Assembly (NCBI GenBank): GCA_965261395.1
Contig: OZ253462.1
Coordinates: 3,104,001 to 3,168,000, forward strand
Direction: 5' to 3'
DNA: 64,000 nt
Origin: Candidatus Latescibacterota bacterium
GTDB taxonomy: Bacteria > Latescibacterota > UBA2968 > UBA8231
The notes beneath the pieces are model-generated. The model saw only the letters and a program-made list of their open reading frames with translations, ran no database searches and was not told where the DNA came from. Positions 1 to 64,000 of this stretch are shown here, piece after piece (the stretch's first letter is position 1; the number at the start of each line of letters is the position of its first letter). Made by a program: the position numbers and the translations under genes.

Positions 1-351
1 GCCGCGGCGCAGGCGTATCGCCACGTGTTGCGCGACTTCCCCGAAGATCGAGCTACGTGGCGCAACTTGGGCCGGGTGCTCTATCTCGACGGCCGCTTTG
101 AGGAGGCTTTGGAGGCCCTCGATGGCGTGCTGGCCATTGACCCGGAAGACCGCGTTGCCCACTACCATCGGATGCTTTCGCTGCGTGCTCTCGGCCGCGA
201 GGATGAAGCCCTCGTCGCCGAGCGAGCTTACCAGTACTACCAGATTGACGAGTCGGCTCAAGAGCTGACGCGCCGCTACCGGCTAGAGCATCCACACGAC
301 AACCGCGAGGCCCTTAAAATCCATGTTCATCCGCTGGGGGAGGGTGGTTAG
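1..351 (+). CDS. TPR-repeat protein, C-terminal part (5' end outside the window)
   Basis: Frame is open from the window edge; TPR-like helices (ATWRNLGRVLYLDGRFEEALEAL..VLAIDPED..AHYH); ends in TAG at 349-351. Confidence 0.75.
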   Translation, partial: AAAQAYRHVLRDFPEDRATWRNLGRVLYLDGRFEEALEALDGVLAIDPEDRVAHYHRMLSLRALGREDEALVAERAYQYYQIDESAQELTRRYRLEHPHDNREALKIHVHPLGEGG

Positions 352-566
352 GAGCTTGCCCGTTGAGGGCGAACGTGGAGAATTTCCTCCATGCCTAGCG
401 CCCGCACTTGGTCGGCCTCTAGGGTGAGGACGGCTTGGTTGGGAAACTCCACCTCGTAAGCGACTCCTCCGCCGTGAATGAAGACCACGACTCCGACATC
501 GCCGGCGATCAGCTCGGCTTCGGGTTGATCGGCTGTCAGAACAGCCCGTCGGTGTTCGGCTATCAT
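348..566 (-). CDS. DUF4926 family protein (putative antitoxin/immunity partner)
   Basis: Pattern EHxxxVLTxDxPxxxLxAGDVGxVVxIxxGGxAYEVEF is typical of DUF4926; starts 3 nt after the upstream partner's stop. Confidence 0.75.
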   Translation of the reverse strand: MIAEHRRAVLTADQPEAELIAGDVGVVVFIHGGGVAYEVEFPNQAVLTLEADQVRALGMEEILHVRPQRASS

Positions 567-569
567 AGA

Positions 570-881
570 CTAACTCCTTTGTGGAACGGCTGTTACAAAA
601 CGCAGTGTGGTCTCGCCTTGGCGGACAAACCATACGGTACGAAAATAAAACAGGCCGTATGAAGGTGTGTCAATATATCCAAGGATAATGTATTTGGTGC
701 CGTGTTTTGTTTCAATGCGTTCGGCAAGCGGTTGAGTCCTGACGATGACCAGCAGACTTTGGCGTAAATCCCCGATGTTGTGGTCGCTATAGCCTAGTAT
801 CGCAAATAGACCGCTCTTGCTGTCGTCGTGCAATAGATAAGTCAATTTTGCGTCGGCGATGTAGGCTGCGCTGCGATTCAT
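570..881 (-). CDS. DUF6883-like protein (putative toxin)
   Basis: AYIADAKLTYLL...KSGLF..LGY...GTKY...RTVW...RFVTAVP; this family is commonly found upstream of DUF4926; visibly more AT-rich than the flanks. Confidence 0.65.
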   Translation of the reverse strand: MNRSAAYIADAKLTYLLHDDSKSGLFAILGYSDHNIGDLRQSLLVIVRTQPLAERIETKHGTKYIILGYIDTPSYGLFYFRTVWFVRQGETTLRFVTAVPQRS

Positions 882-936
882 GCCAAGCTAGTCCGATTGC
901 ATTCTTTTAAGGTGTCGGTTACTCTAGCAAACACCT

Positions 937-2772
937 GTGTATCACACCTTTCACATCGCAAGGCTTAATGGGAAGAATATGACGAGGAAGTACGCAATAG
1001 GATGCAAATTTTATGCCAACATCTTCTTGGTCGGCGCGTTGCTGCTGGCCGCCTGCGGTCCGGAAGAACCTTCTGAACCGGCTCCGACGCCCGAGTACAC
1101 TAAAGCGCCCACCGCTGATTACGCGGTGGGGCACGGACGGCAAAAAGCCCCTGCGGTGCGCTTTGTCGATGTGACGCGAGAGGCCGGTCTCGAATTCAGG
1201 CACGAGACCGGTGCGCGCGGCGACAAGTGGATGCCGGAAACTATGGGCAGCGGCTGCGCGCTTTTTGATTACGATGGCGACGGTTGGCTGGACGTGCTCT
1301 TGGTCAACAGCGAAGGCTGGCAGGGCGAAAAGGCCCCCGGCAAGCTCTACCGCAATCTCGGCAACGGCACCTTTGCCGACGCAACGCAACGCGCTGGCCT
1401 AGACTTTTCTGTCTATGGCATGGGCGCGACGATTGCCGACTACGACGCCGATGGCGATCCGGATATTTACCTGACGACCTTGGGGCCTAATCTGCTCTTG
1501 CGCAACGACGCGGGCCGCTTTGTCGATGTGGCGCGGGAAGCGGGCGTGGCGGGCGCGGTCTGGCGCGACGATGCGGGCAATGAGAATCCCGAATGGTCCA
1601 CGGGCGCGGCCTGGGTCGATGTGGATGGCGACGGCTGGCTGGATCTGTTGGTCACCAACTACGTGCGCTGGTCGCCCAGCACTGACATATACACCACGCA
1701 AGACGGCAAGGAAAAATCCTATGCCACGCCACAGCAGTACCCCGGCTCGACGCCCCGGCTCTACCGCAATCTGGGCGCGGGCCGCTTCCGGGAGATAACC
1801 GAAGAAGCCGGCCTGCTGTTGCCCGAGGGCAAATCTATGGGCGTGGCCATGACCGACTTTGAAGACGACGGCCGCATCGACTTGGTCGTCACCAACGACA
1901 CCCAGCCCAATTTCCTGTTGCAAAACTTAGGTGGGGGTCGCTTTGCGGAGCGGGGGCTCGCCGCGGGCATTGGCTACGATGAGAGCGGGCGAGCGCGAGC
2001 GGGGATGGGCGTAGATATTGCATCGGTCGCCAACGACGGCGTGCTCTCCATCGCCATTGGCAACTTCAGTCGCGAGGCGCTCTCGCTCTACCGCCAAGCT
2101 GGCAGCGAGGTTTTCGTCGATGGCGCAGGTAGGGCTAGACTGATGCAGGCGACGCTGCGGCCGCTGACCTTTGGGCTGCGCTTTTTCGACTACGATCTCG
2201 ACGGCTATCAGGACCTGATCTTGGCCAATGGGCACATCGAGCCGGAGATCAACTCGGTGCAGAAGGAGATCGAGTACCAGCAGGCACCGCAGTTGTTTTG
2301 GAACGACGGCGACGGGCGGATGGTCGAGGTGTCAGAGCAGACCGGTGGGCTGTTCCTCAAGCCGCTGGTGGCGCGGGGATTGGCTGTCGGCGATATCGAC
2401 GCCGATGGCGACTTGGACGTATTGCTGACGACCAATGGCGGCCCGGCTTATCTATTGCGCAACGAGGGGCCGACCGGCCGTGCGGTGGCGCTCGACCTGA
2501 CGGGTAAGGCACCCAACCGAGACGCCATCGGCGCGAAGGTGACGGCGCAGGTGGGGGAACAGAAGCAGGTGTTCATGGTGCGCACGGGGTCTTCCTATCT
2601 GAGCCACAGCCCGACGACGCTAACCGTTGGCTTGGGCGCGGCTGAGCAGATCGACCGCTTGGAGATTCGCTGGCCGGATGGGACGGTAGAAACCCTCGAA
2701 CAGCTCGCGGCCGGGGCGCACTACGAAATCGCGCAGGGTGAGGGGATTGTGGGGAAGAGGGCCTTTCAATAG
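937..2772 (+). CDS. CRTAC1-family FG-GAP repeat / ASPIC-UnbV lipoprotein
   Basis: Repeated DxDxDGxxD (FG-GAP) motifs; C-terminal GSSYLSHS...IRWPDG (UnbV/ASPIC); lipobox LLAAC. The true start may be the ATG at 979. Confidence 0.88.
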   Translation: MYHTFHIARLNGKNMTRKYAIGCKFYANIFLVGALLLAACGPEEPSEPAPTPEYTKAPTADYAVGHGRQKAPAVRFVDVTREAGLEFRHETGARGDKWMPETMGSGCALFDYDGDGWLDVLLVNSEGWQGEKAPGKLYRNLGNGTFADATQRAGLDFSVYGMGATIADYDADGDPDIYLTTLGPNLLLRNDAGRFVDVAREAGVAGAVWRDDAGNENPEWSTGAAWVDVDGDGWLDLLVTNYVRWSPSTDIYTTQDGKEKSYATPQQYPGSTPRLYRNLGAGRFREITEEAGLLLPEGKSMGVAMTDFEDDGRIDLVVTNDTQPNFLLQNLGGGRFAERGLAAGIGYDESGRARAGMGVDIASVANDGVLSIAIGNFSREALSLYRQAGSEVFVDGAGRARLMQATLRPLTFGLRFFDYDLDGYQDLILANGHIEPEINSVQKEIEYQQAPQLFWNDGDGRMVEVSEQTGGLFLKPLVARGLAVGDIDADGDLDVLLTTNGGPAYLLRNEGPTGRAVALDLTGKAPNRDAIGAKVTAQVGEQKQVFMVRTGSSYLSHSPTTLTVGLGAAEQIDRLEIRWPDGTVETLEQLAAGAHYEIAQGEGIVGKRAFQ

Positions 2773-3650
2773 ATCAAGCGGCCCTTTTGGTCGTGGCTGA
2801 CCTTGTCGGGGTCGTGCGGCCCGGAGTGGGCGCGCTTGGCCTCCCCTTTTTTATAGCGGTGGCGCATTTCCGTTTGCCGCCACTGCAAAAAACTGCGTTC
2901 CTGTGCGTCGCGGTTGCGCGCCGAAGCTGGGGCCGGGATTTCGATGGTGGCGTAGGTGATTTCGCTCACCCGGCGCGACAAAGCGATAATCTCTCCTTTG
3001 CTGATGACCAAGGTGACGCCGACGTTGGCCTCGACAATGGCGACGCCGTTTTCGCGCGCCCGGGCTAACACGGCGTGGTCTTGGCTTTTGGAGCGGGAGC
3101 CGAAGGAGGGAATGAGCAGGTACTGTGCCCCGTCGAGCACTGGGATGCGGGCGATGTCGGGATTCCAGCGGTCGTTGCAGATGAGGAAGCCACAGCGACC
3201 AAACGGAGTGTCAAAGGCATGGGCATGGGCACCGAGGCGGTTGTACCACCAAGAGGGATGGTAGCCCTCGGCCAACTGCATTTTGTGGTACTTGCCGCAC
3301 AGGCGACCCCGGTGGTCGATGAAGACGGCGCAGTTGTACACATCGTCGCCGATGCGCTCAGCTAGCCCAAAGGCTAGGCATATTCCCAGTTCGCGGGCCA
3401 GCTCGCGGAAGCGACCCATGACCGGGCCGCGCGTGGTGACGGCCACGTCCCGCATCCGTTCTTCCGGCTCCTCTCCCGTGATCAATTCCATAACCACATA
3501 GCCTTCTAACACCCCTTCGGGTGCCAAGGCCAGTTGGGCACCGCCTTTAGCAGCGGCGCGGAACATGGCCTCTAGGTGGTCGGCGTTGCCGGTTAGGTCG
3601 AATTTTTTAGGTCTGAAGGAAATGGCGGCGACATCTACAGATTGGTACAT
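2766..3650 (-). CDS. carbon-nitrogen hydrolase (nitrilase superfamily)
   Basis: Catalytic triad motifs PEG, YHK and ICND; start moved to the ATG at 3650, which has an AGGAG Shine-Dalgarno (SD). Confidence 0.85.
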   Translation of the reverse strand: MYQSVDVAAISFRPKKFDLTGNADHLEAMFRAAAKGGAQLALAPEGVLEGYVVMELITGEEPEERMRDVAVTTRGPVMGRFRELARELGICLAFGLAERIGDDVYNCAVFIDHRGRLCGKYHKMQLAEGYHPSWWYNRLGAHAHAFDTPFGRCGFLICNDRWNPDIARIPVLDGAQYLLIPSFGSRSKSQDHAVLARARENGVAIVEANVGVTLVISKGEIIALSRRVSEITYATIEIPAPASARNRDAQERSFLQWRQTEMRHRYKKGEAKRAHSGPHDPDKVSHDQKGRLIY

Positions 3651-3661
3651 GGGTTCGTCTC

Positions 3662-5038
3662 CTATTCTTCTTTGCGGCAAAAGCGCAGCGCGTACAGGTC
3701 GGCGTCGTACAGCACAAAGCGCAAACGCACCGGTCGGCCGGCCAACGGGCCTACTCCAGCACCCGATTTCCACTGCACAGCTAAATCCGTCTGATCTTGA
3801 AAAAGCTCGGGCGAGTCGGCCAGTGACAGGCCGGGGAAGGGCTTGCCGTTTTCGTCTTGGACCTCGACGCGGATGCTGCCGGCCGCGGAGGTGGACATGT
3901 TGAGCCGCAACTGATCGCCGCTAAAGATCAGGGGCTTGGTGGTGAACTGGCCGCCGCGATAGGGCGCTTGCACCGAGGCGAAACCATCCAAGCGCATCGT
4001 CAGACGGCGGATGCAGGAGGTGGGCATGCGCCAGTGCTCGGTCATGTAGAGCGACAGTTCGGCCGGTCCGGTGCGCAGCAGGCCGCGCATGATGTACACG
4101 CTGCGGTCGTGCCAATTGCCGGGGTTGGGCCCCGGGCGCACGAAAGCTTCGGGGAAGAGGCGGTCGAAGTGGAGGCCGTCGTGGCTGCTCATTAGCACGC
4201 CATCGTTGACCCCGGGATACGGCCAACCGGGCGTGGGGCTGCGGCTGTTGACAAAGCGCGAGGGGAACATCAGGTAGAGGCCGGGGGAACGCTCGTAGGG
4301 AACGCAGGAATTGGTGTACATGTGCTCCAGCGGCGCATCGCCGGTGTCGATGGCTGCTAGCGGACTCCAGTGGACAAAGTCGTCGGAGGTGGCGCGGCGG
4401 ATCCAGCGCACGCCTTCCTTAAAGGCGCGGGTGGCACCGTGGCCTAGTTCGCCGTCGCAGCGGATGCCGCGGGTGTACATGACGTATTGGCCGGTCCACG
4501 GGTCGCGGAAGGCGATATTGTGCGAGTCGAACGGGCCTTCGGTTTGCACGGGTTCGGGGTTTTTGCGCCAGTGCAGGCCGTCGGGCGAGGTCGCCGTGTA
4601 AATGGCACCGCGTCGGCCGATGCCTTTATAGCGCTCTTGCTCCGGGGCTGCTGGATCGAGGAACGGGGAGAAGTTGACTAGGTCGGGATCGTCGATGACC
4701 AAGTTATTGGCCGTCGAGCCTTGGAAGTCGACTAGGCCCAGCTCTGGTTTGTGCCAAGTGATGCCGTCGCTGCTTTCGGCATAGGCGGTGCAGGCTCGGT
4801 CGGTTTTGTTGTTGTCGGCGTGGGGGATGCAGCGGTACCAAGCGCGGAAGCGGTCGCCGTCTTTAAAGAGCACGGCGTAGGCGAGGCCGCCTTCTTCATA
4901 GGGATGGTCGATGCGCACTGCGGCGTTGCGGCGCATGGGCTGGTGGAGGACTTGGCGGGCGTCGTGTAGCTCGTCGATGAGGCGGCGGTCGAGCAGTAGT
5001 TGGCGGTCGGAGCCGATGGGGATGGGGGTGTCGGGCAT
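3662..5038 (-). CDS. five-bladed beta-propeller glycoside hydrolase-like protein (GH32/GH130-like clan)
   Basis: YAESSDGITWHKP, SPDGLHW, FDSHN, TSDDFVHW, RLDGFAS motifs and a C-terminal beta-sandwich; paralogue of 29345-30898. Confidence 0.7.
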   Translation of the reverse strand: MPDTPIPIGSDRQLLLDRRLIDELHDARQVLHQPMRRNAAVRIDHPYEEGGLAYAVLFKDGDRFRAWYRCIPHADNNKTDRACTAYAESSDGITWHKPELGLVDFQGSTANNLVIDDPDLVNFSPFLDPAAPEQERYKGIGRRGAIYTATSPDGLHWRKNPEPVQTEGPFDSHNIAFRDPWTGQYVMYTRGIRCDGELGHGATRAFKEGVRWIRRATSDDFVHWSPLAAIDTGDAPLEHMYTNSCVPYERSPGLYLMFPSRFVNSRSPTPGWPYPGVNDGVLMSSHDGLHFDRLFPEAFVRPGPNPGNWHDRSVYIMRGLLRTGPAELSLYMTEHWRMPTSCIRRLTMRLDGFASVQAPYRGGQFTTKPLIFSGDQLRLNMSTSAAGSIRVEVQDENGKPFPGLSLADSPELFQDQTDLAVQWKSGAGVGPLAGRPVRLRFVLYDADLYALRFCRKEE

Positions 5039-5140
5039 GGTGGCCTCTGGGGTGGGTAGGTGGAGCGTCGGCGGGCGTATTATAGCTAACGTAAGTCTGA
5101 TCTACAACTTAACAAGTCTTGTTCACCCTATCCCATCTAC

Positions 5141-5169
5141 TTGCTATTCGGACACTTGTGTCCTATTCT
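5141..5169 (+). promoter_or_regulatory. sigma70-like promoter of hicAB with palindromic operator (probably leaderless)
   Basis: TTGCTA(5141-5146)-17 nt-TATTCT(5164-5169); GGACAC-TT-GTGTCC inverted repeat at 5150-5163; GTG start at 5177 has no SD. Confidence 0.6.
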
Positions 5170-5176
5170 GTAGAAC

Positions 5177-5392
5177 GTGAAAGGCAGAGAATTCATAACC
5201 CGGGTTTTTGAGCTTGGCGCGGAGCGCGCGGTTTCCGTTCACCTCGATACCAAGCGCGGTAAGGGAAGTCACGTCACGCTGTATTACGGTACGTGTAAGA
5301 CCGTCGTAAAAGATCGCCGCAAGGAGCTTGCTCCCGGCCTTCTATCCGCTATGATCCGTCAACTAGGCCTCAACCGCAGCGACTTTCAATGA
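5177..5392 (+). CDS. hicA: type II TA toxin HicA
   Basis: 71 aa, basic, GKGSH motif, C-terminal GLLSAMIRQLGL. Confidence 0.85.
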   Translation: MKGREFITRVFELGAERAVSVHLDTKRGKGSHVTLYYGTCKTVVKDRRKELAPGLLSAMIRQLGLNRSDFQ

Positions 5393-5413
5393 GGTAGGAA
5401 AAAGGAGATCGTC

Positions 5414-5842
5414 ATGCAGTTTCGCTATCCCGTACGGCTTCAGCCTGATTGCTCGGGCGAGATCATCGTCTCGTTCCGGGATCTTCCCGAATGTCTCACG
5501 TCCGGCACAGACGAAGTTGAAGCTCTCATGGAAGCTCGCGATGCGCTTGAGGAAGCTATAGCTGGACGCATTGACGATGGCGAGCCGATCCCGGTGCCAA
5601 CTCGACGGCGTGCCGGTGAGCAGCTCATCGCCGTGCCGCCAGATATGGCTGCGAAGGCTGCGTTCGTGCTGGCGTTCCGCGCTAGTGGGCTATCGCGCCT
5701 TGCCTTGGCCCGCCGCCTCGGCGTCAACGAGAAAGTCGTGCGTCGCATGCTCGACCCGCGTCACCACACGGCCGCCAACCGGATTCACAAGGCCCTGCGC
5801 GCACTCGGTCAGGAACTCATCGTGGAGTCGCGTGCGGCGTAG
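5414..5842 (+). CDS. hicB: type II TA antitoxin HicB with C-terminal HTH
   Basis: YPV..VSFRDLPECLTSG..EALMEARDAL..IPVP plus HTH; AAGGAG SD; directly downstream of hicA. Confidence 0.88.
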   Translation: MQFRYPVRLQPDCSGEIIVSFRDLPECLTSGTDEVEALMEARDALEEAIAGRIDDGEPIPVPTRRRAGEQLIAVPPDMAAKAAFVLAFRASGLSRLALARRLGVNEKVVRRMLDPRHHTAANRIHKALRALGQELIVESRAA

Positions 5843-5911
5843 CAGTTGCAGGCAGACCTCTTTCCTACGTCGCCACTGACTAGCGACTGTCAGCCATTTT
5901 GAAACGGAACT

Positions 5912-5995
5912 ATGGTGAACTCAGAACAGCTTGGCAAAACCGTTTCGGACGTTGAAGTAACCAATATATCGGCTCACGGGATATGGCTTCTCGTC
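5912..5995 (+). pseudogene. truncated DUF2442-like gene (N-terminal 28 codons only)
   Basis: MVNSEQLGKTVSDVEVTNISAHGIWLLV resembles the DUF2442 N-terminus (VEVTNISxHGxWLL); the sequence then runs into the antisense strand of the endonuclease. Confidence 0.55.
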
Positions 5996-6446
5996 AGCGT
6001 CGTAAAACACGACATCCGGCATCTTGCCGTGATCGGTGATCGAGATGCCGAGTTCAGCAAGGCCATCCCTGTCCACGTACAGGTTCTTCTTGGCGGTGTC
6101 GCCGACATAGAGTAGGCGTGCGCCGGGAGCGAAGCGGGGGCCGAATTCTTCCACGACAGCTTTTTGCACTTCGTTGTGCTTGCCCGGGGAGAACTGAAGC
6201 TCCTGCCCATCGGCTAGCTTGAGCGGAATCATGGTGAGAAGCCGTTCACGCTCGTAGCGCTCTACAAGAGTGCCCTGCTCGTGGCGGAATTTGTCCACAG
6301 CCGAATCCCAATCTTTCGTCCCATAGTGCCGCACGGCTTCCAAGGCCGCTTCCGTGATGGCGTAGTGAGCGCGCGGGCTGTTGGTCGGGAGGTCGGGTTC
6401 GAACGGGTTGTAAGAGGATTTCCCTAGCTTCTTCAATGCTGGCCAA
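5996..6446 (-). pseudogene. BsuBI/PstI-family type II restriction endonuclease, inactivated
   Basis: GGAGGAGG SD and TTG at 6446 give MASIEEAREIL, then a frame jump at about 6413 to YNPFEPDLPTNSPRAHY...SPGKHN...EEFGPRF...YVGDT...HGKMPDVVFYD; the sequence stops before the C-terminal catalytic segment. Confidence 0.78.
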
Positions 6447-8088
6447 CGACTGCCTCCTCCAACTCGGGATGGGCAATCAGGTCCATGACAAGCCGATCCA
6501 GGCCTTCCATGGGGTCCGCGAGATGCTTCACGCACTGACCAAGCGCGATGATCGTTTGGTGCGCAGGAAGCCGCATGGCACGCAGTTCGGTGGCGCTCAC
6601 TTGGGTGTTGCCGTTGACCGCACGGAACCATGTATCGAGCAAGCGGCTGTTGTAGAGCGCCGCCAGACCCCATGCTTCGTCTTCGGCGAGCGTACCTCCA
6701 GGCCGGTGGATGTAGTTGAGATGATTTTCGAATCCGACCTCGGGGGTCGCGAAGTCCGTCGCAATGTAGGGAGCCGCAGTCAGCCGTCGCGCCTCTTCTT
6801 TGGCGCTAAAGCGGCGCATGAGTACGTAATTCCTGTTCGGCAGGAGAAGAGCCTCGGTGCCGGAACGCTCGATGTACTCCGGCTTATGTCCATTGAGCGG
6901 CCAAGTGGCCTGCATCGCGTGCACGTGGTTCATCCACAGGAGCGGGACATGGCTCTCCGGCACCTTGCCTTCCTTGCATATGAACTCCGTTGCACGGAAC
7001 GCGACCACGGGGCCAGTCGAGATATCTAGGCCGAAGCTGCGGAGGCTATCCGGCCATGAATCCACCAGAGCCAGCGCGTCGTCATCTTCTTCACAGATCG
7101 GCAATCGGAGAATCTTGTTTGTGGAATCGAGATCGAGAGCCGTGTTCAACGGAATCTCGCGACGGTTGGATTCACCGATATCACGGACCCCGCGGCTTGA
7201 TGAAATGACAAACGGCGCGTCGGTTTTACTCCGATGACGGAGATCTTGACGGGTGCCGAAAACAATGACGTTCTCCTGCAGCACCTCGTCTCGGCTGAAG
7301 GCGTCGCGTCGGGATCCGAACACATGGACTTCCGTTGGGCGGATCATGTTAAAGAAAACGTTCCTGAACTGCCGGAAGTAAGGGCCGGAGGTAAAACTTC
7401 GAGGTGTGATGAATACGAAGTCGCCATTTTCGCGCAGTAGTACGGCACTGACCGCCATGAAGAGCGCATAGATATTTGGCTGGCCGTGAACTACGGTAGA
7501 AGCAGCGCTCGCACGCGGGTCGGCCTTGCTGATCTTGAAGTAGGGAGGGTTGGCGATAACGATATCAAAGTCTTCGGCTACCGATCGATGGGGAAAGAGT
7601 TCGCCGAACGAACGTAATGTCTCGGCGTGCGCCATGATGAAGTCGGTCTCCTCGACCTGCACGGAGACCGTCACTCCATGGCCGCGACACCAATCGACAA
7701 GATAGTCGATAACGGCATGTAGCGGCGCGATCAGGTCCCCATCGACCTCATGGACGACCAGTTCGATGATATCCGGCTTTGAATCGCGGGAGACAAGCGC
7801 TTCTATGGCCGCACAGCATAGAATGCCTGCGCCTGCGGCGGGATCGAGAACCCGCAGCTTTGGCCCACTCACCTTGATCCGCCCGGCCATGAAATCCGCA
7901 GCGGCGACTAGCGTGAGATATAGACCGTGATTTTTGCGGTGTTCGTCGGATTTCCGTTCGACGTAACACGCCCCTACGCGATCTGCATAGACAACGGGTC
8001 GTTCCCCCTCTTGAGGGACAGGAAATACCGATGGCGCAGGTCGCGCATGGTAGATTGCGTCCTTTTTCACTGCTTGGCCTAGCCTCAT
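6433..8088 (-). CDS. N6-adenine DNA methyltransferase (Eco57I-domain, BsuBI/PstI-type)
   Basis: Motif I VLDPAAGAG, motif IV NPPY, ISTGPVVAFR, RRFSAKEE, ENHLN, NGNTQVSATEL; overlaps the endonuclease start. Confidence 0.88.
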   Translation of the reverse strand: MRLGQAVKKDAIYHARPAPSVFPVPQEGERPVVYADRVGACYVERKSDEHRKNHGLYLTLVAAADFMAGRIKVSGPKLRVLDPAAGAGILCCAAIEALVSRDSKPDIIELVVHEVDGDLIAPLHAVIDYLVDWCRGHGVTVSVQVEETDFIMAHAETLRSFGELFPHRSVAEDFDIVIANPPYFKISKADPRASAASTVVHGQPNIYALFMAVSAVLLRENGDFVFITPRSFTSGPYFRQFRNVFFNMIRPTEVHVFGSRRDAFSRDEVLQENVIVFGTRQDLRHRSKTDAPFVISSSRGVRDIGESNRREIPLNTALDLDSTNKILRLPICEEDDDALALVDSWPDSLRSFGLDISTGPVVAFRATEFICKEGKVPESHVPLLWMNHVHAMQATWPLNGHKPEYIERSGTEALLLPNRNYVLMRRFSAKEEARRLTAAPYIATDFATPEVGFENHLNYIHRPGGTLAEDEAWGLAALYNSRLLDTWFRAVNGNTQVSATELRAMRLPAHQTIIALGQCVKHLADPMEGLDRLVMDLIAHPELEEAVVGQH

Positions 8089-8157
8089 AATAGGTTATGT
8101 TCAATAAACTGAGCTTACGATGAGGGATGCTCTACATCAAGGGGTTCACGCCTACTA

Positions 8158-8733
8158 CTATTTCCGCAGCGATTTCTTCAACAAGCTGCCCCAGATTCTG
8201 TCATAGGGATGGACGACCTTTACCCGCTCGTTTCCCCGGTAAACCGGTCGCCCCTCGTTTGCCCAGGCGAAGATGGATCCTTCCAGATTATAGACCTCTG
8301 TATATCCCTTCTTCATTAGAAACTGGGCAAGTTCTGACGAGCGGTACCCCACGGAACAGTACAAAACAATACGCTGGTCCGCTGGTACTCCTTGGAGCGC
8401 TTTTAGGGCCTCGTCTTTCGAGGGGGCTGGCCGGGCACCCTGCAGATGGCTAACGGCATATTCCTCGGGTTCTCGGACGTCGAACAGCAGGAGGTTTTCC
8501 CGCTGCGGAGATTCGTCGAGCCAGGATTGTAGCGTATCGGTCGAGACTCGGGCGACCGTTGGAAATCTGGCGCGGATCATCTTCAGCGTCATCGACCAGA
8601 ACATGGTGTTATCCTCGCTTTCTTTTGGTGCCTCGGCACCGGCCGGTGCGGATGCGGCGACGCCAATACATATCGCTAGTAGTAGGGCAAACATGAGACC
8701 TGTCTTAAATTGGTGGAGGTCGAGTCGGTGCAT
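8158..8733 (-). CDS. rhodanese-like domain protein, secreted
   Basis: DVREPEEYAVSHL, YCSVGYRS active loop, NLEGSIFAW; N-terminal signal peptide. Confidence 0.85.
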   Translation of the reverse strand: MHRLDLHQFKTGLMFALLLAICIGVAASAPAGAEAPKESEDNTMFWSMTLKMIRARFPTVARVSTDTLQSWLDESPQRENLLLFDVREPEEYAVSHLQGARPAPSKDEALKALQGVPADQRIVLYCSVGYRSSELAQFLMKKGYTEVYNLEGSIFAWANEGRPVYRGNERVKVVHPYDRIWGSLLKKSLRK

Positions 8734-8786
8734 AAGGATGATCCAATCCGATGGATGAATACTATAGAAGAGGAGGAGCTGATCCG

Positions 8787-9644
8787 ATGCAAGACCTACG
8801 CATAGCCGCGGTGCAGATGAACTGCCGCGTCGCGGAACACGACCGCAATCTAGCCACTATCGAGCGCTTTGCCGAGGCGGCGGCGGCGCAAGATGTTGAT
8901 ATCGTCTGCTTTCCCGAGCTGTGCGTGTGTGGGTACAACGCCGGCGACACCTCGACACCGGAGCCCGAGCCGCTCGAAGGTGAATCGCTCCGCAGGCTCG
9001 AAGAGATCTCACGCAACTTCCAGATCACCCTGCTGGCCGGTATCCTTGAACGGGACGCCAGTGGCATCGTTTACAACACGCAGGTCGCCTGCGGCCCCGA
9101 GGGATACGTCGGCCGCTATCGCAAGACGCACGTCCCTGATTCCGAGATCGGCACTTGGCGCCACGGCGATGATCTGCCGGTGTTCGACCATGCAAAGGCC
9201 CGCTACGGTGTTGAGATCTGTTACGATTCTCACTTCCCGGAGTTGAGCACCCTGCTGGCGGAAAAGGGAGCCGAGGTGATCTTCCTGCCCCATGCCTCGC
9301 CGGGGGAGACCCCCGCAGACAAGCGGGCTCGCTGGATGCGCTACGTTCCCGCCCGCGCGTACGACAACAACGTGTACGTCGCTATTTGCAATAACGTCGG
9401 CGACAACGGGGCCGGCCGCACTTTTTCGGGAGTGACCTTCATCTGCGATCCCCTCGGTGCGGTCATTGCCGAGGGGCAGAGCGGCAGCGAAGAGGAGATG
9501 ATCGTCGCCGACTTGAGTGCGTCGATGATAGCGGAGAGTCGCAGGAAGACGCTGATGTTCTTCCGCCATTACCGACGGCCCGAGATGTACCGGCGCTGGG
9601 AGAATGAGATTAGGTCCGGTAGCGCGGACCAGGAGGGGAGCTGA
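8787..9644 (+). CDS. nitrilase-related carbon-nitrogen hydrolase
   Basis: FPEL, YRKTH, ICYD, ARAYDN, RRPEMY; AGGAGG SD before the ATG at 8787. Confidence 0.88.
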   Translation: MQDLRIAAVQMNCRVAEHDRNLATIERFAEAAAAQDVDIVCFPELCVCGYNAGDTSTPEPEPLEGESLRRLEEISRNFQITLLAGILERDASGIVYNTQVACGPEGYVGRYRKTHVPDSEIGTWRHGDDLPVFDHAKARYGVEICYDSHFPELSTLLAEKGAEVIFLPHASPGETPADKRARWMRYVPARAYDNNVYVAICNNVGDNGAGRTFSGVTFICDPLGAVIAEGQSGSEEEMIVADLSASMIAESRRKTLMFFRHYRRPEMYRRWENEIRSGSADQEGS

Positions 9645-9648
9645 AACG

Positions 9649-10788
9649 ATGATCAAATCCGTCCTATTCCGTGAAGACAATGTGTACAAGGCCTTCCCCG
9701 ATCTCGTCGAATGCGGCGACGGCACTTGGGTATGCGTGTACCGGGAGAGTCTCGGGCACACCGCCCGCCCTTTCGGCCGCATCGCCTGCCACCTAAGCCG
9801 CGACGGCGGCCGCACTTGGAGCGAGAAGGCCATCGTCGACGAGGTGACCGACCCGGAGACCGAGGGCCGCCTGAACAACCCGCGTCTGCTCGCCCTCGAC
9901 GACTCCGAGTTGCTGATTATCTGCGACCTGCTGCCCCGCCTCGAGCCGGAGCACCATCCCGATTCGGAGATCCTCATCTACCGCTCGACCGACTCGGGGC
10001 GCACCTGGAGCGCGCGCGCCTCCACCGGGATTAGGGGCCACATCTGTCCGTGCATATTCCGCACCAAGGCCGGCGAGATTATCATCGGTGCCGACCGCGT
10101 TGGGCCGGGGGACGACCGCGACGTGGTCTGGCTCCACAACGCCTTCACCTCGACCGACGGTGGATGGACTTGGGGGCCGGCAATCCACGTCTGCTCCGAC
10201 CCGGAGCTGTGGCTCAACGAAGGGACCTATGTCGAACTGGACGACGGTACCCTAGTCTGCTACCTGCGCGAGGATTTGCAGCGCGCCATTGGGCACAAGG
10301 CGATTTCGCAGGACGGCGGCAAAACCTGGTCCGGCCCATACCCCACCTTCCTCACCTGCTGCGTCGGGAGGCCGCGGGCCGGTATCCTACAGAGTGGCGA
10401 GGTTGCGATCGTCCACGGCTTCCAGCGCTTGACGCCGCCGCGCAATCTCGTGCTCCACGTCGAGACCCAAGCGATTGCCGCGGACCCGGACTGCACCGCT
10501 AACTACGCCCGCCAAGCTGGCCACCGGTATTTCTTTATAGACCACGACCGCAGCATCCACTGCGACGGTGCCTACTCCGGCTGGGTGCAGAGGCCATCCG
10601 GGGACCTATTCGTGGTGCAGTACATCAACGACGACGGCCCCTATGCCCACATCCGCAGCTACGAGATTGGCCGCTCCGACTGGATCCTCTGTCCCGAGGG
10701 GGATCTGCTGCTGGAGCCGCCGCGTTGGCCTGGGTACGTCGACAGGGCCGCGGCGGCGAGTGGGGAGCTGTACGGAGCGGGGCGCTAG
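9649..10788 (+). CDS. BNR/Asp-box sialidase-like protein
   Basis: Four Asp-boxes: SRDGGRTW, STDSGRTW, STDGGWTW, SQDGGKTW. Confidence 0.8.
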   Translation: MIKSVLFREDNVYKAFPDLVECGDGTWVCVYRESLGHTARPFGRIACHLSRDGGRTWSEKAIVDEVTDPETEGRLNNPRLLALDDSELLIICDLLPRLEPEHHPDSEILIYRSTDSGRTWSARASTGIRGHICPCIFRTKAGEIIIGADRVGPGDDRDVVWLHNAFTSTDGGWTWGPAIHVCSDPELWLNEGTYVELDDGTLVCYLREDLQRAIGHKAISQDGGKTWSGPYPTFLTCCVGRPRAGILQSGEVAIVHGFQRLTPPRNLVLHVETQAIAADPDCTANYARQAGHRYFFIDHDRSIHCDGAYSGWVQRPSGDLFVVQYINDDGPYAHIRSYEIGRSDWILCPEGDLLLEPPRWPGYVDRAAAASGELYGAGR

Positions 10789-10895
10789 CCGATCCCGAGT
10801 GCTGCAAGAACCGTTTCGCATGCAGGGGAAGCACTTGATCGCGTAACTTGTCTGTGATTAATTTTTGTGTAACTATATGTGTTGGAGGTAACACA

Positions 10896-11096
10896 ATGGC
10901 GACGAACTTGGCGATAGATCCAAAACTGCTCGACAAGGCGCTGGAAATCAGCGGCGAGAAGACCAAGAAGGCGACCGTCAACCGCGCCTTGCGGGAGTTC
11001 ATCGCACGGCGAGAGCAGGAACGGCTTTTGGATCTTTTTGGTAAACTCGACTGGGACGACGGCTTTGACTACAAACGCGAACGGTGCCGTGGGTGA
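10896..11096 (+). CDS. vapB: VapB-family antitoxin
   Basis: MATNLAIDPKLLDKALEISGEKTKKATVNRALREFI; GGAGGT SD. Confidence 0.85.
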   Translation: MATNLAIDPKLLDKALEISGEKTKKATVNRALREFIARREQERLLDLFGKLDWDDGFDYKRERCRG

Positions 11097-11500
11097 CGTT
11101 GTTTGTGGACACGAGCGTTTGGTCGCTGGCCTTGCGGCGGGATGCGGCACCCGAAGGGCCCGAGGTGCAGCGCCTGCGGGAGGCGCTCAGTAGTGGCGAA
11201 TCGATTTACACGACCGGAATCGTTTTGCAGGAGTTGTTACAGGGCTTTCGGGGGCCGCGAGACAAGACGCGGATCGTCGAACGGTTTGAGGCGCTCGCCA
11301 TGATTATGCCCGTGCGTGACGACTACATTGACGCAGCCGCGTTGCGCAACGAGTGTCGCCGCCACGGCATTCAGACTGGAACCATCGACGCGCTGCTCGC
11401 CCAGATCTGCATTCGCCACAAACTGGTTATGTTGGCGACCGATCTCGATTTCAGCCACATGACAAAGTGGACGCCGCTTCAGCTTTGGTGCGCCCGATGA
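11093..11500 (+). CDS. vapC: VapC PIN-domain toxin
   Basis: VDTSVW, QELLQG, TIDALLAQ, ATDLDF; GTGA overlap with the vapB stop. Confidence 0.88.
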   Translation: MTLFVDTSVWSLALRRDAAPEGPEVQRLREALSSGESIYTTGIVLQELLQGFRGPRDKTRIVERFEALAMIMPVRDDYIDAAALRNECRRHGIQTGTIDALLAQICIRHKLVMLATDLDFSHMTKWTPLQLWCAR

Positions 11501-11612
11501 TCTTCTATACGGAGAAGAGCACAAGTACCTGTCGTGGGAGATGGATGGCTTTTGTAGGATGGTGGTCAATCGACACCCCTTCACTGGCCAATAATTTTAA
11601 CAGGAGACGACC

Positions 11613-13172
11613 ATGGCTCGTTTACAAGACGTCAATACCACGGATGTGCGCAGCGCCATTGAATTGGGTTGCCGCACCATGTCGAGCGTCTTCAATGCCG
11701 ACGACAACGATATACCCTTTTTCGGCTCGTACGTGCGCCCCCAAGCCGAACTGCGCTTCAGCGCCGCGCATTCGGAGGCGCACGTGCCCGGTCGTCACCT
11801 CAACGCCTTGCTCAACGCCGAAGACGCGGCGGGCGTCGAAGTGGATGAAGCGGCGATTGAAAAACATGCGGCCGCCGCTTTCTATTCGTACAGCGGCCCC
11901 ATCTCCATGCCGCTCAACCGGGCCGAGTTGGGTGGGCCGCTGGTCAACTTCATCCCGCACAATATTCGCGAGGGCTTCCACGCGCTCTATCCGCTGGTGC
12001 AGTACCGCGACTCGGACCAGGCACGGCAGTTGGCTGAGGCCAGCATCGAGGCGTTTCGCCGCTACTGGTCCGCTGATGAAGGGTGGGACCGACCGGCGCT
12101 ACAGGGGCTGGGGCTGGAGGCTTGGGAGAGTTTGTTCATTCCAGGGGAAGCCCGGACTTTGGGGCCTTTGGTCAAGTACTATCGGGCCACTGGCTATGGG
12201 CCGGCGTTGGAGTTGGCCTTGGAATTGGCAGAGAAGATTACGGGTGAGTTCTTCACCGCGGACGGCGGCCACGACCGGGAACTGCTCGGCGACCACACGC
12301 ACTCGGTCACCTGCGTCATGTCGTCGTTGGCGCAATTGGCCGATCTGACGGGCGACGCAGCGCTCCTGCTGCGCGTCAAGGCTTTTTACGATAATGGCCT
12401 GTGGGCCATGCGCGACCCGTTGGGTTGGGTCGTCGAAAGCACGCATCCCGATGCACCGCCCGACCGCGGCGAGGTCAACAATACCGGCGATATCGTCGAG
12501 ACTGCGCTGATCCTGGGGCGTTGGGGCTGGAGCGAGTACTTCCAGGATGCCGAGCGCATTGTGCGCGGCCATATGCTGCCGTCGCAACTGCGCGACATTT
12601 CTTTTATTGACGAACCGCCCAACCCCGAGGGCGTGGATGGTCTGCGCGATGTGGCCCAACGGCACCGGGGGGCTTTCGGCTTTCCAGCGCCGTACGGCCA
12701 TCAACCTGTTGAAGCCGAGACTGTTGGCTTCAATATGGATATTGTCGGCGGAGCGGTGGCGTCTTTGTGCGAGGTGTACCGGGAGGTGGTGCACAGCGGC
12801 CCGGCGGGGCACCGGGTCAATTTGCTCTTTGATCACGAGACCGAGGCCGTGCGCGTCGAATCCCCCTATACCCATGACGTCTTGTGCGTCGAGGTTAAGC
12901 AGCCGGGGCCGTTGTGGGTGCGCCTGCCTAGTTGGGTAACACCGTCTGACTTAACGGTAGAGGGGGCCGCGCCGCCGCGTATAGATAGTGGGTTCCTTTT
13001 CTTTGCCCAACCGCCTTTGCACGCGCCGATTGAGATCCGCTTCGACCTAGCCGAAGAAGAGTTAGTCCTGCGGCATCGAACTCGTTCCATCTGCGCTCGG
13101 CTGCGTGGCGACGAGGTGGTGGCGATGGATGACTTCGGTGCTGACCTGACCTTTTTTTCGTCGTTTGATTAA
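11613..13172 (+). CDS. putative (alpha/alpha)6-barrel protein, GH127-like, paralogue A
   Basis: HTHSVTC, GEVNNTGD, AERIVRGHMLPSQ and a C-terminal beta-sandwich (LWVRLPSW); AGGAG SD. Confidence 0.55.
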   Translation: MARLQDVNTTDVRSAIELGCRTMSSVFNADDNDIPFFGSYVRPQAELRFSAAHSEAHVPGRHLNALLNAEDAAGVEVDEAAIEKHAAAAFYSYSGPISMPLNRAELGGPLVNFIPHNIREGFHALYPLVQYRDSDQARQLAEASIEAFRRYWSADEGWDRPALQGLGLEAWESLFIPGEARTLGPLVKYYRATGYGPALELALELAEKITGEFFTADGGHDRELLGDHTHSVTCVMSSLAQLADLTGDAALLLRVKAFYDNGLWAMRDPLGWVVESTHPDAPPDRGEVNNTGDIVETALILGRWGWSEYFQDAERIVRGHMLPSQLRDISFIDEPPNPEGVDGLRDVAQRHRGAFGFPAPYGHQPVEAETVGFNMDIVGGAVASLCEVYREVVHSGPAGHRVNLLFDHETEAVRVESPYTHDVLCVEVKQPGPLWVRLPSWVTPSDLTVEGAAPPRIDSGFLFFAQPPLHAPIEIRFDLAEEELVLRHRTRSICARLRGDEVVAMDDFGADLTFFSSFD

Positions 13173-13184
13173 AAGCAATGTATC

Positions 13185-13212
13185 CGCAGATAAACGCAGA
13201 TAAACGCAGATA
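13185..13212 (+). repeat. 10-nt tandem repeat (CGCAGATAAA) x about 2.8
   Basis: CGCAGATAAA CGCAGATAAA CGCAGATA in intergenic DNA. Confidence 0.85.
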
Positions 13213-13320
13213 CGGGATGTGGTGTGGGCAACTGCCCCTACATGGTTTGGTCCCCGTGGATTCGGGCGATATATTAGCGCCCCCTATCGCAGCAGCGCAA
13301 TCGCGCTAAGGAGGATGAAC

Positions 13321-14175
13321 ATGGCGAAAATCAAGCGGCCTAAAATCTATCATCTGTGCTCCCTCGGTACTCTGGGGGGATACGGCGGCAAGAAGGGCGA
13401 GTGGAGTACGGCCCAAAAGCTTAAAAAAATAAAAAACGCTGGTTTCGACGGCTTTGTGGGACGCACCTTTATGGTGACCCCGGACGAAGTGGCCGCCTCG
13501 GGTTTGGTTTTTGCCTGTACCACTGACTTGGGCGGCATCCGCGAGATCAAGCCCAAGTTGCGCGAAATTAAGGCGGCGGGAGCGCGCTGCGTCAACGTGC
13601 AAATGCTCAACCACGATACGCTTACCCCTCGGGCCGTGGAGGTCGCGCGGCACCTGATGGCCGCGGCCGAAGACTTGGAGATGGACGTAGCCGTGGAAGT
13701 CCACCGCGATACTTGCACGGAAACGCCGGAAAAAGCCTATGCCTTGGCCGCCGGTTACGAGAAGGCGGAGGAGAAGCCGCTGAAAATGACTTGGGACTTT
13801 TCCCATCCGGCGGTGATTAAGCATTTGTCGCCGCCCTATTGGGAGCGCCTAGCCGAGCGCGTCGATCTGATTCAGCTAGCGCAACAGTTCCACTTTAGGC
13901 CCTTTAACGGGCACCACGCCATGATTCCGGCCATTGACCACAAGGGCAAGATCATTCCCGAATTCGTCGATTGGCTGGAATTTGCCGAGCAGGTCATGGC
14001 CTGTTGGCTGGAAGCAGCCGAGCCGGGCCGGGAAATGTTCGCTTGCCCCGAGCAGATTGCCGGCGGCTATCATCTGTCGGTTTTTCCCGACCGCTGGAAG
14101 GACGTGCAGGTGGTGCGGCGCGAGTTGGATAGGGTGTGGAAGAGGCAATTGAAGAAGTGGAAGGCACCGGCTTAG
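13321..14175 (+). CDS. xylose-isomerase-like TIM barrel (sugar phosphate isomerase/epimerase family)
   Basis: EVHRDT, WDFSH, FHFRP, CPE metal-ligand pattern; AAGGAGG SD. Confidence 0.7.
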   Translation: MAKIKRPKIYHLCSLGTLGGYGGKKGEWSTAQKLKKIKNAGFDGFVGRTFMVTPDEVAASGLVFACTTDLGGIREIKPKLREIKAAGARCVNVQMLNHDTLTPRAVEVARHLMAAAEDLEMDVAVEVHRDTCTETPEKAYALAAGYEKAEEKPLKMTWDFSHPAVIKHLSPPYWERLAERVDLIQLAQQFHFRPFNGHHAMIPAIDHKGKIIPEFVDWLEFAEQVMACWLEAAEPGREMFACPEQIAGGYHLSVFPDRWKDVQVVRRELDRVWKRQLKKWKAPA

Positions 14176-14197
14176 CGCGAGAAGGGTACTTAACCCT

Positions 14198-15157
14198 GTG
14201 CAGATAAGCGTCGAGACGCCTCCTTTGGACTCCGGCCTGACCGAGGATTTGATCGATTTTTGGGACGGGATTTTCGGGGCCGCTTACCAGCCTGACCGCT
14301 CTGTGTACGCCGGTGATGAACGCCCCTTTAACCGCGATACGTTCTATCTCTTAGAGCAGGGGGGATGCACAGTCGGCAGCAGTCATTTAACCATGGCGGT
14401 GGGCAACCCAGAACTGGGTGGCTTGGGCGAGGTGGGGACCGCGCCCCAATGTCGCGGCAAGGGCATTGCCAGCCGCTTGTGCCGGGCGGCGCACGACGAT
14501 TTTTTGGCCGCGGGGGGACAGGCCCTGTTTCTGGGCACGGTCAACCCGGTTGCGGCCCGCATTTACCACCGCTTGGGTTGGTGCAAGCTGCCTGGTTCTA
14601 CTATCTGGGCTTTGATCGCCAGCGGGGAATCGCCCGAGTCTTTTCTGGTAGATTACTTTAGGGCTAGTGATGAGGTCGGGGTTGAGCCGGGGACGCCGGC
14701 CCAGCGCGTGCCTATGATCCCCTTGATTGCCACGCCGCACGACTGGCGGGTACTCGACGCTAATGTCGAATTGTACTCGACCCGCTACCTCGAACAGAAT
14801 TCCTGTATGGGGCTGTACCCGCGCTACGCCGAGCTGGTCGAACAAGGCACCGGTGCTTGGTTTGCCGCCCGCACCCGAGATGGGCGCTTGGTGGGTTTGG
14901 CCAGTGCGCGGCCCGACGGAGCGGGCGCTTGTCAGGTGGATGGTTTTGTCCACGGTCGCTACGCAGGGACTTGGGCCAATTTGATGCGGGCGGCCATGGA
15001 CTGGGCCGGAGGGCGCTGCTGGGTGCGGCTCTGCGTCGAGGACGAGGAAAAAGGCGCTTGGTTGAAGGACTTGGGTTTTGTGGACGGAGGGCCGGGCGAG
15101 CCGTTTGTCATGGGGGATCGGACCGTTGAGGCCGTGCGCTTGGTCGCCGGTGTTTGA
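14198..15157 (+). CDS. GNAT-family N-acetyltransferase
   Basis: VGTAPQCRGKGIA acetyl-CoA motif A; NPVAARIYHRLGW. Confidence 0.8.
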   Translation: MQISVETPPLDSGLTEDLIDFWDGIFGAAYQPDRSVYAGDERPFNRDTFYLLEQGGCTVGSSHLTMAVGNPELGGLGEVGTAPQCRGKGIASRLCRAAHDDFLAAGGQALFLGTVNPVAARIYHRLGWCKLPGSTIWALIASGESPESFLVDYFRASDEVGVEPGTPAQRVPMIPLIATPHDWRVLDANVELYSTRYLEQNSCMGLYPRYAELVEQGTGAWFAARTRDGRLVGLASARPDGAGACQVDGFVHGRYAGTWANLMRAAMDWAGGRCWVRLCVEDEEKGAWLKDLGFVDGGPGEPFVMGDRTVEAVRLVAGV

Positions 15158-15166
15158 GGAAAGGCC

Positions 15167-16753
15167 ATGGTACAACTGCACGATGTGAATACCACAGATA
15201 TCGGCGACGCCATTCGCTTGGGTTGCCAAGCCATGGGCCGGGCTTTCAATGCCGATGACGCCGATATACCCTACGGAGGAGCGCAGGTGCGGCCCGAAGC
15301 CTTTTTGGGCGGCAGCATGGAAGGCCATATGCCGGGTCGTCTCTTGAACGCTATGCTGGCGGCTGAGGACGCCACGGGTTTGGACTTGGACGAAGAGGAG
15401 ATCGACAAGCATGCCCGTGCGGCTTTTTTCTCGTACAGCCGGGCACCTCTGCCCTTGCAGCGCATCGGCCAGCACACCAAGGGCGAGGGCGACCCCATTG
15501 AACTGCAAGAGCACAATTTGCGCGAGGGGTTCCACGCCCTCTACGCCTTAGCTGCTTTCCGCGAGTCCGAGCGGGCTATGGAATTGGCTGCGGCTAGCAT
15601 TGAGTTGCTGTTTGATTATTGGGTGCCCAATGAGCAATGGGATCGCGTCCGCCTCAAACGCGACACGCCGGTGCGCCTCCGCGATTCCGGCGAGACGACC
15701 TTCATCCAAGGGCCGGCGCGCGCCATTGGGCCGCTGGTCAAATTGTACCAAGTGACCGGGTACCAACCGGCCTTGGATTTGGCCACTCTGCTCAAGGACA
15801 AAGCCGTGCGCGAATTCTTTCTCGACGACGGCTCCTTTGCCACCGAGCGCTTTGGTCTGCACGTGCATTCGACCACTTGTGTGATGTCGTCGCTGGCTCA
15901 GCTAGCCGAATGCACTGGGGACGCCGGGCTAATGCAGCGAGTCAAGCGGTTCTACGATGGCGGCCTGTGGGATTTGCGCGATCAGATCGGCTGGTCCATT
16001 GAGGTATCGACCCGACCCCCGCCCTGTCGTCGGGGCGAGGCCAACAATACCGGCGATATTATCGAGACCGCGCTCATCTTGGGGCGCTGGGGCCACCCCG
16101 AGTACTACGCCGATGCCGAGCGCATGTTGCGCAGCCATTTGCTGCCGTCGCAATTGCGCGATGTCTCGTTTATCGTCGAGCCAGATAATCCCGAGGGGGT
16201 TGATGGCAAGCGCGAGGTGGCGCACAGGCTGCGCGGCGGCTTTGGTTTCCCTGCCCCCCACGGACACGAGCCGCTGGGCATCTGGCAATCGAACAAGCCG
16301 CGCATTGGCTTCAATATTGACATTGTCGGCGGGTCCGTAGGCTCGTTAGCCTCGGCGTACAAGGCGGTGATGCGCCGCGATGGAGCGGGGCATTGGGTGG
16401 ATATGCTATTCGACTGCGAGACCGAGGCCCTTGAAGTGCAGTCGCCCTATACGCATCCGCGCCTAGCGGTCAAAGTCAAGCAGCCGGGAGCACTGCACGT
16501 GCGTCTGCCGCCTTGGCTCGACGGCGATTGTCTCAAAGTCGAGGGTGCTGCACATCCGATCTTGCGCGACGGCTATGCGGTGATTGAGAATCCGCCCGTG
16601 GGAAGCTGGATCAGTCTTGCGTTTGACTTGCCCGTCCACGAGACGACCCTGACGTGGCGGGACAGCGCCATCCGCGCGCGGCTGTGCGGCGACGAAGTGG
16701 TGGCGATGGATAACTTCGGTACGGATCTGACCTTTTTCCCGCCGTTTGATTGA
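15167..16753 (+). CDS. putative (alpha/alpha)6-barrel protein, GH127-like, paralogue B
   Basis: Full-length paralogue of 11613-13172 (DVNTTD..AI.LGC, HN.REGFHALY, HS.TCVMSSLAQLA, DLTFF..FD). Confidence 0.55.
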   Translation: MVQLHDVNTTDIGDAIRLGCQAMGRAFNADDADIPYGGAQVRPEAFLGGSMEGHMPGRLLNAMLAAEDATGLDLDEEEIDKHARAAFFSYSRAPLPLQRIGQHTKGEGDPIELQEHNLREGFHALYALAAFRESERAMELAAASIELLFDYWVPNEQWDRVRLKRDTPVRLRDSGETTFIQGPARAIGPLVKLYQVTGYQPALDLATLLKDKAVREFFLDDGSFATERFGLHVHSTTCVMSSLAQLAECTGDAGLMQRVKRFYDGGLWDLRDQIGWSIEVSTRPPPCRRGEANNTGDIIETALILGRWGHPEYYADAERMLRSHLLPSQLRDVSFIVEPDNPEGVDGKREVAHRLRGGFGFPAPHGHEPLGIWQSNKPRIGFNIDIVGGSVGSLASAYKAVMRRDGAGHWVDMLFDCETEALEVQSPYTHPRLAVKVKQPGALHVRLPPWLDGDCLKVEGAAHPILRDGYAVIENPPVGSWISLAFDLPVHETTLTWRDSAIRARLCGDEVVAMDNFGTDLTFFPPFD

Positions 16754-16794
16754 GCCGACCCCAGCCCCTGCTATTTCACGCCTAAAGGCGCGGC

Positions 16795-18375
16795 TCAGGC
16801 AAAGTACTCCTCGTCGTCCCGCAGCGCATTGCGGTGCGGCAGATATTCGACCACCAGCTCCACCTCCGCTAGGGTCACCGGGTGAATGAGCTGGGCGTCC
16901 TTCTCCACGACCTCCACCTCCACCGTATTTATCCCCCTCTGGGGCAGGCGCTGGATCTGTTTGAGATCGATGTGCAGCCGGTACCCGTTGACCGCGTAAT
17001 CCGGCCTGGGGCGCAACTGGTAGGTCCAGTCGGCCTTGCGCCACGCGGTCTCGGGTATTTCACTGCCATTCCACTTCAGCCCGATCCGGTCCTCGTACGT
17101 CAGGTGCTGCAACAACAGGCGCAACTCGCAGCGCCACAACTCGCCGGCTCGATCCCGGCCGGCCACGTCGTCGCTCACCTCCAGCGTGAATGGCCGCGCT
17201 GGATCTCCGCACGGCAATTCGGCCGGTAGCTGTTCGGCCAGGCCATAGGCAGGGGCTGACTTGGGATTGATGGGCATGCCGAGCCGGTACTTCTTGTCGA
17301 GATTGTCCAGCAAGTCCGGATGCCCCATAAACCTCAGCCTGCCAGCCGCCTCGTCATCGTACGGATAGCGCTTGGGCTCTGGGTAATAAGTGTGGAAGAA
17401 CACGCCGTGGACCCCAGCGGCATAGGCATTGGTTGCCGCGGCCCGCACTGCCAGCCGGGAAAGCTCGGGGTTATTGGTCGATTCCATACCCGCCAACACC
17501 TGCACATCCCCACCTTCGGCCGCGGCAACAATGGTCCGCAATCCAGTGGTGTCGTTTGCAAAACCACCGACGATCTGCATGCAGATCAGCGCGTCGACGA
17601 TCCCCTCCTCGATCCAGGTCTCCACGTCCATCCCCATGCGCTTGTTGCCGTCTAGGGTCGCGCCTATGCGGACCACCAACCGCTTGGGACGATCCTGCTC
17701 TGCGGCCGCCCGGTCGCAGACCCGGCGTATTTCCCGCATCCACTCGGTCAAGGTCTCGGTGTGCTCGGCGACCTCCCCGCGGCCGATAAACGGCGCGTAG
17801 TCGTGCATGTTCAGCTCAATGCCGTCGCCGGGGTAATCCCCGACCAACTCGGCGATCACCGCCAGCCGGTCGGCCCGTACTTCGGGTACGGCAAAGGATA
17901 GCCGGTTGGGGTTGTCGAAGCGGGCCTCGGGGTACTCGGGCTCGTCGCCGACCTGCCATTCGGGATGCTCGGTGGTGAAGTCGGCCACCCGGCAATTGGT
18001 GACGCGGCCGTGCGGCGTGTGAATCATGTTCAACAGCAGGCTGGGCAGAAACTGGAAACCGCGCTGCTGCGCCCGCTGGCACACGAGCATGAGCGGGTCC
18101 GTGCCCTGTTCGATCATCAGCCTGGCGTTGTGCGCCGCCCGCCACCAAATATCGTGGTCGGTCAGGTCGACGTTGTGCCCCCAGCGCTCGCCGACCTTGG
18201 TGGCGTAGAGCAAGACGCTGCAGTCGCCCACGGCATAGGTGATGGTGTCAATGCCGAGATCAACCAGCTCGTCGATGGGCTCTAGGTACTGCTTGGCCCC
18301 CATGGGCGGCTCGTACAAGTACACGCTTGAATGGCGGCCGTCGGTGTAGAACATCACCTCGTGGGTCTTGCTCAT
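16795..18375 (-). CDS. GH10-like (GHL10/DUF187-type) TIM-barrel glycoside hydrolase-like protein
   Basis: YTDGRH, EHPEW, LSFAVPEVR, DGIEL, DVETWIEEGIVD; AGGAGG SD before the ATG at 18375. Confidence 0.6.
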   Translation of the reverse strand: MSKTHEVMFYTDGRHSSVYLYEPPMGAKQYLEPIDELVDLGIDTITYAVGDCSVLLYATKVGERWGHNVDLTDHDIWWRAAHNARLMIEQGTDPLMLVCQRAQQRGFQFLPSLLLNMIHTPHGRVTNCRVADFTTEHPEWQVGDEPEYPEARFDNPNRLSFAVPEVRADRLAVIAELVGDYPGDGIELNMHDYAPFIGRGEVAEHTETLTEWMREIRRVCDRAAAEQDRPKRLVVRIGATLDGNKRMGMDVETWIEEGIVDALICMQIVGGFANDTTGLRTIVAAAEGGDVQVLAGMESTNNPELSRLAVRAAATNAYAAGVHGVFFHTYYPEPKRYPYDDEAAGRLRFMGHPDLLDNLDKKYRLGMPINPKSAPAYGLAEQLPAELPCGDPARPFTLEVSDDVAGRDRAGELWRCELRLLLQHLTYEDRIGLKWNGSEIPETAWRKADWTYQLRPRPDYAVNGYRLHIDLKQIQRLPQRGINTVEVEVVEKDAQLIHPVTLAEVELVVEYLPHRNALRDDEEYFA

Positions 18376-18562
18376 GATCGTCCTCCTCGTCTCTTGTCTG
18401 GCGCTGCGGCCTCCTGAGCTCACAGCGCCAATTCGGTGCGTCAACAGGTGCAATTAACCCCAACCGGGCGGCGCGATCAAGTCCCTTTGGCAAGATCTTG
18501 ACCCACCAGCGACAATGCCCTATGCTTGGCCATTCGCCGCCCCCAAATGATTGAGGACGCCC

Positions 18563-19456
18563 ATGATATTCACCGATGCGCAATTGGCTCAGTACGAAGA
18601 GCAAGGCGCCGTGACCATCGACAGCCCCTTCACCACCGAGCAGTTGGACCGAGCCGAGGCGGCGTGGGACCGCTTGCGGCACCAAGGCGGTGAACCGCAC
18701 GAGGATCCGGATTACATCGAAGTCATCCAGCACCCGTACTTTGAGGAGGTGGCCAAAAAGCTGCTGCGCGCCGAGGCGGTCCATTTGTGGTGGGGCTTGG
18801 CCCCCCACGAGCGGGCCCCGGCCTCAGCGCCGTACGCCGACCCCCGCCAGCAGTGGGCGCGCGGGTGCCACGTGGACATCCAGGCCACGCTGGAGGATTT
18901 TGCGGCCACTCCCCGCCGGATGCGGGCCGAGTTGTGGTTCTGGCTCAACGATGTGCCCGCGCACCGCGGTGCCATGCGCATCCTGCCCGGCAGCCACCGC
19001 TCCATCATGGCGCACTGGAGTCGGGTCCTCCGGCCCGAGCACAAAGCCGAACTGCCCCGCGTGCACGGCCTGCGGCCGGCTCCCGTCCCGTCGACTGCGT
19101 CCGCTTTCCCCGAGTACGTCCCGGACCTGGGCGAAAGGCCCTGGCTCGAGTGCGAGCCCATCCCCGCAGTGGCGCGCCGGGGACAGATCCTAGTGCTCTG
19201 CAGCGCCGGACTGCACTCGGCTTGGCAGAATGAGGACACCGTGCCCCGCAAAGCCATGGGCACCTCGTGGGTCGCCGCCGGAGTTTCATGCGGCCTGCCC
19301 AAGAACCAGCGCGACGCCCTGATGGATTTCTTCCCCCGGCTGCGGCGCCAACTGCGCCCGGACCGCGCCCACATTGCGCCGGATCATTTCGACTGGCTCT
19401 TTGAAAGCGACTACGATCCGCTTTGGCCGGAGACTTTTCCGCCCTCCCATTCATAG
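18563..19456 (+). CDS. phytanoyl-CoA dioxygenase family (Fe/2OG)
   Basis: HVD facial-triad start, GAMRILPGSH, LHSAWQN...R. Confidence 0.78.
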   Translation: MIFTDAQLAQYEEQGAVTIDSPFTTEQLDRAEAAWDRLRHQGGEPHEDPDYIEVIQHPYFEEVAKKLLRAEAVHLWWGLAPHERAPASAPYADPRQQWARGCHVDIQATLEDFAATPRRMRAELWFWLNDVPAHRGAMRILPGSHRSIMAHWSRVLRPEHKAELPRVHGLRPAPVPSTASAFPEYVPDLGERPWLECEPIPAVARRGQILVLCSAGLHSAWQNEDTVPRKAMGTSWVAAGVSCGLPKNQRDALMDFFPRLRRQLRPDRAHIAPDHFDWLFESDYDPLWPETFPPSHS

Positions 19457-19507
19457 GCGAGGACTCCGCGCTCTACAAGCCTCGATTCCGCCGGCTGAGC
19501 TTTTCCG

Positions 19508-20638
19508 CTAGCTCCTCCGGGAACTCGGCTGGACCTCTGCGACGAAGAAGTCGTCGGGGAGGATGCTCTTGGTCTCGACCGCGTGACTGTACTCCGGCAG
19601 CCCGATTGTCGTCACCACGCCCATGGCCGTGAAGTGCTCGCACTCGCCGCTGGCCCCGCTCTTATTGCCCCCGCTGTGGCCGCGCAGCCAAGCGGCGTCG
19701 ATGACGCGCATCCCCTTCCACATGCCCCGGGTGGCATTGAGGTGGCCGAAGCGCGCCAGATCAGAGGCGCTGATGACCACCCAACCCGGGCCGCTGCGCA
19801 CAACCTGGCCGCCAATTTCGTAGGGTGGGTCGAGGTAGGTGTATGCGTCCGGAATGGCGGGATAGAGGTATTTCCGCTCTTTCACTTCGCCGCCGGCGAG
19901 CCAGTCCCAGCGCTCGTACGGGATGCCAATGGCGTCGAACAGGCGCTCCTGGACCACGTCCTTGAGGTCGCGGCCCCAAACGTAGGTCAGCGCTTGGCCC
20001 AACCGCCAGAAGCCGGCGCTGCTGTACAGCCCCTCGGTGCCCGGTTCGGCATGGGCGTAGCAGTCGCAGAAGGGATCGCCCGTCCAATTGGCCCATTCGG
20101 GGACGCCAGAAACCGCGTCCCGCTCTTCGAGACCAGTGCGCTGCTCCCGCCAGCGGATGCCGATTTCAAAGGGGAAGCCGCCCCAGTGCAGGCTCTCATC
20201 GCGCCGCCCAATCAAGTGGCGCCAGGTGAGTTTTTGGTGGTGGCCGCAATCGAGGTACTTGTGCTCGTGCGATAGCTGCCCGGCTCCGGTCCACGTTTGG
20301 TGGATCGGCTCGTCCGGGTCGAGGAGGCCGTCGCCAACGGCCGCGCCCAGCGCCACCCACGTTAAGGCCTTGCCGACCGAGGCTGTCTGATGCCGATAGT
20401 GGCGGTCGCCCCAAGCGTGCACCAGGTATCCGCCGCGCGTGAGCACGGTGCCGTACTGGTCGCCGCTGTGGTCCTCGCCGCCAAAGCTCGCCCCCCTGAC
20501 ATCAAGGCTGGCCAGCCAGGCGGCGAATTTCCGCGCATCGAGACCGGCTTCGGCGGGCGTGATCTGCACCCAGTCGCGATCCGGGTACGCGACCCAGTCC
20601 GGTACTTGTACCGTTGCCGTCGGGGCGATCAGATTCAT
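19508..20638 (-). CDS. serine hydrolase (class C beta-lactamase-like)
   Basis: SVGK (SxxK), YSS, SASDLARFG. Confidence 0.7.
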   Translation of the reverse strand: MNLIAPTATVQVPDWVAYPDRDWVQITPAEAGLDARKFAAWLASLDVRGASFGGEDHSGDQYGTVLTRGGYLVHAWGDRHYRHQTASVGKALTWVALGAAVGDGLLDPDEPIHQTWTGAGQLSHEHKYLDCGHHQKLTWRHLIGRRDESLHWGGFPFEIGIRWREQRTGLEERDAVSGVPEWANWTGDPFCDCYAHAEPGTEGLYSSAGFWRLGQALTYVWGRDLKDVVQERLFDAIGIPYERWDWLAGGEVKERKYLYPAIPDAYTYLDPPYEIGGQVVRSGPGWVVISASDLARFGHLNATRGMWKGMRVIDAAWLRGHSGGNKSGASGECEHFTAMGVVTTIGLPEYSHAVETKSILPDDFFVAEVQPSSRRS

Positions 20639-20657
20639 GGTTCAACTCCTTTCGACC

Positions 20658-21737
20658 CTAGTCGACTAACTCGCTGCCTCGGCGGTTGGCGACGGAGCGC
20701 GGCGTCAGGTCGAAGAGGGTCTCGTGCCCGTGGAAGAAGCGGTCGAGTTCGTCGACCATCAGCTCGAAAAAACGCGGGTAGCTCTGCTCTGTCACGCCGG
20801 CGATGTGGGGGGTGACGAAGACGTTTTCCAAGTGGAGAACCTCCTTGTCGCCATAGGCGTCCTCCGCTCCCACATCCGGGTCGAACACGTCTAGGCCGGC
20901 GACGATGTCGCCCCGCTTGAGCCGCCTCACCAGCGCATCCGAATCCACTACTTTGCCCCGAGACACATTGACGAACACCGCGCCCGGCCGGATCAGGTCC
21001 AGCTCCCGTTGTCCAATCATGCGCTCGGTGCGCGGGGTGTGCGGGGCTAGGCAGACGATGGCGTCGCATTGGGACATCACGTTGTCCAACGAGGTTTTGA
21101 GGAAGCCGACGGCGTCTGCCATCTCCCGCGCCAGATAGGGATCGCACACCCACACCTCGGTTTGGAAGGGGCGCAAAAACTGGATTAGCCGTCGGCCAAT
21201 ATGGCCGCAGCCGATCAGGCCGACTCGCTTGCCGGTTAGATCGCCGTGGATAAAGCCAAAGTCGCTGTGCGGACGAGGGCTCACATCGCCGGCGATGAGG
21301 CGGCGGAATTGGGCACCGGCGTTGCGCAGGGAGATGATGATGAGCGCCAAGGCCCACTCGGACACTGGATACGACGAGCCGTTGGTCGTATCGACCGTAC
21401 AGACGCCCCGTTCCCAAGCGGCTTCGACGTCGATGCGGCTGGCAAAGCGGTCGCCCTCTAGCTCGCCGATTATCTTCAGGTCGGGGGCTTGATCCAAGAT
21501 CGCGGCATCGATCGTTGGGCAACCGTGGCAGACTACTAACCCGTCGTAACTACCTAGCCGCTCGCCCAACGCCCGGGCGGTTTCGGGGTCTGCGTTGGTG
21601 TCGTAAATGCTGCCGCCCTCGCATTCGAACCAGTCCCAGTCGGCGAAGGCTTCGAGGCGTGCGAAATCGGTCGCGGCGAGGTACTGCTCGCGCACGTGCT
21701 TGTTGCAGGCGATGAGTATTTGGGGGCGTGCGTTCAT
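20658..21737 (-). CDS. D-isomer-specific 2-hydroxyacid dehydrogenase
   Basis: GCGHIG Rossmann motif, NVSRG, LDVFD, TPHIAG. Confidence 0.9.
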   Translation of the reverse strand: MNARPQILIACNKHVREQYLAATDFARLEAFADWDWFECEGGSIYDTNADPETARALGERLGSYDGLVVCHGCPTIDAAILDQAPDLKIIGELEGDRFASRIDVEAAWERGVCTVDTTNGSSYPVSEWALALIIISLRNAGAQFRRLIAGDVSPRPHSDFGFIHGDLTGKRVGLIGCGHIGRRLIQFLRPFQTEVWVCDPYLAREMADAVGFLKTSLDNVMSQCDAIVCLAPHTPRTERMIGQRELDLIRPGAVFVNVSRGKVVDSDALVRRLKRGDIVAGLDVFDPDVGAEDAYGDKEVLHLENVFVTPHIAGVTEQSYPRFFELMVDELDRFFHGHETLFDLTPRSVANRRGSELVD

Positions 21738-21761
21738 GGTTGCAGTCTCCGTTTAAGTTAG

Positions 21762-23003
21762 TTATTCCACTTCCACTAACACTTGGCGTTGGGCTGGGTC
21801 AAAGGCGACTAAAGTAGCTCCGTCCTCTAACAGGAAAGTGTCGCTTTTGAAAGAGGCACGGCTCGAAGCTCGCGTCAATGGGCGGCCATCTACCCGCACT
21901 GAGCGCACCTGCCCATCTGTCAGGCGCAGGGTCAAATCAGGGGTCTGCACCGGCAGGTCGAGGCGGATGGTGTTGCCCTCTACTGAAATCTCGGCCATTG
22001 CGCGGGTGCAGGCATAGGTGGTGATCTGGCTACAGGTGCGCCATTGGGTGCGCTCTCCTCTGGGATCGCGCTCGGCGAGGCGGCTCACCACCTTCTTGAA
22101 TGCCTTAAAGCCGCGCCGGTCCTCATCGTGTAGCCCATAAAACCCCTGCCAATGGCTGATGAGCACAGCCGGCTCGCCCGCGTCAATGAGGGCCGGTAGG
22201 CGGCCGCTTTCTAGGTCGGGAGCGATGTACTTGTCGGGATCGACCTCGCCATACCCGGTCCAACTGCCAGTCCAGTCGCCGGTGGAGGCGATGATTTCGC
22301 CAGTGGCTTGGCCGGTCTGGCGATCGGGGTACCACACGGGGGTATCCACCGTGGCCTCCCTAGAGATCCGCTGAAAAAAGTAGGGCACGGGGTTGCCCGT
22401 GACTTGGCGCACGGCCTCGCCAGCACAGTGGGCGTAAAAGGGCAAGGTGCGGCCGCCGAAACCGCCCGGTGAGGTTACCCCTTGGGGCGTCAAGCCCACA
22501 GCGACTAAAATGCGGCATGCTTGGGCGATGTACTCGGTGACCAATTCTTCTTGATCTTCGGGCAGCGTGGCCCACTCGTATTGCTCCCATATTCTGGAGG
22601 GGAGCGGCTGCAAGGTTTTGGGATCTAGCACGAACGTATGGGTGAGCATCTCGGGCGTGATGTCGAAGGCAGGGACGATTACCTCGCGGCACATGGCCAG
22701 CCATTCGTCTTGCTGGGCTTTGCTGAAGAGGGGCAGCCCCTCGTCGATGCGCCCTAGAGCCGCCGGACAGGGCACCACCGAGAACTTGCCCCGGACGCCG
22801 CTTGTTAGGCACCACTCGGCAAATTCACGGGTAAAGGACGTAGGATGGGCCACCGGCACATCCTCCCAGCGCTGGGGACGGCCCTCGGCGATAGTGCGAT
22901 CGCGGAGGAAGAAATAGTTGAGGTTGACCAGCACCGTGGAATCGTCGAAGATGATGGACAAGGGCACTCGATCGAGGGCGTGACGGGCGATTTCAGCGAA
23001 CAG
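21762..23003 (-). CDS. hypothetical protein, possible polysaccharide deacetylase-like barrel
   Basis: VPLSIIFDDS, PEMLTH, SPGGFG, SHWQ; SD AAGGAGGT precedes a CTG at 23003 (see findings). Confidence 0.5.
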   Translation of the reverse strand: MFAEIARHALDRVPLSIIFDDSTVLVNLNYFFLRDRTIAEGRPQRWEDVPVAHPTSFTREFAEWCLTSGVRGKFSVVPCPAALGRIDEGLPLFSKAQQDEWLAMCREVIVPAFDITPEMLTHTFVLDPKTLQPLPSRIWEQYEWATLPEDQEELVTEYIAQACRILVAVGLTPQGVTSPGGFGGRTLPFYAHCAGEAVRQVTGNPVPYFFQRISREATVDTPVWYPDRQTGQATGEIIASTGDWTGSWTGYGEVDPDKYIAPDLESGRLPALIDAGEPAVLISHWQGFYGLHDEDRRGFKAFKKVVSRLAERDPRGERTQWRTCSQITTYACTRAMAEISVEGNTIRLDLPVQTPDLTLRLTDGQVRSVRVDGRPLTRASSRASFKSDTFLLEDGATLVAFDPAQRQVLVEVE

Positions 23004-23172
23004 GGGACACCTCCTTTGTTGTAACAATCTGCCGTGGCTGAGCGGCTTTTGGCGTCTAATATACTATGCTCTCTTGCCGTTACAAAAACTACACCCAATG
23101 GGGCAAATCCGCCGCGCACCGGCTGGGGTTGACTCCTGATCTGCTAGGTGCGGCCTGTGGGGGATACGACCC

Positions 23173-25860
23173 GTGACTAGTCGCCCGCGCGCCGCCGTGC
23201 GCCTCGCCGGTGCGGCTCTGCTGCTCAGTGGCTTGGCCCTCAATCCGCTGGCCCCCGCGCATTTTTCTTTAGGGCATCCGCTTAGCACCGAGAGTATCAT
23301 CGCCCTCCAGATCGCCTTGATTTTTGGCGGCGGTTGGCTCGTTTGGCGATGTCCCCGGCTGCCGCTAGTTCCCATTGTACTCGTTGCCCTCGCCTTTGGC
23401 GCCCTGGCCATTCTCGGGGGATACGGTACGGTCCGCTCACTGCAAAAGGTGCAGGAACGCAACCGGCTTTTGGCGACTATTGACCGCAGCGAAGAGGTAC
23501 AGCAGCACCTGAGCGGCGAGGCCCTGCCGCTCCTCGTTTTGGGGATCTACCAAGGACAACTGCCCGCGCCGCCGGCTCGCGCGCTTTTTGCCGCCACGGT
23601 TGCGGTCGCGGATGTAGAGCAGACCGCAGAGGCGACCGAAGTTGTCCCGGCGTTGGGCATTAAGCGTCAGCACTGGCGGATTGCTTCTATCGAACAGTTC
23701 CGGGGCTCCGACCTCCAGCTATGGGGGTCGCTTTTTGCCGCGCTGCATTCCTGCGACTATGCGGCCTTCCACATTGAGACCGGGCATTTCCTCGACGCGG
23801 AGGCGACACTCTACCAAGCCCGCTTGCGCTTCAACGCTTCGGCGCAGACAAAAGACGGGGAGCGAGCGCAAATTCGGGCTTGGCTGACGCTCGACTGGCA
23901 GCGGCAGGAAGATGCCTCTTGGCGGATTCAGCGCTGGGAGACCGAATCGCTGGAGATGCTCACGCGGGCGCACGCGCTGTTTGCCGAAGTCCTCGACGGG
24001 GCGCTCCCGCGCGACGAGGACCGCACCCGGGCTAGGTTTTCGCGCCACGCCGAACTGGTGCGTCAGTCGTTTTTCGACTCCGCGTTCACCGCACCGCATC
24101 GCTATTTCACCCGCCAGGCCTTTGACCGCCATCCCGGCATCAGCGTCGTGGATATTGACGCCGATGGGTACGACGACCTGTACATTGCCGGGCGCCAAGG
24201 TAGGAACATGCTGTTGCACAATGGCGGCGACGGCACGTTCACTGAGCGCGCGGCCCAATACGGCCTCGATGTGGAGCACCACACCGCGGCTGCGCTCTTC
24301 GCCGACTTTGACAACGACGGCGACCCGGATGTCTTCCTCGGTCGCACGCTCGCGTCTAGCCTCTACTTGGTCAACGAGGACGGTCGCTTTGCCCCCCGCG
24401 ACTTAGGCGATGGCGTCTTGCCGTTCCTCGTGGCCTCGATCTCAGCGGCCGATTACGACGGCGACGGCCTGCTCGACGTGTACTTCTCCACGTATGCCGC
24501 GCGGATGTTGCTCGAAGCGGTCGCCACCGCGTCTGGCGCAAGCGCGCTGTTGGCCGACTTCCTGTCTGCGGACCACGCTCGCACGCTCTACGACCTGAGC
24601 CGCGACCGCATTGGCCACCTCATCCACGACGCGCCCGGGCCGCCCAACGTCCTACTGCGCAACCTCGGCAACGGCCGCTTTGCACCCACTGCCGCGGTGT
24701 GGCGCAATACCTTACAGGCGACTTGGGCCGACTACGACCGCGACGGCGACCCGGATCTCTACCTCGCCAACGACTTTGCCGCCAACAACTTGCTCCGCAA
24801 TGACGGCGGTGCCCTCGTCGATGTCACCGCCGCGAGCGGGGTTGCGGATCCGGGCTTTGGCATGGGTGCGAGCTGGGCCGATTACGACGGAGATGGCCGC
24901 CAAGACCTGTACGTGACCAACATGCACAGCAGCGCCGGTCGCCGCATCACGGCAGCCGCTGGGCGGGCGGGCGCGGCGTTTGCCCCTTTGGCCCGGGGGA
25001 ACTCCCTCCTGAGGAACGGCAGCAAGGGCTTCACTCGCGTTGCGGATTCGCCGGTGGAGGACGGCGGCTGGGGTTGGGGCGGCCAGTTTTTGGACTTTGA
25101 CAACGACGGCGACCTCGACATCTACGCTCTGAGTGGCTACTACACCCCGCCGTCCGCAGTCGCTCTTCCCGAAGATACCTGAAGCCTGTTTTGGCGCACG
25201 GTCGTGCGTCATGGCCGGACGGATGGGGCGTACAACGTAGGAGCGCGGCTCAACGCTGGGGCCTCACTCAGCGGAGACCAGCGCAACCGCCTCTTTCTCA
25301 ATGTAGAAGGCCGCGATTTTATTGAACTGTCGGGCTTGTCGGCGGTGGATTCGCCGGCGGATGGCCGCGCCTTCGCCACCTTGGACTTCGACCGCGACGG
25401 CCGCATTGATTTGGCCGTCGTCAATGCCAATGAGCCGCTCTGCGAGCTGTTTGCCAACCGCAGCAAGGCGGGGCACATCCTCGCGTTGCGGTTTGTGGGG
25501 GGTAATAAGCACGATGAGATCTCGCGTGAATGGAGTACACGCGATGGGTATGGCGTACAAGTGGAAGTGGATGTCGGCGGGAGGACGCTGTTGCGCGAGC
25601 ATCGGGCTGGCGAGGGCTTCTCGGCCCAGAACAGCGCGACCTTGATTGTCGGCTTAGGCGCACATCAACGAGCGGATGCCGTGCGCGTGCGCTGGCCTTC
25701 GGGCCGCACCCAGCACACAACCGACGTGGAGGCCGGTTCGCTGTTGACCGCGTACGAAAACTCTCGGCACTCGCCTACGGGGGCGGCGTTTGTAACCGCG
25801 CCATACTACGTGCCCCCAGATAGCAGCCGACCGCGGCTCCCCGCGCGCCGGCAATTTTAA
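23173..25860 (+). CDS. CRTAC1/FG-GAP + ASPIC-UnbV protein with in-frame UGA at codon 670 (candidate selenoprotein, 895 aa)
   Basis: ORFs 23173-25182 and 25183-25860 are in the same frame and together give the complete architecture seen in the paralogues at 937 and 54432; SECIS-like hairpin follows the UGA. Confidence 0.72.
25183..25215 (+). promoter_or_regulatory. putative bacterial SECIS element
   Basis: Stem TGGCGCAC (25192-25199) / GTGCGTCA (25204-25211), 8 bp with one G-U pair; loop GGTC starts 17 nt after the UGA. Confidence 0.68.
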
Positions 25861-25884
25861 CTGTTAGTCCAGGAGGTATAAAAA

Positions 25885-26610
25885 ATGGTTGCTAATGTTG
25901 CTCATCGGGGTGCGTCGGGAAACTATCCCGAAAATACGTTGATCGCCTTTCAGAAGGCGTTAGAAATTGGCGTTGATGAGATTGAGCTAGATCTCCACAT
26001 GACAAAGGATGACCATCTAATTGTCATGCACGACTCAACCGTAGACCGAACGACAGATGGCACGGGCGCGATTGCAAAACTCACACTAACTGAGATCAAA
26101 GCCCTTGACGCCGGAGGAGTGTTTGGTGAACAGTTTCGGGGTGAGCGTGTGCCAACATGGGAGGAAGCATTAGACCTCGTACAAGGGAAGGTTAGACTCA
26201 ATGTCCACCTCAAAGAAGGGGGCAATCCAGACGGTCGCTATGAACGCAAGGTTGCACAGGCATTGCGCGAGTTTCAGATGGTAGAGGCTTCTATTTTGGC
26301 ATGCAGCGATAAAAGCGTTGGGATTTTTGCCGAGATTGACTCGCGGATTGAGTGCCGGATTTTTCGCGCGAATCGCACACCAGAGGAATATATCCGAAAA
26401 TCGGCAGAGATGGAGCTGCGGACGATGCAGCCGGGACGGGACATCACGACTCGGGAGTTTGTCCAAAAGGCACATGCGGCAGGACGAGTTGTGCACGTCT
26501 TCTATGCGGATACCCCTGAAGATATGCGAGCTTACATCGAGATCGGCGTTGATGGGATTTTGACAAACTATCCGGAACGACTGCAAGCGATCCTCACAGA
26601 AATTGAGTAG
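25885..26610 (+). CDS. glycerophosphodiester phosphodiesterase family
   Basis: AHRGAS..PENT, IELD, HD..VDRTT, GVDGILTNYP; AGGAGGT SD. Confidence 0.9.
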   Translation: MVANVAHRGASGNYPENTLIAFQKALEIGVDEIELDLHMTKDDHLIVMHDSTVDRTTDGTGAIAKLTLTEIKALDAGGVFGEQFRGERVPTWEEALDLVQGKVRLNVHLKEGGNPDGRYERKVAQALREFQMVEASILACSDKSVGIFAEIDSRIECRIFRANRTPEEYIRKSAEMELRTMQPGRDITTREFVQKAHAAGRVVHVFYADTPEDMRAYIEIGVDGILTNYPERLQAILTEIE

Positions 26611-26618
26611 AAGAAATA

Positions 26619-28043
26619 TCATGGTACCAACTTTTTGAACACAAAAGCTCCCAACTCGTAGCTAATTACGCGCTCATCGTCGTCAAACTTAAAGAGGGCG
26701 ATTTCTCCGGCTGCACGACCTCCACAAACAAGCCATTCCTCCTCCTTGTCTGTCGGTTCGAGGACTGCCGGGGCATGTAGGGAATACGCCGACCCAGCGT
26801 GAGCCGCAAGCCGTAGGCTGCCGTCGCGCACCTCAATATCCACCTCAATGCCCGGCTCGGCGCGATAATAACCGACAAAACGCCGCCATGCCTCTGGCGT
26901 TGGTGCAAGCGCTGGCTGCTCTGGTACAAGCGGCACCGCTTCGTCGGCATTCAGTACCATTTCAAGTACTTCCTGTGCAATCTCAAGACCTTCGGGCGGG
27001 GGCCACATGTTGATGAGAACAACCACACCGGTTTTCCGCGGAACGTTAAACCACACCTGTGTTCCAAAGCCGTGAATCCCGCCACCGTGATTGTGATAGA
27101 TATGGTCGCCGATGCGGGTTGCTCGCCAGCCTAGACATTGCCCCGCCGACCAGTCCGGCTCGACATATTGCGGTTGTTGAATCTCCACCAGTGTTGATCC
27201 CTTGAGTACCTGTGCCCCGCGGCGATCGCCGCCGTCGCTTTGGAATTGGAACGATACCCACTTTGCCAAGTCGCTGACGGTGGAATGCAGTTGCCCCGCC
27301 GCTGAAATCCCGTTCAGGTGGGCGTAAGGAGCACGTTCAGGACGGTCTTGGTAGGGCGTCGGGTTATAACCGACAAAGAAGTGAGGACGCAATTCGTCCG
27401 TGAGGTCGAAGACCGTGGACGCTAGACCGAGCGGCTCAATAATATTGGCGTGGACGTATTCGATGTATGGCGTGCCGGTGACCCTGTACACCACCTCGCC
27501 GAGTAACCCAAATGCAAGGTTTGAGTATTTGAAAGCGGAGTCCTGCGGGATGACAATCCCTGTCTCCGGCAGTTTGCCAAGCATCTCCTCGCGGCTTGGG
27601 AAGTCGAGATCATGCCAACCGTGCGTCGGCGACTCGGTGACCAATCCGGAGCGATGTGTCAACAATCGTCGGAGCGTCACACCATCGACATCGCCGCGGA
27701 TAGCGCGAGCTGAAGCAAATTCGGGAATGTGCTGTGCCAGTGGATCGTCCAACTTGAGTTGTCCCGCATCCCGCAACTGCATAATCGCAGTTGTCGTGAA
27801 TGTCTTGGTCACGGAGGCGATGCGGGCAATCGTGCTTGCAGTAGGTTTTTTGCCCGAATCAAGATCCGCTGCACCGAACCCGCCGAACCAAGCGAGTTCT
27901 CGATCGCGGATAATGCCGAGTGCGATACCGGGAAGTCTATGCTTGGCAACCGTTGTTGCTGCCAAGCGTTCGATGTCTGGTACCAAGGTTTGGAGAACAC
28001 AATCTGCCATTTGCTTTCCCAAATCCCATGGGCTGCCAATCAC
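26619..28043 (-). CDS. serine hydrolase, beta-lactamase/AmpC-like family
   Basis: SVTK, LLTHRSGL, YSN, HGG; start may be the ATG at 28010. Confidence 0.88.
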   Translation of the reverse strand: MIGSPWDLGKQMADCVLQTLVPDIERLAATTVAKHRLPGIALGIIRDRELAWFGGFGAADLDSGKKPTASTIARIASVTKTFTTTAIMQLRDAGQLKLDDPLAQHIPEFASARAIRGDVDGVTLRRLLTHRSGLVTESPTHGWHDLDFPSREEMLGKLPETGIVIPQDSAFKYSNLAFGLLGEVVYRVTGTPYIEYVHANIIEPLGLASTVFDLTDELRPHFFVGYNPTPYQDRPERAPYAHLNGISAAGQLHSTVSDLAKWVSFQFQSDGGDRRGAQVLKGSTLVEIQQPQYVEPDWSAGQCLGWRATRIGDHIYHNHGGGIHGFGTQVWFNVPRKTGVVVLINMWPPPEGLEIAQEVLEMVLNADEAVPLVPEQPALAPTPEAWRRFVGYYRAEPGIEVDIEVRDGSLRLAAHAGSAYSLHAPAVLEPTDKEEEWLVCGGRAAGEIALFKFDDDERVISYELGAFVFKKLVP

Positions 28044-28089
28044 GCATCCCGTGCGCGAATGCGGCCAACGCCGTGCTCGAAGCGGTCGC

Positions 28090-29247
28090 CTACGCTTGAT
28101 CCAGCGCCCACCGGGTAGCCGCCACGTGAGTTACGCTGTCGCCGAGGGTCATGTAGTACAGGGTGAACAGCGAGCCGTCCGAAAGCTCGACTGTCCGTGG
28201 ATAACCCAGATCGGCGGGCGTGCCTTTCCCGGCCACCGTCCCATCGGTGGTGAGACCGTCGTCGCGCAGTACGATCTCGTCTGCGATTTCCCACGTTTCG
28301 CAGCCGTCGCGAGACAGGCAGCCCCGCACCCCGTATGGAGCCCGCCGGTATCCGTAGCTGCAGAGGACATCGCCGCTGCTTAGCAGCAACAGGTGAGGAG
28401 GATATCCCCACATCTCGGTCTTTCTGACCTTACTCCAGGTTTTCCCGCCGTCGTCCGAGTGCGTCTGAAACAGGTACTTTTCTTCCTGTGGAATGGCTTT
28501 GCTGCCGCTGGACGTGCGCACCATCGCCACGATGCGTCCGTTCGGCAGCGCCAGGAGGTAGCTCTCGTTGAACGGATGCTCCCCGCCGTCGTACGCCATC
28601 GTCACCATCTCCCAGGTGTCGCCGCCATCTTCCGAGCGCAGCACCCAGGCCTGGAACGGATCGCCTGCCGAGGCGCTGCCGTACACCTGATGCACGATCG
28701 TATCGTCCGCGAGAACGCAGCTCTTCAGGTCAGCCCCGTTGCGGATCAGGGCGAAGAACGGCAGCTCTTCACCGCTCCTGAGCAGACGACTCTCCCAGTC
28801 GCTTTCTCCCGGTCGCTTTCGCGACATCTGCAGGCTGTGCTCCACGTGGATGCGTTCGGGGAACTCCTCCACCGCAAAACCGCGTCGCGCGAACTCCTCC
28901 CTGCGCTCGGGCGGGTACGCGTTGACGGGCCTGGAGATCCTGATCTGGGTGCCGTCGCTCAGCACGGCGCTTCTCTGCGTCTCCGGGCATTCGCGGTACT
29001 GGTCGTCCTTCCCCTCCTCGAACCAGCTGCCTCCGCCGTCCGGAGAGAACAGCTCCACGTGACCGGTTGCGCCTCCCGCCAGTCCACCTGAATGAGAGTG
29101 CGCTGCACCTTCGACGCCACGCGCCAGCGGCGTGTGGGAGTTCCAGTTGAAACCGACCCAGAGCTCGTCGCGGTCTCCCTTTACCACGGTCGGGAAGCTG
29201 GAATACCGAGCGTCGTCCCAGTACAACACGGAATGATTCATAGGCAT
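28090..29247 (-). CDS. BNR/Asp-box sialidase-like protein
   Basis: SPDGGGSW, SEDGGDTW, SDDGGKTW, SRDGCETW, DLGYP. Confidence 0.8.
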   Translation of the reverse strand: MPMNHSVLYWDDARYSSFPTVVKGDRDELWVGFNWNSHTPLARGVEGAAHSHSGGLAGGATGHVELFSPDGGGSWFEEGKDDQYRECPETQRSAVLSDGTQIRISRPVNAYPPERREEFARRGFAVEEFPERIHVEHSLQMSRKRPGESDWESRLLRSGEELPFFALIRNGADLKSCVLADDTIVHQVYGSASAGDPFQAWVLRSEDGGDTWEMVTMAYDGGEHPFNESYLLALPNGRIVAMVRTSSGSKAIPQEEKYLFQTHSDDGGKTWSKVRKTEMWGYPPHLLLLSSGDVLCSYGYRRAPYGVRGCLSRDGCETWEIADEIVLRDDGLTTDGTVAGKGTPADLGYPRTVELSDGSLFTLYYMTLGDSVTHVAATRWALDQA

Positions 29248-29344
29248 ATTGGTTCAAATGCTATAGATTCGCCCCAATTGCAAACCGTCCAATGATAGAC
29301 AAACCGCGGGCGCGCGCAAAACGCGGGTCTGCAACGAGGGCATC

Positions 29345-30898
29345 ATGCAGCCGATAGATATTGGATCGAGCAAGCAGCTTTTCGTCGACGATCGCTTCAT
29401 CGCCACTGGCAACGGAGTGGAGCTCGTGATGAATCCACCCTACCAGGCCACGGAGCCGGTGGTGACCGTTGGCGCCCCTTGGGAAGACCCGTCCAACACG
29501 AGCTTTGGCATTTACAGCAGCGTGTTGCGGGAAGATGACGGTCGCATCCGGCTGTGGTATCACGTGCGCAGGGCAAAGGAGGAATCCGAGCTCAGCCTCG
29601 ACCAGGCCTACGTCGGCTATGCCGAATCGACGGACGGCATCCACTTCGACAAGCCGGAGCTGAACCTAATCGACGAGGGCGGGTCGACCCTCAACAACGT
29701 CGTCATCCCGAGCAAGCTCGGTGGCAGCTCGGTCTGGATCGACCCGCATGCCCCGCCCGAGGAGCGCTACAAGAACCAGTCGAAGGTCTACAATCCCAAT
29801 GTGGCGATGCAGTTCCACATGCACAGCTCGCCGGACGGCATCCACTGGACCTTCCTTCGTCGCATACAGCTTGAACAGCGCGGCGGCTGGGATACGCAGA
29901 GCATTATTTTCTGGGATCCGGCAATCGGGCGGTACGTCCTCTACACCCGCCGCTGGGTCGCAAAACGCCACACCACCGCCCAAGGAAATGAGAACTTCCG
30001 GACGGTCAGAAGGCTCGAGTCCGACGATCTCATCAACTGGGACAACCAGAAGACGGTCATGTCCCCGGACGAGGTAGACTTGGCGACATACGAGACCGGC
30101 GCGCCGTTGGATCCCACCGCGCCGGAAAAACCCTACGGCAGGGTGCCAATGGACTATTACGGCGCAGCCGTGTTCAAGTATCCGGACCCGCACGGCGTGT
30201 ACGTCATGCTCGCCAACGCCAATTGGTACTGGTTCAACCGCGAGCCGGTGGTGACCATGGTCCGCGACGACCTGGATGTCGTGCGCACCGAGACGCAGCA
30301 GATCTACGGGCCCAGCCGCTTCGACGTGCGCCTGTCGGTGAGTCGCGACGGAGTGGACTTCCAGCGCTGTGGCGGACGCCGGCCCTTCCTGAGCCCGGGG
30401 CCCGAAGGCAGTTTCTCCTCACGCATGATCTGGGCAATGCCGCATCCGGTCCGGATGGGTGACGAAATCTGGATCTACTACAGCGGCACCAACAGGGACC
30501 ACGACGGCCTCCTCGACCCGGCGGGCAAGGGCCACCTTTCCGGCATCGGTCGCGCGATTCTTCGGTTGGACGGGTTCGTATCGGCGGATGCGGGCTACGG
30601 CGGCGGCGAAATCGTCACGCCGATTATCCGCTTCGAGGGCGAGCGTTTGGAGCTGAACCTCGACACCGGGGGCGGCGGCGCGGTTCGCGTGGAGCTTCAG
30701 GATGCGTACGGCCGACCGGTCAGCGACTACACAGAGCGCGATGCGTCCTACATCTGCGGCAATTCGGTGCGCATGCCGGTCCGCTGGGGGAAGAGCTGGG
30801 ATGTCAGCTCATTATCCGGGAAACCGATCCGGATCCGTTTTGTCATGCGCGACTGCAAGCTGTACGCGTTTCAGTTCGTCGACTCGCCGAGCTCGTAA
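29345..30898 (+). CDS. five-bladed beta-propeller glycoside hydrolase-like protein
   Basis: QLFVDD, YAESTDGIHF.KP, WDTQ, SRDGVDF, LRLDGFVS; paralogue of 3662-5038. Confidence 0.7.
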   Translation: MQPIDIGSSKQLFVDDRFIATGNGVELVMNPPYQATEPVVTVGAPWEDPSNTSFGIYSSVLREDDGRIRLWYHVRRAKEESELSLDQAYVGYAESTDGIHFDKPELNLIDEGGSTLNNVVIPSKLGGSSVWIDPHAPPEERYKNQSKVYNPNVAMQFHMHSSPDGIHWTFLRRIQLEQRGGWDTQSIIFWDPAIGRYVLYTRRWVAKRHTTAQGNENFRTVRRLESDDLINWDNQKTVMSPDEVDLATYETGAPLDPTAPEKPYGRVPMDYYGAAVFKYPDPHGVYVMLANANWYWFNREPVVTMVRDDLDVVRTETQQIYGPSRFDVRLSVSRDGVDFQRCGGRRPFLSPGPEGSFSSRMIWAMPHPVRMGDEIWIYYSGTNRDHDGLLDPAGKGHLSGIGRAILRLDGFVSADAGYGGGEIVTPIIRFEGERLELNLDTGGGGAVRVELQDAYGRPVSDYTERDASYICGNSVRMPVRWGKSWDVSSLSGKPIRIRFVMRDCKLYAFQFVDSPSS

Positions 30899-31125
30899 CT
30901 CTGGCGCTCCGTCCGGAGGCAATTGGGGAATGTCTGGTCCCTGTCTCTCAGCACGAACCCGGGGGCCGAGCGAGCGACAACGTACTTCTTGTTCTTGTAT
31001 TTGAGACGGAGGGGGTTCCCTATGTCGTCGAGGGCCGGACGCGTATCGAGGCCATAGGCCGCCGCGCTTACGAAGAAGTTGAGAGGGGACAGTACCTAGC
31101 GCCTTGACAGAGTATCGACAGTGCT

Positions 31126-33378
31126 CTAGTGTGGCCCTACACTTTTCTTTAATCGCGCCATACTACGCATCATCAGCAGTGCCCCCAGATAGCAGCCGAC
31201 CGCGGCCCACAGCGCGACGGCAAAGCCCCAATGCAGGGCGATGAAAACCGCTAGGGCCGCGCCGAAGACCGAGGCCACGCCGTTGATTGCAAATCCCCAG
31301 TCGATGCACTCGCCGACGTAGCGCGCGGCGCGCGGGAAGGGCATGCCCATCAAAAATCCCGGCGGGGCGATTAACGCGCAACTTATGGCGACCCGCACTC
31401 CCCAATCAAGCCCTCCACAGATTGCCACCACGTGCGGGAAGAGCAGCAGATGCGCTGCCGTCCACACGGCGACAAAGACAAACGGCAACCACGGCCCGCC
31501 ACGCTGCGAGTAGAAACTTCCCGCGCCCGAACTCAGCAAGAGCGCCAACAGCACGATTGGAAACGTATAGGCCGAATGGCCCAAGAGCAGGCTGTATTGC
31601 TGGATCCACACCACCTCAATCAGCATGTAACCCATGCCAATGGCGGCGAAGTACAGCCAAGCGCCCCCCGACAGCCCGGCTTGCCCTCGCCGCCGAGGCA
31701 AGAGCAAGAGGGGCACTCCCACCGCGAGGACGACCGCCAGCACGGCCACCACCAGCAGCCGCGCTAGCGGAAATCCGGCAAACTCAAAGGCCAATGCCTG
31801 TTGCTGCCGCCCGCGATCCAAGCGGTCCCAGCGCCCCATCTGCGCGACAAAGGGGCGGTCGTCGGTCGGTGGGCTGATGTCGATGGCCGCGGTGGGCCAA
31901 TGCGCTTCCCAGCCATCGGCGACAATTCGGCTGATTAGGTGCTTGGCCGCGGGGGCAGGATGAAGGGCGCGGCTCGCCGGGTCGGCGGCGGCAAACAGGG
32001 CCGGCAAGGTCGTATCGACCAAGGTACTCGCCAGCGGCTGCCGTCCTAAAACCAACACCTGTCGTCGCTGCGTGGGCAGGTCGTACACCGCGAGGTGGCT
32101 TTCTGCGGCTAGGCCCAGTGCCCGCAGCGACTCTAATGCAGCGCTGGTCAGGCGCGGGATGTACACTTGGTGCTCGATTAGCAAAATCCCGTCTGCGCTC
32201 AGGGCGCGGTAGAAGTCGGCGAAGGCCTCGGCGGTGAATAGGTAGTTTTCGGCGAGGGCAAACGCCCCGGACGAGAGCGCGGCGAACGTGTTGGAACTGC
32301 GCGAGATAATCAGGTCAAACGCGGCCGGATGCTGTCGGGCATAGACGCGGGCATCTGTGCTGTGGACTTCGACTCCAGTGCTCTCGTACAGGTGGCCGAA
32401 GAACGCAGCCTGCGCCCCGTGAGTGAGCATTTCGTTGAGGCCGGCGTTGACTTCGACCGCAGCGACGCGCTGCGCACCGCCCCATTTGGCCTGCATCACT
32501 TCGCTGCCCCCACCAGCCCCGACCACCATCACCCGCTCGGCTGCGAGTGCGCGAATCAGCGGTCGCAGGTCGAGCGCAAACTCGGGTGTGGCCGCGGGCA
32601 GCCCCTCGCGCCAGTCGCCGCGCACCCGATAGAGCAGCATGTTGGCCGCGCCGTCGATGTCGATGCCGCGCTCGGCCGCGTTGTAGGCATAGACCCGAAT
32701 GCGGCCCATGGCGTCCCAGCGCTCGGCGATGACGGGGGCCTTGGTTGGTGCTTTGGGGACGAGTGCGGCCGCGGCTGTAAAGGCCGCGCCGATGAGTGCG
32801 ACGAGTAAGGCCAGCGACCCTATGCGCTGATAGCGGCTCGACCCCCATCCGGCTAGGGCACCGGGAATGCAGCACAGTACGGCTGCGGCCGGCACCCCAA
32901 AGGCGTTCATCGCGGCGATTGCAGCCATGCCGCCGCCGGCCGCCCCCACAAGGTCGGCGGCGTAGAGTTGGGCGGCGTGTTGGCGGTGGCGGCGCAAGAG
33001 CGCAGCGCAGAAGGCTCCGCCTGCCAGATAGGGTAGCAACAGTAACCCCACGCCTGCGGCCAGCAAGGCGAGGTCGCCCCCAGAGCGCCACAGCGCGACG
33101 AATTCGATGGGCAGGCGCGTTACAGCGGCCGGCCCGAGCGCGGCGGTTCCACTGGCCAAGAGCGCGGCTGTACCAATCCGCGGCGAGGTGGCCCACGTCG
33201 GCCAAAAGCGCAGCGACAGCGCCCCGAGGCCGAGGCCCAGCACGGCGAGGGAAACTACGAGAAAGGCAAAGGAGTAGAAGAATTCAGCGGAGAATATCCG
33301 CGTCCAGACGATCTCTAGCGCCACCAGCATGGCCGCGACCAAGCCGATGGCCACTTGGTCGCGGCGCAAGGGACTCAT
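31126..33378 (-). CDS. membrane protein with central spermidine-synthase-like class I SAM-binding domain
   Basis: N- and C-terminal TM bundles; VVGAGGG, VEVN, TDAR, TDDRPF. Confidence 0.75.
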   Translation of the reverse strand: MSPLRRDQVAIGLVAAMLVALEIVWTRIFSAEFFYSFAFLVVSLAVLGLGLGALSLRFWPTWATSPRIGTAALLASGTAALGPAAVTRLPIEFVALWRSGGDLALLAAGVGLLLLPYLAGGAFCAALLRRHRQHAAQLYAADLVGAAGGGMAAIAAMNAFGVPAAAVLCCIPGALAGWGSSRYQRIGSLALLVALIGAAFTAAAALVPKAPTKAPVIAERWDAMGRIRVYAYNAAERGIDIDGAANMLLYRVRGDWREGLPAATPEFALDLRPLIRALAAERVMVVGAGGGSEVMQAKWGGAQRVAAVEVNAGLNEMLTHGAQAAFFGHLYESTGVEVHSTDARVYARQHPAAFDLIISRSSNTFAALSSGAFALAENYLFTAEAFADFYRALSADGILLIEHQVYIPRLTSAALESLRALGLAAESHLAVYDLPTQRRQVLVLGRQPLASTLVDTTLPALFAAADPASRALHPAPAAKHLISRIVADGWEAHWPTAAIDISPPTDDRPFVAQMGRWDRLDRGRQQQALAFEFAGFPLARLLVVAVLAVVLAVGVPLLLLPRRRGQAGLSGGAWLYFAAIGMGYMLIEVVWIQQYSLLLGHSAYTFPIVLLALLLSSGAGSFYSQRGGPWLPFVFVAVWTAAHLLLFPHVVAICGGLDWGVRVAISCALIAPPGFLMGMPFPRAARYVGECIDWGFAINGVASVFGAALAVFIALHWGFAVALWAAVGCYLGALLMMRSMARLKKSVGPH

Positions 33379-33382
33379 GGCG

Positions 33383-33703
33383 CTAATCGAGGTGAAAGAC
33401 CTCTTCTAGTTCGATTATTGCGTCTTTGGGGCCGCCCTCCGGTATCTCGACCAACCCCTCGTTGGCCTCGCCCCAGCGCTGCGTGGCCTCTTCGGCGAGA
33501 AAGCCGTCGAGGGCCGTGGCAAAATCCGTCTCGGTCTCAAAGTAGCCGAAGACGAGGCCGTCTGCGTTCATAAAGAGCGAGTAGCGATGCCAGCCGTGGA
33601 GAGTGAGGGCCGCGCAGACGTCGGGCCACACTTGGCGATGCGCTTCCTTGTACTCGGCGATCCGATCCTTTTTAACCTGCATCTGGAAACCAACTCGTCG
33701 CAT
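33383..33703 (-). CDS. rhaM: L-rhamnose mutarotase family
   Basis: EYKEAHRQVWPD, YSLF, FGYFE, LEEVFHLD; start moved to the ATG at 33703. Confidence 0.85.
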   Translation of the reverse strand: MRRVGFQMQVKKDRIAEYKEAHRQVWPDVCAALTLHGWHRYSLFMNADGLVFGYFETETDFATALDGFLAEEATQRWGEANEGLVEIPEGGPKDAIIELEEVFHLD

Positions 33704-33707
33704 TTGC

Positions 33708-34250
33708 TCAAACCCCTTTAAAATTGTCCATGTCCGGCACAATGGACTGCCCGCGCTCCAAGTCGAAGTCGATTTCCACGGAGTGCGCTTGGTAATCTTG
33801 GTCGCCGCGGGTGGTCTGATACACGTCGTGGCCCTCGACGCAGATGGGCATGGTGTGCCACACCCCGAGGTGCAAACAGACGCCCACATCGCCCGCCGAG
33901 TAGAAAGCGCGCAGCTCCTCGGCCTGGATGTCGTCTTGGATCACTCCGACGAGAAACACGCTCGGCGAGTGCAAGCTGGGGTAAAACGACTGGCCGGCGT
34001 CGGTGTGAAAGGCAAAATGGGCGCGCTCCAGCCCTTCGGAAATGGGCACGCGCTGGGGGTGGGATGCGTACCAGTTCGGGTCATCTTTGGGCTCGGGGCC
34101 GGGCGTGGCAAGGACCGGGTACGCGTTGGTGGCATAACCGCCTTTGACCTTGTCCGGCTTGCGCTCCTCAAAGGTGCGAATCACGTGGCCGAAGGGTGCG
34201 AAGGTCTCGGGTACGAGTGGTTCAACCGGGATTTTCACGAGATTCCACAT
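33708..34250 (-). CDS. ureidoglycolate lyase (AllA)-like cupin, paralogue A
   Basis: EPL..ETFAPFG.VI, H..AGQSFYP, LRAF, GVWH. Confidence 0.65.
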   Translation of the reverse strand: MWNLVKIPVEPLVPETFAPFGHVIRTFEERKPDKVKGGYATNAYPVLATPGPEPKDDPNWYASHPQRVPISEGLERAHFAFHTDAGQSFYPSLHSPSVFLVGVIQDDIQAEELRAFYSAGDVGVCLHLGVWHTMPICVEGHDVYQTTRGDQDYQAHSVEIDFDLERGQSIVPDMDNFKGV

Positions 34251-34274
34251 GACAATCTCCTCTCATTGGCATGG

Positions 34275-35519
34275 TTAGTCGATGCCTAAGGCGGCGTCTA
34301 TCTCCGCTTGATAGGCGTACGATTGGCAGGATTCGACCGCGCTGAGCGACACCGGGCCGCCGGCGCGCCACGACTCAAACACCGCGTAGAGCGCGGCCAC
34401 GTCCTTTAGGCCGCAGAGGCCGTCAACTTCTACGGGCCTCTGGTCCCGTACGGCTGCGGCCATTTCGTGCAGCTCATACGCGATCAACTTCAGATCAACG
34501 AGCGGGTCGCCGGTCGTGACGCCGCTCGGAAAGAGGTAGCGAGTCAGCGGGTCGAATGTCAGTCCCGCGCCCTCGGCAGACGCGAGGATTTGCTCTTGGC
34601 TCAGCGCCTCGGCTCCGTGCCGCGCAAGCGTTATGCGCCCTCCGCGCACGCCAAAGCCGTCAATGCTGCCGTTGGTGCCCATGATTAGCTCGCGGTGCGC
34701 GCCCGCGTGGCCGGCGATTCCGACGAGCCAGTTTAGGGTCGCGCCGCTTTCCATCTTGAAGATCGCCTGGGTCATGTCCTCGGCCGCGGCCGGTACGCGC
34801 GCTGGCATGGCCGCGAAGCGCTTTTTGTAGAATGCGTAGTCCATGGACATGGAGGCCGATTTTTGCCGCTCCGGCTCCACCATCCGCGCGTCGGCATAGA
34901 CTTCGGCAAAATCTCCCAATTGGTAGCGGATCATGTGGGTGAAGTGGACGGCCATATCGAGGATAAAGCCGCCCAACTCCCGGCGGTGCCGCCAGGGGGT
35001 GATAAAAATGGAATTGCCCGCGCCGAGCGAATGGTATAACCCCATATAGGGCGTGCCGATGGCACCGGTGTCGATTAGGTGGCGCACGATGCGGGCTGAA
35101 GGGTCGCGGCGAAAATTTTCGGCCACGGAGACAATGCGCTCGTTGCGCGCGGCTGCGTCGAGGATCCGCTGGCAGGCTCGCACCGTGATGGCCAGCGGCT
35201 TTTCTACCAGCACGTGCAATCCCAAGTCGAGGGCCTCGCAGACGACGGTGTGATGCACGGACGGGTCGGTCACCACGTCCACGGCTTCCAGGTCCGGCAC
35301 CTGCTGGACCATCGCCTCCATGTTGGTGCAGACCTTGGGGCGGACTCCAAGGAGCTTCTCGGCTTCGGCCGCGGCCATCTCGGCGTTTTCCGCGCTGATG
35401 TCGCAGACCGCGCTTAGTTCGACCGAGTCGAAGGGGGAGTCGGCTAGCTGCTTGAGGCCGTGCAGATGGCGGGTGCCCATGCCGCCGCAGCCGACGAGGG
35501 CTAGGCGCACCTTGTCCAC
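34275..35519 (-). CDS. Gfo/Idh/MocA family oxidoreductase
   Basis: GCGGMG, VEKPLA, GGFILDMAVH. Confidence 0.9.
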   Translation of the reverse strand: MDKVRLALVGCGGMGTRHLHGLKQLADSPFDSVELSAVCDISAENAEMAAAEAEKLLGVRPKVCTNMEAMVQQVPDLEAVDVVTDPSVHHTVVCEALDLGLHVLVEKPLAITVRACQRILDAAARNERIVSVAENFRRDPSARIVRHLIDTGAIGTPYMGLYHSLGAGNSIFITPWRHRRELGGFILDMAVHFTHMIRYQLGDFAEVYADARMVEPERQKSASMSMDYAFYKKRFAAMPARVPAAAEDMTQAIFKMESGATLNWLVGIAGHAGAHRELIMGTNGSIDGFGVRGGRITLARHGAEALSQEQILASAEGAGLTFDPLTRYLFPSGVTTGDPLVDLKLIAYELHEMAAAVRDQRPVEVDGLCGLKDVAALYAVFESWRAGGPVSLSAVESCQSYAYQAEIDAALGID

Positions 35520-35522
35520 TAG

Positions 35523-36041
35523 CTACTCCTGCCAGTTGGGGACGCGGCTCATGTCGGGCAGCAGGGCCAAGCCGCGGTCTTGGTCGAAGTGGACATCAAC
35601 CGAGTGGTCGTGATAGTTCTGGTTGCCGCGCGCGGTTAGGTACACCTCTTCACCGCGCAGGCACACGGGCATGGTATGCCACACCTTGAGGTGCATGCAG
35701 ATGCCGGTGCTGCCGTCGGAGTAAAAGGCGCGCAGATCCTCCGGCTCAATCATCGGCTGGACCGGGGCGACGAAAAAGATGGTCGGGCAGTGCCGACTCG
35801 GATAGAAGGACTGCCCGGCGTCGTCGTGAAAGGCAAAGTGCGCCCGCAGCCGGCCCTCGGATAGGTCGAGCTGGTCAGATGTGGGGTCTTTTACTTCGGC
35901 CCGCACGGTGTACTCGCGCTCGACCAGCTCTCCTACCACGACTTCGGGTTTGGCCTCGTCAAAGGTGGAGATGACTTGCCCGAAAGGGGCAAAGGCCGAA
36001 GGGGTCAGCGGCTCCACGGGAACCTTGAGAATGTTTAGCAC
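35523..36041 (-). CDS. ureidoglycolate lyase (AllA)-like cupin, paralogue B
   Basis: GTG start at 36041 with AAGGAG SD; close paralogue of 33708-34250 (RAHFAFH.DAGQSFYPS, VWHTMP). Confidence 0.65.
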   Translation of the reverse strand: MLNILKVPVEPLTPSAFAPFGQVISTFDEAKPEVVVGELVEREYTVRAEVKDPTSDQLDLSEGRLRAHFAFHDDAGQSFYPSRHCPTIFFVAPVQPMIEPEDLRAFYSDGSTGICMHLKVWHTMPVCLRGEEVYLTARGNQNYHDHSVDVHFDQDRGLALLPDMSRVPNWQE

Positions 36042-36057
36042 GGCAACGCTCCTTTTG

Positions 36058-37578
36058 TTAGAAGGCCAGCAGCATCGGCCCCATCCGCTCCAGCAAGAGG
36101 GCCCGGTAGCGCTCGGCCTTGGCCACTTGCAGCCGTTCGAGCGGGTTGAAGTCGTCGGTGATGAGTTCACCCTCGGCGGGCATGGGATGTTCGTGTGCTG
36201 CGAGCCAAGCCGCGGCCTCAGTCGCCAGAGAAATCGGCTGCCGCGAAGCCAAGAAGACAAAGTCGTTAAAATCTGCGCCCGGCAGCGAGACGAGGGCCAA
36301 CTGGTGCGGAAATACCTCGCCTAGGGTCCGGTACACGGCCGCAGTCGCGGCGGCTTCTGGCCCCTCGGTAAAGCCGACGAAGTTTAGGGCCAAGAGACCG
36401 TCGTCTTTGAGGAGTCGGTCGAGGTCGTTGAGCATTTCGACGCTCAGCAGGTGGCTGGGCACGGACCCGCCGGTAAAGCAGTCGTGGATGATGAAGTCGT
36501 ATTGCTGGTCGAGGCGGCGGATTTCGTAGCGGGCGTCGCCGACTAGCAGCGCGCCCGATGGCTCGTAGAGAAAGTATTGCTGCGCGGCTTTGGCTACCTC
36601 TGGGTCTAGCTCTAGGGCGTCGGTGGCAATGCCTTGGGCCGCAAATGCCATGGCAATGTAGCCTCCGCCGAGGCCGATCAGCAGCGCGTTTTGCCCCCTT
36701 GGGTGCAAATGGGGCAGGGCGGCAATGATTTTTTGGTAGCTGAGCACCGGCCCACGGGTGTCGAGCCGCAGCGCGCTGATAACCGAAGCGTCCGACAGCA
36801 TCCACCGCACCCTGCGGGCGCGGTCATCGACGACCCGCACCCAGCCGTAGTGACTTTCGGCTTGGTGGACTAGGCGATAATCCCCATGTTCGGTCGGCCC
36901 TGGGCCGGTCTGTAGCCATAGCCCGGCGCCGGTCGCAATCGCCGCGGCCGCGACCGGCCCCAGCGCCGCGTGCCCCCACCGCCGCTCGTACCATGCCACG
37001 ACGAGTGCCAACAGGATTAAGGCCGCGCTGACTCCGTAGAGAATCACCCGCGACCCAAGGGCCGGCAGCAGGAAGAAGCCCAACAGCAAAGTGCCCACCA
37101 CGCTGCCGACTGTGCTGACCGCAAAAACCGAGCCGGCCGCCATGCCCACGCCTGCTCGCCGCCGCGCCGCCAGTTCAATCACCTGCGGCCCCACCATCCC
37201 GAGGCAGGTCAGCGGCAGGGTAAAAAGCAGCAGGGCACTGGTAAAGGCCCCGGCGCGCAGCCCCAGATCGTTGGTCCACAGCAAGACCGGGCGGGAGACA
37301 AACGGAATCGCGGCCGTCGTCAGCCCGGCGAGTGCGATGGCGTAGGAAAGCCGGAATCGCGTCTGCTTGTCAGCGACCAAGCCCCCGAGGTAATAGCCCA
37401 GTGCCAAGGCGATCAAAGCGACGGATATGAGCGAAGACCACACGTAGAGACTGACCCCGTAAAAGGGGCCGATGATGCGCGTACCCAACAGCTCTAGCAT
37501 CATCACTGCCGCGCCAGAGATGGTTACGGTGCCGTAGAGCAGCAAGCGGTTTTGGTGGTTTAACTGTTCTTCACTCAC
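36058..37578 (-). CDS. fused MFS-like/spermidine-synthase-like protein
   Basis: ELLGTR..GPFYG.S.YVW TM region; LLIGLGGG, ELDPEV, GDAR, ITDDFNP. Confidence 0.82.
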   Translation of the reverse strand: MSEEQLNHQNRLLLYGTVTISGAAVMMLELLGTRIIGPFYGVSLYVWSSLISVALIALALGYYLGGLVADKQTRFRLSYAIALAGLTTAAIPFVSRPVLLWTNDLGLRAGAFTSALLLFTLPLTCLGMVGPQVIELAARRRAGVGMAAGSVFAVSTVGSVVGTLLLGFFLLPALGSRVILYGVSAALILLALVVAWYERRWGHAALGPVAAAAIATGAGLWLQTGPGPTEHGDYRLVHQAESHYGWVRVVDDRARRVRWMLSDASVISALRLDTRGPVLSYQKIIAALPHLHPRGQNALLIGLGGGYIAMAFAAQGIATDALELDPEVAKAAQQYFLYEPSGALLVGDARYEIRRLDQQYDFIIHDCFTGGSVPSHLLSVEMLNDLDRLLKDDGLLALNFVGFTEGPEAAATAAVYRTLGEVFPHQLALVSLPGADFNDFVFLASRQPISLATEAAAWLAAHEHPMPAEGELITDDFNPLERLQVAKAERYRALLLERMGPMLLAF

Positions 37579-38923
37579 TGTTTTCTTTTTTCTGAGCGGC
37601 CTGTACAAGCTGCTTGTAGATCTTCATCTCAACGGCGACCCGCGCATCCAGCCCTTGGCTTTTGTAAAGACGGGCAAGATTGAAGTGAGTATCGGCGTTG
37701 TCCGGTGCTAGCTTGAGCGCCTTGGCAAAAGCTTGGACGGCCCGTTGCAAATCGCCGTTCATCATATAAGCCGAGCCCAGATTGTTAAAGCCTTGGGCAT
37801 AGCGCGGATTGAGCGCCAGCACGATCTCGTAGTGGTGGATCGCTTCGGCGATGCGCCCCTGCCTCAGTAGAACATTGGCCAAGTTGTTGCGGGCACTGAG
37901 ATCTTGGTCGTTGATGCGCAATGCCGCGGCGTACTCGACGCCCGCCTCGGCGTAGCGACCAAGACCTCCGTAGAGCACCCCTAGGTTGTAGTGCGCGTTG
38001 GTGTCGTCGGGGTAGAGGTTGAGGATATAGCGGAAACGCTCGATATCGGCGCTGACGGGTTGGATGCGTTTGAACATGGCCAAGAGCTTCTCGCCTCGGT
38101 CTTGGTCTCCCCGCCGCAAAAAGAGCATGCCGAGTCGGTGGTAGGCTTCGGCCTCAAAGGGGTCAATGTCAATGGCTTGCCTAAAGAGGCGCTCGGCTTC
38201 GTCTAAGCGACCCTGCTGCATGCGGACTTGGCCAAGCCCAGTGTAGGGCGGGGCGTAGTCTGGATGCAGGTTGATCATGCGCGCGAAGTTAGCCGCAGCC
38301 TCCTCGAATAGTCCCTGCTTGCCTTGGATTTGCCCCAGCCGGAAATAAGCGTCGCCATAGGCTGTGTCTATCTCAGTGGTGCGGGCAAATGCGCGGCTGG
38401 CCTCGTCGTAGCGCGCCTGCCGCTCATAGACCACGCCCAAATTGTAGTGGATGGCCGCGTCGTCGGAGCGTTTGAGGGCTTGCTGGAGGGCCTCTATGGC
38501 TTCGCTGTAGTGCCCGTCGTCGGCGTAGGCTATGGCGAGTTTGCGGTAGAAGTCCCCCCGCTCGGGGGCGGCGTGCAGACCCTCTTGATAGATGATCGCG
38601 GCATCGGCGTTGCGCCGCTGCCGGACGTAGATATCGCCCAAAAGGAGATAGGAATCAGCGTGGTCGGGGGCTAGCTGGACAGCCTGTTCGGCCCGTTGCG
38701 CCGCCTGCATTAGATGACCTTGAACCAGATTGAGGTGAGCCAAGAGCAAGAGGGCTTCAAGGTGCTGGCTATTGGCTGCGAGTACCTGGTTGCACGCAGC
38801 GACGGCATCGGTGTATTTGCCTTCTGTCGCTAGACGCTTGGCTTCTGCTAAGTGGTCACCGTCGCAAGCGCAAAGCAATGCGCAGGCGAGGAAACCCAGT
38901 GCCCTATAGGTGAGCCGCGTCAT
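37571..38923 (-). CDS. TPR-repeat lipoprotein
   Basis: Lipobox LLCAC; many TPR motifs (HYNLG, YFRLG, RNNLA, FNNLG). Confidence 0.85.
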   Translation of the reverse strand: MTRLTYRALGFLACALLCACDGDHLAEAKRLATEGKYTDAVAACNQVLAANSQHLEALLLLAHLNLVQGHLMQAAQRAEQAVQLAPDHADSYLLLGDIYVRQRRNADAAIIYQEGLHAAPERGDFYRKLAIAYADDGHYSEAIEALQQALKRSDDAAIHYNLGVVYERQARYDEASRAFARTTEIDTAYGDAYFRLGQIQGKQGLFEEAAANFARMINLHPDYAPPYTGLGQVRMQQGRLDEAERLFRQAIDIDPFEAEAYHRLGMLFLRRGDQDRGEKLLAMFKRIQPVSADIERFRYILNLYPDDTNAHYNLGVLYGGLGRYAEAGVEYAAALRINDQDLSARNNLANVLLRQGRIAEAIHHYEIVLALNPRYAQGFNNLGSAYMMNGDLQRAVQAFAKALKLAPDNADTHFNLARLYKSQGLDARVAVEMKIYKQLVQAAQKKENSE

Positions 38924-40574
38924 ACATGGTCGCCAAGTGCTCCTCATAGATGGAGACGTGTGCGACATACTTTTCCCGCAGGCGGTTAATCAGTTCGTTA
39001 TAGAGGCGATTTTCCTCTCCCTTGGTCCACCAGTGGCGAACTTGTTTGACCACCTCGTCGTATGGCTTAGGCTTTTCGGGGGTCTTTTCCAGGACCTCAA
39101 ACAGCGAGAAACCACCTTGGCGGTGTGTGGTCGCAGTGATGGCAACCGGACCAGTGAGCACGCTAACCTCTGCGGCTAGGGCCTCTGTCAACAACTCGCC
39201 GAAAACCACCCGCTCGAAGGAGTGGATGTGGAAGTGGCCTTTGTCGCTGCCTTGGCGGATGCTGTGACTTGCAGCCAAGGCAGCCATGTCCTCACCAGCT
39301 CGAATGCGTGCCGTTAGTGCCTCCGCCTCTTCTCGGGTAGCAACTAGAATCTCCTGCACAGTTGCTTCTCGATCCTCCATAAAACGATGCTGGTTGTCCT
39401 CGTAGTAGCGTCGAAGCGCATCTTCGCTCAGATCGATGTGCTCTTCCACGTCGCGGCGGCGCAGCTCTTCGATGAGCATCGCGCGTTTTTTGATCCGCAG
39501 CCAGTCGGATATCGCCGACTCCTGCGCTAAGCCGCGGCGTTCAATTGCCACGGGGAAGAGCACCTCGGGCACCAGATAGAGCCGAACGAACTCATCAATA
39601 CCGCTACTGTCGGTGCCGACTGAGGCGACCCGGCGCACCTGCGGGTAAAGCGCTAGGAAGTCAGCTAGCGTTATTTGACCACCGTCGTATCGGCCCAGAA
39701 TGCCCTCCGCGTCGATACCCTCCACATTGTCTTTGGCGACGATGGCGGCTAACTCGGAGATACTATGGGGATCCAATTCGACCTTGTATTCCCGCATCAA
39801 CTCGGCAATGAGTGCTCGCCGACGTTCGCCGTAGGCGACCATTAATGCCCCTTGGGAGAAGATCAAGTAATAACTGGCCGGCGCAGGACGTTCGTCCAAC
39901 ACCTTATATATGTCGTAGCCGGTTTCGACCTCTAGCGGCGCGCTAAGCTCGCCTTTAGCGAGATCGAAGAGCACCTCCGCCACATCGAGAGAAACCCCTA
40001 ACTCCTCGATATTGTTCCGTCCAAGGTAGGAGTCCAACACCCCTTGGGGACTCCCTTGCTGGCGGAGGGTCAGGAGTTGGCCGGACAGTTCCTCAAACGG
40101 GGTCCCACTCTTTAGGGCAAGCAGGGCTTGGGCGGCCTCGGCGGCGGTACCCGAGCGGATGCGAGCGAGTTTTAGTAACCGGTTCCACTTGCTCTCACCC
40201 CACTGCCGCCTTATCTCCTCTTGCGGCAGGTCGATTTTGTCCTGGATTTCCAGCTTGACGAATTCCTTAAAGAGCTTTTTTCTTCGCTCCTGTTCCCATT
40301 GCTCTACGAAATCTGGGTCGCCATCGATCTGCCTCCTCTGCGCCTCTAACAACATGAGCTCCATATCGACCATCGCTTGGAGATATTCGTCGAATGCAGC
40401 GATGCCTTCTCGCTCGGAGAGCAGGAGGGGGGGCATGTCGCTTTTGAAGCGCTGTAAATCTTCGAAGGTAATAGCGACTTCGCCTACGCGGGCTACGACG
40501 CTTTTGTCGCTTTGGGGGGAACTACAGGCGGCGATAAGGACCAGAGACAAACAACCGATCGCACGCGCCGCCAT
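38904..40574 (-). CDS. PpiC/SurA-like peptidyl-prolyl isomerase lipoprotein (two rotamase-like regions)
   Basis: Lipobox LIAAC, VARVG..IT, YYEDNQHRF, EILVATREEA, LAASHS. Confidence 0.75.
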   Translation of the reverse strand: MAARAIGCLSLVLIAACSSPQSDKSVVARVGEVAITFEDLQRFKSDMPPLLLSEREGIAAFDEYLQAMVDMELMLLEAQRRQIDGDPDFVEQWEQERRKKLFKEFVKLEIQDKIDLPQEEIRRQWGESKWNRLLKLARIRSGTAAEAAQALLALKSGTPFEELSGQLLTLRQQGSPQGVLDSYLGRNNIEELGVSLDVAEVLFDLAKGELSAPLEVETGYDIYKVLDERPAPASYYLIFSQGALMVAYGERRRALIAELMREYKVELDPHSISELAAIVAKDNVEGIDAEGILGRYDGGQITLADFLALYPQVRRVASVGTDSSGIDEFVRLYLVPEVLFPVAIERRGLAQESAISDWLRIKKRAMLIEELRRRDVEEHIDLSEDALRRYYEDNQHRFMEDREATVQEILVATREEAEALTARIRAGEDMAALAASHSIRQGSDKGHFHIHSFERVVFGELLTEALAAEVSVLTGPVAITATTHRQGGFSLFEVLEKTPEKPKPYDEVVKQVRHWWTKGEENRLYNELINRLREKYVAHVSIYEEHLATMYDAAHL

Positions 40575-40575
40575 T

Positions 40576-41331
40576 TTAGCTCTTGTCTTGGCGTGCGGTC
40601 CGGGCATAGTACACTTCACGCTGAAAATCATAGGGGATATCTACAGTCTCCATAGGCGCGTCGCGGAAGTCGAACCTCAGCACCATATCGCGGACCCACA
40701 GCGTGAATTCCTCGACGTCGCGGTCGAGCGGGGGAAAGACCAAATACCCCTCTTGCTCTTGACCGCTGAAGATCATGTCGTCGACAAACAGGGTGCGCTG
40801 CAAGAGATCGCGCCGCTCCTTGAACCCCTTGCGCGCATTGCCACCGTAGGCTTGGGCGTAGGGCCAATAGTACTCGGTCAGGGCGAGGAGGCTGAGCGCT
40901 TGGTAGCGACGTCCGTTGGGAGCGATCAATTCGATGTTGGCTGGATTTAGGCGGACCTTGGGATAGGCGTAGTTTTTAACCTTGACCAAAAATACGGTAA
41001 ACCGCGTCGGGGCTTGCTCTTCGCCGGGTGGGGTCCAATCGCCGTAGGTGTAGGGATTGGTAGCCACGGCGTAGGGGTTGGGCAGGGTAAAGCCTTCAGG
41101 GGCCTCAGAGACGCCAGCGAATTGCCGATTCAGGGCCTCGGGAGACATGGGCAACATCGCTACCTCTAGACGATCTTTGACAAAAGTGATGCTGCGGTCG
41201 TCGCCGACCAAGTAGTTGTCGGCAGCGATCTCCGCGGGCATCACCGGTCCGGTAAAATGCCGATACCCGAACTTCAAGCCGCATCCGGCGAGCGCGATTA
41301 GCAATAGGAGCAAGCTACCCAATGTCTTCAT
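40576..41331 (-). CDS. hypothetical lipoprotein
   Basis: Lipobox LAGC; NPYTYGDW, RFTVF..KVKNY.YPKV, GQEQEGYLVFP. Confidence 0.75.
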   Translation of the reverse strand: MKTLGSLLLLLIALAGCGLKFGYRHFTGPVMPAEIAADNYLVGDDRSITFVKDRLEVAMLPMSPEALNRQFAGVSEAPEGFTLPNPYAVATNPYTYGDWTPPGEEQAPTRFTVFLVKVKNYAYPKVRLNPANIELIAPNGRRYQALSLLALTEYYWPYAQAYGGNARKGFKERRDLLQRTLFVDDMIFSGQEQEGYLVFPPLDRDVEEFTLWVRDMVLRFDFRDAPMETVDIPYDFQREVYYARTARQDKS

Positions 41332-41369
41332 GGCTACCCTCGCTTCTTTGAAAGCTACTAATACAAGAT

Positions 41370-41393
41370 GAGGAGGGGCGGTTGCCCCTCCTC
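41370..41393 (-). terminator. GC-rich hairpin downstream of 41428-42354
   Basis: Perfect 10-bp stem GAGGAGGGGC-GGTT-GCCCCTCCTC; weak U-tail on the minus strand. Confidence 0.6.
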
Positions 41394-41427
41394 TCTTTGC
41401 TAGACGACTGATGCAATGCAGCCTTGC

Positions 41428-42354
41428 TTAGTCGAGCTGGCTGTTCAAATGGCTCTTGACTCGACCCCAACTTGTGGCTTCGATGGCCGTATCTTCCTCG
41501 ACTTCGTCGGCCTCCAGCAGGATATAGTCGAGCATCTGGTCGCCCTTCTGGTCCTGGCCCGTGGAGCCGCCCAGCGGATAGAGCTGGTGCTTGGCACCGG
41601 TCTCGCCGCCGTCGCCATCGAGCGGACGCACGCCGATGTGGGTCACCTGGTCAGCTTCGAACATGTGCCGAATCGCCTCGTCTTGGGTCACACCGTGGAT
41701 GTCCCAAAAGGCGTTGCGGAACTCGAAGGTGTAAGAGACGTTGGTCGAGAAATGCTCGGCATCCGGCGGATTGACGGTCCAAGCGATCTCGAAGATGTCG
41801 CCAGTCGGCTGTTCCTCAAACATATCGGAACTCCAGCCAATCGGCGGCAGGTCGATGTATTCGAGTAGGCTGTTGTACGCCACAGGCTGGCCCGGCAGCG
41901 GCTTGATGCGGAGGTGATAGCGCTGCGCGTTGAGGACCTGATCGACGTTTTCGCCCAAAAAGTCGCCGCCCGAGTGATCCGGGTCGAAGGTGATCTGGAT
42001 GCAGTCGTCGTTCCACCAGCGCTTCTGGTCTTCCTCGATCAGACGCAGGGTGTCGTCTTGAACGCGGATGAAGAAGTAGAAGCGATTGTCCGGCGGCGTG
42101 CTCCACGCCATCAGAATGCTGACGTCGTAGTCTTCCTTGGCGATGGTCTCGCCTCCGGCGGTGAACATGCCCTCAGTCGTGAGGATGAACTCCTCGTCCA
42201 GCCAGCCCCAATCGTCTTCGAGGCCGTCGATGGTCATGGCGCTGGGATTGGGCACGCCGGGGATGAAATACTCAGCGCCGACGTGCGCGTTGGCTGGGCT
42301 AGCTAAGGCAAACGCTACGGCGCAAACTACAAAAAGAAAAAGGGTCTTTTTCAT
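41428..42354 (-). CDS. secreted acidic protein, CBM9/DOMON-like sugar-binding domain, C-terminal TAIEATSWGRVK tail
   Basis: Signal peptide ending ANA; TIDGLEDDW, AW...FYF..VQDD, WWNDDCIQITFDPDHSGG. Confidence 0.65.
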   Translation of the reverse strand: MKKTLFLFVVCAVAFALASPANAHVGAEYFIPGVPNPSAMTIDGLEDDWGWLDEEFILTTEGMFTAGGETIAKEDYDVSILMAWSTPPDNRFYFFIRVQDDTLRLIEEDQKRWWNDDCIQITFDPDHSGGDFLGENVDQVLNAQRYHLRIKPLPGQPVAYNSLLEYIDLPPIGWSSDMFEEQPTGDIFEIAWTVNPPDAEHFSTNVSYTFEFRNAFWDIHGVTQDEAIRHMFEADQVTHIGVRPLDGDGGETGAKHQLYPLGGSTGQDQKGDQMLDYILLEADEVEEDTAIEATSWGRVKSHLNSQLD

Positions 42355-42413
42355 GCTTTCCCTCCGTGGGATTGGTGGTATAGCTACCGACGATTCATCT
42401 TCTATGACGCACT

Positions 42414-42442
42414 ATATTACATTTTTTAGGGGTGCTTAGCAA
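42414..42442 (-). promoter_or_regulatory. sigma70-like promoter for 41428-42354
   Basis: Minus strand TTGCTA-17 nt-TAATAT; GGAGG SD before the ATG. Confidence 0.55.
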
Positions 42443-42464
42443 GTTCAATTTTCGCCGTTCCCGC

Positions 42465-45101
42465 TTACTCCTGACCGGTGCTGGCGAAGACGCGAATGAA
42501 CCCAAGCGAGGTGTTGAGCTTCTCGGCCTCGAAGTTTTGCTCCTCTAGCTGAAGGCCCGCATTTAGGGTTAGCTGGTAGCCCAAATAGGCCGCCGTATTG
42601 GAGAACAGGATCGAATAGACGCGGCTGGTAAAGTCCTCGACAAAACCGACTTGTAGCTCGGCTGGCTGGTCGCGCAAGTTCTCAAACCAACTGAACTCTA
42701 GGCCGAGCGCGATCCAAGTCTGTTCGAGGATCGCATAGCGCGAAATCAAGAACAGAGTTTCCTCTAGCTCGCGGATATTAGCCTGCGACGGATCGGTGGG
42801 AACTTCGCGCCTGAAGGTGCTCTTCCACTTGGGCCAGATGGTCAGGGCCGCCCCGATGGGAACGGTGTAGTCGGCTTTGGTTATTAGCCCGAAAAACGAG
42901 CGGTCGCGCTTGTCGGCGGCCTGCTCTCCCCGCTGGTTGAAAAGCTCGTGTTTGACCTTGGCGGTCGCCCTGAAGTTGCGGATGCGATTGTAGTCGGCCT
43001 GCATATAGACGCTGTTGACGAAAGTGTCTTGGTTGTCGAGCGGATCGGTAAAGTCCGTCCGGCCCGTTGGGTCAATCCACCGCAGGCGGTCTTCCGGGAT
43101 GTTGTCCACCACGAATTTCGCGTGCTCAAAGAGCGCGACCCGCAGGCCCGGGAAGTTCCAGCGCACAGTGAACAAACCGTAGTTGGCCTTGCTCTTGCGC
43201 GCCGAGCTTAGCTGGCGCTCGCTCAAGCGGCCCAGGGTTAGCTGTGCATCTTCGCTGAGCATAAAGCCGCCGTAGGCGTTGTAGCCACGGTGATCGCGGT
43301 CGTAGGGATAGTCGGGTTGGCGGTCGTCCTCAAAGCGGTCGATCAGGGTGTTGTTGTTCATGTCCATGCCGAAGAGAAAGGCCGGAGGATCGACCTCGTA
43401 GCGCAGGAAAGGCTCGTCGTAGTCGGGTCGCGAGTTGCGGTTTTGGTTGAAGTCGGAGACGAAGTCGTTGTTCTCATCTAACCCGGGGAACACCGCTAAG
43501 TCGGCACCCACCGACCCGCCCGAAGCGCCTATCCCGGTGCCAAATTGGCCGGCCCGCTGCCAGTCGGCAAAGCGGTCTTGATCGTCGTTGTCATCGACGA
43601 ATTCGAAGAGATGGAAAATTTCGCTGCTGTAATCGATGCCGCCCAGCGAGTTGGCCATGAACGCGGTCGTGCTGTAATCGGGGTCCATTGTGAACATCTC
43701 GCCGTAGGCAAACCACGGGTAGGAGGCATAAGACGCGGTGATATAACCGGCCTCACCCTTATCTTCGGCGAGGGTGTGTTGCTCTAGGTTTTGGTTGGGG
43801 AAGCGCCGGAAGCGCCGGTTGCGCACGAACTCGGCGCGCAGGTCTAACCCGCCGAGGCTCAGAATCTCGAAATCTACCCCGGTCACATCGCTGCCGGTGG
43901 GCAACCCGTACTCAAAGCGCAAAAACTGTTGGTTCGATCCGTCGGATATTTCGCCTTCGGCTTGCGCCACAGGCAAAAAGACCGGGTCGCCCAAGCGGTC
44001 GGTCTGCACGTTGGACGTGACGGCCACTCGGTAGTCGTTGGCCAGAATCAACTCGAACTCGATTTTGCTCGCTTCTTGATAGGTCGGGACCTTTTCGGTG
44101 GGCCGGAAGCTGTTGCGGATGTCGTAGATCAGTTCGATGTTGTCCACGCCTCTGGCCTCTAAGCTGCCGCCGGTGCGGATTCCGCCGCGAACGATCGGGG
44201 TGATTTCCGGGTGAATCTCGCCGTCGATCAGCACTCGGTCGAAAAACAGCAGCGCGCCGTCGTCGCTCGACTCGGGCGAATCGTCTGAGATCAGGATCGT
44301 CACGGTCTCGACACTGCCTGTATTCTGCGGCGTGGTCAAGACGCCCTTGAGCGAATTGTCGCCCATGTTGAGGGTGCTCCGCGCGTTGTGGGTGCTGACC
44401 CACGTTGCCCCCACCTTGGCGAAGTCGCCCACTTGGGCCACGCCCCGGCCGCCGAGCAGGCGGGTGGAGTTTTCCACCAAGGCTGCGGCCTGGGACTGGG
44501 TTCCGGCCGGGTTAGCCGGCGAACTGATGCGCGAGCCAAGGAACGTGAATGCGTACTTATCGGAGAGGAAGTCCCACTGGATACCGTTGAAGGTCGGCTT
44601 GGAGAAGGTCAGTGGGGTCAGGGTGGTGCGGATGGCGTCGCCTATGGTCAGCGCGGTGTGAAACTGGCCCTTGTGGGCAGACGAGATCACCACGCGGTCG
44701 AACCAACTGCTGTAGCGCGGGCTTTTGAAGATGCCGCTGCCCTGGCGCAGGGGGTTGTTCTCGGTCCAGTCGTAAATCGTCCAGCCGCGGGCGATGTAGT
44801 TGCCGAAGGCATCGTAGTGGCGATTCCCCTCTAGCTGTATATCGACGTAGCGCTCGTACTCGTCGCGGGCGTAGTTGCTGTATTCCCAGCCCCGCCAGCC
44901 GTATTCGTAGAAGAGGTTTTGTGGCAGGTAGAACTTGCGGCGGTTGGGCGCTAGGGCACCGGGATGGATTCGCACCCCGTAGATTCCTGGCTCGGCTATG
45001 GGCCGATAGCCCGTAGTTAACTGGGCTGAAGCACCGTCCCAGGCTAGCACCAGCAACGCGAGTGCTGCACACAATGCCGATCGGATGCGAGACAAATACA
45101 T
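42465..45101 (-). CDS. large secreted protein, putative outer-membrane beta-barrel with Asp/Asn-rich loops
   Basis: Signal peptide ending ASA; alternating amphipathic strands in the C-terminal third; DDNDDQDR, DENNDFVSD, DMNNNTLID loops; GAGGG SD before the ATG at 45101. Confidence 0.55.
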   Translation of the reverse strand: MYLSRIRSALCAALALLVLAWDGASAQLTTGYRPIAEPGIYGVRIHPGALAPNRRKFYLPQNLFYEYGWRGWEYSNYARDEYERYVDIQLEGNRHYDAFGNYIARGWTIYDWTENNPLRQGSGIFKSPRYSSWFDRVVISSAHKGQFHTALTIGDAIRTTLTPLTFSKPTFNGIQWDFLSDKYAFTFLGSRISSPANPAGTQSQAAALVENSTRLLGGRGVAQVGDFAKVGATWVSTHNARSTLNMGDNSLKGVLTTPQNTGSVETVTILISDDSPESSDDGALLFFDRVLIDGEIHPEITPIVRGGIRTGGSLEARGVDNIELIYDIRNSFRPTEKVPTYQEASKIEFELILANDYRVAVTSNVQTDRLGDPVFLPVAQAEGEISDGSNQQFLRFEYGLPTGSDVTGVDFEILSLGGLDLRAEFVRNRRFRRFPNQNLEQHTLAEDKGEAGYITASYASYPWFAYGEMFTMDPDYSTTAFMANSLGGIDYSSEIFHLFEFVDDNDDQDRFADWQRAGQFGTGIGASGGSVGADLAVFPGLDENNDFVSDFNQNRNSRPDYDEPFLRYEVDPPAFLFGMDMNNNTLIDRFEDDRQPDYPYDRDHRGYNAYGGFMLSEDAQLTLGRLSERQLSSARKSKANYGLFTVRWNFPGLRVALFEHAKFVVDNIPEDRLRWIDPTGRTDFTDPLDNQDTFVNSVYMQADYNRIRNFRATAKVKHELFNQRGEQAADKRDRSFFGLITKADYTVPIGAALTIWPKWKSTFRREVPTDPSQANIRELEETLFLISRYAILEQTWIALGLEFSWFENLRDQPAELQVGFVEDFTSRVYSILFSNTAAYLGYQLTLNAGLQLEEQNFEAEKLNTSLGFIRVFASTGQE

Positions 45102-45155
45102 AGGATACCCCTCCCTCAAGAGGCTTGACCGAATGGGCTAGGAGCTAGCTGTTAG

Positions 45156-47450
45156 TTAGTACGCTACGTTGATGATCTGCGCCAAGTTTTGGACTTCGGC
45201 TTGGGCGTCGATTTGAATTCGGCACACGTAAATCCCCGGGGGCACGCGCCGGCCTTGGTCGTCTTCGCCATTCCACTCATAGACGAGGTAGCCGTCGCTA
45301 CTGCGGCCGCCCGCCAACGAGCCGACCTGCCGCCCGTCGAGCGCATAGATATCGACCGCTACCGGGGCGTCTGTCTTTAATACCGCGAAGCGAATCTCGG
45401 CTTGGTCGCCGATCCCATCGCCGTTGGGCGTGAGGACCTTGGGCGAAATGACGACTTTGCCGAGCAGGTCCTCGGACGCGGGCACCTCGGGTAGAAATAC
45501 CGTGGTGGCGGCCCGGCCGGCCGGATCGACCTGCTGCCAAAACTCCATTTCGTCAGTGTGCCCGACGAAGGCAGAAAAGAGATAGGGATTGGCGAATACG
45601 TTGACTTGCAGATCGATTTCGACCTCTTGCCGCCGGACGACTTGCGGCAACTCCACTACCAGCGAGTCGGGCAACAGCTCTAAGGAGACTGGCTCGACCT
45701 CGGCACCGGCGACGCGGATGACCACGCTTTCAGCGGTTGCTTGCGACGGAGTGTTTAGCCTTAGGCGGTTAAAGCCCTTGTCGCCAGACTGGAAGTCCGG
45801 CTGCAACACGTACGTAAAGTTTTCCGGCTGGCCCACTTGTGCCTCGTTGGGGGAGACTTGGCCAAGGGCCCCGTTGAGGAACGAGTCCGTGTAGTTGAGC
45901 CGCAGGCCGTTTAGGGTGGGGGCCACATCTGGGCTGTCCGATTTGAGCAGCACCCTGAACTGCACGTAGCGCCTCGGGCTGGGCGAGAGAAACTCTTGGC
46001 CGGAAAGCAGGTAGGTGTTGCTCCAGCCGCTCCAATCCTCGCTCGGCCGAATGTAGGGCACGATGTCGCCCTTCCACCTTTTCTTTAGGGCGTTGTATTC
46101 GTCCTCGGTTACTTCGTGGCCTTTGCGGTGGTAGTACGTATTGCCCTCGTCGAGGCCGCTACCCGAGCGCGTCTGTGCCAAAATTTGCGTTCCCGGGGGC
46201 AGGTCGGCGTCCCATTCGAGGGTGCGGAAAACCTTGGGGCGGTCGTCTATCCTGAGAAAATCCGAGCGCAATTCCACTTCGGCGACATAGCCGGTGGGTA
46301 CGACTACGGCTTCGGCTATCGCGCCGCTGCTGCTGCCCCCGAAGATCATTTCGAGATGGCGCAGGGGCCGGTACGGGTACATGAGATAGTTGATCGGCTC
46401 GGGGTTGTTCCAATCGCCTGGCGCGGGGAAGTCGAAGAGTACGTCGAAGTCGATGTCGCCCGAGGGCTTGAGCTCGCCGGCTGACCCCAGCAGCCGGTGG
46501 CGCAAGATGCGCGGCCGACCCCAGGTGGTGGTCTCCTGAAACGCTACGAAGATGACGCGGTTGATCCAAAAGACAGCGCCTAGATCCCAGCGCCACTGGG
46601 CGATGAACTGGCCGGTCTCGCTCCAGTTGAGCTCTTCCCAGAAGGTATTGACATTGCCGTCGATTATCGCTGGGGCGCGCTCCTTGCCCTGATCGTCGAT
46701 TATCCCGCCCCGCCCCACGGTCCCTTGGGCGATGTTCTGTCCAAACGAGATGACCTCGACCTCTGCGAGAGCCGCGTCCTCGCTTTTGACGTCGGCTATG
46801 ATGCGGATGTATTGGGTGGGAGCGAAGGACGTGGAGACGTCGGTGTCCTCAGCAGGTCGGCCAAAGCTCAGCACCCGTTTGGTTGCCTCACCAAAGGTCA
46901 CTGGATACGACAAGAGGGTCTCTTCGTTGCGCTTGGTCGTACCGCCGATGAGGTTGAAGAGGAAGACGTCGTCGGTGATTGATTGGAACTTGCCGTCGGA
47001 GCCAAAGACCCGGAGTGCCCGCAGCGGGCGCGCCCCTTCCTCATCGGGGAAGTGCAGGCGAACCTCCTTGACGGCCACCATCCGGCCCAAGTTGATCTCG
47101 ATCCACCAAGCATCGAGCGGGTCGTCTTGGCTGGGTTTCCAGTAGGTGGTGGTGTCGTCGTCGATGATCAGGTGGGCGTCGGCCGCATTGGACCCGGTCT
47201 TCCAGACCCCGCCGCGCTGCTCGTCGATTTTTTTTAGCTTGTGCGTGAACAGAGGGGAACTCGGCGCGGCGTTGAAGGACTGCTCGAACCGAACCGGCTT
47301 GATCGACCCGTCTGCTCGCAGGTCGAGGGTGCCAGCCGGGTAGATCCACGTCTCCCACTGCGCCTTAGTGTTTATTTCAAAAACCTCTTGAGAATGGGCA
47401 AAACTCGCTGGCAAAACCAGCGTCAGCAAACTAAGCCATAGTCGTTTCAC
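45156..47450 (-). CDS. secreted protein with discoidin-like and C-terminal FlgD-Ig (TPNGDG) domains, paralogue 3
   Basis: Signal peptide; IEINLG, LAEVEV, WSGWS, SPSPRRYVQ, LTPNGDGIGD, WNGEDDQG..VPPGIY; ends INVAY. Confidence 0.75.
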   Translation of the reverse strand: MKRLWLSLLTLVLPASFAHSQEVFEINTKAQWETWIYPAGTLDLRADGSIKPVRFEQSFNAAPSSPLFTHKLKKIDEQRGGVWKTGSNAADAHLIIDDDTTTYWKPSQDDPLDAWWIEINLGRMVAVKEVRLHFPDEEGARPLRALRVFGSDGKFQSITDDVFLFNLIGGTTKRNEETLLSYPVTFGEATKRVLSFGRPAEDTDVSTSFAPTQYIRIIADVKSEDAALAEVEVISFGQNIAQGTVGRGGIIDDQGKERAPAIIDGNVNTFWEELNWSETGQFIAQWRWDLGAVFWINRVIFVAFQETTTWGRPRILRHRLLGSAGELKPSGDIDFDVLFDFPAPGDWNNPEPINYLMYPYRPLRHLEMIFGGSSSGAIAEAVVVPTGYVAEVELRSDFLRIDDRPKVFRTLEWDADLPPGTQILAQTRSGSGLDEGNTYYHRKGHEVTEDEYNALKKRWKGDIVPYIRPSEDWSGWSNTYLLSGQEFLSPSPRRYVQFRVLLKSDSPDVAPTLNGLRLNYTDSFLNGALGQVSPNEAQVGQPENFTYVLQPDFQSGDKGFNRLRLNTPSQATAESVVIRVAGAEVEPVSLELLPDSLVVELPQVVRRQEVEIDLQVNVFANPYLFSAFVGHTDEMEFWQQVDPAGRAATTVFLPEVPASEDLLGKVVISPKVLTPNGDGIGDQAEIRFAVLKTDAPVAVDIYALDGRQVGSLAGGRSSDGYLVYEWNGEDDQGRRVPPGIYVCRIQIDAQAEVQNLAQIINVAY

Positions 47451-47466
47451 GGCTACCGCTCCTTTC

Positions 47467-49428
47467 TCAATACGCCACGCCGATGCTGCTAGAACGCAAG
47501 AGTGTCCCGCGCTCAGTGTGGACTTGGACCACGGCGAGGTATAGCCCCGGCGGGACTACCTGCCCTTGGTCGTCGCGCCCGTCCCAAGCCACTGCATAAG
47601 CACCGCTGGTGCTCTCGGCGTCGAGGACGGTACGCACTGGGCGACCGGCCAAATCGAAAATTTCAACGGCGACGGCGACCGGCTTTACCAACTGCAAAAG
47701 GCTGTAGATCAGCTTTACTTGGTCGTTGATACCGTCCCCGTTGGGGGTGAAGACCGGGCTGCTTACCGCCAAGGAGGACACCAACTGGCTGGCCGAAGCG
47801 GCCGTCGTCAGTATCCGCAGAGCATTGGTCAGCACTTCCGGGTTGGCGTCTCCGGGCTGCACCCGCTGGGGCACGCCGCCGTCCTCGGTCTGAGAGTCGA
47901 AGACCTCGGCCTCGACCGAGGTGCCTTGGACGAAAATCTGCGCATCGAACACGGCGCGCATTCGGTAAATGCCGGTCGCCGGTCGCTGCGAGGAAAAGAA
48001 AATGGTCAGGCTACCCAGCTCCGCCTGCACGCTGTCGGGTGTGACCTCGACCCCGTCTTCTCCAGTGAAGAACTGCCGAAACACGGGCGTTGATTGGGGT
48101 GTGAGGATGCGCAGGGCGTCAAAGCCCGTGTCCGCCTCCTCGATTTGGGACACGACATCGTAGGCAAAGGTCGTAAAGTCTCCGGCGGTCACAATGGGCA
48201 CGTCGCCGGGAGGACGGGGGACGGCTAACTCGGAAATCTCGGCCACCAAGATCTGGGCCACGGGTGGGATCGTGTGTTCGACGCTCAGCGATGTGAGCCG
48301 CAGGCCGTCGAGGATCGCGCCGCTTTCGATCCGCACCTCAAACTGGAAGTAGCGCCTTGGGCTGGGTAGTTGGATGAGCTGGCCGGACTCGGTGAAGGGA
48401 GCCGACCACAGGCTCCAGTTGACTTGGTCGTCGTCAACCGGGCCGCGCACGCCCGCTTCAAGGGCCTTGTACTCGTCTTCGGTGACGACTTGCCGCTCGC
48501 GGGTAAAGAGGTCGGTGTACTCGTAATAGACCCGGGGGTTGTCGTCTAGGCCGGTGCGCATCACCACCTTCAGATCGGCGTCGGCGGCTGGCTCGACGAC
48601 TAGCTCGTCGCCGCTCTGGCGCAGCTTTTCCAGCGTCCATTCCACGCGGCTGAAATTGGCTGGCTCTCCGAGGTCGATGATTTCCGAACGATAGGAGCCA
48701 GCCGGCGCAAACCCCGCGCCAAAGAGCTGGAATTCGGCCAGTTCAAACGGGCTGGTCGAAATGACTTCTAATTCGATGTAGCGGACGAATTGCAAGGGGA
48801 AGTCGATCTGCGCTATGTTCTCGCGGGTAAAGTCAACGCGCTTGATGGGGGCGTAGATCGGTTCGTCTCGTTCGTTGAAGCTGGCACCGTCGTTGACCTT
48901 GAGCACGTAGCCGCGGATGTAGTCTTCGCTGAACGGCCGCCCCTCTGAACTGAGGCCCGCCAAGCGCGGAAAAAACGAGATCCGATTGGCGGGAAAACGG
49001 GTCCCCAAGTCAAAGAAAAACTTGGTGCCGTCTTGGGCGATGCCAAAGCGCTTAAACGCGAGGTGGGTGGAGGTGGTGTCGATCCCATCGACTATTTCCA
49101 AGAGGGGGCGCACGACCGCTATGTTGTCCCAGATCAGTGCTTGGGCGCGCTCCTCCACATAGCCAGAGGGAAACCCATCGACCCAACTCAGGCTCGGAAT
49201 GACATTGTCCTTAGAGGTAAAGGCTACGAGTTGGATGGCGCCCGACACGTCGAAACTCATCGCGGTGGAAAGCAGCTCGTGTTCTCGCCAAGCGGCTCCT
49301 TCGTCCCCGCCCACCGTCCACTGGCGGACTTCCGCAGCCGCTGGCTGCGGGGCGAGGGCCACAGCAGCTATGCACAGTGCCACAAGGCGAGAAATTGTCG
49401 TGCGCAAGCCCATCGGTTGGAACTCCAT
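47467..49428 (-). CDS. secreted FlgD-Ig domain protein, paralogue 2
   Basis: DLGTRFP, LAEFQLFG.GF, WSLWS, PSPRRYFQ, FTPNGDGIND, WDGRDDQG..VPPGLY; ends IGVAY; start 49428 or 49413. Confidence 0.75.
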   Translation of the reverse strand: MEFQPMGLRTTISRLVALCIAAVALAPQPAAAEVRQWTVGGDEGAAWREHELLSTAMSFDVSGAIQLVAFTSKDNVIPSLSWVDGFPSGYVEERAQALIWDNIAVVRPLLEIVDGIDTTSTHLAFKRFGIAQDGTKFFFDLGTRFPANRISFFPRLAGLSSEGRPFSEDYIRGYVLKVNDGASFNERDEPIYAPIKRVDFTRENIAQIDFPLQFVRYIELEVISTSPFELAEFQLFGAGFAPAGSYRSEIIDLGEPANFSRVEWTLEKLRQSGDELVVEPAADADLKVVMRTGLDDNPRVYYEYTDLFTRERQVVTEDEYKALEAGVRGPVDDDQVNWSLWSAPFTESGQLIQLPSPRRYFQFEVRIESGAILDGLRLTSLSVEHTIPPVAQILVAEISELAVPRPPGDVPIVTAGDFTTFAYDVVSQIEEADTGFDALRILTPQSTPVFRQFFTGEDGVEVTPDSVQAELGSLTIFFSSQRPATGIYRMRAVFDAQIFVQGTSVEAEVFDSQTEDGGVPQRVQPGDANPEVLTNALRILTTAASASQLVSSLAVSSPVFTPNGDGINDQVKLIYSLLQLVKPVAVAVEIFDLAGRPVRTVLDAESTSGAYAVAWDGRDDQGQVVPPGLYLAVVQVHTERGTLLRSSSIGVAY

Positions 49429-49430
49429 GC

Positions 49431-51485
49431 TTAGTAGGCTACGGCCACCGCCCCGAAGCGCACCACTCGGCCTCGGTCGGTGTTGGCCCCAATGCGCGCC
49501 AAATACACGCCTGGCGCTACGAGCTGATTGGCTTCGTCGCGGCCATCCCATTGCAGCGCGTGATGCCCAGCACCCTGTACCCCGCCCGACAGGCTCCGCA
49601 CCCGCTGCCCGGCCAAGGTCAGTAACTCGACGTCCACTTCGACCGCATCGAGTACGCTGAACAAGGTGTATTCAATGGCCACTTGGTCGTTGATGGCATC
49701 GCCTTGGGGCGTGAAGACTGCGGGCGCGATCACTATTTCGGACAGCACGGACTCAAGAGAGCCGGAACTGACTAGTACCCGCAGTTGATCGGTGCCCAAT
49801 TCATCGCTAGCATCGCCGCCTTCAACACTTTGGGGCAACGAGCTGCCCTGCCGCACAAAGACCTCGGCGCGCAGTTGGTCGGACGCACCGTACACGGTCG
49901 TCTCCAGCCGCAGCCGCAGCTCGTCACTGGTGTCCGGCCCGATCATCTGCGGCAGATAGATCGCCAACTCGCTCCCTTCATCGACGATGCTGTCCGGCTC
50001 CACGGTCGCCAGCGGGTCGCCCATCTCCAGCCCCAGCACCCGGCCCGTAGAAGGCAGGCCCAATCGCACCGCGTCGAATCCCTGCTGGCTGGCGTCGGAA
50101 AACTCGGCGCGCAAGTCGAGGATGAACTCGGTCTGCGCCCCCGCGGGCACTTGTGGCACTTTGCCGACGGGGCGCAATTGGTCAACCGCAGCGACCTCGC
50201 CCACGATCCGGTCGGCCAAAAGCGGAGAGGTCTCGATAGTAACCCAATCGAGGCGGGCGAATTCCCACAAGGCTTCGGTTTCTAGCTGAATGTGTAGCTG
50301 AATATAGCGCCCCTTGGGCACGCGGGGCCGCTGCCCCGGAACCCGGATCGGCGGCGACCAGAAGCTCCAATTGTTTATATCGTCGGCGATGACGCCCTGC
50401 CAACCCACGGCCGGCGGATCCCACGGCCACACGCGCGGCTTGAACTTAGCATAGACATCCTTTTCCACTTCCACGGGCTGGGCCAAGTCGTTGTACGAGT
50501 GATAGGCGATAGGGCTTTCATCTAGCCCAGTCTTGATTTCGATATTGACTCCGGCCTTGGCGTTGGGAGATTCGACCAATTGATCTCCGTCGCGCCGCCA
50601 GGTACTCAAGCCGAAGTTGACCTCGCCGATGTTGATCAGATCGCCCATGTCGATCACTTGGGATAGCCAGCGCGCCCGGGGAACGAAACCGCGGCCGTAA
50701 ACTTCCAACTCAGCCAGCGCGTAGCGCGTGAACTTTGGTGGGGCGTCTGGAAGCACCCGCATGCGGAAGAAGCGCAGATACTGGAGCGGAAAGTCGACCG
50801 CGATAACAGCGTCGAAGTTTTGGTCCACCTTGGCCAACAGTTTATCCAGCGGCAGGTAGTATTGCGTCTCCTGCGTGCCGGCGACACCCGAGCGGAATTG
50901 CGGGGGCAGTTGGCTTTCGACGGCGACCTTGTCGTTGGTGGCCGTCAGTTCGTAGGCTTCGAATTTGTAGTTGGGTCGGTACGGCTCTTGGAAGAAGGGG
51001 TCGTTACCCTCGGGCGGCATCAACTTGAAGTGGTCGGCGGGAATCTGCATACCCATATCGAGCGTGTAGAACTCGCCCCAGATACCGCCTAGTCCACCGC
51101 TGCCCTGAAAGTCGCGGCCCTCGTAAAAAGTGTCGAGATCCCCGTCGATAAATTCCATCGGGTTGGAGACGTGGCCGGGCCGGGAGACGTCGCCGATTGC
51201 TCGCCAGATGCGGGGCATTCCCTCTTGATAGCTGATGTCGATCGGCTGCCGATAGCGCGTCCAGTGGCGCAGCTGGGTCACCACATTGACATCGGGCTTG
51301 AGTTCCAGCGGTTGGATCGCGCCAGGGGTCGTGGTGTTATCGACCATCAGGTTGACCTGCGTCTGCTCTTCCCAATCGAGGCCATCTGCGCCGCCGAGGC
51401 GGAACTGCGCCACTTGCGCTCCAGCCGTGCAGATTTGGACTGCGACCATGCACGTTGCGGCCAACAAATAGAGCTTGAATTTCAT
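49431..51485 (-). CDS. secreted FlgD-Ig domain protein, paralogue 1
   Basis: AGGAGGT SD and ATG at 51485; LAELEVYGRGF, WSFWS, FTPQGDAIND, WDGRDEANQLVAPGVY; ends VAVAY. Confidence 0.75.
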   Translation of the reverse strand: MKFKLYLLAATCMVAVQICTAGAQVAQFRLGGADGLDWEEQTQVNLMVDNTTTPGAIQPLELKPDVNVVTQLRHWTRYRQPIDISYQEGMPRIWRAIGDVSRPGHVSNPMEFIDGDLDTFYEGRDFQGSGGLGGIWGEFYTLDMGMQIPADHFKLMPPEGNDPFFQEPYRPNYKFEAYELTATNDKVAVESQLPPQFRSGVAGTQETQYYLPLDKLLAKVDQNFDAVIAVDFPLQYLRFFRMRVLPDAPPKFTRYALAELEVYGRGFVPRARWLSQVIDMGDLINIGEVNFGLSTWRRDGDQLVESPNAKAGVNIEIKTGLDESPIAYHSYNDLAQPVEVEKDVYAKFKPRVWPWDPPAVGWQGVIADDINNWSFWSPPIRVPGQRPRVPKGRYIQLHIQLETEALWEFARLDWVTIETSPLLADRIVGEVAAVDQLRPVGKVPQVPAGAQTEFILDLRAEFSDASQQGFDAVRLGLPSTGRVLGLEMGDPLATVEPDSIVDEGSELAIYLPQMIGPDTSDELRLRLETTVYGASDQLRAEVFVRQGSSLPQSVEGGDASDELGTDQLRVLVSSGSLESVLSEIVIAPAVFTPQGDAINDQVAIEYTLFSVLDAVEVDVELLTLAGQRVRSLSGGVQGAGHHALQWDGRDEANQLVAPGVYLARIGANTDRGRVVRFGAVAVAY

Positions 51486-51559
51486 ACTGGCCACCTCCTA
51501 AAACAGAGACACTGCACGGCGAATATAACACAAAATAGCAGGTACCTGCCAAATTAAAT

Positions 51560-53524
51560 TCAACCCCAGAATATCACGTTCCAAGTCATGCCGGTGAAAT
51601 GATCGACGATCAAATAGAAACCGCCGGGGGTGAAATAGCCGAGGATCATCCCCATAAAAAAGGGCCGCGTTTTCAGGTAGAGCCGCACGCCCCCGTATTT
51701 GAGCACGAGCACTTTGACTCCCCAAGCGATGAACATGTTGAACCACAAGTGGTCCATGATCCAGATTGGCCCGATCACGTAGCCCAGCGGATGCAGCGGC
51801 CACCAGACGTAGAGCCAGCGCGCGGCCATCAAGATGGTCATAATTGCCGCGCCAATCCCCATATTGATCCAGCCCCAGCCGTAGAAGTCGGTCGGCGTGC
51901 GGAGGACCTTCTCCACATAGCTGTAGTTGCCGCCGCTCCAGATCCACAAGTTGATCGCCCCGTACTTGTGGCTGAGCAGCATCACCATCCACACGGCCGC
52001 GCCCATGGCCACGACCAGCGCCAACGCGATGATCCAAAAGAGCGGCCGGCGGTTGCGCCCCAACTCCTCGCCCAGCCGCAGACTGTTGGCGCAAGAGACC
52101 ATGACGAAATTGCGCCCGGTGGTCCACATAAAGGTCGTTGCCAGAACGACTAAGCCTTGGGCACCGATGACCGACGAACCCACCGCGGACACCAAAATCC
52201 CCGCTGGTACCACCGGCGGCGAGCCGTCCGAAAGCCCGCCCTCGGCCACTACCCGCGAATAGCCAAAAATGATGACGACGCCGAGGAAGAGAATGGCCAG
52301 CCCGAAAGTCAGCGGTAGCCCGGCCAGCCACAGCCAACCTACTATCGTCAGACAAGAGGCTATCAGCATGATCAGGGCCGCGCGGTAGGAGAGGATTTCG
52401 TCGCTGTCGTCAATACTCTCGTCGCCTTTGAACGCCTTGCGCCACACGCCCTTTAGATGCTTGCGCGCCGTCCAGATGCCGCCTAAAAAGAGCACGAGGA
52501 TTGCGCCCATCGATTGATAGGCCAAAAAGGGATCGTGTACCGCGTGGCCGGCCCCGCCCGTCTCGCTGCTGACCACGCCCAGAATGCCGAAAATGCCGCG
52601 CACCGCAAAAGAGAGCAGGTTGAAAAACCACAGGCTGAAGGCAATATCGGTCTTGAGAAAATAGAAGAAGCCGATGATGTTGAAGCGCAGCGCGACATAC
52701 AGGTCGGCTGTGCGGCGGAAAACCGGCACATCCATGCGTATGGGATCAACGTTCTGGGCGATGGGGATGATCTCGGGAAAGTAGTTGTACAGCCCGTGCA
52801 ATGTGCCCCAGAGCGCGGGGATGGCAAAACCGGCCCACATGATGGGGTTTTTGAAGAAGGGACTTAGCTTTTGGTCGTCTTCACCCTCCTCGGTCATAGC
52901 TAGTGGCACCTGCATCAGCGGATAGATCAGCCGCTCGTGCTGGATCCACTGTTTGCGCAGGATCGTCATGAAGGAAATCATCATTAGGAAGAGGGCGCAG
53001 ATAAAGGGCGTCCACACCCCGATGACTGTGCGCCAGACTTCCCAAGGAATCGGTTCGTCCCGTCCACTGCCCTCGTAGAACTTGCGGACGGTCTCCAAGT
53101 CGTGGACCATCAGCCAGTCGGGGATATAGGGATGGATCAGGTCCCGCCACTCGTTTTCGGCGGTGGCGTAGTAGAAGGGATAGCTAATGGCGCTGAGGAA
53201 CTTGCCGACGAAGAGGGTCGGGATCGGCGAGGCCATTACCATCATAACATAGACGACCAGCAGTTCGCGCCGATTTAACCCCAAGCGCGGGTGGACGAGC
53301 TTGAGCAGGGGATTAATAAAGAGGGTCAGCAGGAACAGGATGAACACCGCCCCAGGCATACTGGTGCCCAAGGCCATAAAGGAGCCGTGTAAATAGAGGG
53401 TACCGTAGGCGGCCCCGGCCGACACGCTGAAGGCCCCGGCGCATCCGACCAGCACGGATTTGACGGTAAAAGCTGGTCCTCCGTTTGCCTCCTTGGGTGA
53501 TGTCAGCTCGGGTTTGGTCGGCAT
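51560..53524 (-). CDS. DUF6785/DUF6784-type polytopic membrane protein (putative transporter)
   Basis: Many TM helices; LRKQW..HERL.YP, FSLWFF, RVVAEGG, WWPLHPLGY, RPFFMG.ILG. Confidence 0.72.
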   Translation of the reverse strand: MPTKPELTSPKEANGGPAFTVKSVLVGCAGAFSVSAGAAYGTLYLHGSFMALGTSMPGAVFILFLLTLFINPLLKLVHPRLGLNRRELLVVYVMMVMASPIPTLFVGKFLSAISYPFYYATAENEWRDLIHPYIPDWLMVHDLETVRKFYEGSGRDEPIPWEVWRTVIGVWTPFICALFLMMISFMTILRKQWIQHERLIYPLMQVPLAMTEEGEDDQKLSPFFKNPIMWAGFAIPALWGTLHGLYNYFPEIIPIAQNVDPIRMDVPVFRRTADLYVALRFNIIGFFYFLKTDIAFSLWFFNLLSFAVRGIFGILGVVSSETGGAGHAVHDPFLAYQSMGAILVLFLGGIWTARKHLKGVWRKAFKGDESIDDSDEILSYRAALIMLIASCLTIVGWLWLAGLPLTFGLAILFLGVVIIFGYSRVVAEGGLSDGSPPVVPAGILVSAVGSSVIGAQGLVVLATTFMWTTGRNFVMVSCANSLRLGEELGRNRRPLFWIIALALVVAMGAAVWMVMLLSHKYGAINLWIWSGGNYSYVEKVLRTPTDFYGWGWINMGIGAAIMTILMAARWLYVWWPLHPLGYVIGPIWIMDHLWFNMFIAWGVKVLVLKYGGVRLYLKTRPFFMGMILGYFTPGGFYLIVDHFTGMTWNVIFWG

Positions 53525-53546
53525 TATCTATGCTAGTGCAGAAGAA

Positions 53547-54362
53547 TCAGCCATAAAACTTGGCAACCAATTCGGCCGGCTTGCCATCTACCGTCGCCGG
53601 ATCTAGCGCCTGTGCGCCGAAGACCACAGGAAAGGTTTGGCCGGTGTCCAGAGTGCGGGTCTCGGCATCCATATAGGTTGCGCTGAAAGCGCGGCGGGCC
53701 GACGCGGTGGAATTGGTCCCCGAGCGATGCAGCAGGAAGTTGTGCAGCAGAATGGCCTCCCCGGCCTCGGCTTCTAGGTCAATCACCGCCTCTGGGGGCG
53801 TGTATTGGGCCTCTTGCTCGGCGGGGAGAAAGTGCCGCTCGTTGATGATGCCGTGCTTGTTGCTACCCGGCGCGATCTGCATACAGCCAGTGACTGTGGT
53901 CGCGTCGTCGAGCGCCGTCCACACGGTGACGATGGGATTGGTGTCGATGCCCCAGCCAATGCCTACGTCCTGATGCCAAGGCAGTTCGCGGCGGAGTTCG
54001 GGCGGTTTGTTCATAAACATCGAGCGGAAGACCGAGATCTCTTCGCCGATGTAGCGGCGGGCAATTTGGTGGAAGAGGGGATGCTGGATATAGGCGAGGA
54101 AAAGCGGATCCTGCTCTAGGTCGTCGATGCGCCGGTACGCGAGCGTCTGCACCTCGTTGCCCATGGTGCGGCGCACTTCGCCGTCTTCTTCGATGACCTG
54201 CAAGCGCATGTGCTCGTAGCGGACGCGGCCCAGCATGATGTCGTCGATGCGCTGTTGCAAGGCGGCCAATTCGTCCGGGGACATGACGTTGCCCAGCCGC
54301 AGGTAGCCTTGATCCATGAACTGCTCGTGGTGTGCATCGCCAAAGGTGGAAAGAGCTTGCAT
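53547..54362 (-). CDS. phytanoyl-CoA dioxygenase family (Fe/2OG)
   Basis: WHQD, VWTALDDAT..GCM..PGS, LLHRSGTN...RRA. Confidence 0.88.
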   Translation of the reverse strand: MQALSTFGDAHHEQFMDQGYLRLGNVMSPDELAALQQRIDDIMLGRVRYEHMRLQVIEEDGEVRRTMGNEVQTLAYRRIDDLEQDPLFLAYIQHPLFHQIARRYIGEEISVFRSMFMNKPPELRRELPWHQDVGIGWGIDTNPIVTVWTALDDATTVTGCMQIAPGSNKHGIINERHFLPAEQEAQYTPPEAVIDLEAEAGEAILLHNFLLHRSGTNSTASARRAFSATYMDAETRTLDTGQTFPVVFGAQALDPATVDGKPAELVAKFYG

Positions 54363-54431
54363 GATGTGGTCTCCTTTTTGGGGACAGGGTATAATACAAT
54401 TATAAAGTGCGCTCGTGCAACGCCGCGGCGA

Positions 54432-56033
54432 TTAAGGCTCGTGTACGGTCAGGAGCTGGTCGGCGGCGATGTCTTGCAAGCGCTGCACAGTGCCGCTGGG
54501 CCAGCGGATTTCCACCTCATCGACGCGGGTGCGGTCTCCCAACCCGAAAAAGGGGCGCAGCGCGCTTTGGCACATGTAGCTCGATCCGGCGCGCACCACG
54601 TCCCAACGCACCCAGTCGCCCGCGGCAACGCGGACCTCGGCTCCGACGAAGTCCCCAACCAACCGCAAGCTCAAATAGTGCTGGGCATTGCCGCCGTCAT
54701 TGCGCAAGAGCGCGGCGGGTTGATTGTTGTTGGCTACTGTGATGTCGAGGTCGCCGTCGTTGTCGTAATCGCCCATAGCCGCGCCGCGACTCACATGCTG
54801 CAACAGCAGGCCCGGCCCCACCTGATTGCTCACGTCGGCGAAGTGCCCTTGGCCCTCGTTGCGGAAAAGTTGGTTTTGCTGCTCGTACGTCACGGCGTCG
54901 AACAGGTGGATGTTGTCGTCGAGGTGGCCGTTGGCCACAAACAAGTCGCGGTCGCCGTCGTTGTCGTAGTCGATGAAGAGGGTGCCCCAGGCGAGGAACT
55001 GCAAGCTGGGAACCCCTAGCCCGGACTGAAAGGTCACGTCGGCAAAAAACCCGTTGCCGAGGTTGCGGTACAGGCTGTTGGTTTCCCACTGGTAGTTGGT
55101 GACGAAGAAGTCAAACCGGCCGTCGCCGTCGTAGTCGCCCACGTCAACCCCCATGCCAGCCAACGGCTTGCCGGCGTCGTTGTAGGCCACCCCGGCCAAC
55201 GCGCCTATCTCGGCAAAGCGGCCCCCCTCGTTGCGGTAGAGCAAATTGGGGGTGCGGTCGCCTGCTGCGTACAAGTCGAGATCGCCGTCTGAATCGTAGT
55301 CGATGAAAAAGGCCCCTAATTCCTTGGCGGCGTCCGGCAGCAACCCGGCCTCCTCGGTGACATCGGCAAAGGTGGCGTCGCCTTCATTGCGATAAAAGAC
55401 GTCGCGCTGCGGCCCGAAGGCTTCCGGCCCGCAGTACACTGCAATTCCGCCGGAGCGGATGCAGGGCTCGTGTATTTCGGGACGAAACTTGGCGTAATTG
55501 GCCACAAAGAAGTCCAAGTCGCCGTCTAAATCGTAGTCGGCAAAGGCTGCGCCCGTACTCATCGCCGGATTGACTAGCGCTGGCCCGGCCACGCCGGCTT
55601 GGTCGGTTGCATCAGTGAACCGGCCCGTGCCCTCGTTGCGGTAGAGGGTATTGGGGCCGTACGCGGTGATGTACAAGTCCAAGTCGCCGTCTGAATCGTA
55701 GTCGGCTGCGGCACAGCCCAACCCGTAGCCCGGATCAGCCACACCAGCCTCGTTGGTTGCATCGGTGAATTGGCCGGCGCTCGCGTTGCGGTAGAGCGCA
55801 CTCGGGCCGGCGCTGTTGACGAAGTACAGGTCGAGCCACCCGTCGCCATCGTAGTCGAAAAAGGCCGCGCCCGAGCCCATGGTCTCCATTGGATACTTTT
55901 GCCCTTCGGCCCCGTTCTGGTGGCGAAAAGCGATTCCGGACTCGGCCGCCACCTCGACAAACTGCACCTCGGCGCGGCCTGGCGCAGCCCATAGGCACGC
56001 CAAGGCGGCTCCTAAGAGGGCGCGCTGCGTCAC
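54432..56033 (-). CDS. CRTAC1-family FG-GAP / ASPIC-UnbV protein
   Basis: Signal peptide; ETMGSG, repeated DYDxDGD, GSSYMCQS, IRWPSG. Confidence 0.88.
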   Translation of the reverse strand: MTQRALLGAALACLWAAPGRAEVQFVEVAAESGIAFRHQNGAEGQKYPMETMGSGAAFFDYDGDGWLDLYFVNSAGPSALYRNASAGQFTDATNEAGVADPGYGLGCAAADYDSDGDLDLYITAYGPNTLYRNEGTGRFTDATDQAGVAGPALVNPAMSTGAAFADYDLDGDLDFFVANYAKFRPEIHEPCIRSGGIAVYCGPEAFGPQRDVFYRNEGDATFADVTEEAGLLPDAAKELGAFFIDYDSDGDLDLYAAGDRTPNLLYRNEGGRFAEIGALAGVAYNDAGKPLAGMGVDVGDYDGDGRFDFFVTNYQWETNSLYRNLGNGFFADVTFQSGLGVPSLQFLAWGTLFIDYDNDGDRDLFVANGHLDDNIHLFDAVTYEQQNQLFRNEGQGHFADVSNQVGPGLLLQHVSRGAAMGDYDNDGDLDITVANNNQPAALLRNDGGNAQHYLSLRLVGDFVGAEVRVAAGDWVRWDVVRAGSSYMCQSALRPFFGLGDRTRVDEVEIRWPSGTVQRLQDIAADQLLTVHEP

Positions 56034-56209
56034 TCGCGTTCGGAATCAGCGGCGGCTTCGCTGGCCCCGCGGCCGGCGGCCATGTTGCGGATCATCTTGA
56101 CCACATCGCCAAAGCCCTTGTAGGCCACGGCGACGACAATGGCGTAAAAGAGGACGCTGGCGGCGATAAAGACGAATTGCCATAAGACTTTCCAAGTTTC
56201 GACGTCCAT
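56030..56209 (-). CDS. 59-aa single-TM protein coupled to the SSS symporter (absent from the ORF track)
   Basis: MDVETWKVLWQFVFIAASVLFYAIVVAVAYKGFGDVVKMIRNMAAGRGASEAAADSERE; starts 4 nt after the symporter stop; GTGA overlap with the next gene. Confidence 0.75.
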   Translation of the reverse strand: MDVETWKVLWQFVFIAASVLFYAIVVAVAYKGFGDVVKMIRNMAAGRGASEAAADSERE

Positions 56210-56213
56210 TACA

Positions 56214-57755
56214 TTACTCCATTTCGCTAAAGTCTATAGGGCGCGGTGGGTGCGAGCGCTGGGTGAGCGAGGCCACGACCAGCATGGCGAGGCCGCCCAA
56301 GGCTAGGCTGGTAATCCCGACGAGGTTGGAGCTTTCGACCAACGGCAACAAAAACTCGGGCACCAAGTGCTGGTTTTCGTTCATAATCAGAAAGTTGAGC
56401 GGCACCAGTGCGCCGAGGATCAGGGCGCAGTACGCACCCGGGGTATTGGCCTTTTTCCAGTACAGCCCCAAGGCCACGGTGCCGACACAGCCGGCGAAAT
56501 AGATGGTGCCGGTGACGTACATAAAGCGGAAGGCCGTCTCGGGAAGCTGGTAGAGCGCGCCGAAAATGGCCAAGAAGGCGGCGAGGATGACGACGATGGC
56601 TCGGGTCCAGTAGATCTCGCGCTCGCTCGACAGCCCGCCCCAAGTGCCGTCCGCCTCGCGCTCGCCGCTCGACTTGGCGAGCATGGCCTTGATCGGCGAG
56701 ACCACGTCGCGGACGATAACGCCGCTCCAGGCTAGCAGGTAGCTGTCGTGGGTGGACATGAAGGCGGCGAACATCCCGGCCATGAGCAGGCCGGCGATGC
56801 CGATGGGCAGGATTTTGCCGAGCATTTCGGGCATGGCGTAGTGGGGGTCGAGTTCGGGGTTGCCAAAATAGGCCAGGGCCGCGATGCCCCAAAACATTGG
56901 CACCATCGCCCGCCCCATGACCGTGCCCGCGGCGATCCAGAACACGCGGCGGGCCACCTTGGGACTTTCGGCACTCAGCGGCCGCATCATTTCGGGTTGC
57001 CAGACCACGCCGACTAGGCCGACGCAAAATAAAAATAAGATCATTGAGATGCCGTAGCCGGGATTGGCTATGGGATCGAAGCCGATGTCGCCTTTGTGAA
57101 CCTCGACGGCCTGGACCATGGTGTCCCAGCCGAGCTGTGGGTGATTGAGAATTATATACGTGCCAAAGAAAAATCCCAGCGACAACAGCACGAACTGCGC
57201 GAAGTCCGTCAGTACCACCGAGACCATGCCGCCCATCAGCGTGTAGAAGACGACGATGAGCAACATGCCGACCATGACGTAGTTGACGTATTCCTTGTCG
57301 AGGCCGGTGAAGCCAACGACGAACTTGCTGCCGAGGATGGGAAACAGCCCCATGTTGAGGGTGCCGGCGAGGGTGAGGATGATGCCGCCGAGCAGGCGCA
57401 CGCCGCGCGTGTATTTGATTTCGTAGAACTCGGGCACGGTCATCACCTGCAAATGGCGCAGGCGGCTGACGATAAAGCCGGTGCGGCCGATGATCAGGGT
57501 GGTAATCAGCGCCATGAGGCCAAAGACGAAGGGCACGAAGCCGTATTTAAAGCCCTCCTCGGCCATGTACATGACCGTGACCAGCCCGAGGCCGGTCGAG
57601 ACCATAGTGGCGACGGCCATGTGGGTTTTCAGGCCGCGGCCGGCGACGAGGAAGTCGGAGATGCCCTTGATGGCACCTCGGGCCAACGTACCGGCGACGA
57701 TGGTGCCGCCGACATAGACGAGGACGATGGCGTAGTCAATCCAGCTCAGGTGCAT
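56214..57755 (-). CDS. sodium:solute symporter (SSS) family
   Basis: DFLVAGR, TVPEFYE, YTLMGGMVSVVLTDFAQF, AAFMSTHDSYL, GLYWKKAN. Confidence 0.9.
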   Translation of the reverse strand: MHLSWIDYAIVLVYVGGTIVAGTLARGAIKGISDFLVAGRGLKTHMAVATMVSTGLGLVTVMYMAEEGFKYGFVPFVFGLMALITTLIIGRTGFIVSRLRHLQVMTVPEFYEIKYTRGVRLLGGIILTLAGTLNMGLFPILGSKFVVGFTGLDKEYVNYVMVGMLLIVVFYTLMGGMVSVVLTDFAQFVLLSLGFFFGTYIILNHPQLGWDTMVQAVEVHKGDIGFDPIANPGYGISMILFLFCVGLVGVVWQPEMMRPLSAESPKVARRVFWIAAGTVMGRAMVPMFWGIAALAYFGNPELDPHYAMPEMLGKILPIGIAGLLMAGMFAAFMSTHDSYLLAWSGVIVRDVVSPIKAMLAKSSGEREADGTWGGLSSEREIYWTRAIVVILAAFLAIFGALYQLPETAFRFMYVTGTIYFAGCVGTVALGLYWKKANTPGAYCALILGALVPLNFLIMNENQHLVPEFLLPLVESSNLVGITSLALGGLAMLVVASLTQRSHPPRPIDFSEME

Positions 57756-57842
57756 GCGTTCTCCTGTGGTGTTTCAGTAGTGGAAAAGCCGAACGGCCTG
57801 CCAATTTAACATTTTAGCGCGGGCATGTCACCTCGCGGGCGA

Positions 57843-57871
57843 TTGACCCCCCGAGGGGCGGTTAATATACT
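57843..57871 (+). promoter_or_regulatory. sigma70-like promoter for 57925-59399
   Basis: TTGACC(57843-57848)-17 nt-TATACT(57866-57871). Confidence 0.6.
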
Positions 57872-57924
57872 TGCGCCGCGTTTCACCGCGCCGTTAGGCG
57901 TGAACATTAACTACTAAGAAGGAT

Positions 57925-58362
57925 ATGAATATGTTGCTACGACTTATGCGCCGGTCGCTGCTGTTGGTCGCGGGCCTGTCGTGGGCCGGTTGCGGGGGCG
58001 ATGACTCGACGCTGGGACCGGACGGAACGGATGGCGAGGGCACGCTCACCGAGGCTACTCTAGCACAGGTCAGCGGGGTCTTCTCGGTTAGTTGCGCCCT
58101 TTCGGGTTGCCACAGCGGCGGGGAGCCCACGGCTGATTTGTCGCTGGAGGGCGACTTTGCTGCTCGTATCGTCGGCGTCGCCAGCGGCCAGCGGCCCGAT
58201 CTCAAGCTCGTCGATCCGGGGAATCCCGACAGCTCGTACCTGCTGATAAAGGTGCGCGGCGACGACGAAATCGTCAGCCAGCAAATGCCGCCGGGCAAGG
58301 TTTTGCCCGCAGAGCAGGTGGAGATAATCCGCGCGTGGATCGCCAGCGGAGCGAAAGAATAA
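57925..58362 (+). CDS. lipoprotein with cytochrome-c-like domain (CX4CH motif)
   Basis: Lipobox WAGC; CALSGCH, VDPGNPDSSYL..KV, QMPP, IRAWIASGA (planctomycete cytochrome c-like pattern). Confidence 0.65.
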   Translation: MNMLLRLMRRSLLLVAGLSWAGCGGDDSTLGPDGTDGEGTLTEATLAQVSGVFSVSCALSGCHSGGEPTADLSLEGDFAARIVGVASGQRPDLKLVDPGNPDSSYLLIKVRGDDEIVSQQMPPGKVLPAEQVEIIRAWIASGAKE

Positions 58363-59399
58363 TGCCTGTCTTTTCTCCAGCATCTTTGATCGAAACCACC
58401 GCCGCCATTTTTGCCGCGGCTGGCATGCGCGCTGATGAGGCACTCACTGTCGCCGAATTGCTCGTCGAAGCAAATCTCGTCGGCCACGACTCGCACGGCG
58501 TCATCCGCATCCCCCAGTACTTGGGCCAAGTCGAAGCCGGCGACATCGTGCCAGACGCTGCCGTCGAAGTCGTTCACGAGGCTCCGACGCTAGCCGTGCT
58601 CGACGCGCATTGGGGCTTTGGGCAGGTGGCGATGAGTCGCGGCGTGGACCTGGGCTTGGAGAAGGCGCGGGCCACGGGCATGGCCGCTATCTCCGTCCGC
58701 CAAGCCAATCACATCGGCCGCCTCGGCAGCTATGTGGAGCGCATTGCCGAGGGTACTGCCATCGCCCTGCTGTTCGTCAACGGCGCACCGGTCTGCCGCA
58801 TGGCCCCGTGGGGAGGGCGCGAAGCCCGGCACGGCACCAATCCAATCGCCATGGCGTTTCCGTCGCGCAGCGGCCCGCCGGTCGTCCTCGACATGACCAC
58901 GTCGGCGGTGGCCGAGGGCAAGGTGCGAGTGCAGCGCAATCGCGGGGCTGAGGTGCCCGACGGCTGGCTGATCGACGCCGAAGGCCAGCCGACCAACGAT
59001 CCCCACACCTTGTACGCCGATCCGCCCGGCACCATCCTGCCCTTGGGCGGCAGCCTCGGGCACAAGGGCTACGGTCTGAACGTGGCGGTTGAGTTGTTGG
59101 CTGGTGCGTTGGCCGGGGCCGGCTGCATAGGCCAGGATCGGCCCTTCCGCAACGGGGCCATGCTGTTGGTGCTCGACGTGGAAAAGCTGGTGGGGTTAGA
59201 CGCCTATTTCGCCGAGGCCGACACGTACATCGCGTTTGTTAAGTCCGCGGCCACCGCGCCGGGAGTCGAGGCGATCTTGATGCCTGGGGACAGCGAGCGG
59301 GCGATGGCGGAGAAGCGGAAGGTGGAGGGGATTTTCGTCGAGGATGAGACGTGGGCGCAGATTGTGGCGAGTGCGGCGAAGGTGGGGGTTGAGGTTTGA
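58362..59399 (+). CDS. Ldh_2 family oxidoreductase (malate/L-lactate/ureidoglycolate dehydrogenase-like)
   Basis: GHDSHG..RIPQY, NHIGRLG, GTNPIA, DMTTS, HKGYGL; TAATG overlap with the upstream gene. Confidence 0.9.
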   Translation: MPVFSPASLIETTAAIFAAAGMRADEALTVAELLVEANLVGHDSHGVIRIPQYLGQVEAGDIVPDAAVEVVHEAPTLAVLDAHWGFGQVAMSRGVDLGLEKARATGMAAISVRQANHIGRLGSYVERIAEGTAIALLFVNGAPVCRMAPWGGREARHGTNPIAMAFPSRSGPPVVLDMTTSAVAEGKVRVQRNRGAEVPDGWLIDAEGQPTNDPHTLYADPPGTILPLGGSLGHKGYGLNVAVELLAGALAGAGCIGQDRPFRNGAMLLVLDVEKLVGLDAYFAEADTYIAFVKSAATAPGVEAILMPGDSERAMAEKRKVEGIFVEDETWAQIVASAAKVGVEV

Positions 59400-59477
59400 G
59401 GTGAGGGGTGAAAGGTGAGGGAAACTTGCTCGTCGTCTGGAGCGCCTCTACACATAGTGAAACCCACCTCATGTACA

Positions 59478-59526
59478 AAAATGCCCCCTTTTTCGTACGT
59501 AGTATGTACAAAAAAGGGGGCATTTT
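59478..59526. terminator. 24-bp-arm palindrome between convergent genes (bidirectional terminator or miniature element)
   Basis: AAAATGCCCCCTTTTTCGTACGTA-G-TATGTACAAAAAAGGGGGCATTTT; 22 of 24 positions complementary. Confidence 0.6.
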
Positions 59527-59619
59527 ACGACGCTATCCCCGGCAGTTGGAATCGGCTATGCGGAGGAGATTAGTGGTAAGGGGCAAGTGGTTAGTGGTAA
59601 GTCCCCTCATCACTAACCA

Positions 59620-61605
59620 TTAAAACACAATGCTCGACACCGCTTTAGAAATCAGCGCCAGCGCGATGGAAGACATGCCGACCAAGCCCATCCCGCACGA
59701 ATAGCCGGCCAAGAGAATCGGCGCGTACGCCCGCCAGCGCGCTTCGCCAAAGCGCTTCTGCAAGTGATAGCGGCCCAGCAAGGCGCCGATGAAGTTGAGC
59801 AGCAGAAAGTGCGGCCACGCGCCCACGCCGCCGATGAATCCGTAGAACAGGGCGACCGGCCAGCGCAAGAGCGCCAATGCGCCCAAAATCCCCGCGCTGC
59901 CCAGCGCACCCGTGAGCACGTATTCCCAGCGAATGATGGTCTTGATCAGCTCGTTGCCGCCCTCGGCAAGGGTCGATTTGGCCCAGAACGCCTGCATGGT
60001 GGCGTGGAAAGGCCAAAACTTCTGCACGTAGGGATAGGCTGCCGAGGGAATCGGCCCGAGTTTCCAGATAAAAGACCAGAACACAAACGAGCAGACGAAC
60101 ATGATTAGCAAAGTAACGCCGGCCAGCTTGACGATGCTGCCGAAGTGGGTGCGGGTCAGTTCGAGTTGCTTGAAGGCCGCGGCTTCGTAGCCCCACTGGA
60201 AGAGCGGGATCGGCGCAAACCACACGGCCGCGCCCTGATAGCCCGACAGGTAAAAGGAGCCTTCGCGCAGATAGGGGAAGGACGCTCCTTGCGGCGAGCC
60301 GGTCAGGCCGATCATGCGCGCGCCGATGTACGAGTAAATCGGCGTCCACACAAAGCCGAAGAACGCGCTGATCCACCAGGGAAATTCCGGCACCAAATAC
60401 CAGACCAAGGCCACGAAGCCGAGCGTGCTCACCGCCCAGATACCCAAGGCGAGGGGGATGGGGATGTCGCCGCGGTCCTTGGTTAGGCGCTCGTCGTCCT
60501 CGCGCTTAACCCCGCGCAACGTCCACAGGGTCTTGCCCACCATGGCAAAGCCCATCACGGCCACGAGGACCGCGCCGCCAATGGAAAAGCTGAGCCAGAA
60601 GTCGAAGGAGTTGGCGATCTGCGTTGGGATCGCCGACATGCCCGGCTCCCAAGTGTGCAGCACGTCGTAGGTGTAGAGCACCGGATTGACGAGGATGTTG
60701 ACGAGAAAGGCCGCGGCAAAGGAGCCGACCACGATCCAAAAGGGCAGGACAAAGCCGACCATGACGTGCCCGAGGTCGGTGCCAATGCCCATGATGCTGG
60801 CCGGCAGCATTTCTTTGAGCGAGACGGTCAGGTCGATAAACGGAATCGGCAGGATCGTCACCGTTTCGGTAAAGAAAATGCCCGAGATCGTGGGGATGAC
60901 CACGTAGAACAGCCCCCAGATAATGCCGATAAAGGCCCCGACGCTAAAGACCTCCCAGCGCCAGCCTTGGCTCGGCCCCGAGCTCTCGGCGAGGGCGGTC
61001 GCGCCGCCAGCCTGCACCGCGGCCAACGGGTACGGCAGGCGCTCGATGTCGTTGGTGATGCGGAAGAGTACGTAGCCCAAGGACAGGCTGTTGACCTTCT
61101 GCATCACGATGACGATCAGCAGCAGGGCAATGGGCTTGATCCAGTCGGGGTGCATAAAGGAGCGCCCCTCTAGGGCTTGTGAGCCGCGCGGCGGCACCAC
61201 CCAATCGGGGATGTACTGGTGCAAGCCGTCGGCTTGGGGCGATTGGATCAAGTACTGGTCCCAGATCAGCCCGCCAAAAGGCCCGCCGAACAGCTCGGCT
61301 CCGGTGCCCAATTTGCCGCCCATCACGACCAAGCCGCCGGCCACCCAGTAGAGAATAATCACCTCTTGGGTGCGCAGGCGCACAAAGGAGCGCTTGGCGA
61401 TTTCGATGAAGAGAATGAGCGTCACCCACTCGGCGCCGCCGGCCATGCTCTGGCCGGTCACCAACCCCAAGTAGATGGCTCCGGGCATCATGATGAAGCC
61501 GACAAAGAGCGCGGCCCACAAGGTCTTGACGTTGAAGCCCGGTTCGAATTGGAGGTCCGAGGGAATCAGCTCGGGCGCTTTTTCTTTTTTGTCGTCTTGA
61601 GCCAT
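59620..61605 (-). CDS. OPT-like oligopeptide transporter
   Basis: FEPGFN...ALFVGFIMMPGAIYLGL, EWVTLILF.E, DIERLPYP, PIPSAAYP, PILLAGY.CG.GL. Confidence 0.68.
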   Translation of the reverse strand: MAQDDKKEKAPELIPSDLQFEPGFNVKTLWAALFVGFIMMPGAIYLGLVTGQSMAGGAEWVTLILFIEIAKRSFVRLRTQEVIILYWVAGGLVVMGGKLGTGAELFGGPFGGLIWDQYLIQSPQADGLHQYIPDWVVPPRGSQALEGRSFMHPDWIKPIALLLIVIVMQKVNSLSLGYVLFRITNDIERLPYPLAAVQAGGATALAESSGPSQGWRWEVFSVGAFIGIIWGLFYVVIPTISGIFFTETVTILPIPFIDLTVSLKEMLPASIMGIGTDLGHVMVGFVLPFWIVVGSFAAAFLVNILVNPVLYTYDVLHTWEPGMSAIPTQIANSFDFWLSFSIGGAVLVAVMGFAMVGKTLWTLRGVKREDDERLTKDRGDIPIPLALGIWAVSTLGFVALVWYLVPEFPWWISAFFGFVWTPIYSYIGARMIGLTGSPQGASFPYLREGSFYLSGYQGAAVWFAPIPLFQWGYEAAAFKQLELTRTHFGSIVKLAGVTLLIMFVCSFVFWSFIWKLGPIPSAAYPYVQKFWPFHATMQAFWAKSTLAEGGNELIKTIIRWEYVLTGALGSAGILGALALLRWPVALFYGFIGGVGAWPHFLLLNFIGALLGRYHLQKRFGEARWRAYAPILLAGYSCGMGLVGMSSIALALISKAVSSIVF

Positions 61606-61608
61606 CGG

Positions 61609-63519
61609 CTAGTTTCCGTATAGCGGGTGCCCCTGCCCGGGGAACCAAATCATATCGATGCAAAAGGACAGGCCAATCCCGGTGAAGTACCCGAGGATGA
61701 GGCCGATGAAAAAGGGCTGGGCGTGCTGGTAGAGGCCAATGCCGCCCGAGCGCATGATGGCCCATTTGGCCAGCCAAGAGACGAAGATCGAAAAGACGAT
61801 GATGGTCATGGGGTAGGAACAAATGCCGACCGGCATGCCAATCGGGTGCAGGGGCCACCAGGGGAAGCGATAGCGCATAAAGGTCAGCAGCCCCATCGCC
61901 CCCGCGCCGCTGATGAGGTGCCCCAATCGCGTCCAATCCGGGGCCTTGAGGTCAATTTTGCGCAGGCTTTCCACGTAGGGCACTTGCGATCCGGTGCCGA
62001 AGATCCAACCCCCGTAATTGTACGCGCCAAAGGAGTAGCCCATATAGAGCGCGAAGGCCATGGAGACGACGAGGGCCACCAGCGCCGAGAGGAGGATGTA
62101 GAAGCTCAGCCAGCGGCGGTTGCCGCGGATGTGGTCGGACACCTTGGCGCTGTTGGCGGCGGCGACCATGAAAAAGCCCTTGAGTTCGTGGTGCCAGCCG
62201 TAGGATAGCCCCATGGCGATGTTGCTCTGCGCGGTGGCGTGCGGCCCGAGCGCGTAGCCGACGAAGGTTTGGCCGACTAGCGGTGCGCGGCTGAAGAGCA
62301 AGCCACCCTCCATGATGATGCGCGTAATGCCGATGTAGAGGACCAAGGTGGCCAAGATGAAGAGCGCGACCGTGGGCAGGTTCATGCCAGCTCGCCACAT
62401 CCAGAAGGCGATGTAGAGCAGGGCCAGTCCGCCGCCAAAGACGATCATCCGGTAGGACATCAGCTCGTCTGAGTCGTCGATGTCCGCATCGTTGTGCACG
62501 GCTTTGCGCCAGATCGCGCCGAGGTGCCCGCGCGCCATCCACAGCATGCCGACGACGAGGGCGATCAGGGCACCGAAAGACTGCCAGCCGATGCCGGGGT
62601 GCCCGAGGGTGTACACGTCGCGGCCGGCAATGGTGTAGCCAAAGCGGTTGAATAGGCCCTCTTGCAGCATGGTCAGCACCGTGAAAAACCACATGCTGAA
62701 GGACACATCGAGATTGACGAAGTACGTGAAACCGACGATGGCCCAGTTGATATTGGTGTTGATGGCGGGAAATTCGCGACCAATGCGGATGGGGTCGGAC
62801 AGGTCGCGTGGGATGGGTGGAAAGGCCGGAGTGAAGTACGTGACCACATTCCACATAACCATGCAGAAGGGCAGGGCAAAGCCGAACCAGAATGCCTTTT
62901 GGCGCACAAAGCTGGGCCAGTTAGAGCCGCGCGGCGGGGCGATGAGCTGTTGGGGCAATTCCATCAAGGCGAAGGGTAGGCGCTCGTATTCGACCCATTG
63001 CTTGCGCAGGGCCGCGACCATGCACTGACACAAAAAGAAGATGGCCATTACCAAGCTGGTCCACCAAAAGAACGGACCGATCCAAGCGCCCCAAGGGATG
63101 GATTCGCCCGCGGGTAGGCCGTTGTAGAACCACTTGAGGGCAATCGCGTCGTTGGGCACCAGCCATTCCTCGATGTACTGCACTACTTTGCTCTGCCACT
63201 GATTTTCGGGCGAGGCAAAGTACTGGGGGGCGGCGACGACCGCGATCATGTAGGTGGAGGTCCCCCAGGTGGGAATTGAGGCCCCCACCAAGGACATGGT
63301 GAAGATGAGGCCGAGTTCGCTGGTGCCTAGGCCGCGCACTTTTAGCAGCGACTTGACCGTGGCGTTGAGAAAAACCAAGCCGGTAAAGAGAAAGACCACG
63401 CTCAAGGGTAGGTAGCTGATCGCCCACTGCGAGGACTTGAGGATGAACATGCTGTACGGGGCCCCGATGTTGATCAGGACCACGAGGCTCAAGCCGATGA
63501 GCAAGGCGCGTGCGGTCAT
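61609..63519 (-). CDS. DUF6785/DUF6784-type polytopic membrane protein
   Basis: Paralogue of 51560-53524 (LRKQW..ERL, FSMWFF, RIIMEGG, WWPLHPIG, PFFIGLILG). Confidence 0.72.
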   Translation of the reverse strand: MTARALLIGLSLVVLINIGAPYSMFILKSSQWAISYLPLSVVFLFTGLVFLNATVKSLLKVRGLGTSELGLIFTMSLVGASIPTWGTSTYMIAVVAAPQYFASPENQWQSKVVQYIEEWLVPNDAIALKWFYNGLPAGESIPWGAWIGPFFWWTSLVMAIFFLCQCMVAALRKQWVEYERLPFALMELPQQLIAPPRGSNWPSFVRQKAFWFGFALPFCMVMWNVVTYFTPAFPPIPRDLSDPIRIGREFPAINTNINWAIVGFTYFVNLDVSFSMWFFTVLTMLQEGLFNRFGYTIAGRDVYTLGHPGIGWQSFGALIALVVGMLWMARGHLGAIWRKAVHNDADIDDSDELMSYRMIVFGGGLALLYIAFWMWRAGMNLPTVALFILATLVLYIGITRIIMEGGLLFSRAPLVGQTFVGYALGPHATAQSNIAMGLSYGWHHELKGFFMVAAANSAKVSDHIRGNRRWLSFYILLSALVALVVSMAFALYMGYSFGAYNYGGWIFGTGSQVPYVESLRKIDLKAPDWTRLGHLISGAGAMGLLTFMRYRFPWWPLHPIGMPVGICSYPMTIIVFSIFVSWLAKWAIMRSGGIGLYQHAQPFFIGLILGYFTGIGLSFCIDMIWFPGQGHPLYGN

Positions 63520-63677
63520 GTCGGCTACTGGGCGCTACTGAGGGCAATGGACGGCACCCGCTCTCGGTACTCTTGGCGGATTCCCGGCGACAGGGGTGGC
63601 CACACGAGGAATCGCTTGCAAAGCACGTTGAGGATTTGGCTCATGCCCCCTCGATCTTCTTTCGGCTCTTCATGGCT

Positions 63678-64000
63678 TCAAACCTCCATGGTGGCCACAT
63701 CGTATCGTCGAATGTGGCCATCCCCGGTCACGAGGATCAGCTCTTCGGTTCGAGCTTGGGCAATCAGGAACCGATCGAATGGATCCCGGTGGTGCATTGG
63801 GAGGCTGCCGGCCTGCTCAGCGTGATGGAACGTCAGCGGAAGGTGGGTGAAGCCTTTTTCCTCAACCAACATCGACAGATCGTCTGGAGCGACCAAGCGA
63901 CCCTTTGCCCGCTTGACCGCGATTTCCCACCCGGTGATGGCGCTGACGAAGACGTCATTGTGCGGATCGGCGATTGTAGCACGGGTACCTTCGGCCAGTT
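63678..64000 (-). CDS. vapC: VapC PIN-domain toxin (5' end outside the window)
   Basis: Frame is open to the window edge: VFVSAITGWEIAVK..KGRL...LPMHHRDPFDRFLIAQA...LVTGD. Confidence 0.88.
   Translation of the reverse strand, partial: LAEGTRATIADPHNDVFVSAITGWEIAVKRAKGRLVAPDDLSMLVEEKGFTHLPLTFHHAEQAGSLPMHHRDPFDRFLIAQARTEELILVTGDGHIRRYDVATMEV

Follow-up and report, generated by a model that had tools for sequence, protein, structure and literature searches.

The closest described counterparts of the gene reported here, as far as its decoding is concerned, are genes in which an in-frame UGA is followed by a hairpin inside the coding region. In fdhF of E. coli K-12, the UGA is codon 140, and the hairpin has the apex GCA-GGUC-UGC with a loop that begins 18 nt past the UGA. 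The same arrangement is found in the selD gene of the genome studied here (a Candidatus Latescibacterota bacterium), which itself contains an in-frame TGA and has a GGUC loop capping a hairpin 3' of its Sec codon. The gene under study shares these features and lies in a window, that is, in the whole stretch of 64,000 nucleotides that was analysed; as with fdhF/selD-type genes, the full selABCD set is present in its genome too. The differences concern the host protein, which is unrelated to those of fdhF and selD, and the geometry of the signal. The GGUC loop stands 42 nt after the UGA in selD and 17 nt in the window gene, whereas other clades of the window family often carry the 5-nt loops GGUCG or AGUUG rather than the GGUC of fdhF.

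With regard to the protein, the nearest described family is CRTAC1. Both share an FG-GAP propeller and a UnbV_ASPIC domain (sequence match, 5e-16), and the best Foldseek match of the predicted fold is murine CRTAC1 (9etn_A, E = 4.8e-26, TM (target) 0.68, 605 columns). However, in the sole alignment of mouse CRTAC1 to that region, a weak 6.7-bit stretch, nothing corresponds to the D-x-U-S-x-F-W-R motif, and the window protein additionally has a beta-rich domain and a membrane anchor at its N-terminus. Pfam gave no EGF-type domain for it.

The thioredoxin-fold selenoproteins (Trx, Prx-like, DsbA-like, and the UGC-containing TlpA family) resemble the window protein in having Sec at a helix N-terminus and in their likely extracytoplasmic setting, and 37 relatives of the window protein carry a TlpA-like CxxC domain in the same chain. 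Unlike in those proteins, the Sec of the window protein is placed in a propeller loop, outside a thioredoxin fold and outside a UxxC or CxxU motif; searches with Pfam and NCBIfam returned no thioredoxin-type match for it, and the fused TlpA-like domains of its relatives contain CxxC and not Sec. In PilB-type proteins, methionine sulfoxide reductase domains are joined to a thioredoxin domain of the TlpA-like kind. They may follow the same logic, in which a periplasmic catalytic domain with an oxidised Cys or Sec is recycled by the fused TlpA-like domain, but this is an analogy only, as the window protein has no relation in sequence or fold to Msr domains.

The best explanation of the locus, to which we assign a probability of about 0.85, is a single gene for a membrane-anchored CRTAC1-like selenoprotein with Sec at residue 670 and a proposed redox role.

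Gene structure and predicted fold

The complete candidate selenoprotein gene occupies positions 23173–25860 of the plus strand and comprises 895 codons, with UGA-Sec at codon 670 and a TAA stop at 25858–25860. The window open reading frame runs from GTG 23173 to TGA 25180–25182 and encodes 669 aa. As the first-pass annotation, made from the letters alone, had proposed, the frame stays open past this TGA, and readthrough up to the TAA yields one product of 895 residues. Its statement that TGA serves as a normal stop in the rest of the window also proved correct, since TGA terminates 18 of the 47 window open frames of at least 300 codons, and so did its report of paralogues in one chain without an internal stop, which match at about 1333–2718 (plus strand) and 54432–55868 (minus strand). 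In the surroundings of the gene, a GDPD gene and a 421-aa neighbour are conserved in close relatives only.

The N-terminal membrane anchor (residues ~5–88, 23185–23436, plus strand) consists of three predicted hydrophobic helices, placed by AF2 at residues 5–22, 39–58, and 65 onward. From the positive residues in the translation, we infer an N-in, C-out topology. The N-terminus of a clade-2 homologue also has a hydrophobic stretch, which was read as a signal peptide. The anchor is followed by a beta-rich domain (residues ~139–272, 23587–23988, plus strand; AF2 strands 139–265, pLDDT at least 94), for which neither Pfam nor NCBIfam gave a match. The FG-GAP beta-propeller with DxDxDG calcium-type motifs, delimited by Pfam and Foldseek, spans residues ~320–770 (24130–25482, plus strand). 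For the 895-residue protein, Pfam reports FG-GAP_3 (PF13517, 3.3e-39, six stretches) and FG-GAP (PF01839, 8.7e-19), and the DxDxD columns of the propeller are invariant in the broader alignment (A1). The UnbV_ASPIC domain (PF07593, 2.7e-16, full profile 1–68) covers residues 792–859 (25546–25749, plus strand); it is coded wholly 3' of the UGA and is reached only by readthrough, as had been read from the frame downstream of the TGA. AF2 folds the 895 residues as a single chain with a pLDDT of 87.2 and a pTM of 0.86.

The codon read as Sec670 (25180–25182, plus strand) has TGA in the same alignment column in at least 71 loci. In the AF2 model, Sec670 is the first residue of a helix spanning residues 670–680 (DSSP; block pLDDT 85–87), and it is predicted to belong to an insertion that separates strands 2 and 3 of the second-to-last blade and comes after a strand preceded by a DxDxDG loop; the loop insertion suspected at first reading is thus reproduced by the model. 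In integrin-type propellers, the upper face is the ligand-binding face, and by analogy Sec670 should be on this face of the propeller. In general, we infer a membrane-anchored CRTAC1/ASPIC-UnbV architecture that is located mostly outside the cytoplasm.

Conservation of the UGA column and partner thiols

The at least 71 loci with TGA at this column comprise 22 from the same genus, two divergent clades with four and two loci, and 43 distant loci. Each of the 22 orthologues from the same genus whose sequence includes the site (66–91% identity) has TGA at the column. In the two further clades, at about 30–35% identity, the TGA is found within KDT-U-SLFWRHVL (4 loci) and PDG-U-xC (2 loci). A scan of species-representative genomes retained at least 80 loci, and in 43 of them a stop occupies the column within D-x-(stop)-S-x-[FL]-W-R-x-V-V; this stop is TGA in 43/43 cases, with 0 TAA and 0 TAG. 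According to the titles of their records, these loci belong to Planctomycetota (13), Verrucomicrobiota (12), Acidobacteriota (12), Proteobacteria (2), Bacteroidota (1), and Gemmatimonadota (1), with 2 unlabelled, and because the loci are phylogenetically related, their counts overstate the number of independent observations. It had been suggested that homologues might keep TGA or Cys at the junction, and both were found, the latter in L055, L086, L103, and P0121. Nevertheless, Cys is rare among the non-Sec homologues, which mostly have Glu or Asp at the column and sometimes Ser, Asn, or Thr (for the proteins of the P series, these residues come from a reading of the sequences and not from a pattern match). 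As Glu/Asp is commoner than Cys, this is not a classical site at which Sec alternates with Cys only. Such a prevalence is not what is usually seen with a redox Sec, and a role as a metal ligand or a general base would fit it as well.

The remark in the first-pass annotation that there is no CxxU motif holds for the site itself, where none is present (EDT-U-SLFW), but it has to be refined, as a partner thiol is nearly always supplied elsewhere. In 37 of the 71 Sec forms, a TlpA/ResA-like domain is fused to the C-terminus (NCBIfam NF047696, with 2e-16 for clade 2), and its CxxC is readable in 35 of these 37 fusions, the other two being not assessable. In non-Sec homologues with the same TlpA-like domain, the CxxC is kept in only 6/19, in a comparison set of 29 non-Sec proteins that were hand-picked, and hence non-random, from at least 120 listed. 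The remaining Sec forms have UxC (9 loci) or Cys at column 757 (22 loci), with no overlap among the three thiol classes; just 3 of the 71 Sec loci are without any of the three sources, and two of those are cut by a contig end. In the window gene, column comparison identifies Cys757 (TGC, 25441–25443, plus strand) as the candidate, clade-specific resolving cysteine, which occurs in 22/22 clade-1 loci and in 0/54 other aligned loci. The gene neighbourhood contains no thioredoxin-like or redox partner gene.

The mutual exclusion of these second thiol sources, one of which is nearly always there, hints at an extracytoplasmic redox centre of the Se-S type. In such a centre, the selenolate of Sec670 would be the redox-active nucleophile acting on an extracytoplasmic substrate, and it would be oxidised to a selenenic acid or a selenenylsulfide. 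The oxidised Sec670 would then be resolved by the second thiol, which would be Cys757 in this clade and UxC or the CxxC of the fused TlpA/ResA-like domain in others. TlpA-type domains draw electrons from the membrane DsbD/CcdA pathway, and by analogy the fused domain may be fed by the same route. We consider a redox function of Sec670 with a resolving thiol to have slightly better than even odds.

A genuine Sec670 could also serve as a ligand of a metal or metalloid, alone or in chelation with the partner thiol, and would then not be a nucleophile that turns over in redox chemistry. It would resemble the Sec of formate dehydrogenase and NiFeSe hydrogenase, or the UxC and CxU of metal-handling selenoproteins. 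In Mo/W-bisPGD enzymes, the metal-ligand position is variable, to which the alternation of U, C, E, D, S, N, and T at the Sec column can be likened. Position -2 holds an Asp that never varies in the junction alignment (A3) and reaches at least 90% conservation in alignment A1, the propeller has DxDxDG calcium-type sites, and TlpA-type proteins serve the assembly of copper centres. UxC and CxU motifs are listed among metal-handling selenoproteins in the 2026 catalogue (PMC13188914). On the other hand, no metal-binding family was detected with Pfam or NCBIfam. A dithiol/selenol relay would predict both the strict either/or distribution of fused CxxC, UxC, and Cys757 and the disappearance of CxxC from most non-Sec forms, even if the either/or pattern is also compatible with Se-S chelation. 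A ligand role is regarded as unlikely.

Hairpin and selenocysteine machinery

The hairpin proposed as a SECIS element, UGGCGCAC-GGUC-GUGCGUCA, spans 25192–25211 of the plus strand, with its loop at 25200–25203, and is the minimum-free-energy structure in both 91-nt and 48-nt contexts. The initial description of a GGUC loop 17 nt past the UGA is correct, and the likeness to the fdhF apex at a near-identical distance (17 versus 18 nt) is borne out. Its stability alone is unexceptional. When the 91-nt region was compared with its dinucleotide shuffles, the z-score was +1.19, which is not significant, and the comparison with synonymous recodings gives p = 0.16 for the window hairpin. It is the minimum-free-energy structure in 8/8 Sec loci tested but is stabler than the recodings in only 2/8 of them (p = 0.16, 0.27, and 0.18 in clade 1; 0.007, 0.38, and 0.018 in clade 2; 0.65 and 0.38 in clade 3), and the pairing is largely dictated by the encoded peptide itself. 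The 6.55-Mb genome contains only 284 GGTC-tetraloop hairpins with a stem of at least 6 bp on both strands, which corresponds to about 8e-4 per 37-nt stretch. A genome-wide scan for TGA followed by a GGUC hairpin gave 18 matches, all of which, except for the window gene, looked like spurious frames. An Rfam scan of 25100–25320 with E up to 10 found no family, and its sub-threshold matches are meaningless.

Third codon positions in codons 675–678, which form part of the stem, are invariant in 21/21 orthologues, compared with about 89% variable elsewhere. In a register-free hairpin scan with in-frame controls, a stem of at least 6 bp was found in 65 of 71 TGA loci, and in 57 of 71 the distance from the UGA to the start of the loop was exactly 17 nt. 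A stem of this length with a loop 15–20 nt downstream was present in 62/71 TGA loci versus 8.1% of the 38,104 in-frame positions that served as controls in these loci; when GU in the first three loop bases was added, the figures were 61/71 and 0.81%. Conservation in homologues, the check recommended at the outset, was found both in the position and in the compensatory changes of the stems, with 42 distinct hairpin sequences and such pairs of arms as GCGCAC/GUGCGC, GCGUCA/UGACGC, GCGACA/UGUCGC, and GGAGGCG/CGCCUC. The loops fall into the classes GGUC, GGUCG, and AGUUG, of which the two 5-nt forms are frequent in the other clades. In the predicted folds of five non-TGA homologues (L055, L066, L084, L086, and L103), the hairpin is absent at the equivalent position.

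Two alignment approaches were set aside. As the loops are not equally long in all clades, the ungapped MAFFT alignment of the hairpins cannot be fitted to a single consensus structure. A covariance model recovered 59 Sec sites and one spurious minus-strand match (L095), and its alignment was left out of the pair counts due to long insertions in the 5-nt-loop class.

The genome has the machinery that the first-pass annotation had named as a check, namely selA (478 bits), the selB wing domain (61 bits), selD, and a tRNA-Sec (70 bits) with the anticodon TCA. Among the genomes sampled, SelA was found in 9 of the 10 that carry the TGA form, the exception being one 12.7-Mb MAG, versus 1 of the 5 that carry non-TGA forms. 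It is also present in 40/41 close relatives irrespective of the presence of the gene, so co-occurrence within the class is uninformative. The conserved TGA, the enrichment of the hairpin, the Sec machinery, and the coding signal downstream jointly support the initial reading of the in-frame UGA as Sec. The UGA at 25180–25182 would be decoded by the canonical bacterial route, in which the hairpin at 25192–25211 would act as the SECIS element recognised by SelB-GTP-Sec-tRNA(Sec). On these comparisons, codon 670 is very probably Sec.

It is conceivable that ribosomes pass the UGA with a residue other than Sec, either by programmed readthrough or by a near-cognate Trp, Cys, or Arg insertion promoted by the hairpin. 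No computation made here identifies the inserted residue, and the stability of the hairpin is, as described, unremarkable. Such readthrough nevertheless appears very improbable, as it is at odds with the exclusive use of TGA in the 43 distant loci, with GGUC/NGUN loops at a SelB-type distance as in selD and fdhF, with TGA forms that track SelA, and with Cys at the column in some homologues.

Public gene calls in close relatives (85–96% identity) all end at the TGA, giving products of 661–723 aa annotated as "VCBS repeat-containing protein", and a GTG lies 21 nt past the TGA, at 25204. As noted at first reading, this GTG is inside the stem of the hairpin, in its 3' arm, and no Shine-Dalgarno sequence was seen by eye upstream of it. 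The sequence 3' of the TGA evolves as same-frame coding sequence, like the 5' part: among 21 orthologues, the fractions of variable sites at the three codon positions are 0.39/0.33/0.89 after the TGA versus 0.37/0.32/0.89 before it. Despite the public calls and the nearby GTG, a true terminator, whether in a gene split into a 669-aa product and a separately started C-terminal piece or in a pseudogene or sequencing error, can be dismissed as extremely improbable, since the TGA and the frame are kept in at least 71 loci from six phyla, purifying selection is equal on either side, the GTG is buried in a stem with no visible Shine-Dalgarno sequence, termination would sever a propeller blade and the UnbV domain, and AF2 gives one compact chain.

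Place of the family among known selenoproteins

The first-pass annotation knew of no characterised selenoprotein in this family, and the literature and NCBIfam models searched agree with it. NCBIfam release 20 returns 0 families for the window protein and 0 for clade 3, and Table 1 of the 2026 catalogue of 119 selenoprotein families (PMC13188914) has no FG-GAP, VCBS, CRTAC1, or propeller entry. The family terms are absent from the main texts of PMC13188914, PMC13326102, PMC12013277, PMC2398784, and PMC9312934, while the supplementary BSepDB, deep-Sep, and GOS lists could hold the family. Full-text literature searches combining selenoprotein or selenocysteine with FG-GAP, CRTAC1, or ASPIC gave nothing relevant at the level of titles and abstracts, and selenocysteine with VCBS had no match. 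The literature searches yielded no CRTAC1/ASPIC-UnbV member described as an enzyme or a selenoprotein.

The occurrence of the recoded gene in at least six phyla points to a widespread selenoprotein family outside current catalogues. As public gene calls cut the gene at the UGA, the domain-complete form of an apparently common protein of abundant environmental phyla is missing from databases. The family would be an addition to the 119 families in the table of the 2026 catalogue (PMC13188914) and to NCBIfam; it would place Sec in a beta-propeller, and no other propeller family is listed in that table.

A broader proposal can be put forward tentatively, with odds that we judge to fall a little short of even. 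CRTAC1-like FG-GAP/UnbV propellers may constitute a large, so far unrecognised family of selenoenzymes that work outside the cytoplasm in Planctomycetota, Verrucomicrobiota, Acidobacteriota, Gemmatimonadota, and others, with a catalytic Se-S centre, Sec on the propeller face, and a resolving thiol that was re-invented three times. If this is true, it would be the first selenoenzyme based on a beta-propeller. To our knowledge, no molecular activity has been established for human CRTAC1, and the proposal, if true, would give the first biochemical clue to the family that includes it. Recognition of the selenoprotein would itself tie the functionally obscure CRTAC1/ASPIC-UnbV family to thiol/selenol chemistry, and the fused CxxC, the UxC, and the distal Cys would offer a natural three-way comparison for the recycling of selenenylsulfides outside the cytoplasm. 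For the bacteria themselves, the selenium demand inferred for these phyla would go up.

Reading frame, predicted fold and gene neighbourhood

The forward-strand frame opens with GTG at 23173 and reaches its TGA at 25180–25182 after 669 codons. Past this codon, it is uninterrupted up to the TAA at 25858–25860, and the read-through product comprises 895 residues. Pfam recognizes six FG-GAP_3 stretches, one FG-GAP repeat and a complete UnbV_ASPIC domain (residues 792–859), the last lying wholly 3′ of the TGA. Translation and Pfam thus bear out the first-pass annotation, which had described a 669-aa frame continuing in phase into UnbV; its statement that TGA is a normal stop elsewhere also holds, as TGA ends 18 of the 47 open frames of at least 300 codons in the window. 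In 21 orthologues, codon positions 1, 2 and 3 are variable at 0.39, 0.33 and 0.89 of sites in codons 671–895, and at 0.37, 0.32 and 0.89 of sites in codons 311–669. Judged by this codon pattern, the part 3′ of the TGA is translated.

With a 40-sequence alignment as input, AlphaFold2 folded the whole chain (mean pLDDT 87.2, pTM 0.86). The top PDB match of the model is murine CRTAC1 (9etn_A, E = 4.8e-26, TM 0.68), and the next matches, aldos-2-ulose dehydratase and integrin alpha propellers, are far weaker (~1e-7). By Pfam and fold, the protein belongs to the CRTAC1/ASPIC-UnbV family. In the model, Sec670 is the first residue of a helix (670–680, block pLDDT 85–87) within an insertion of ~45 residues, after the strand that follows a DxDxDG loop. 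In integrin propellers, the strand 2–3 loop lies on the upper, ligand-binding side, and by analogy the corresponding loop may do so here. A beta-rich domain (residues ~139–272, window 23587–23988, pLDDT ≥94) separates the membrane anchor from the propeller; it has no family in Pfam or NCBIfam and is common to Verrucomicrobia homologues of ~40% identity.

Downstream, a glycerophosphodiester phosphodiesterase (GDPD) gene (25885–26610, +, 1.6e-44) starts 25 nt past the TAA, after AGGAGG. It is the orthologue's neighbour in 15 close-relative loci, the window's own included, so the two genes may be co-transcribed. The divergent upstream neighbour (21762–23027, −), a 421-aa ORF without a Pfam family, likewise adjoins the orthologue in 15 close-relative loci (window's own included), at 91–96% identity. 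No thioredoxin-like gene adjoins the gene under study. The FG-GAP/UnbV family is greatly expanded in this genome: the query matches 187 stretches, with dozens of ORFs of 540–1070 aa, and paralogues in the window lie at ~1333–2718 (+) and 54432–55868 (−). In none of the genome's other FG-GAP/UnbV ORFs is the Sec column a stop codon.

Conservation of the UGA and its hairpin

A six-frame search of 40 relatives recovered orthologues at 66–91% identity, with TGA at the same column in 22/22 same-genus genomes covering the site (clade 1; motif ED[TS]-U-SLFWRTVVR, where U is Sec). TGA also occupies the column in a divergent clade of the same genus (4 loci, KDT-U-SLFWRHVL) and in another from a different family (2 loci, PDG-U-[AS]C[IV]WQAVV). 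Two clade-2 genes from species-representative genomes, L050 (G016) and L051 (G014), do not differ in the 120 nt surrounding the Sec codon and encode proteins of the same length (935 aa), which could reflect recent transfer or cross-binning.

The junction alignment (A3) was then the query for a bacteria-wide scan with one genome per species, whose best 600 stretches included at least 96 relatives; 80 loci were retained. At least 43 loci (43/80 retained) have a stop codon in the Sec position of the motif D-x-*-S-x-[FL]-W-R-x-V-V, and it is TGA in 43/43. Their labels are Planctomycetota (13), Verrucomicrobiota (12), Acidobacteriota (12, including Ca. Multivorans), Proteobacteria (2), Bacteroidota (1) and Gemmatimonadota (1), with two unlabelled. 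Among the 80 retained matches listed, the column holds Cys in loci L086 and L103 and Glu in L066 and L084; the other 33 do not cover it or lack the motif. As to the proposed check of whether homologues keep TGA or Cys, 71 loci have TGA, and Cys occurs in L086, L103, the paralogue L055 (TGC) and protein P0121. Non-Sec homologues also carry Glu (P0035-type Verrucomicrobia proteins, P0082, P0098, P0099, P0117), Asp (P0094, P0113, P0116), Ser, Asn or Thr; therefore, the column is not universally Cys.

The hairpin UGGCGCAC-GGUC-GUGCGUCA (25192–25211, +) begins 10 nt after the TGA, and the loop opens 17 nt past the UGA. It is the minimum-free-energy structure in both 91-nt and 48-nt contexts, and the GTG at 25204 falls within its 3′ arm; these positions are as first described. 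In E. coli K-12 fdhF, GCA-GGUC-UGC comes after UGA codon 140 and its loop starts at 18 nt, so the earlier comparison with fdhF was correct: the GGUC loop is shared, at 17 versus 18 nt. In the 21 orthologues, the third positions of codons 675–678 (CGC ACG GTC GTG) are invariant, whereas ~89% vary elsewhere. Within the stem, variation is confined to codons 676 (ACG/GCG) and 679 (CGT/CGC), and pairing is kept in both cases, as G-C or G.U.

A stem of at least 6 bp is present in 65/71 TGA loci, with the loop starting exactly 17 nt after the UGA in 57, although these loci are related and the hairpin counts are therefore not independent observations. The 42 distinct hairpin sequences have arms that vary in a compensating way. 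Across the TGA loci, the most frequent loops are GGUC (31), GGUCG (12), AGUUG (5), CGUGC (3) and CGUGUC (3). A stem of at least 6 with a loop 15–20 nt downstream occurs in 62/71 loci versus 8.1% of controls (38,104 in-frame positions in the same loci); if GU is also required within the first three bases of the loop, this becomes 61/71 versus 0.81%. The predicted folds of the five non-TGA homologues lack this hairpin at the corresponding site. Counting both strands, the whole genome has only 284 hairpins that combine a GGTC tetraloop with a stem of at least 6. Pairing is largely encoded by the conserved peptide W-R-x-V-V-x, hairpin stability is not exceptional against shuffles or synonymous recodings, and no Rfam family matches the region.

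Selenocysteine machinery

The 6.55-Mb single-contig genome holds the machinery that the first-pass annotation had proposed to look for: SelA (478.6 bits), a SelB wing domain (61.3 bits) within a frame of 645 aa, SelD (374.9 bits) and tRNA-Sec (70 bits; called tRNA-SeC with anticodon TCA by ARAGORN). selD (locus L007, G000:C1:166436-170359; match G000:C1:167936-168859) is itself a selenoprotein gene, with one in-frame TGA in the context ...VACGG-U-ASKLRP, followed by the hairpin CUGGCA-GGUC-UGCCAG, whose tetraloop is identical to that of the gene under study. The selD loop starts 42 nt after the UGA; the usual bSECIS distance range is shorter.

SelA occurs in 40/41 close relatives and so does not discriminate within the class. 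In genomes of unstated completeness sampled across lineages via loci, it was found in 9/10 with TGA forms versus 1/5 with non-TGA forms. The TGA-form genome in which SelA was not matched is G051 (locus L058), a 12.7-Mb MAG labelled Proteobacteria, whose size points to a mixed or inflated bin rather than a genuine exception. The apparatus for decoding appears to be canonical and its SECIS to be of the fdhF type. Given the conserved TGA, the coding downstream part, the hairpin and the Sec machinery, the proposal of a new CRTAC1/ASPIC-UnbV selenoprotein stands, and Sec decoding of UGA codon 670 is strongly supported in silico (probability roughly 0.9).

Candidate partner thiols and the extent of the family

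A thioredoxin-like domain lies at the C-terminus of many family members; in clade 2 it matches TlpA/ResA (NF047696, 2e-16; motif WATHCGPC). A small HMM built from this type of domain matches 37/71 Sec forms, with CxxC readable in 35 of the 37, one offset and one gapped; among hand-picked non-Sec homologues (29 of the 120 listed), only 6/19 with the domain keep CxxC. In the 34 Sec forms without it, nine have UxC (Cys two residues after Sec), and 22, all of clade 1 and including the gene under study (25441–25443, +, PL-C-ELF), have Cys at column 757, where 54 other aligned loci show F, H, I, L, S, V or Y. Three have neither, two of which end at a contig end. The fused domain, UxC and Cys757 are mutually exclusive among Sec forms.

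These domain fusions and complementary cysteines make it somewhat the likelier reading that Sec670 and a second thiol would form a selenol/thiol redox centre, with the resolving thiol provided in cis or through a TlpA-like fusion domain. Such a centre would lie outside the cytoplasm because of the membrane anchor here and apparent signal peptides in other clades. A soft metal or metalloid chelated through Se and S would fit as well. In full-length Verrucomicrobia-type proteins (P0035, P0045, P0050, P0055, P0059, P0063, P0079 and similar), Glu or Asp replaces Sec and the CxxC of the C-terminal thioredoxin-like domain is mostly lost (e.g., TTSPAWTT, TSSPAGTS), as if a redox pair had decayed jointly. 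A long architecture of ~1,200–1,300 aa (P0094, P0099, P0110, P0113, P0115, P0117) combines an N-terminal domain, FG-GAP propeller, UnbV, AhpC-TSA/Redoxin and many TPR repeats; Sec-containing long versions in Planctomycetota and Verrucomicrobiota have frames open for at least 570 codons past the UGA (L087, L089, L090, L096–L106).

As had been noted, Sec670 lacks a thioredoxin-type CxxU, and the protein differs from thioredoxin-fold UxxC/CxxU selenoproteins. NCBIfam release 20, which includes NCBI's selenoprotein models, gave no match for the read-through protein. Table 1 of a 2026 review, with 119 prokaryotic selenoprotein families, has no FG-GAP, VCBS, CRTAC1 or propeller entry (PMC13188914). 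The family was not found in the main texts of PMC13326102 (BSepDB), PMC12013277 (deep-Sep, including its passages on nine new families), PMC2398784 and PMC9312934, whose supplements might list it, and a full-text literature search found no selenoprotein of the FG-GAP/CRTAC1/ASPIC/VCBS kind. Public gene calls in close relatives, with source labels of Gemmatimonadota MAGs, all end at the UGA and are named 'VCBS repeat-containing protein'. Sec-containing CRTAC1-like propellers form a widespread family, apparently uncatalogued, to which the gene under study belongs, and the finding reaches well past the window, to a family with Sec across several phyla.
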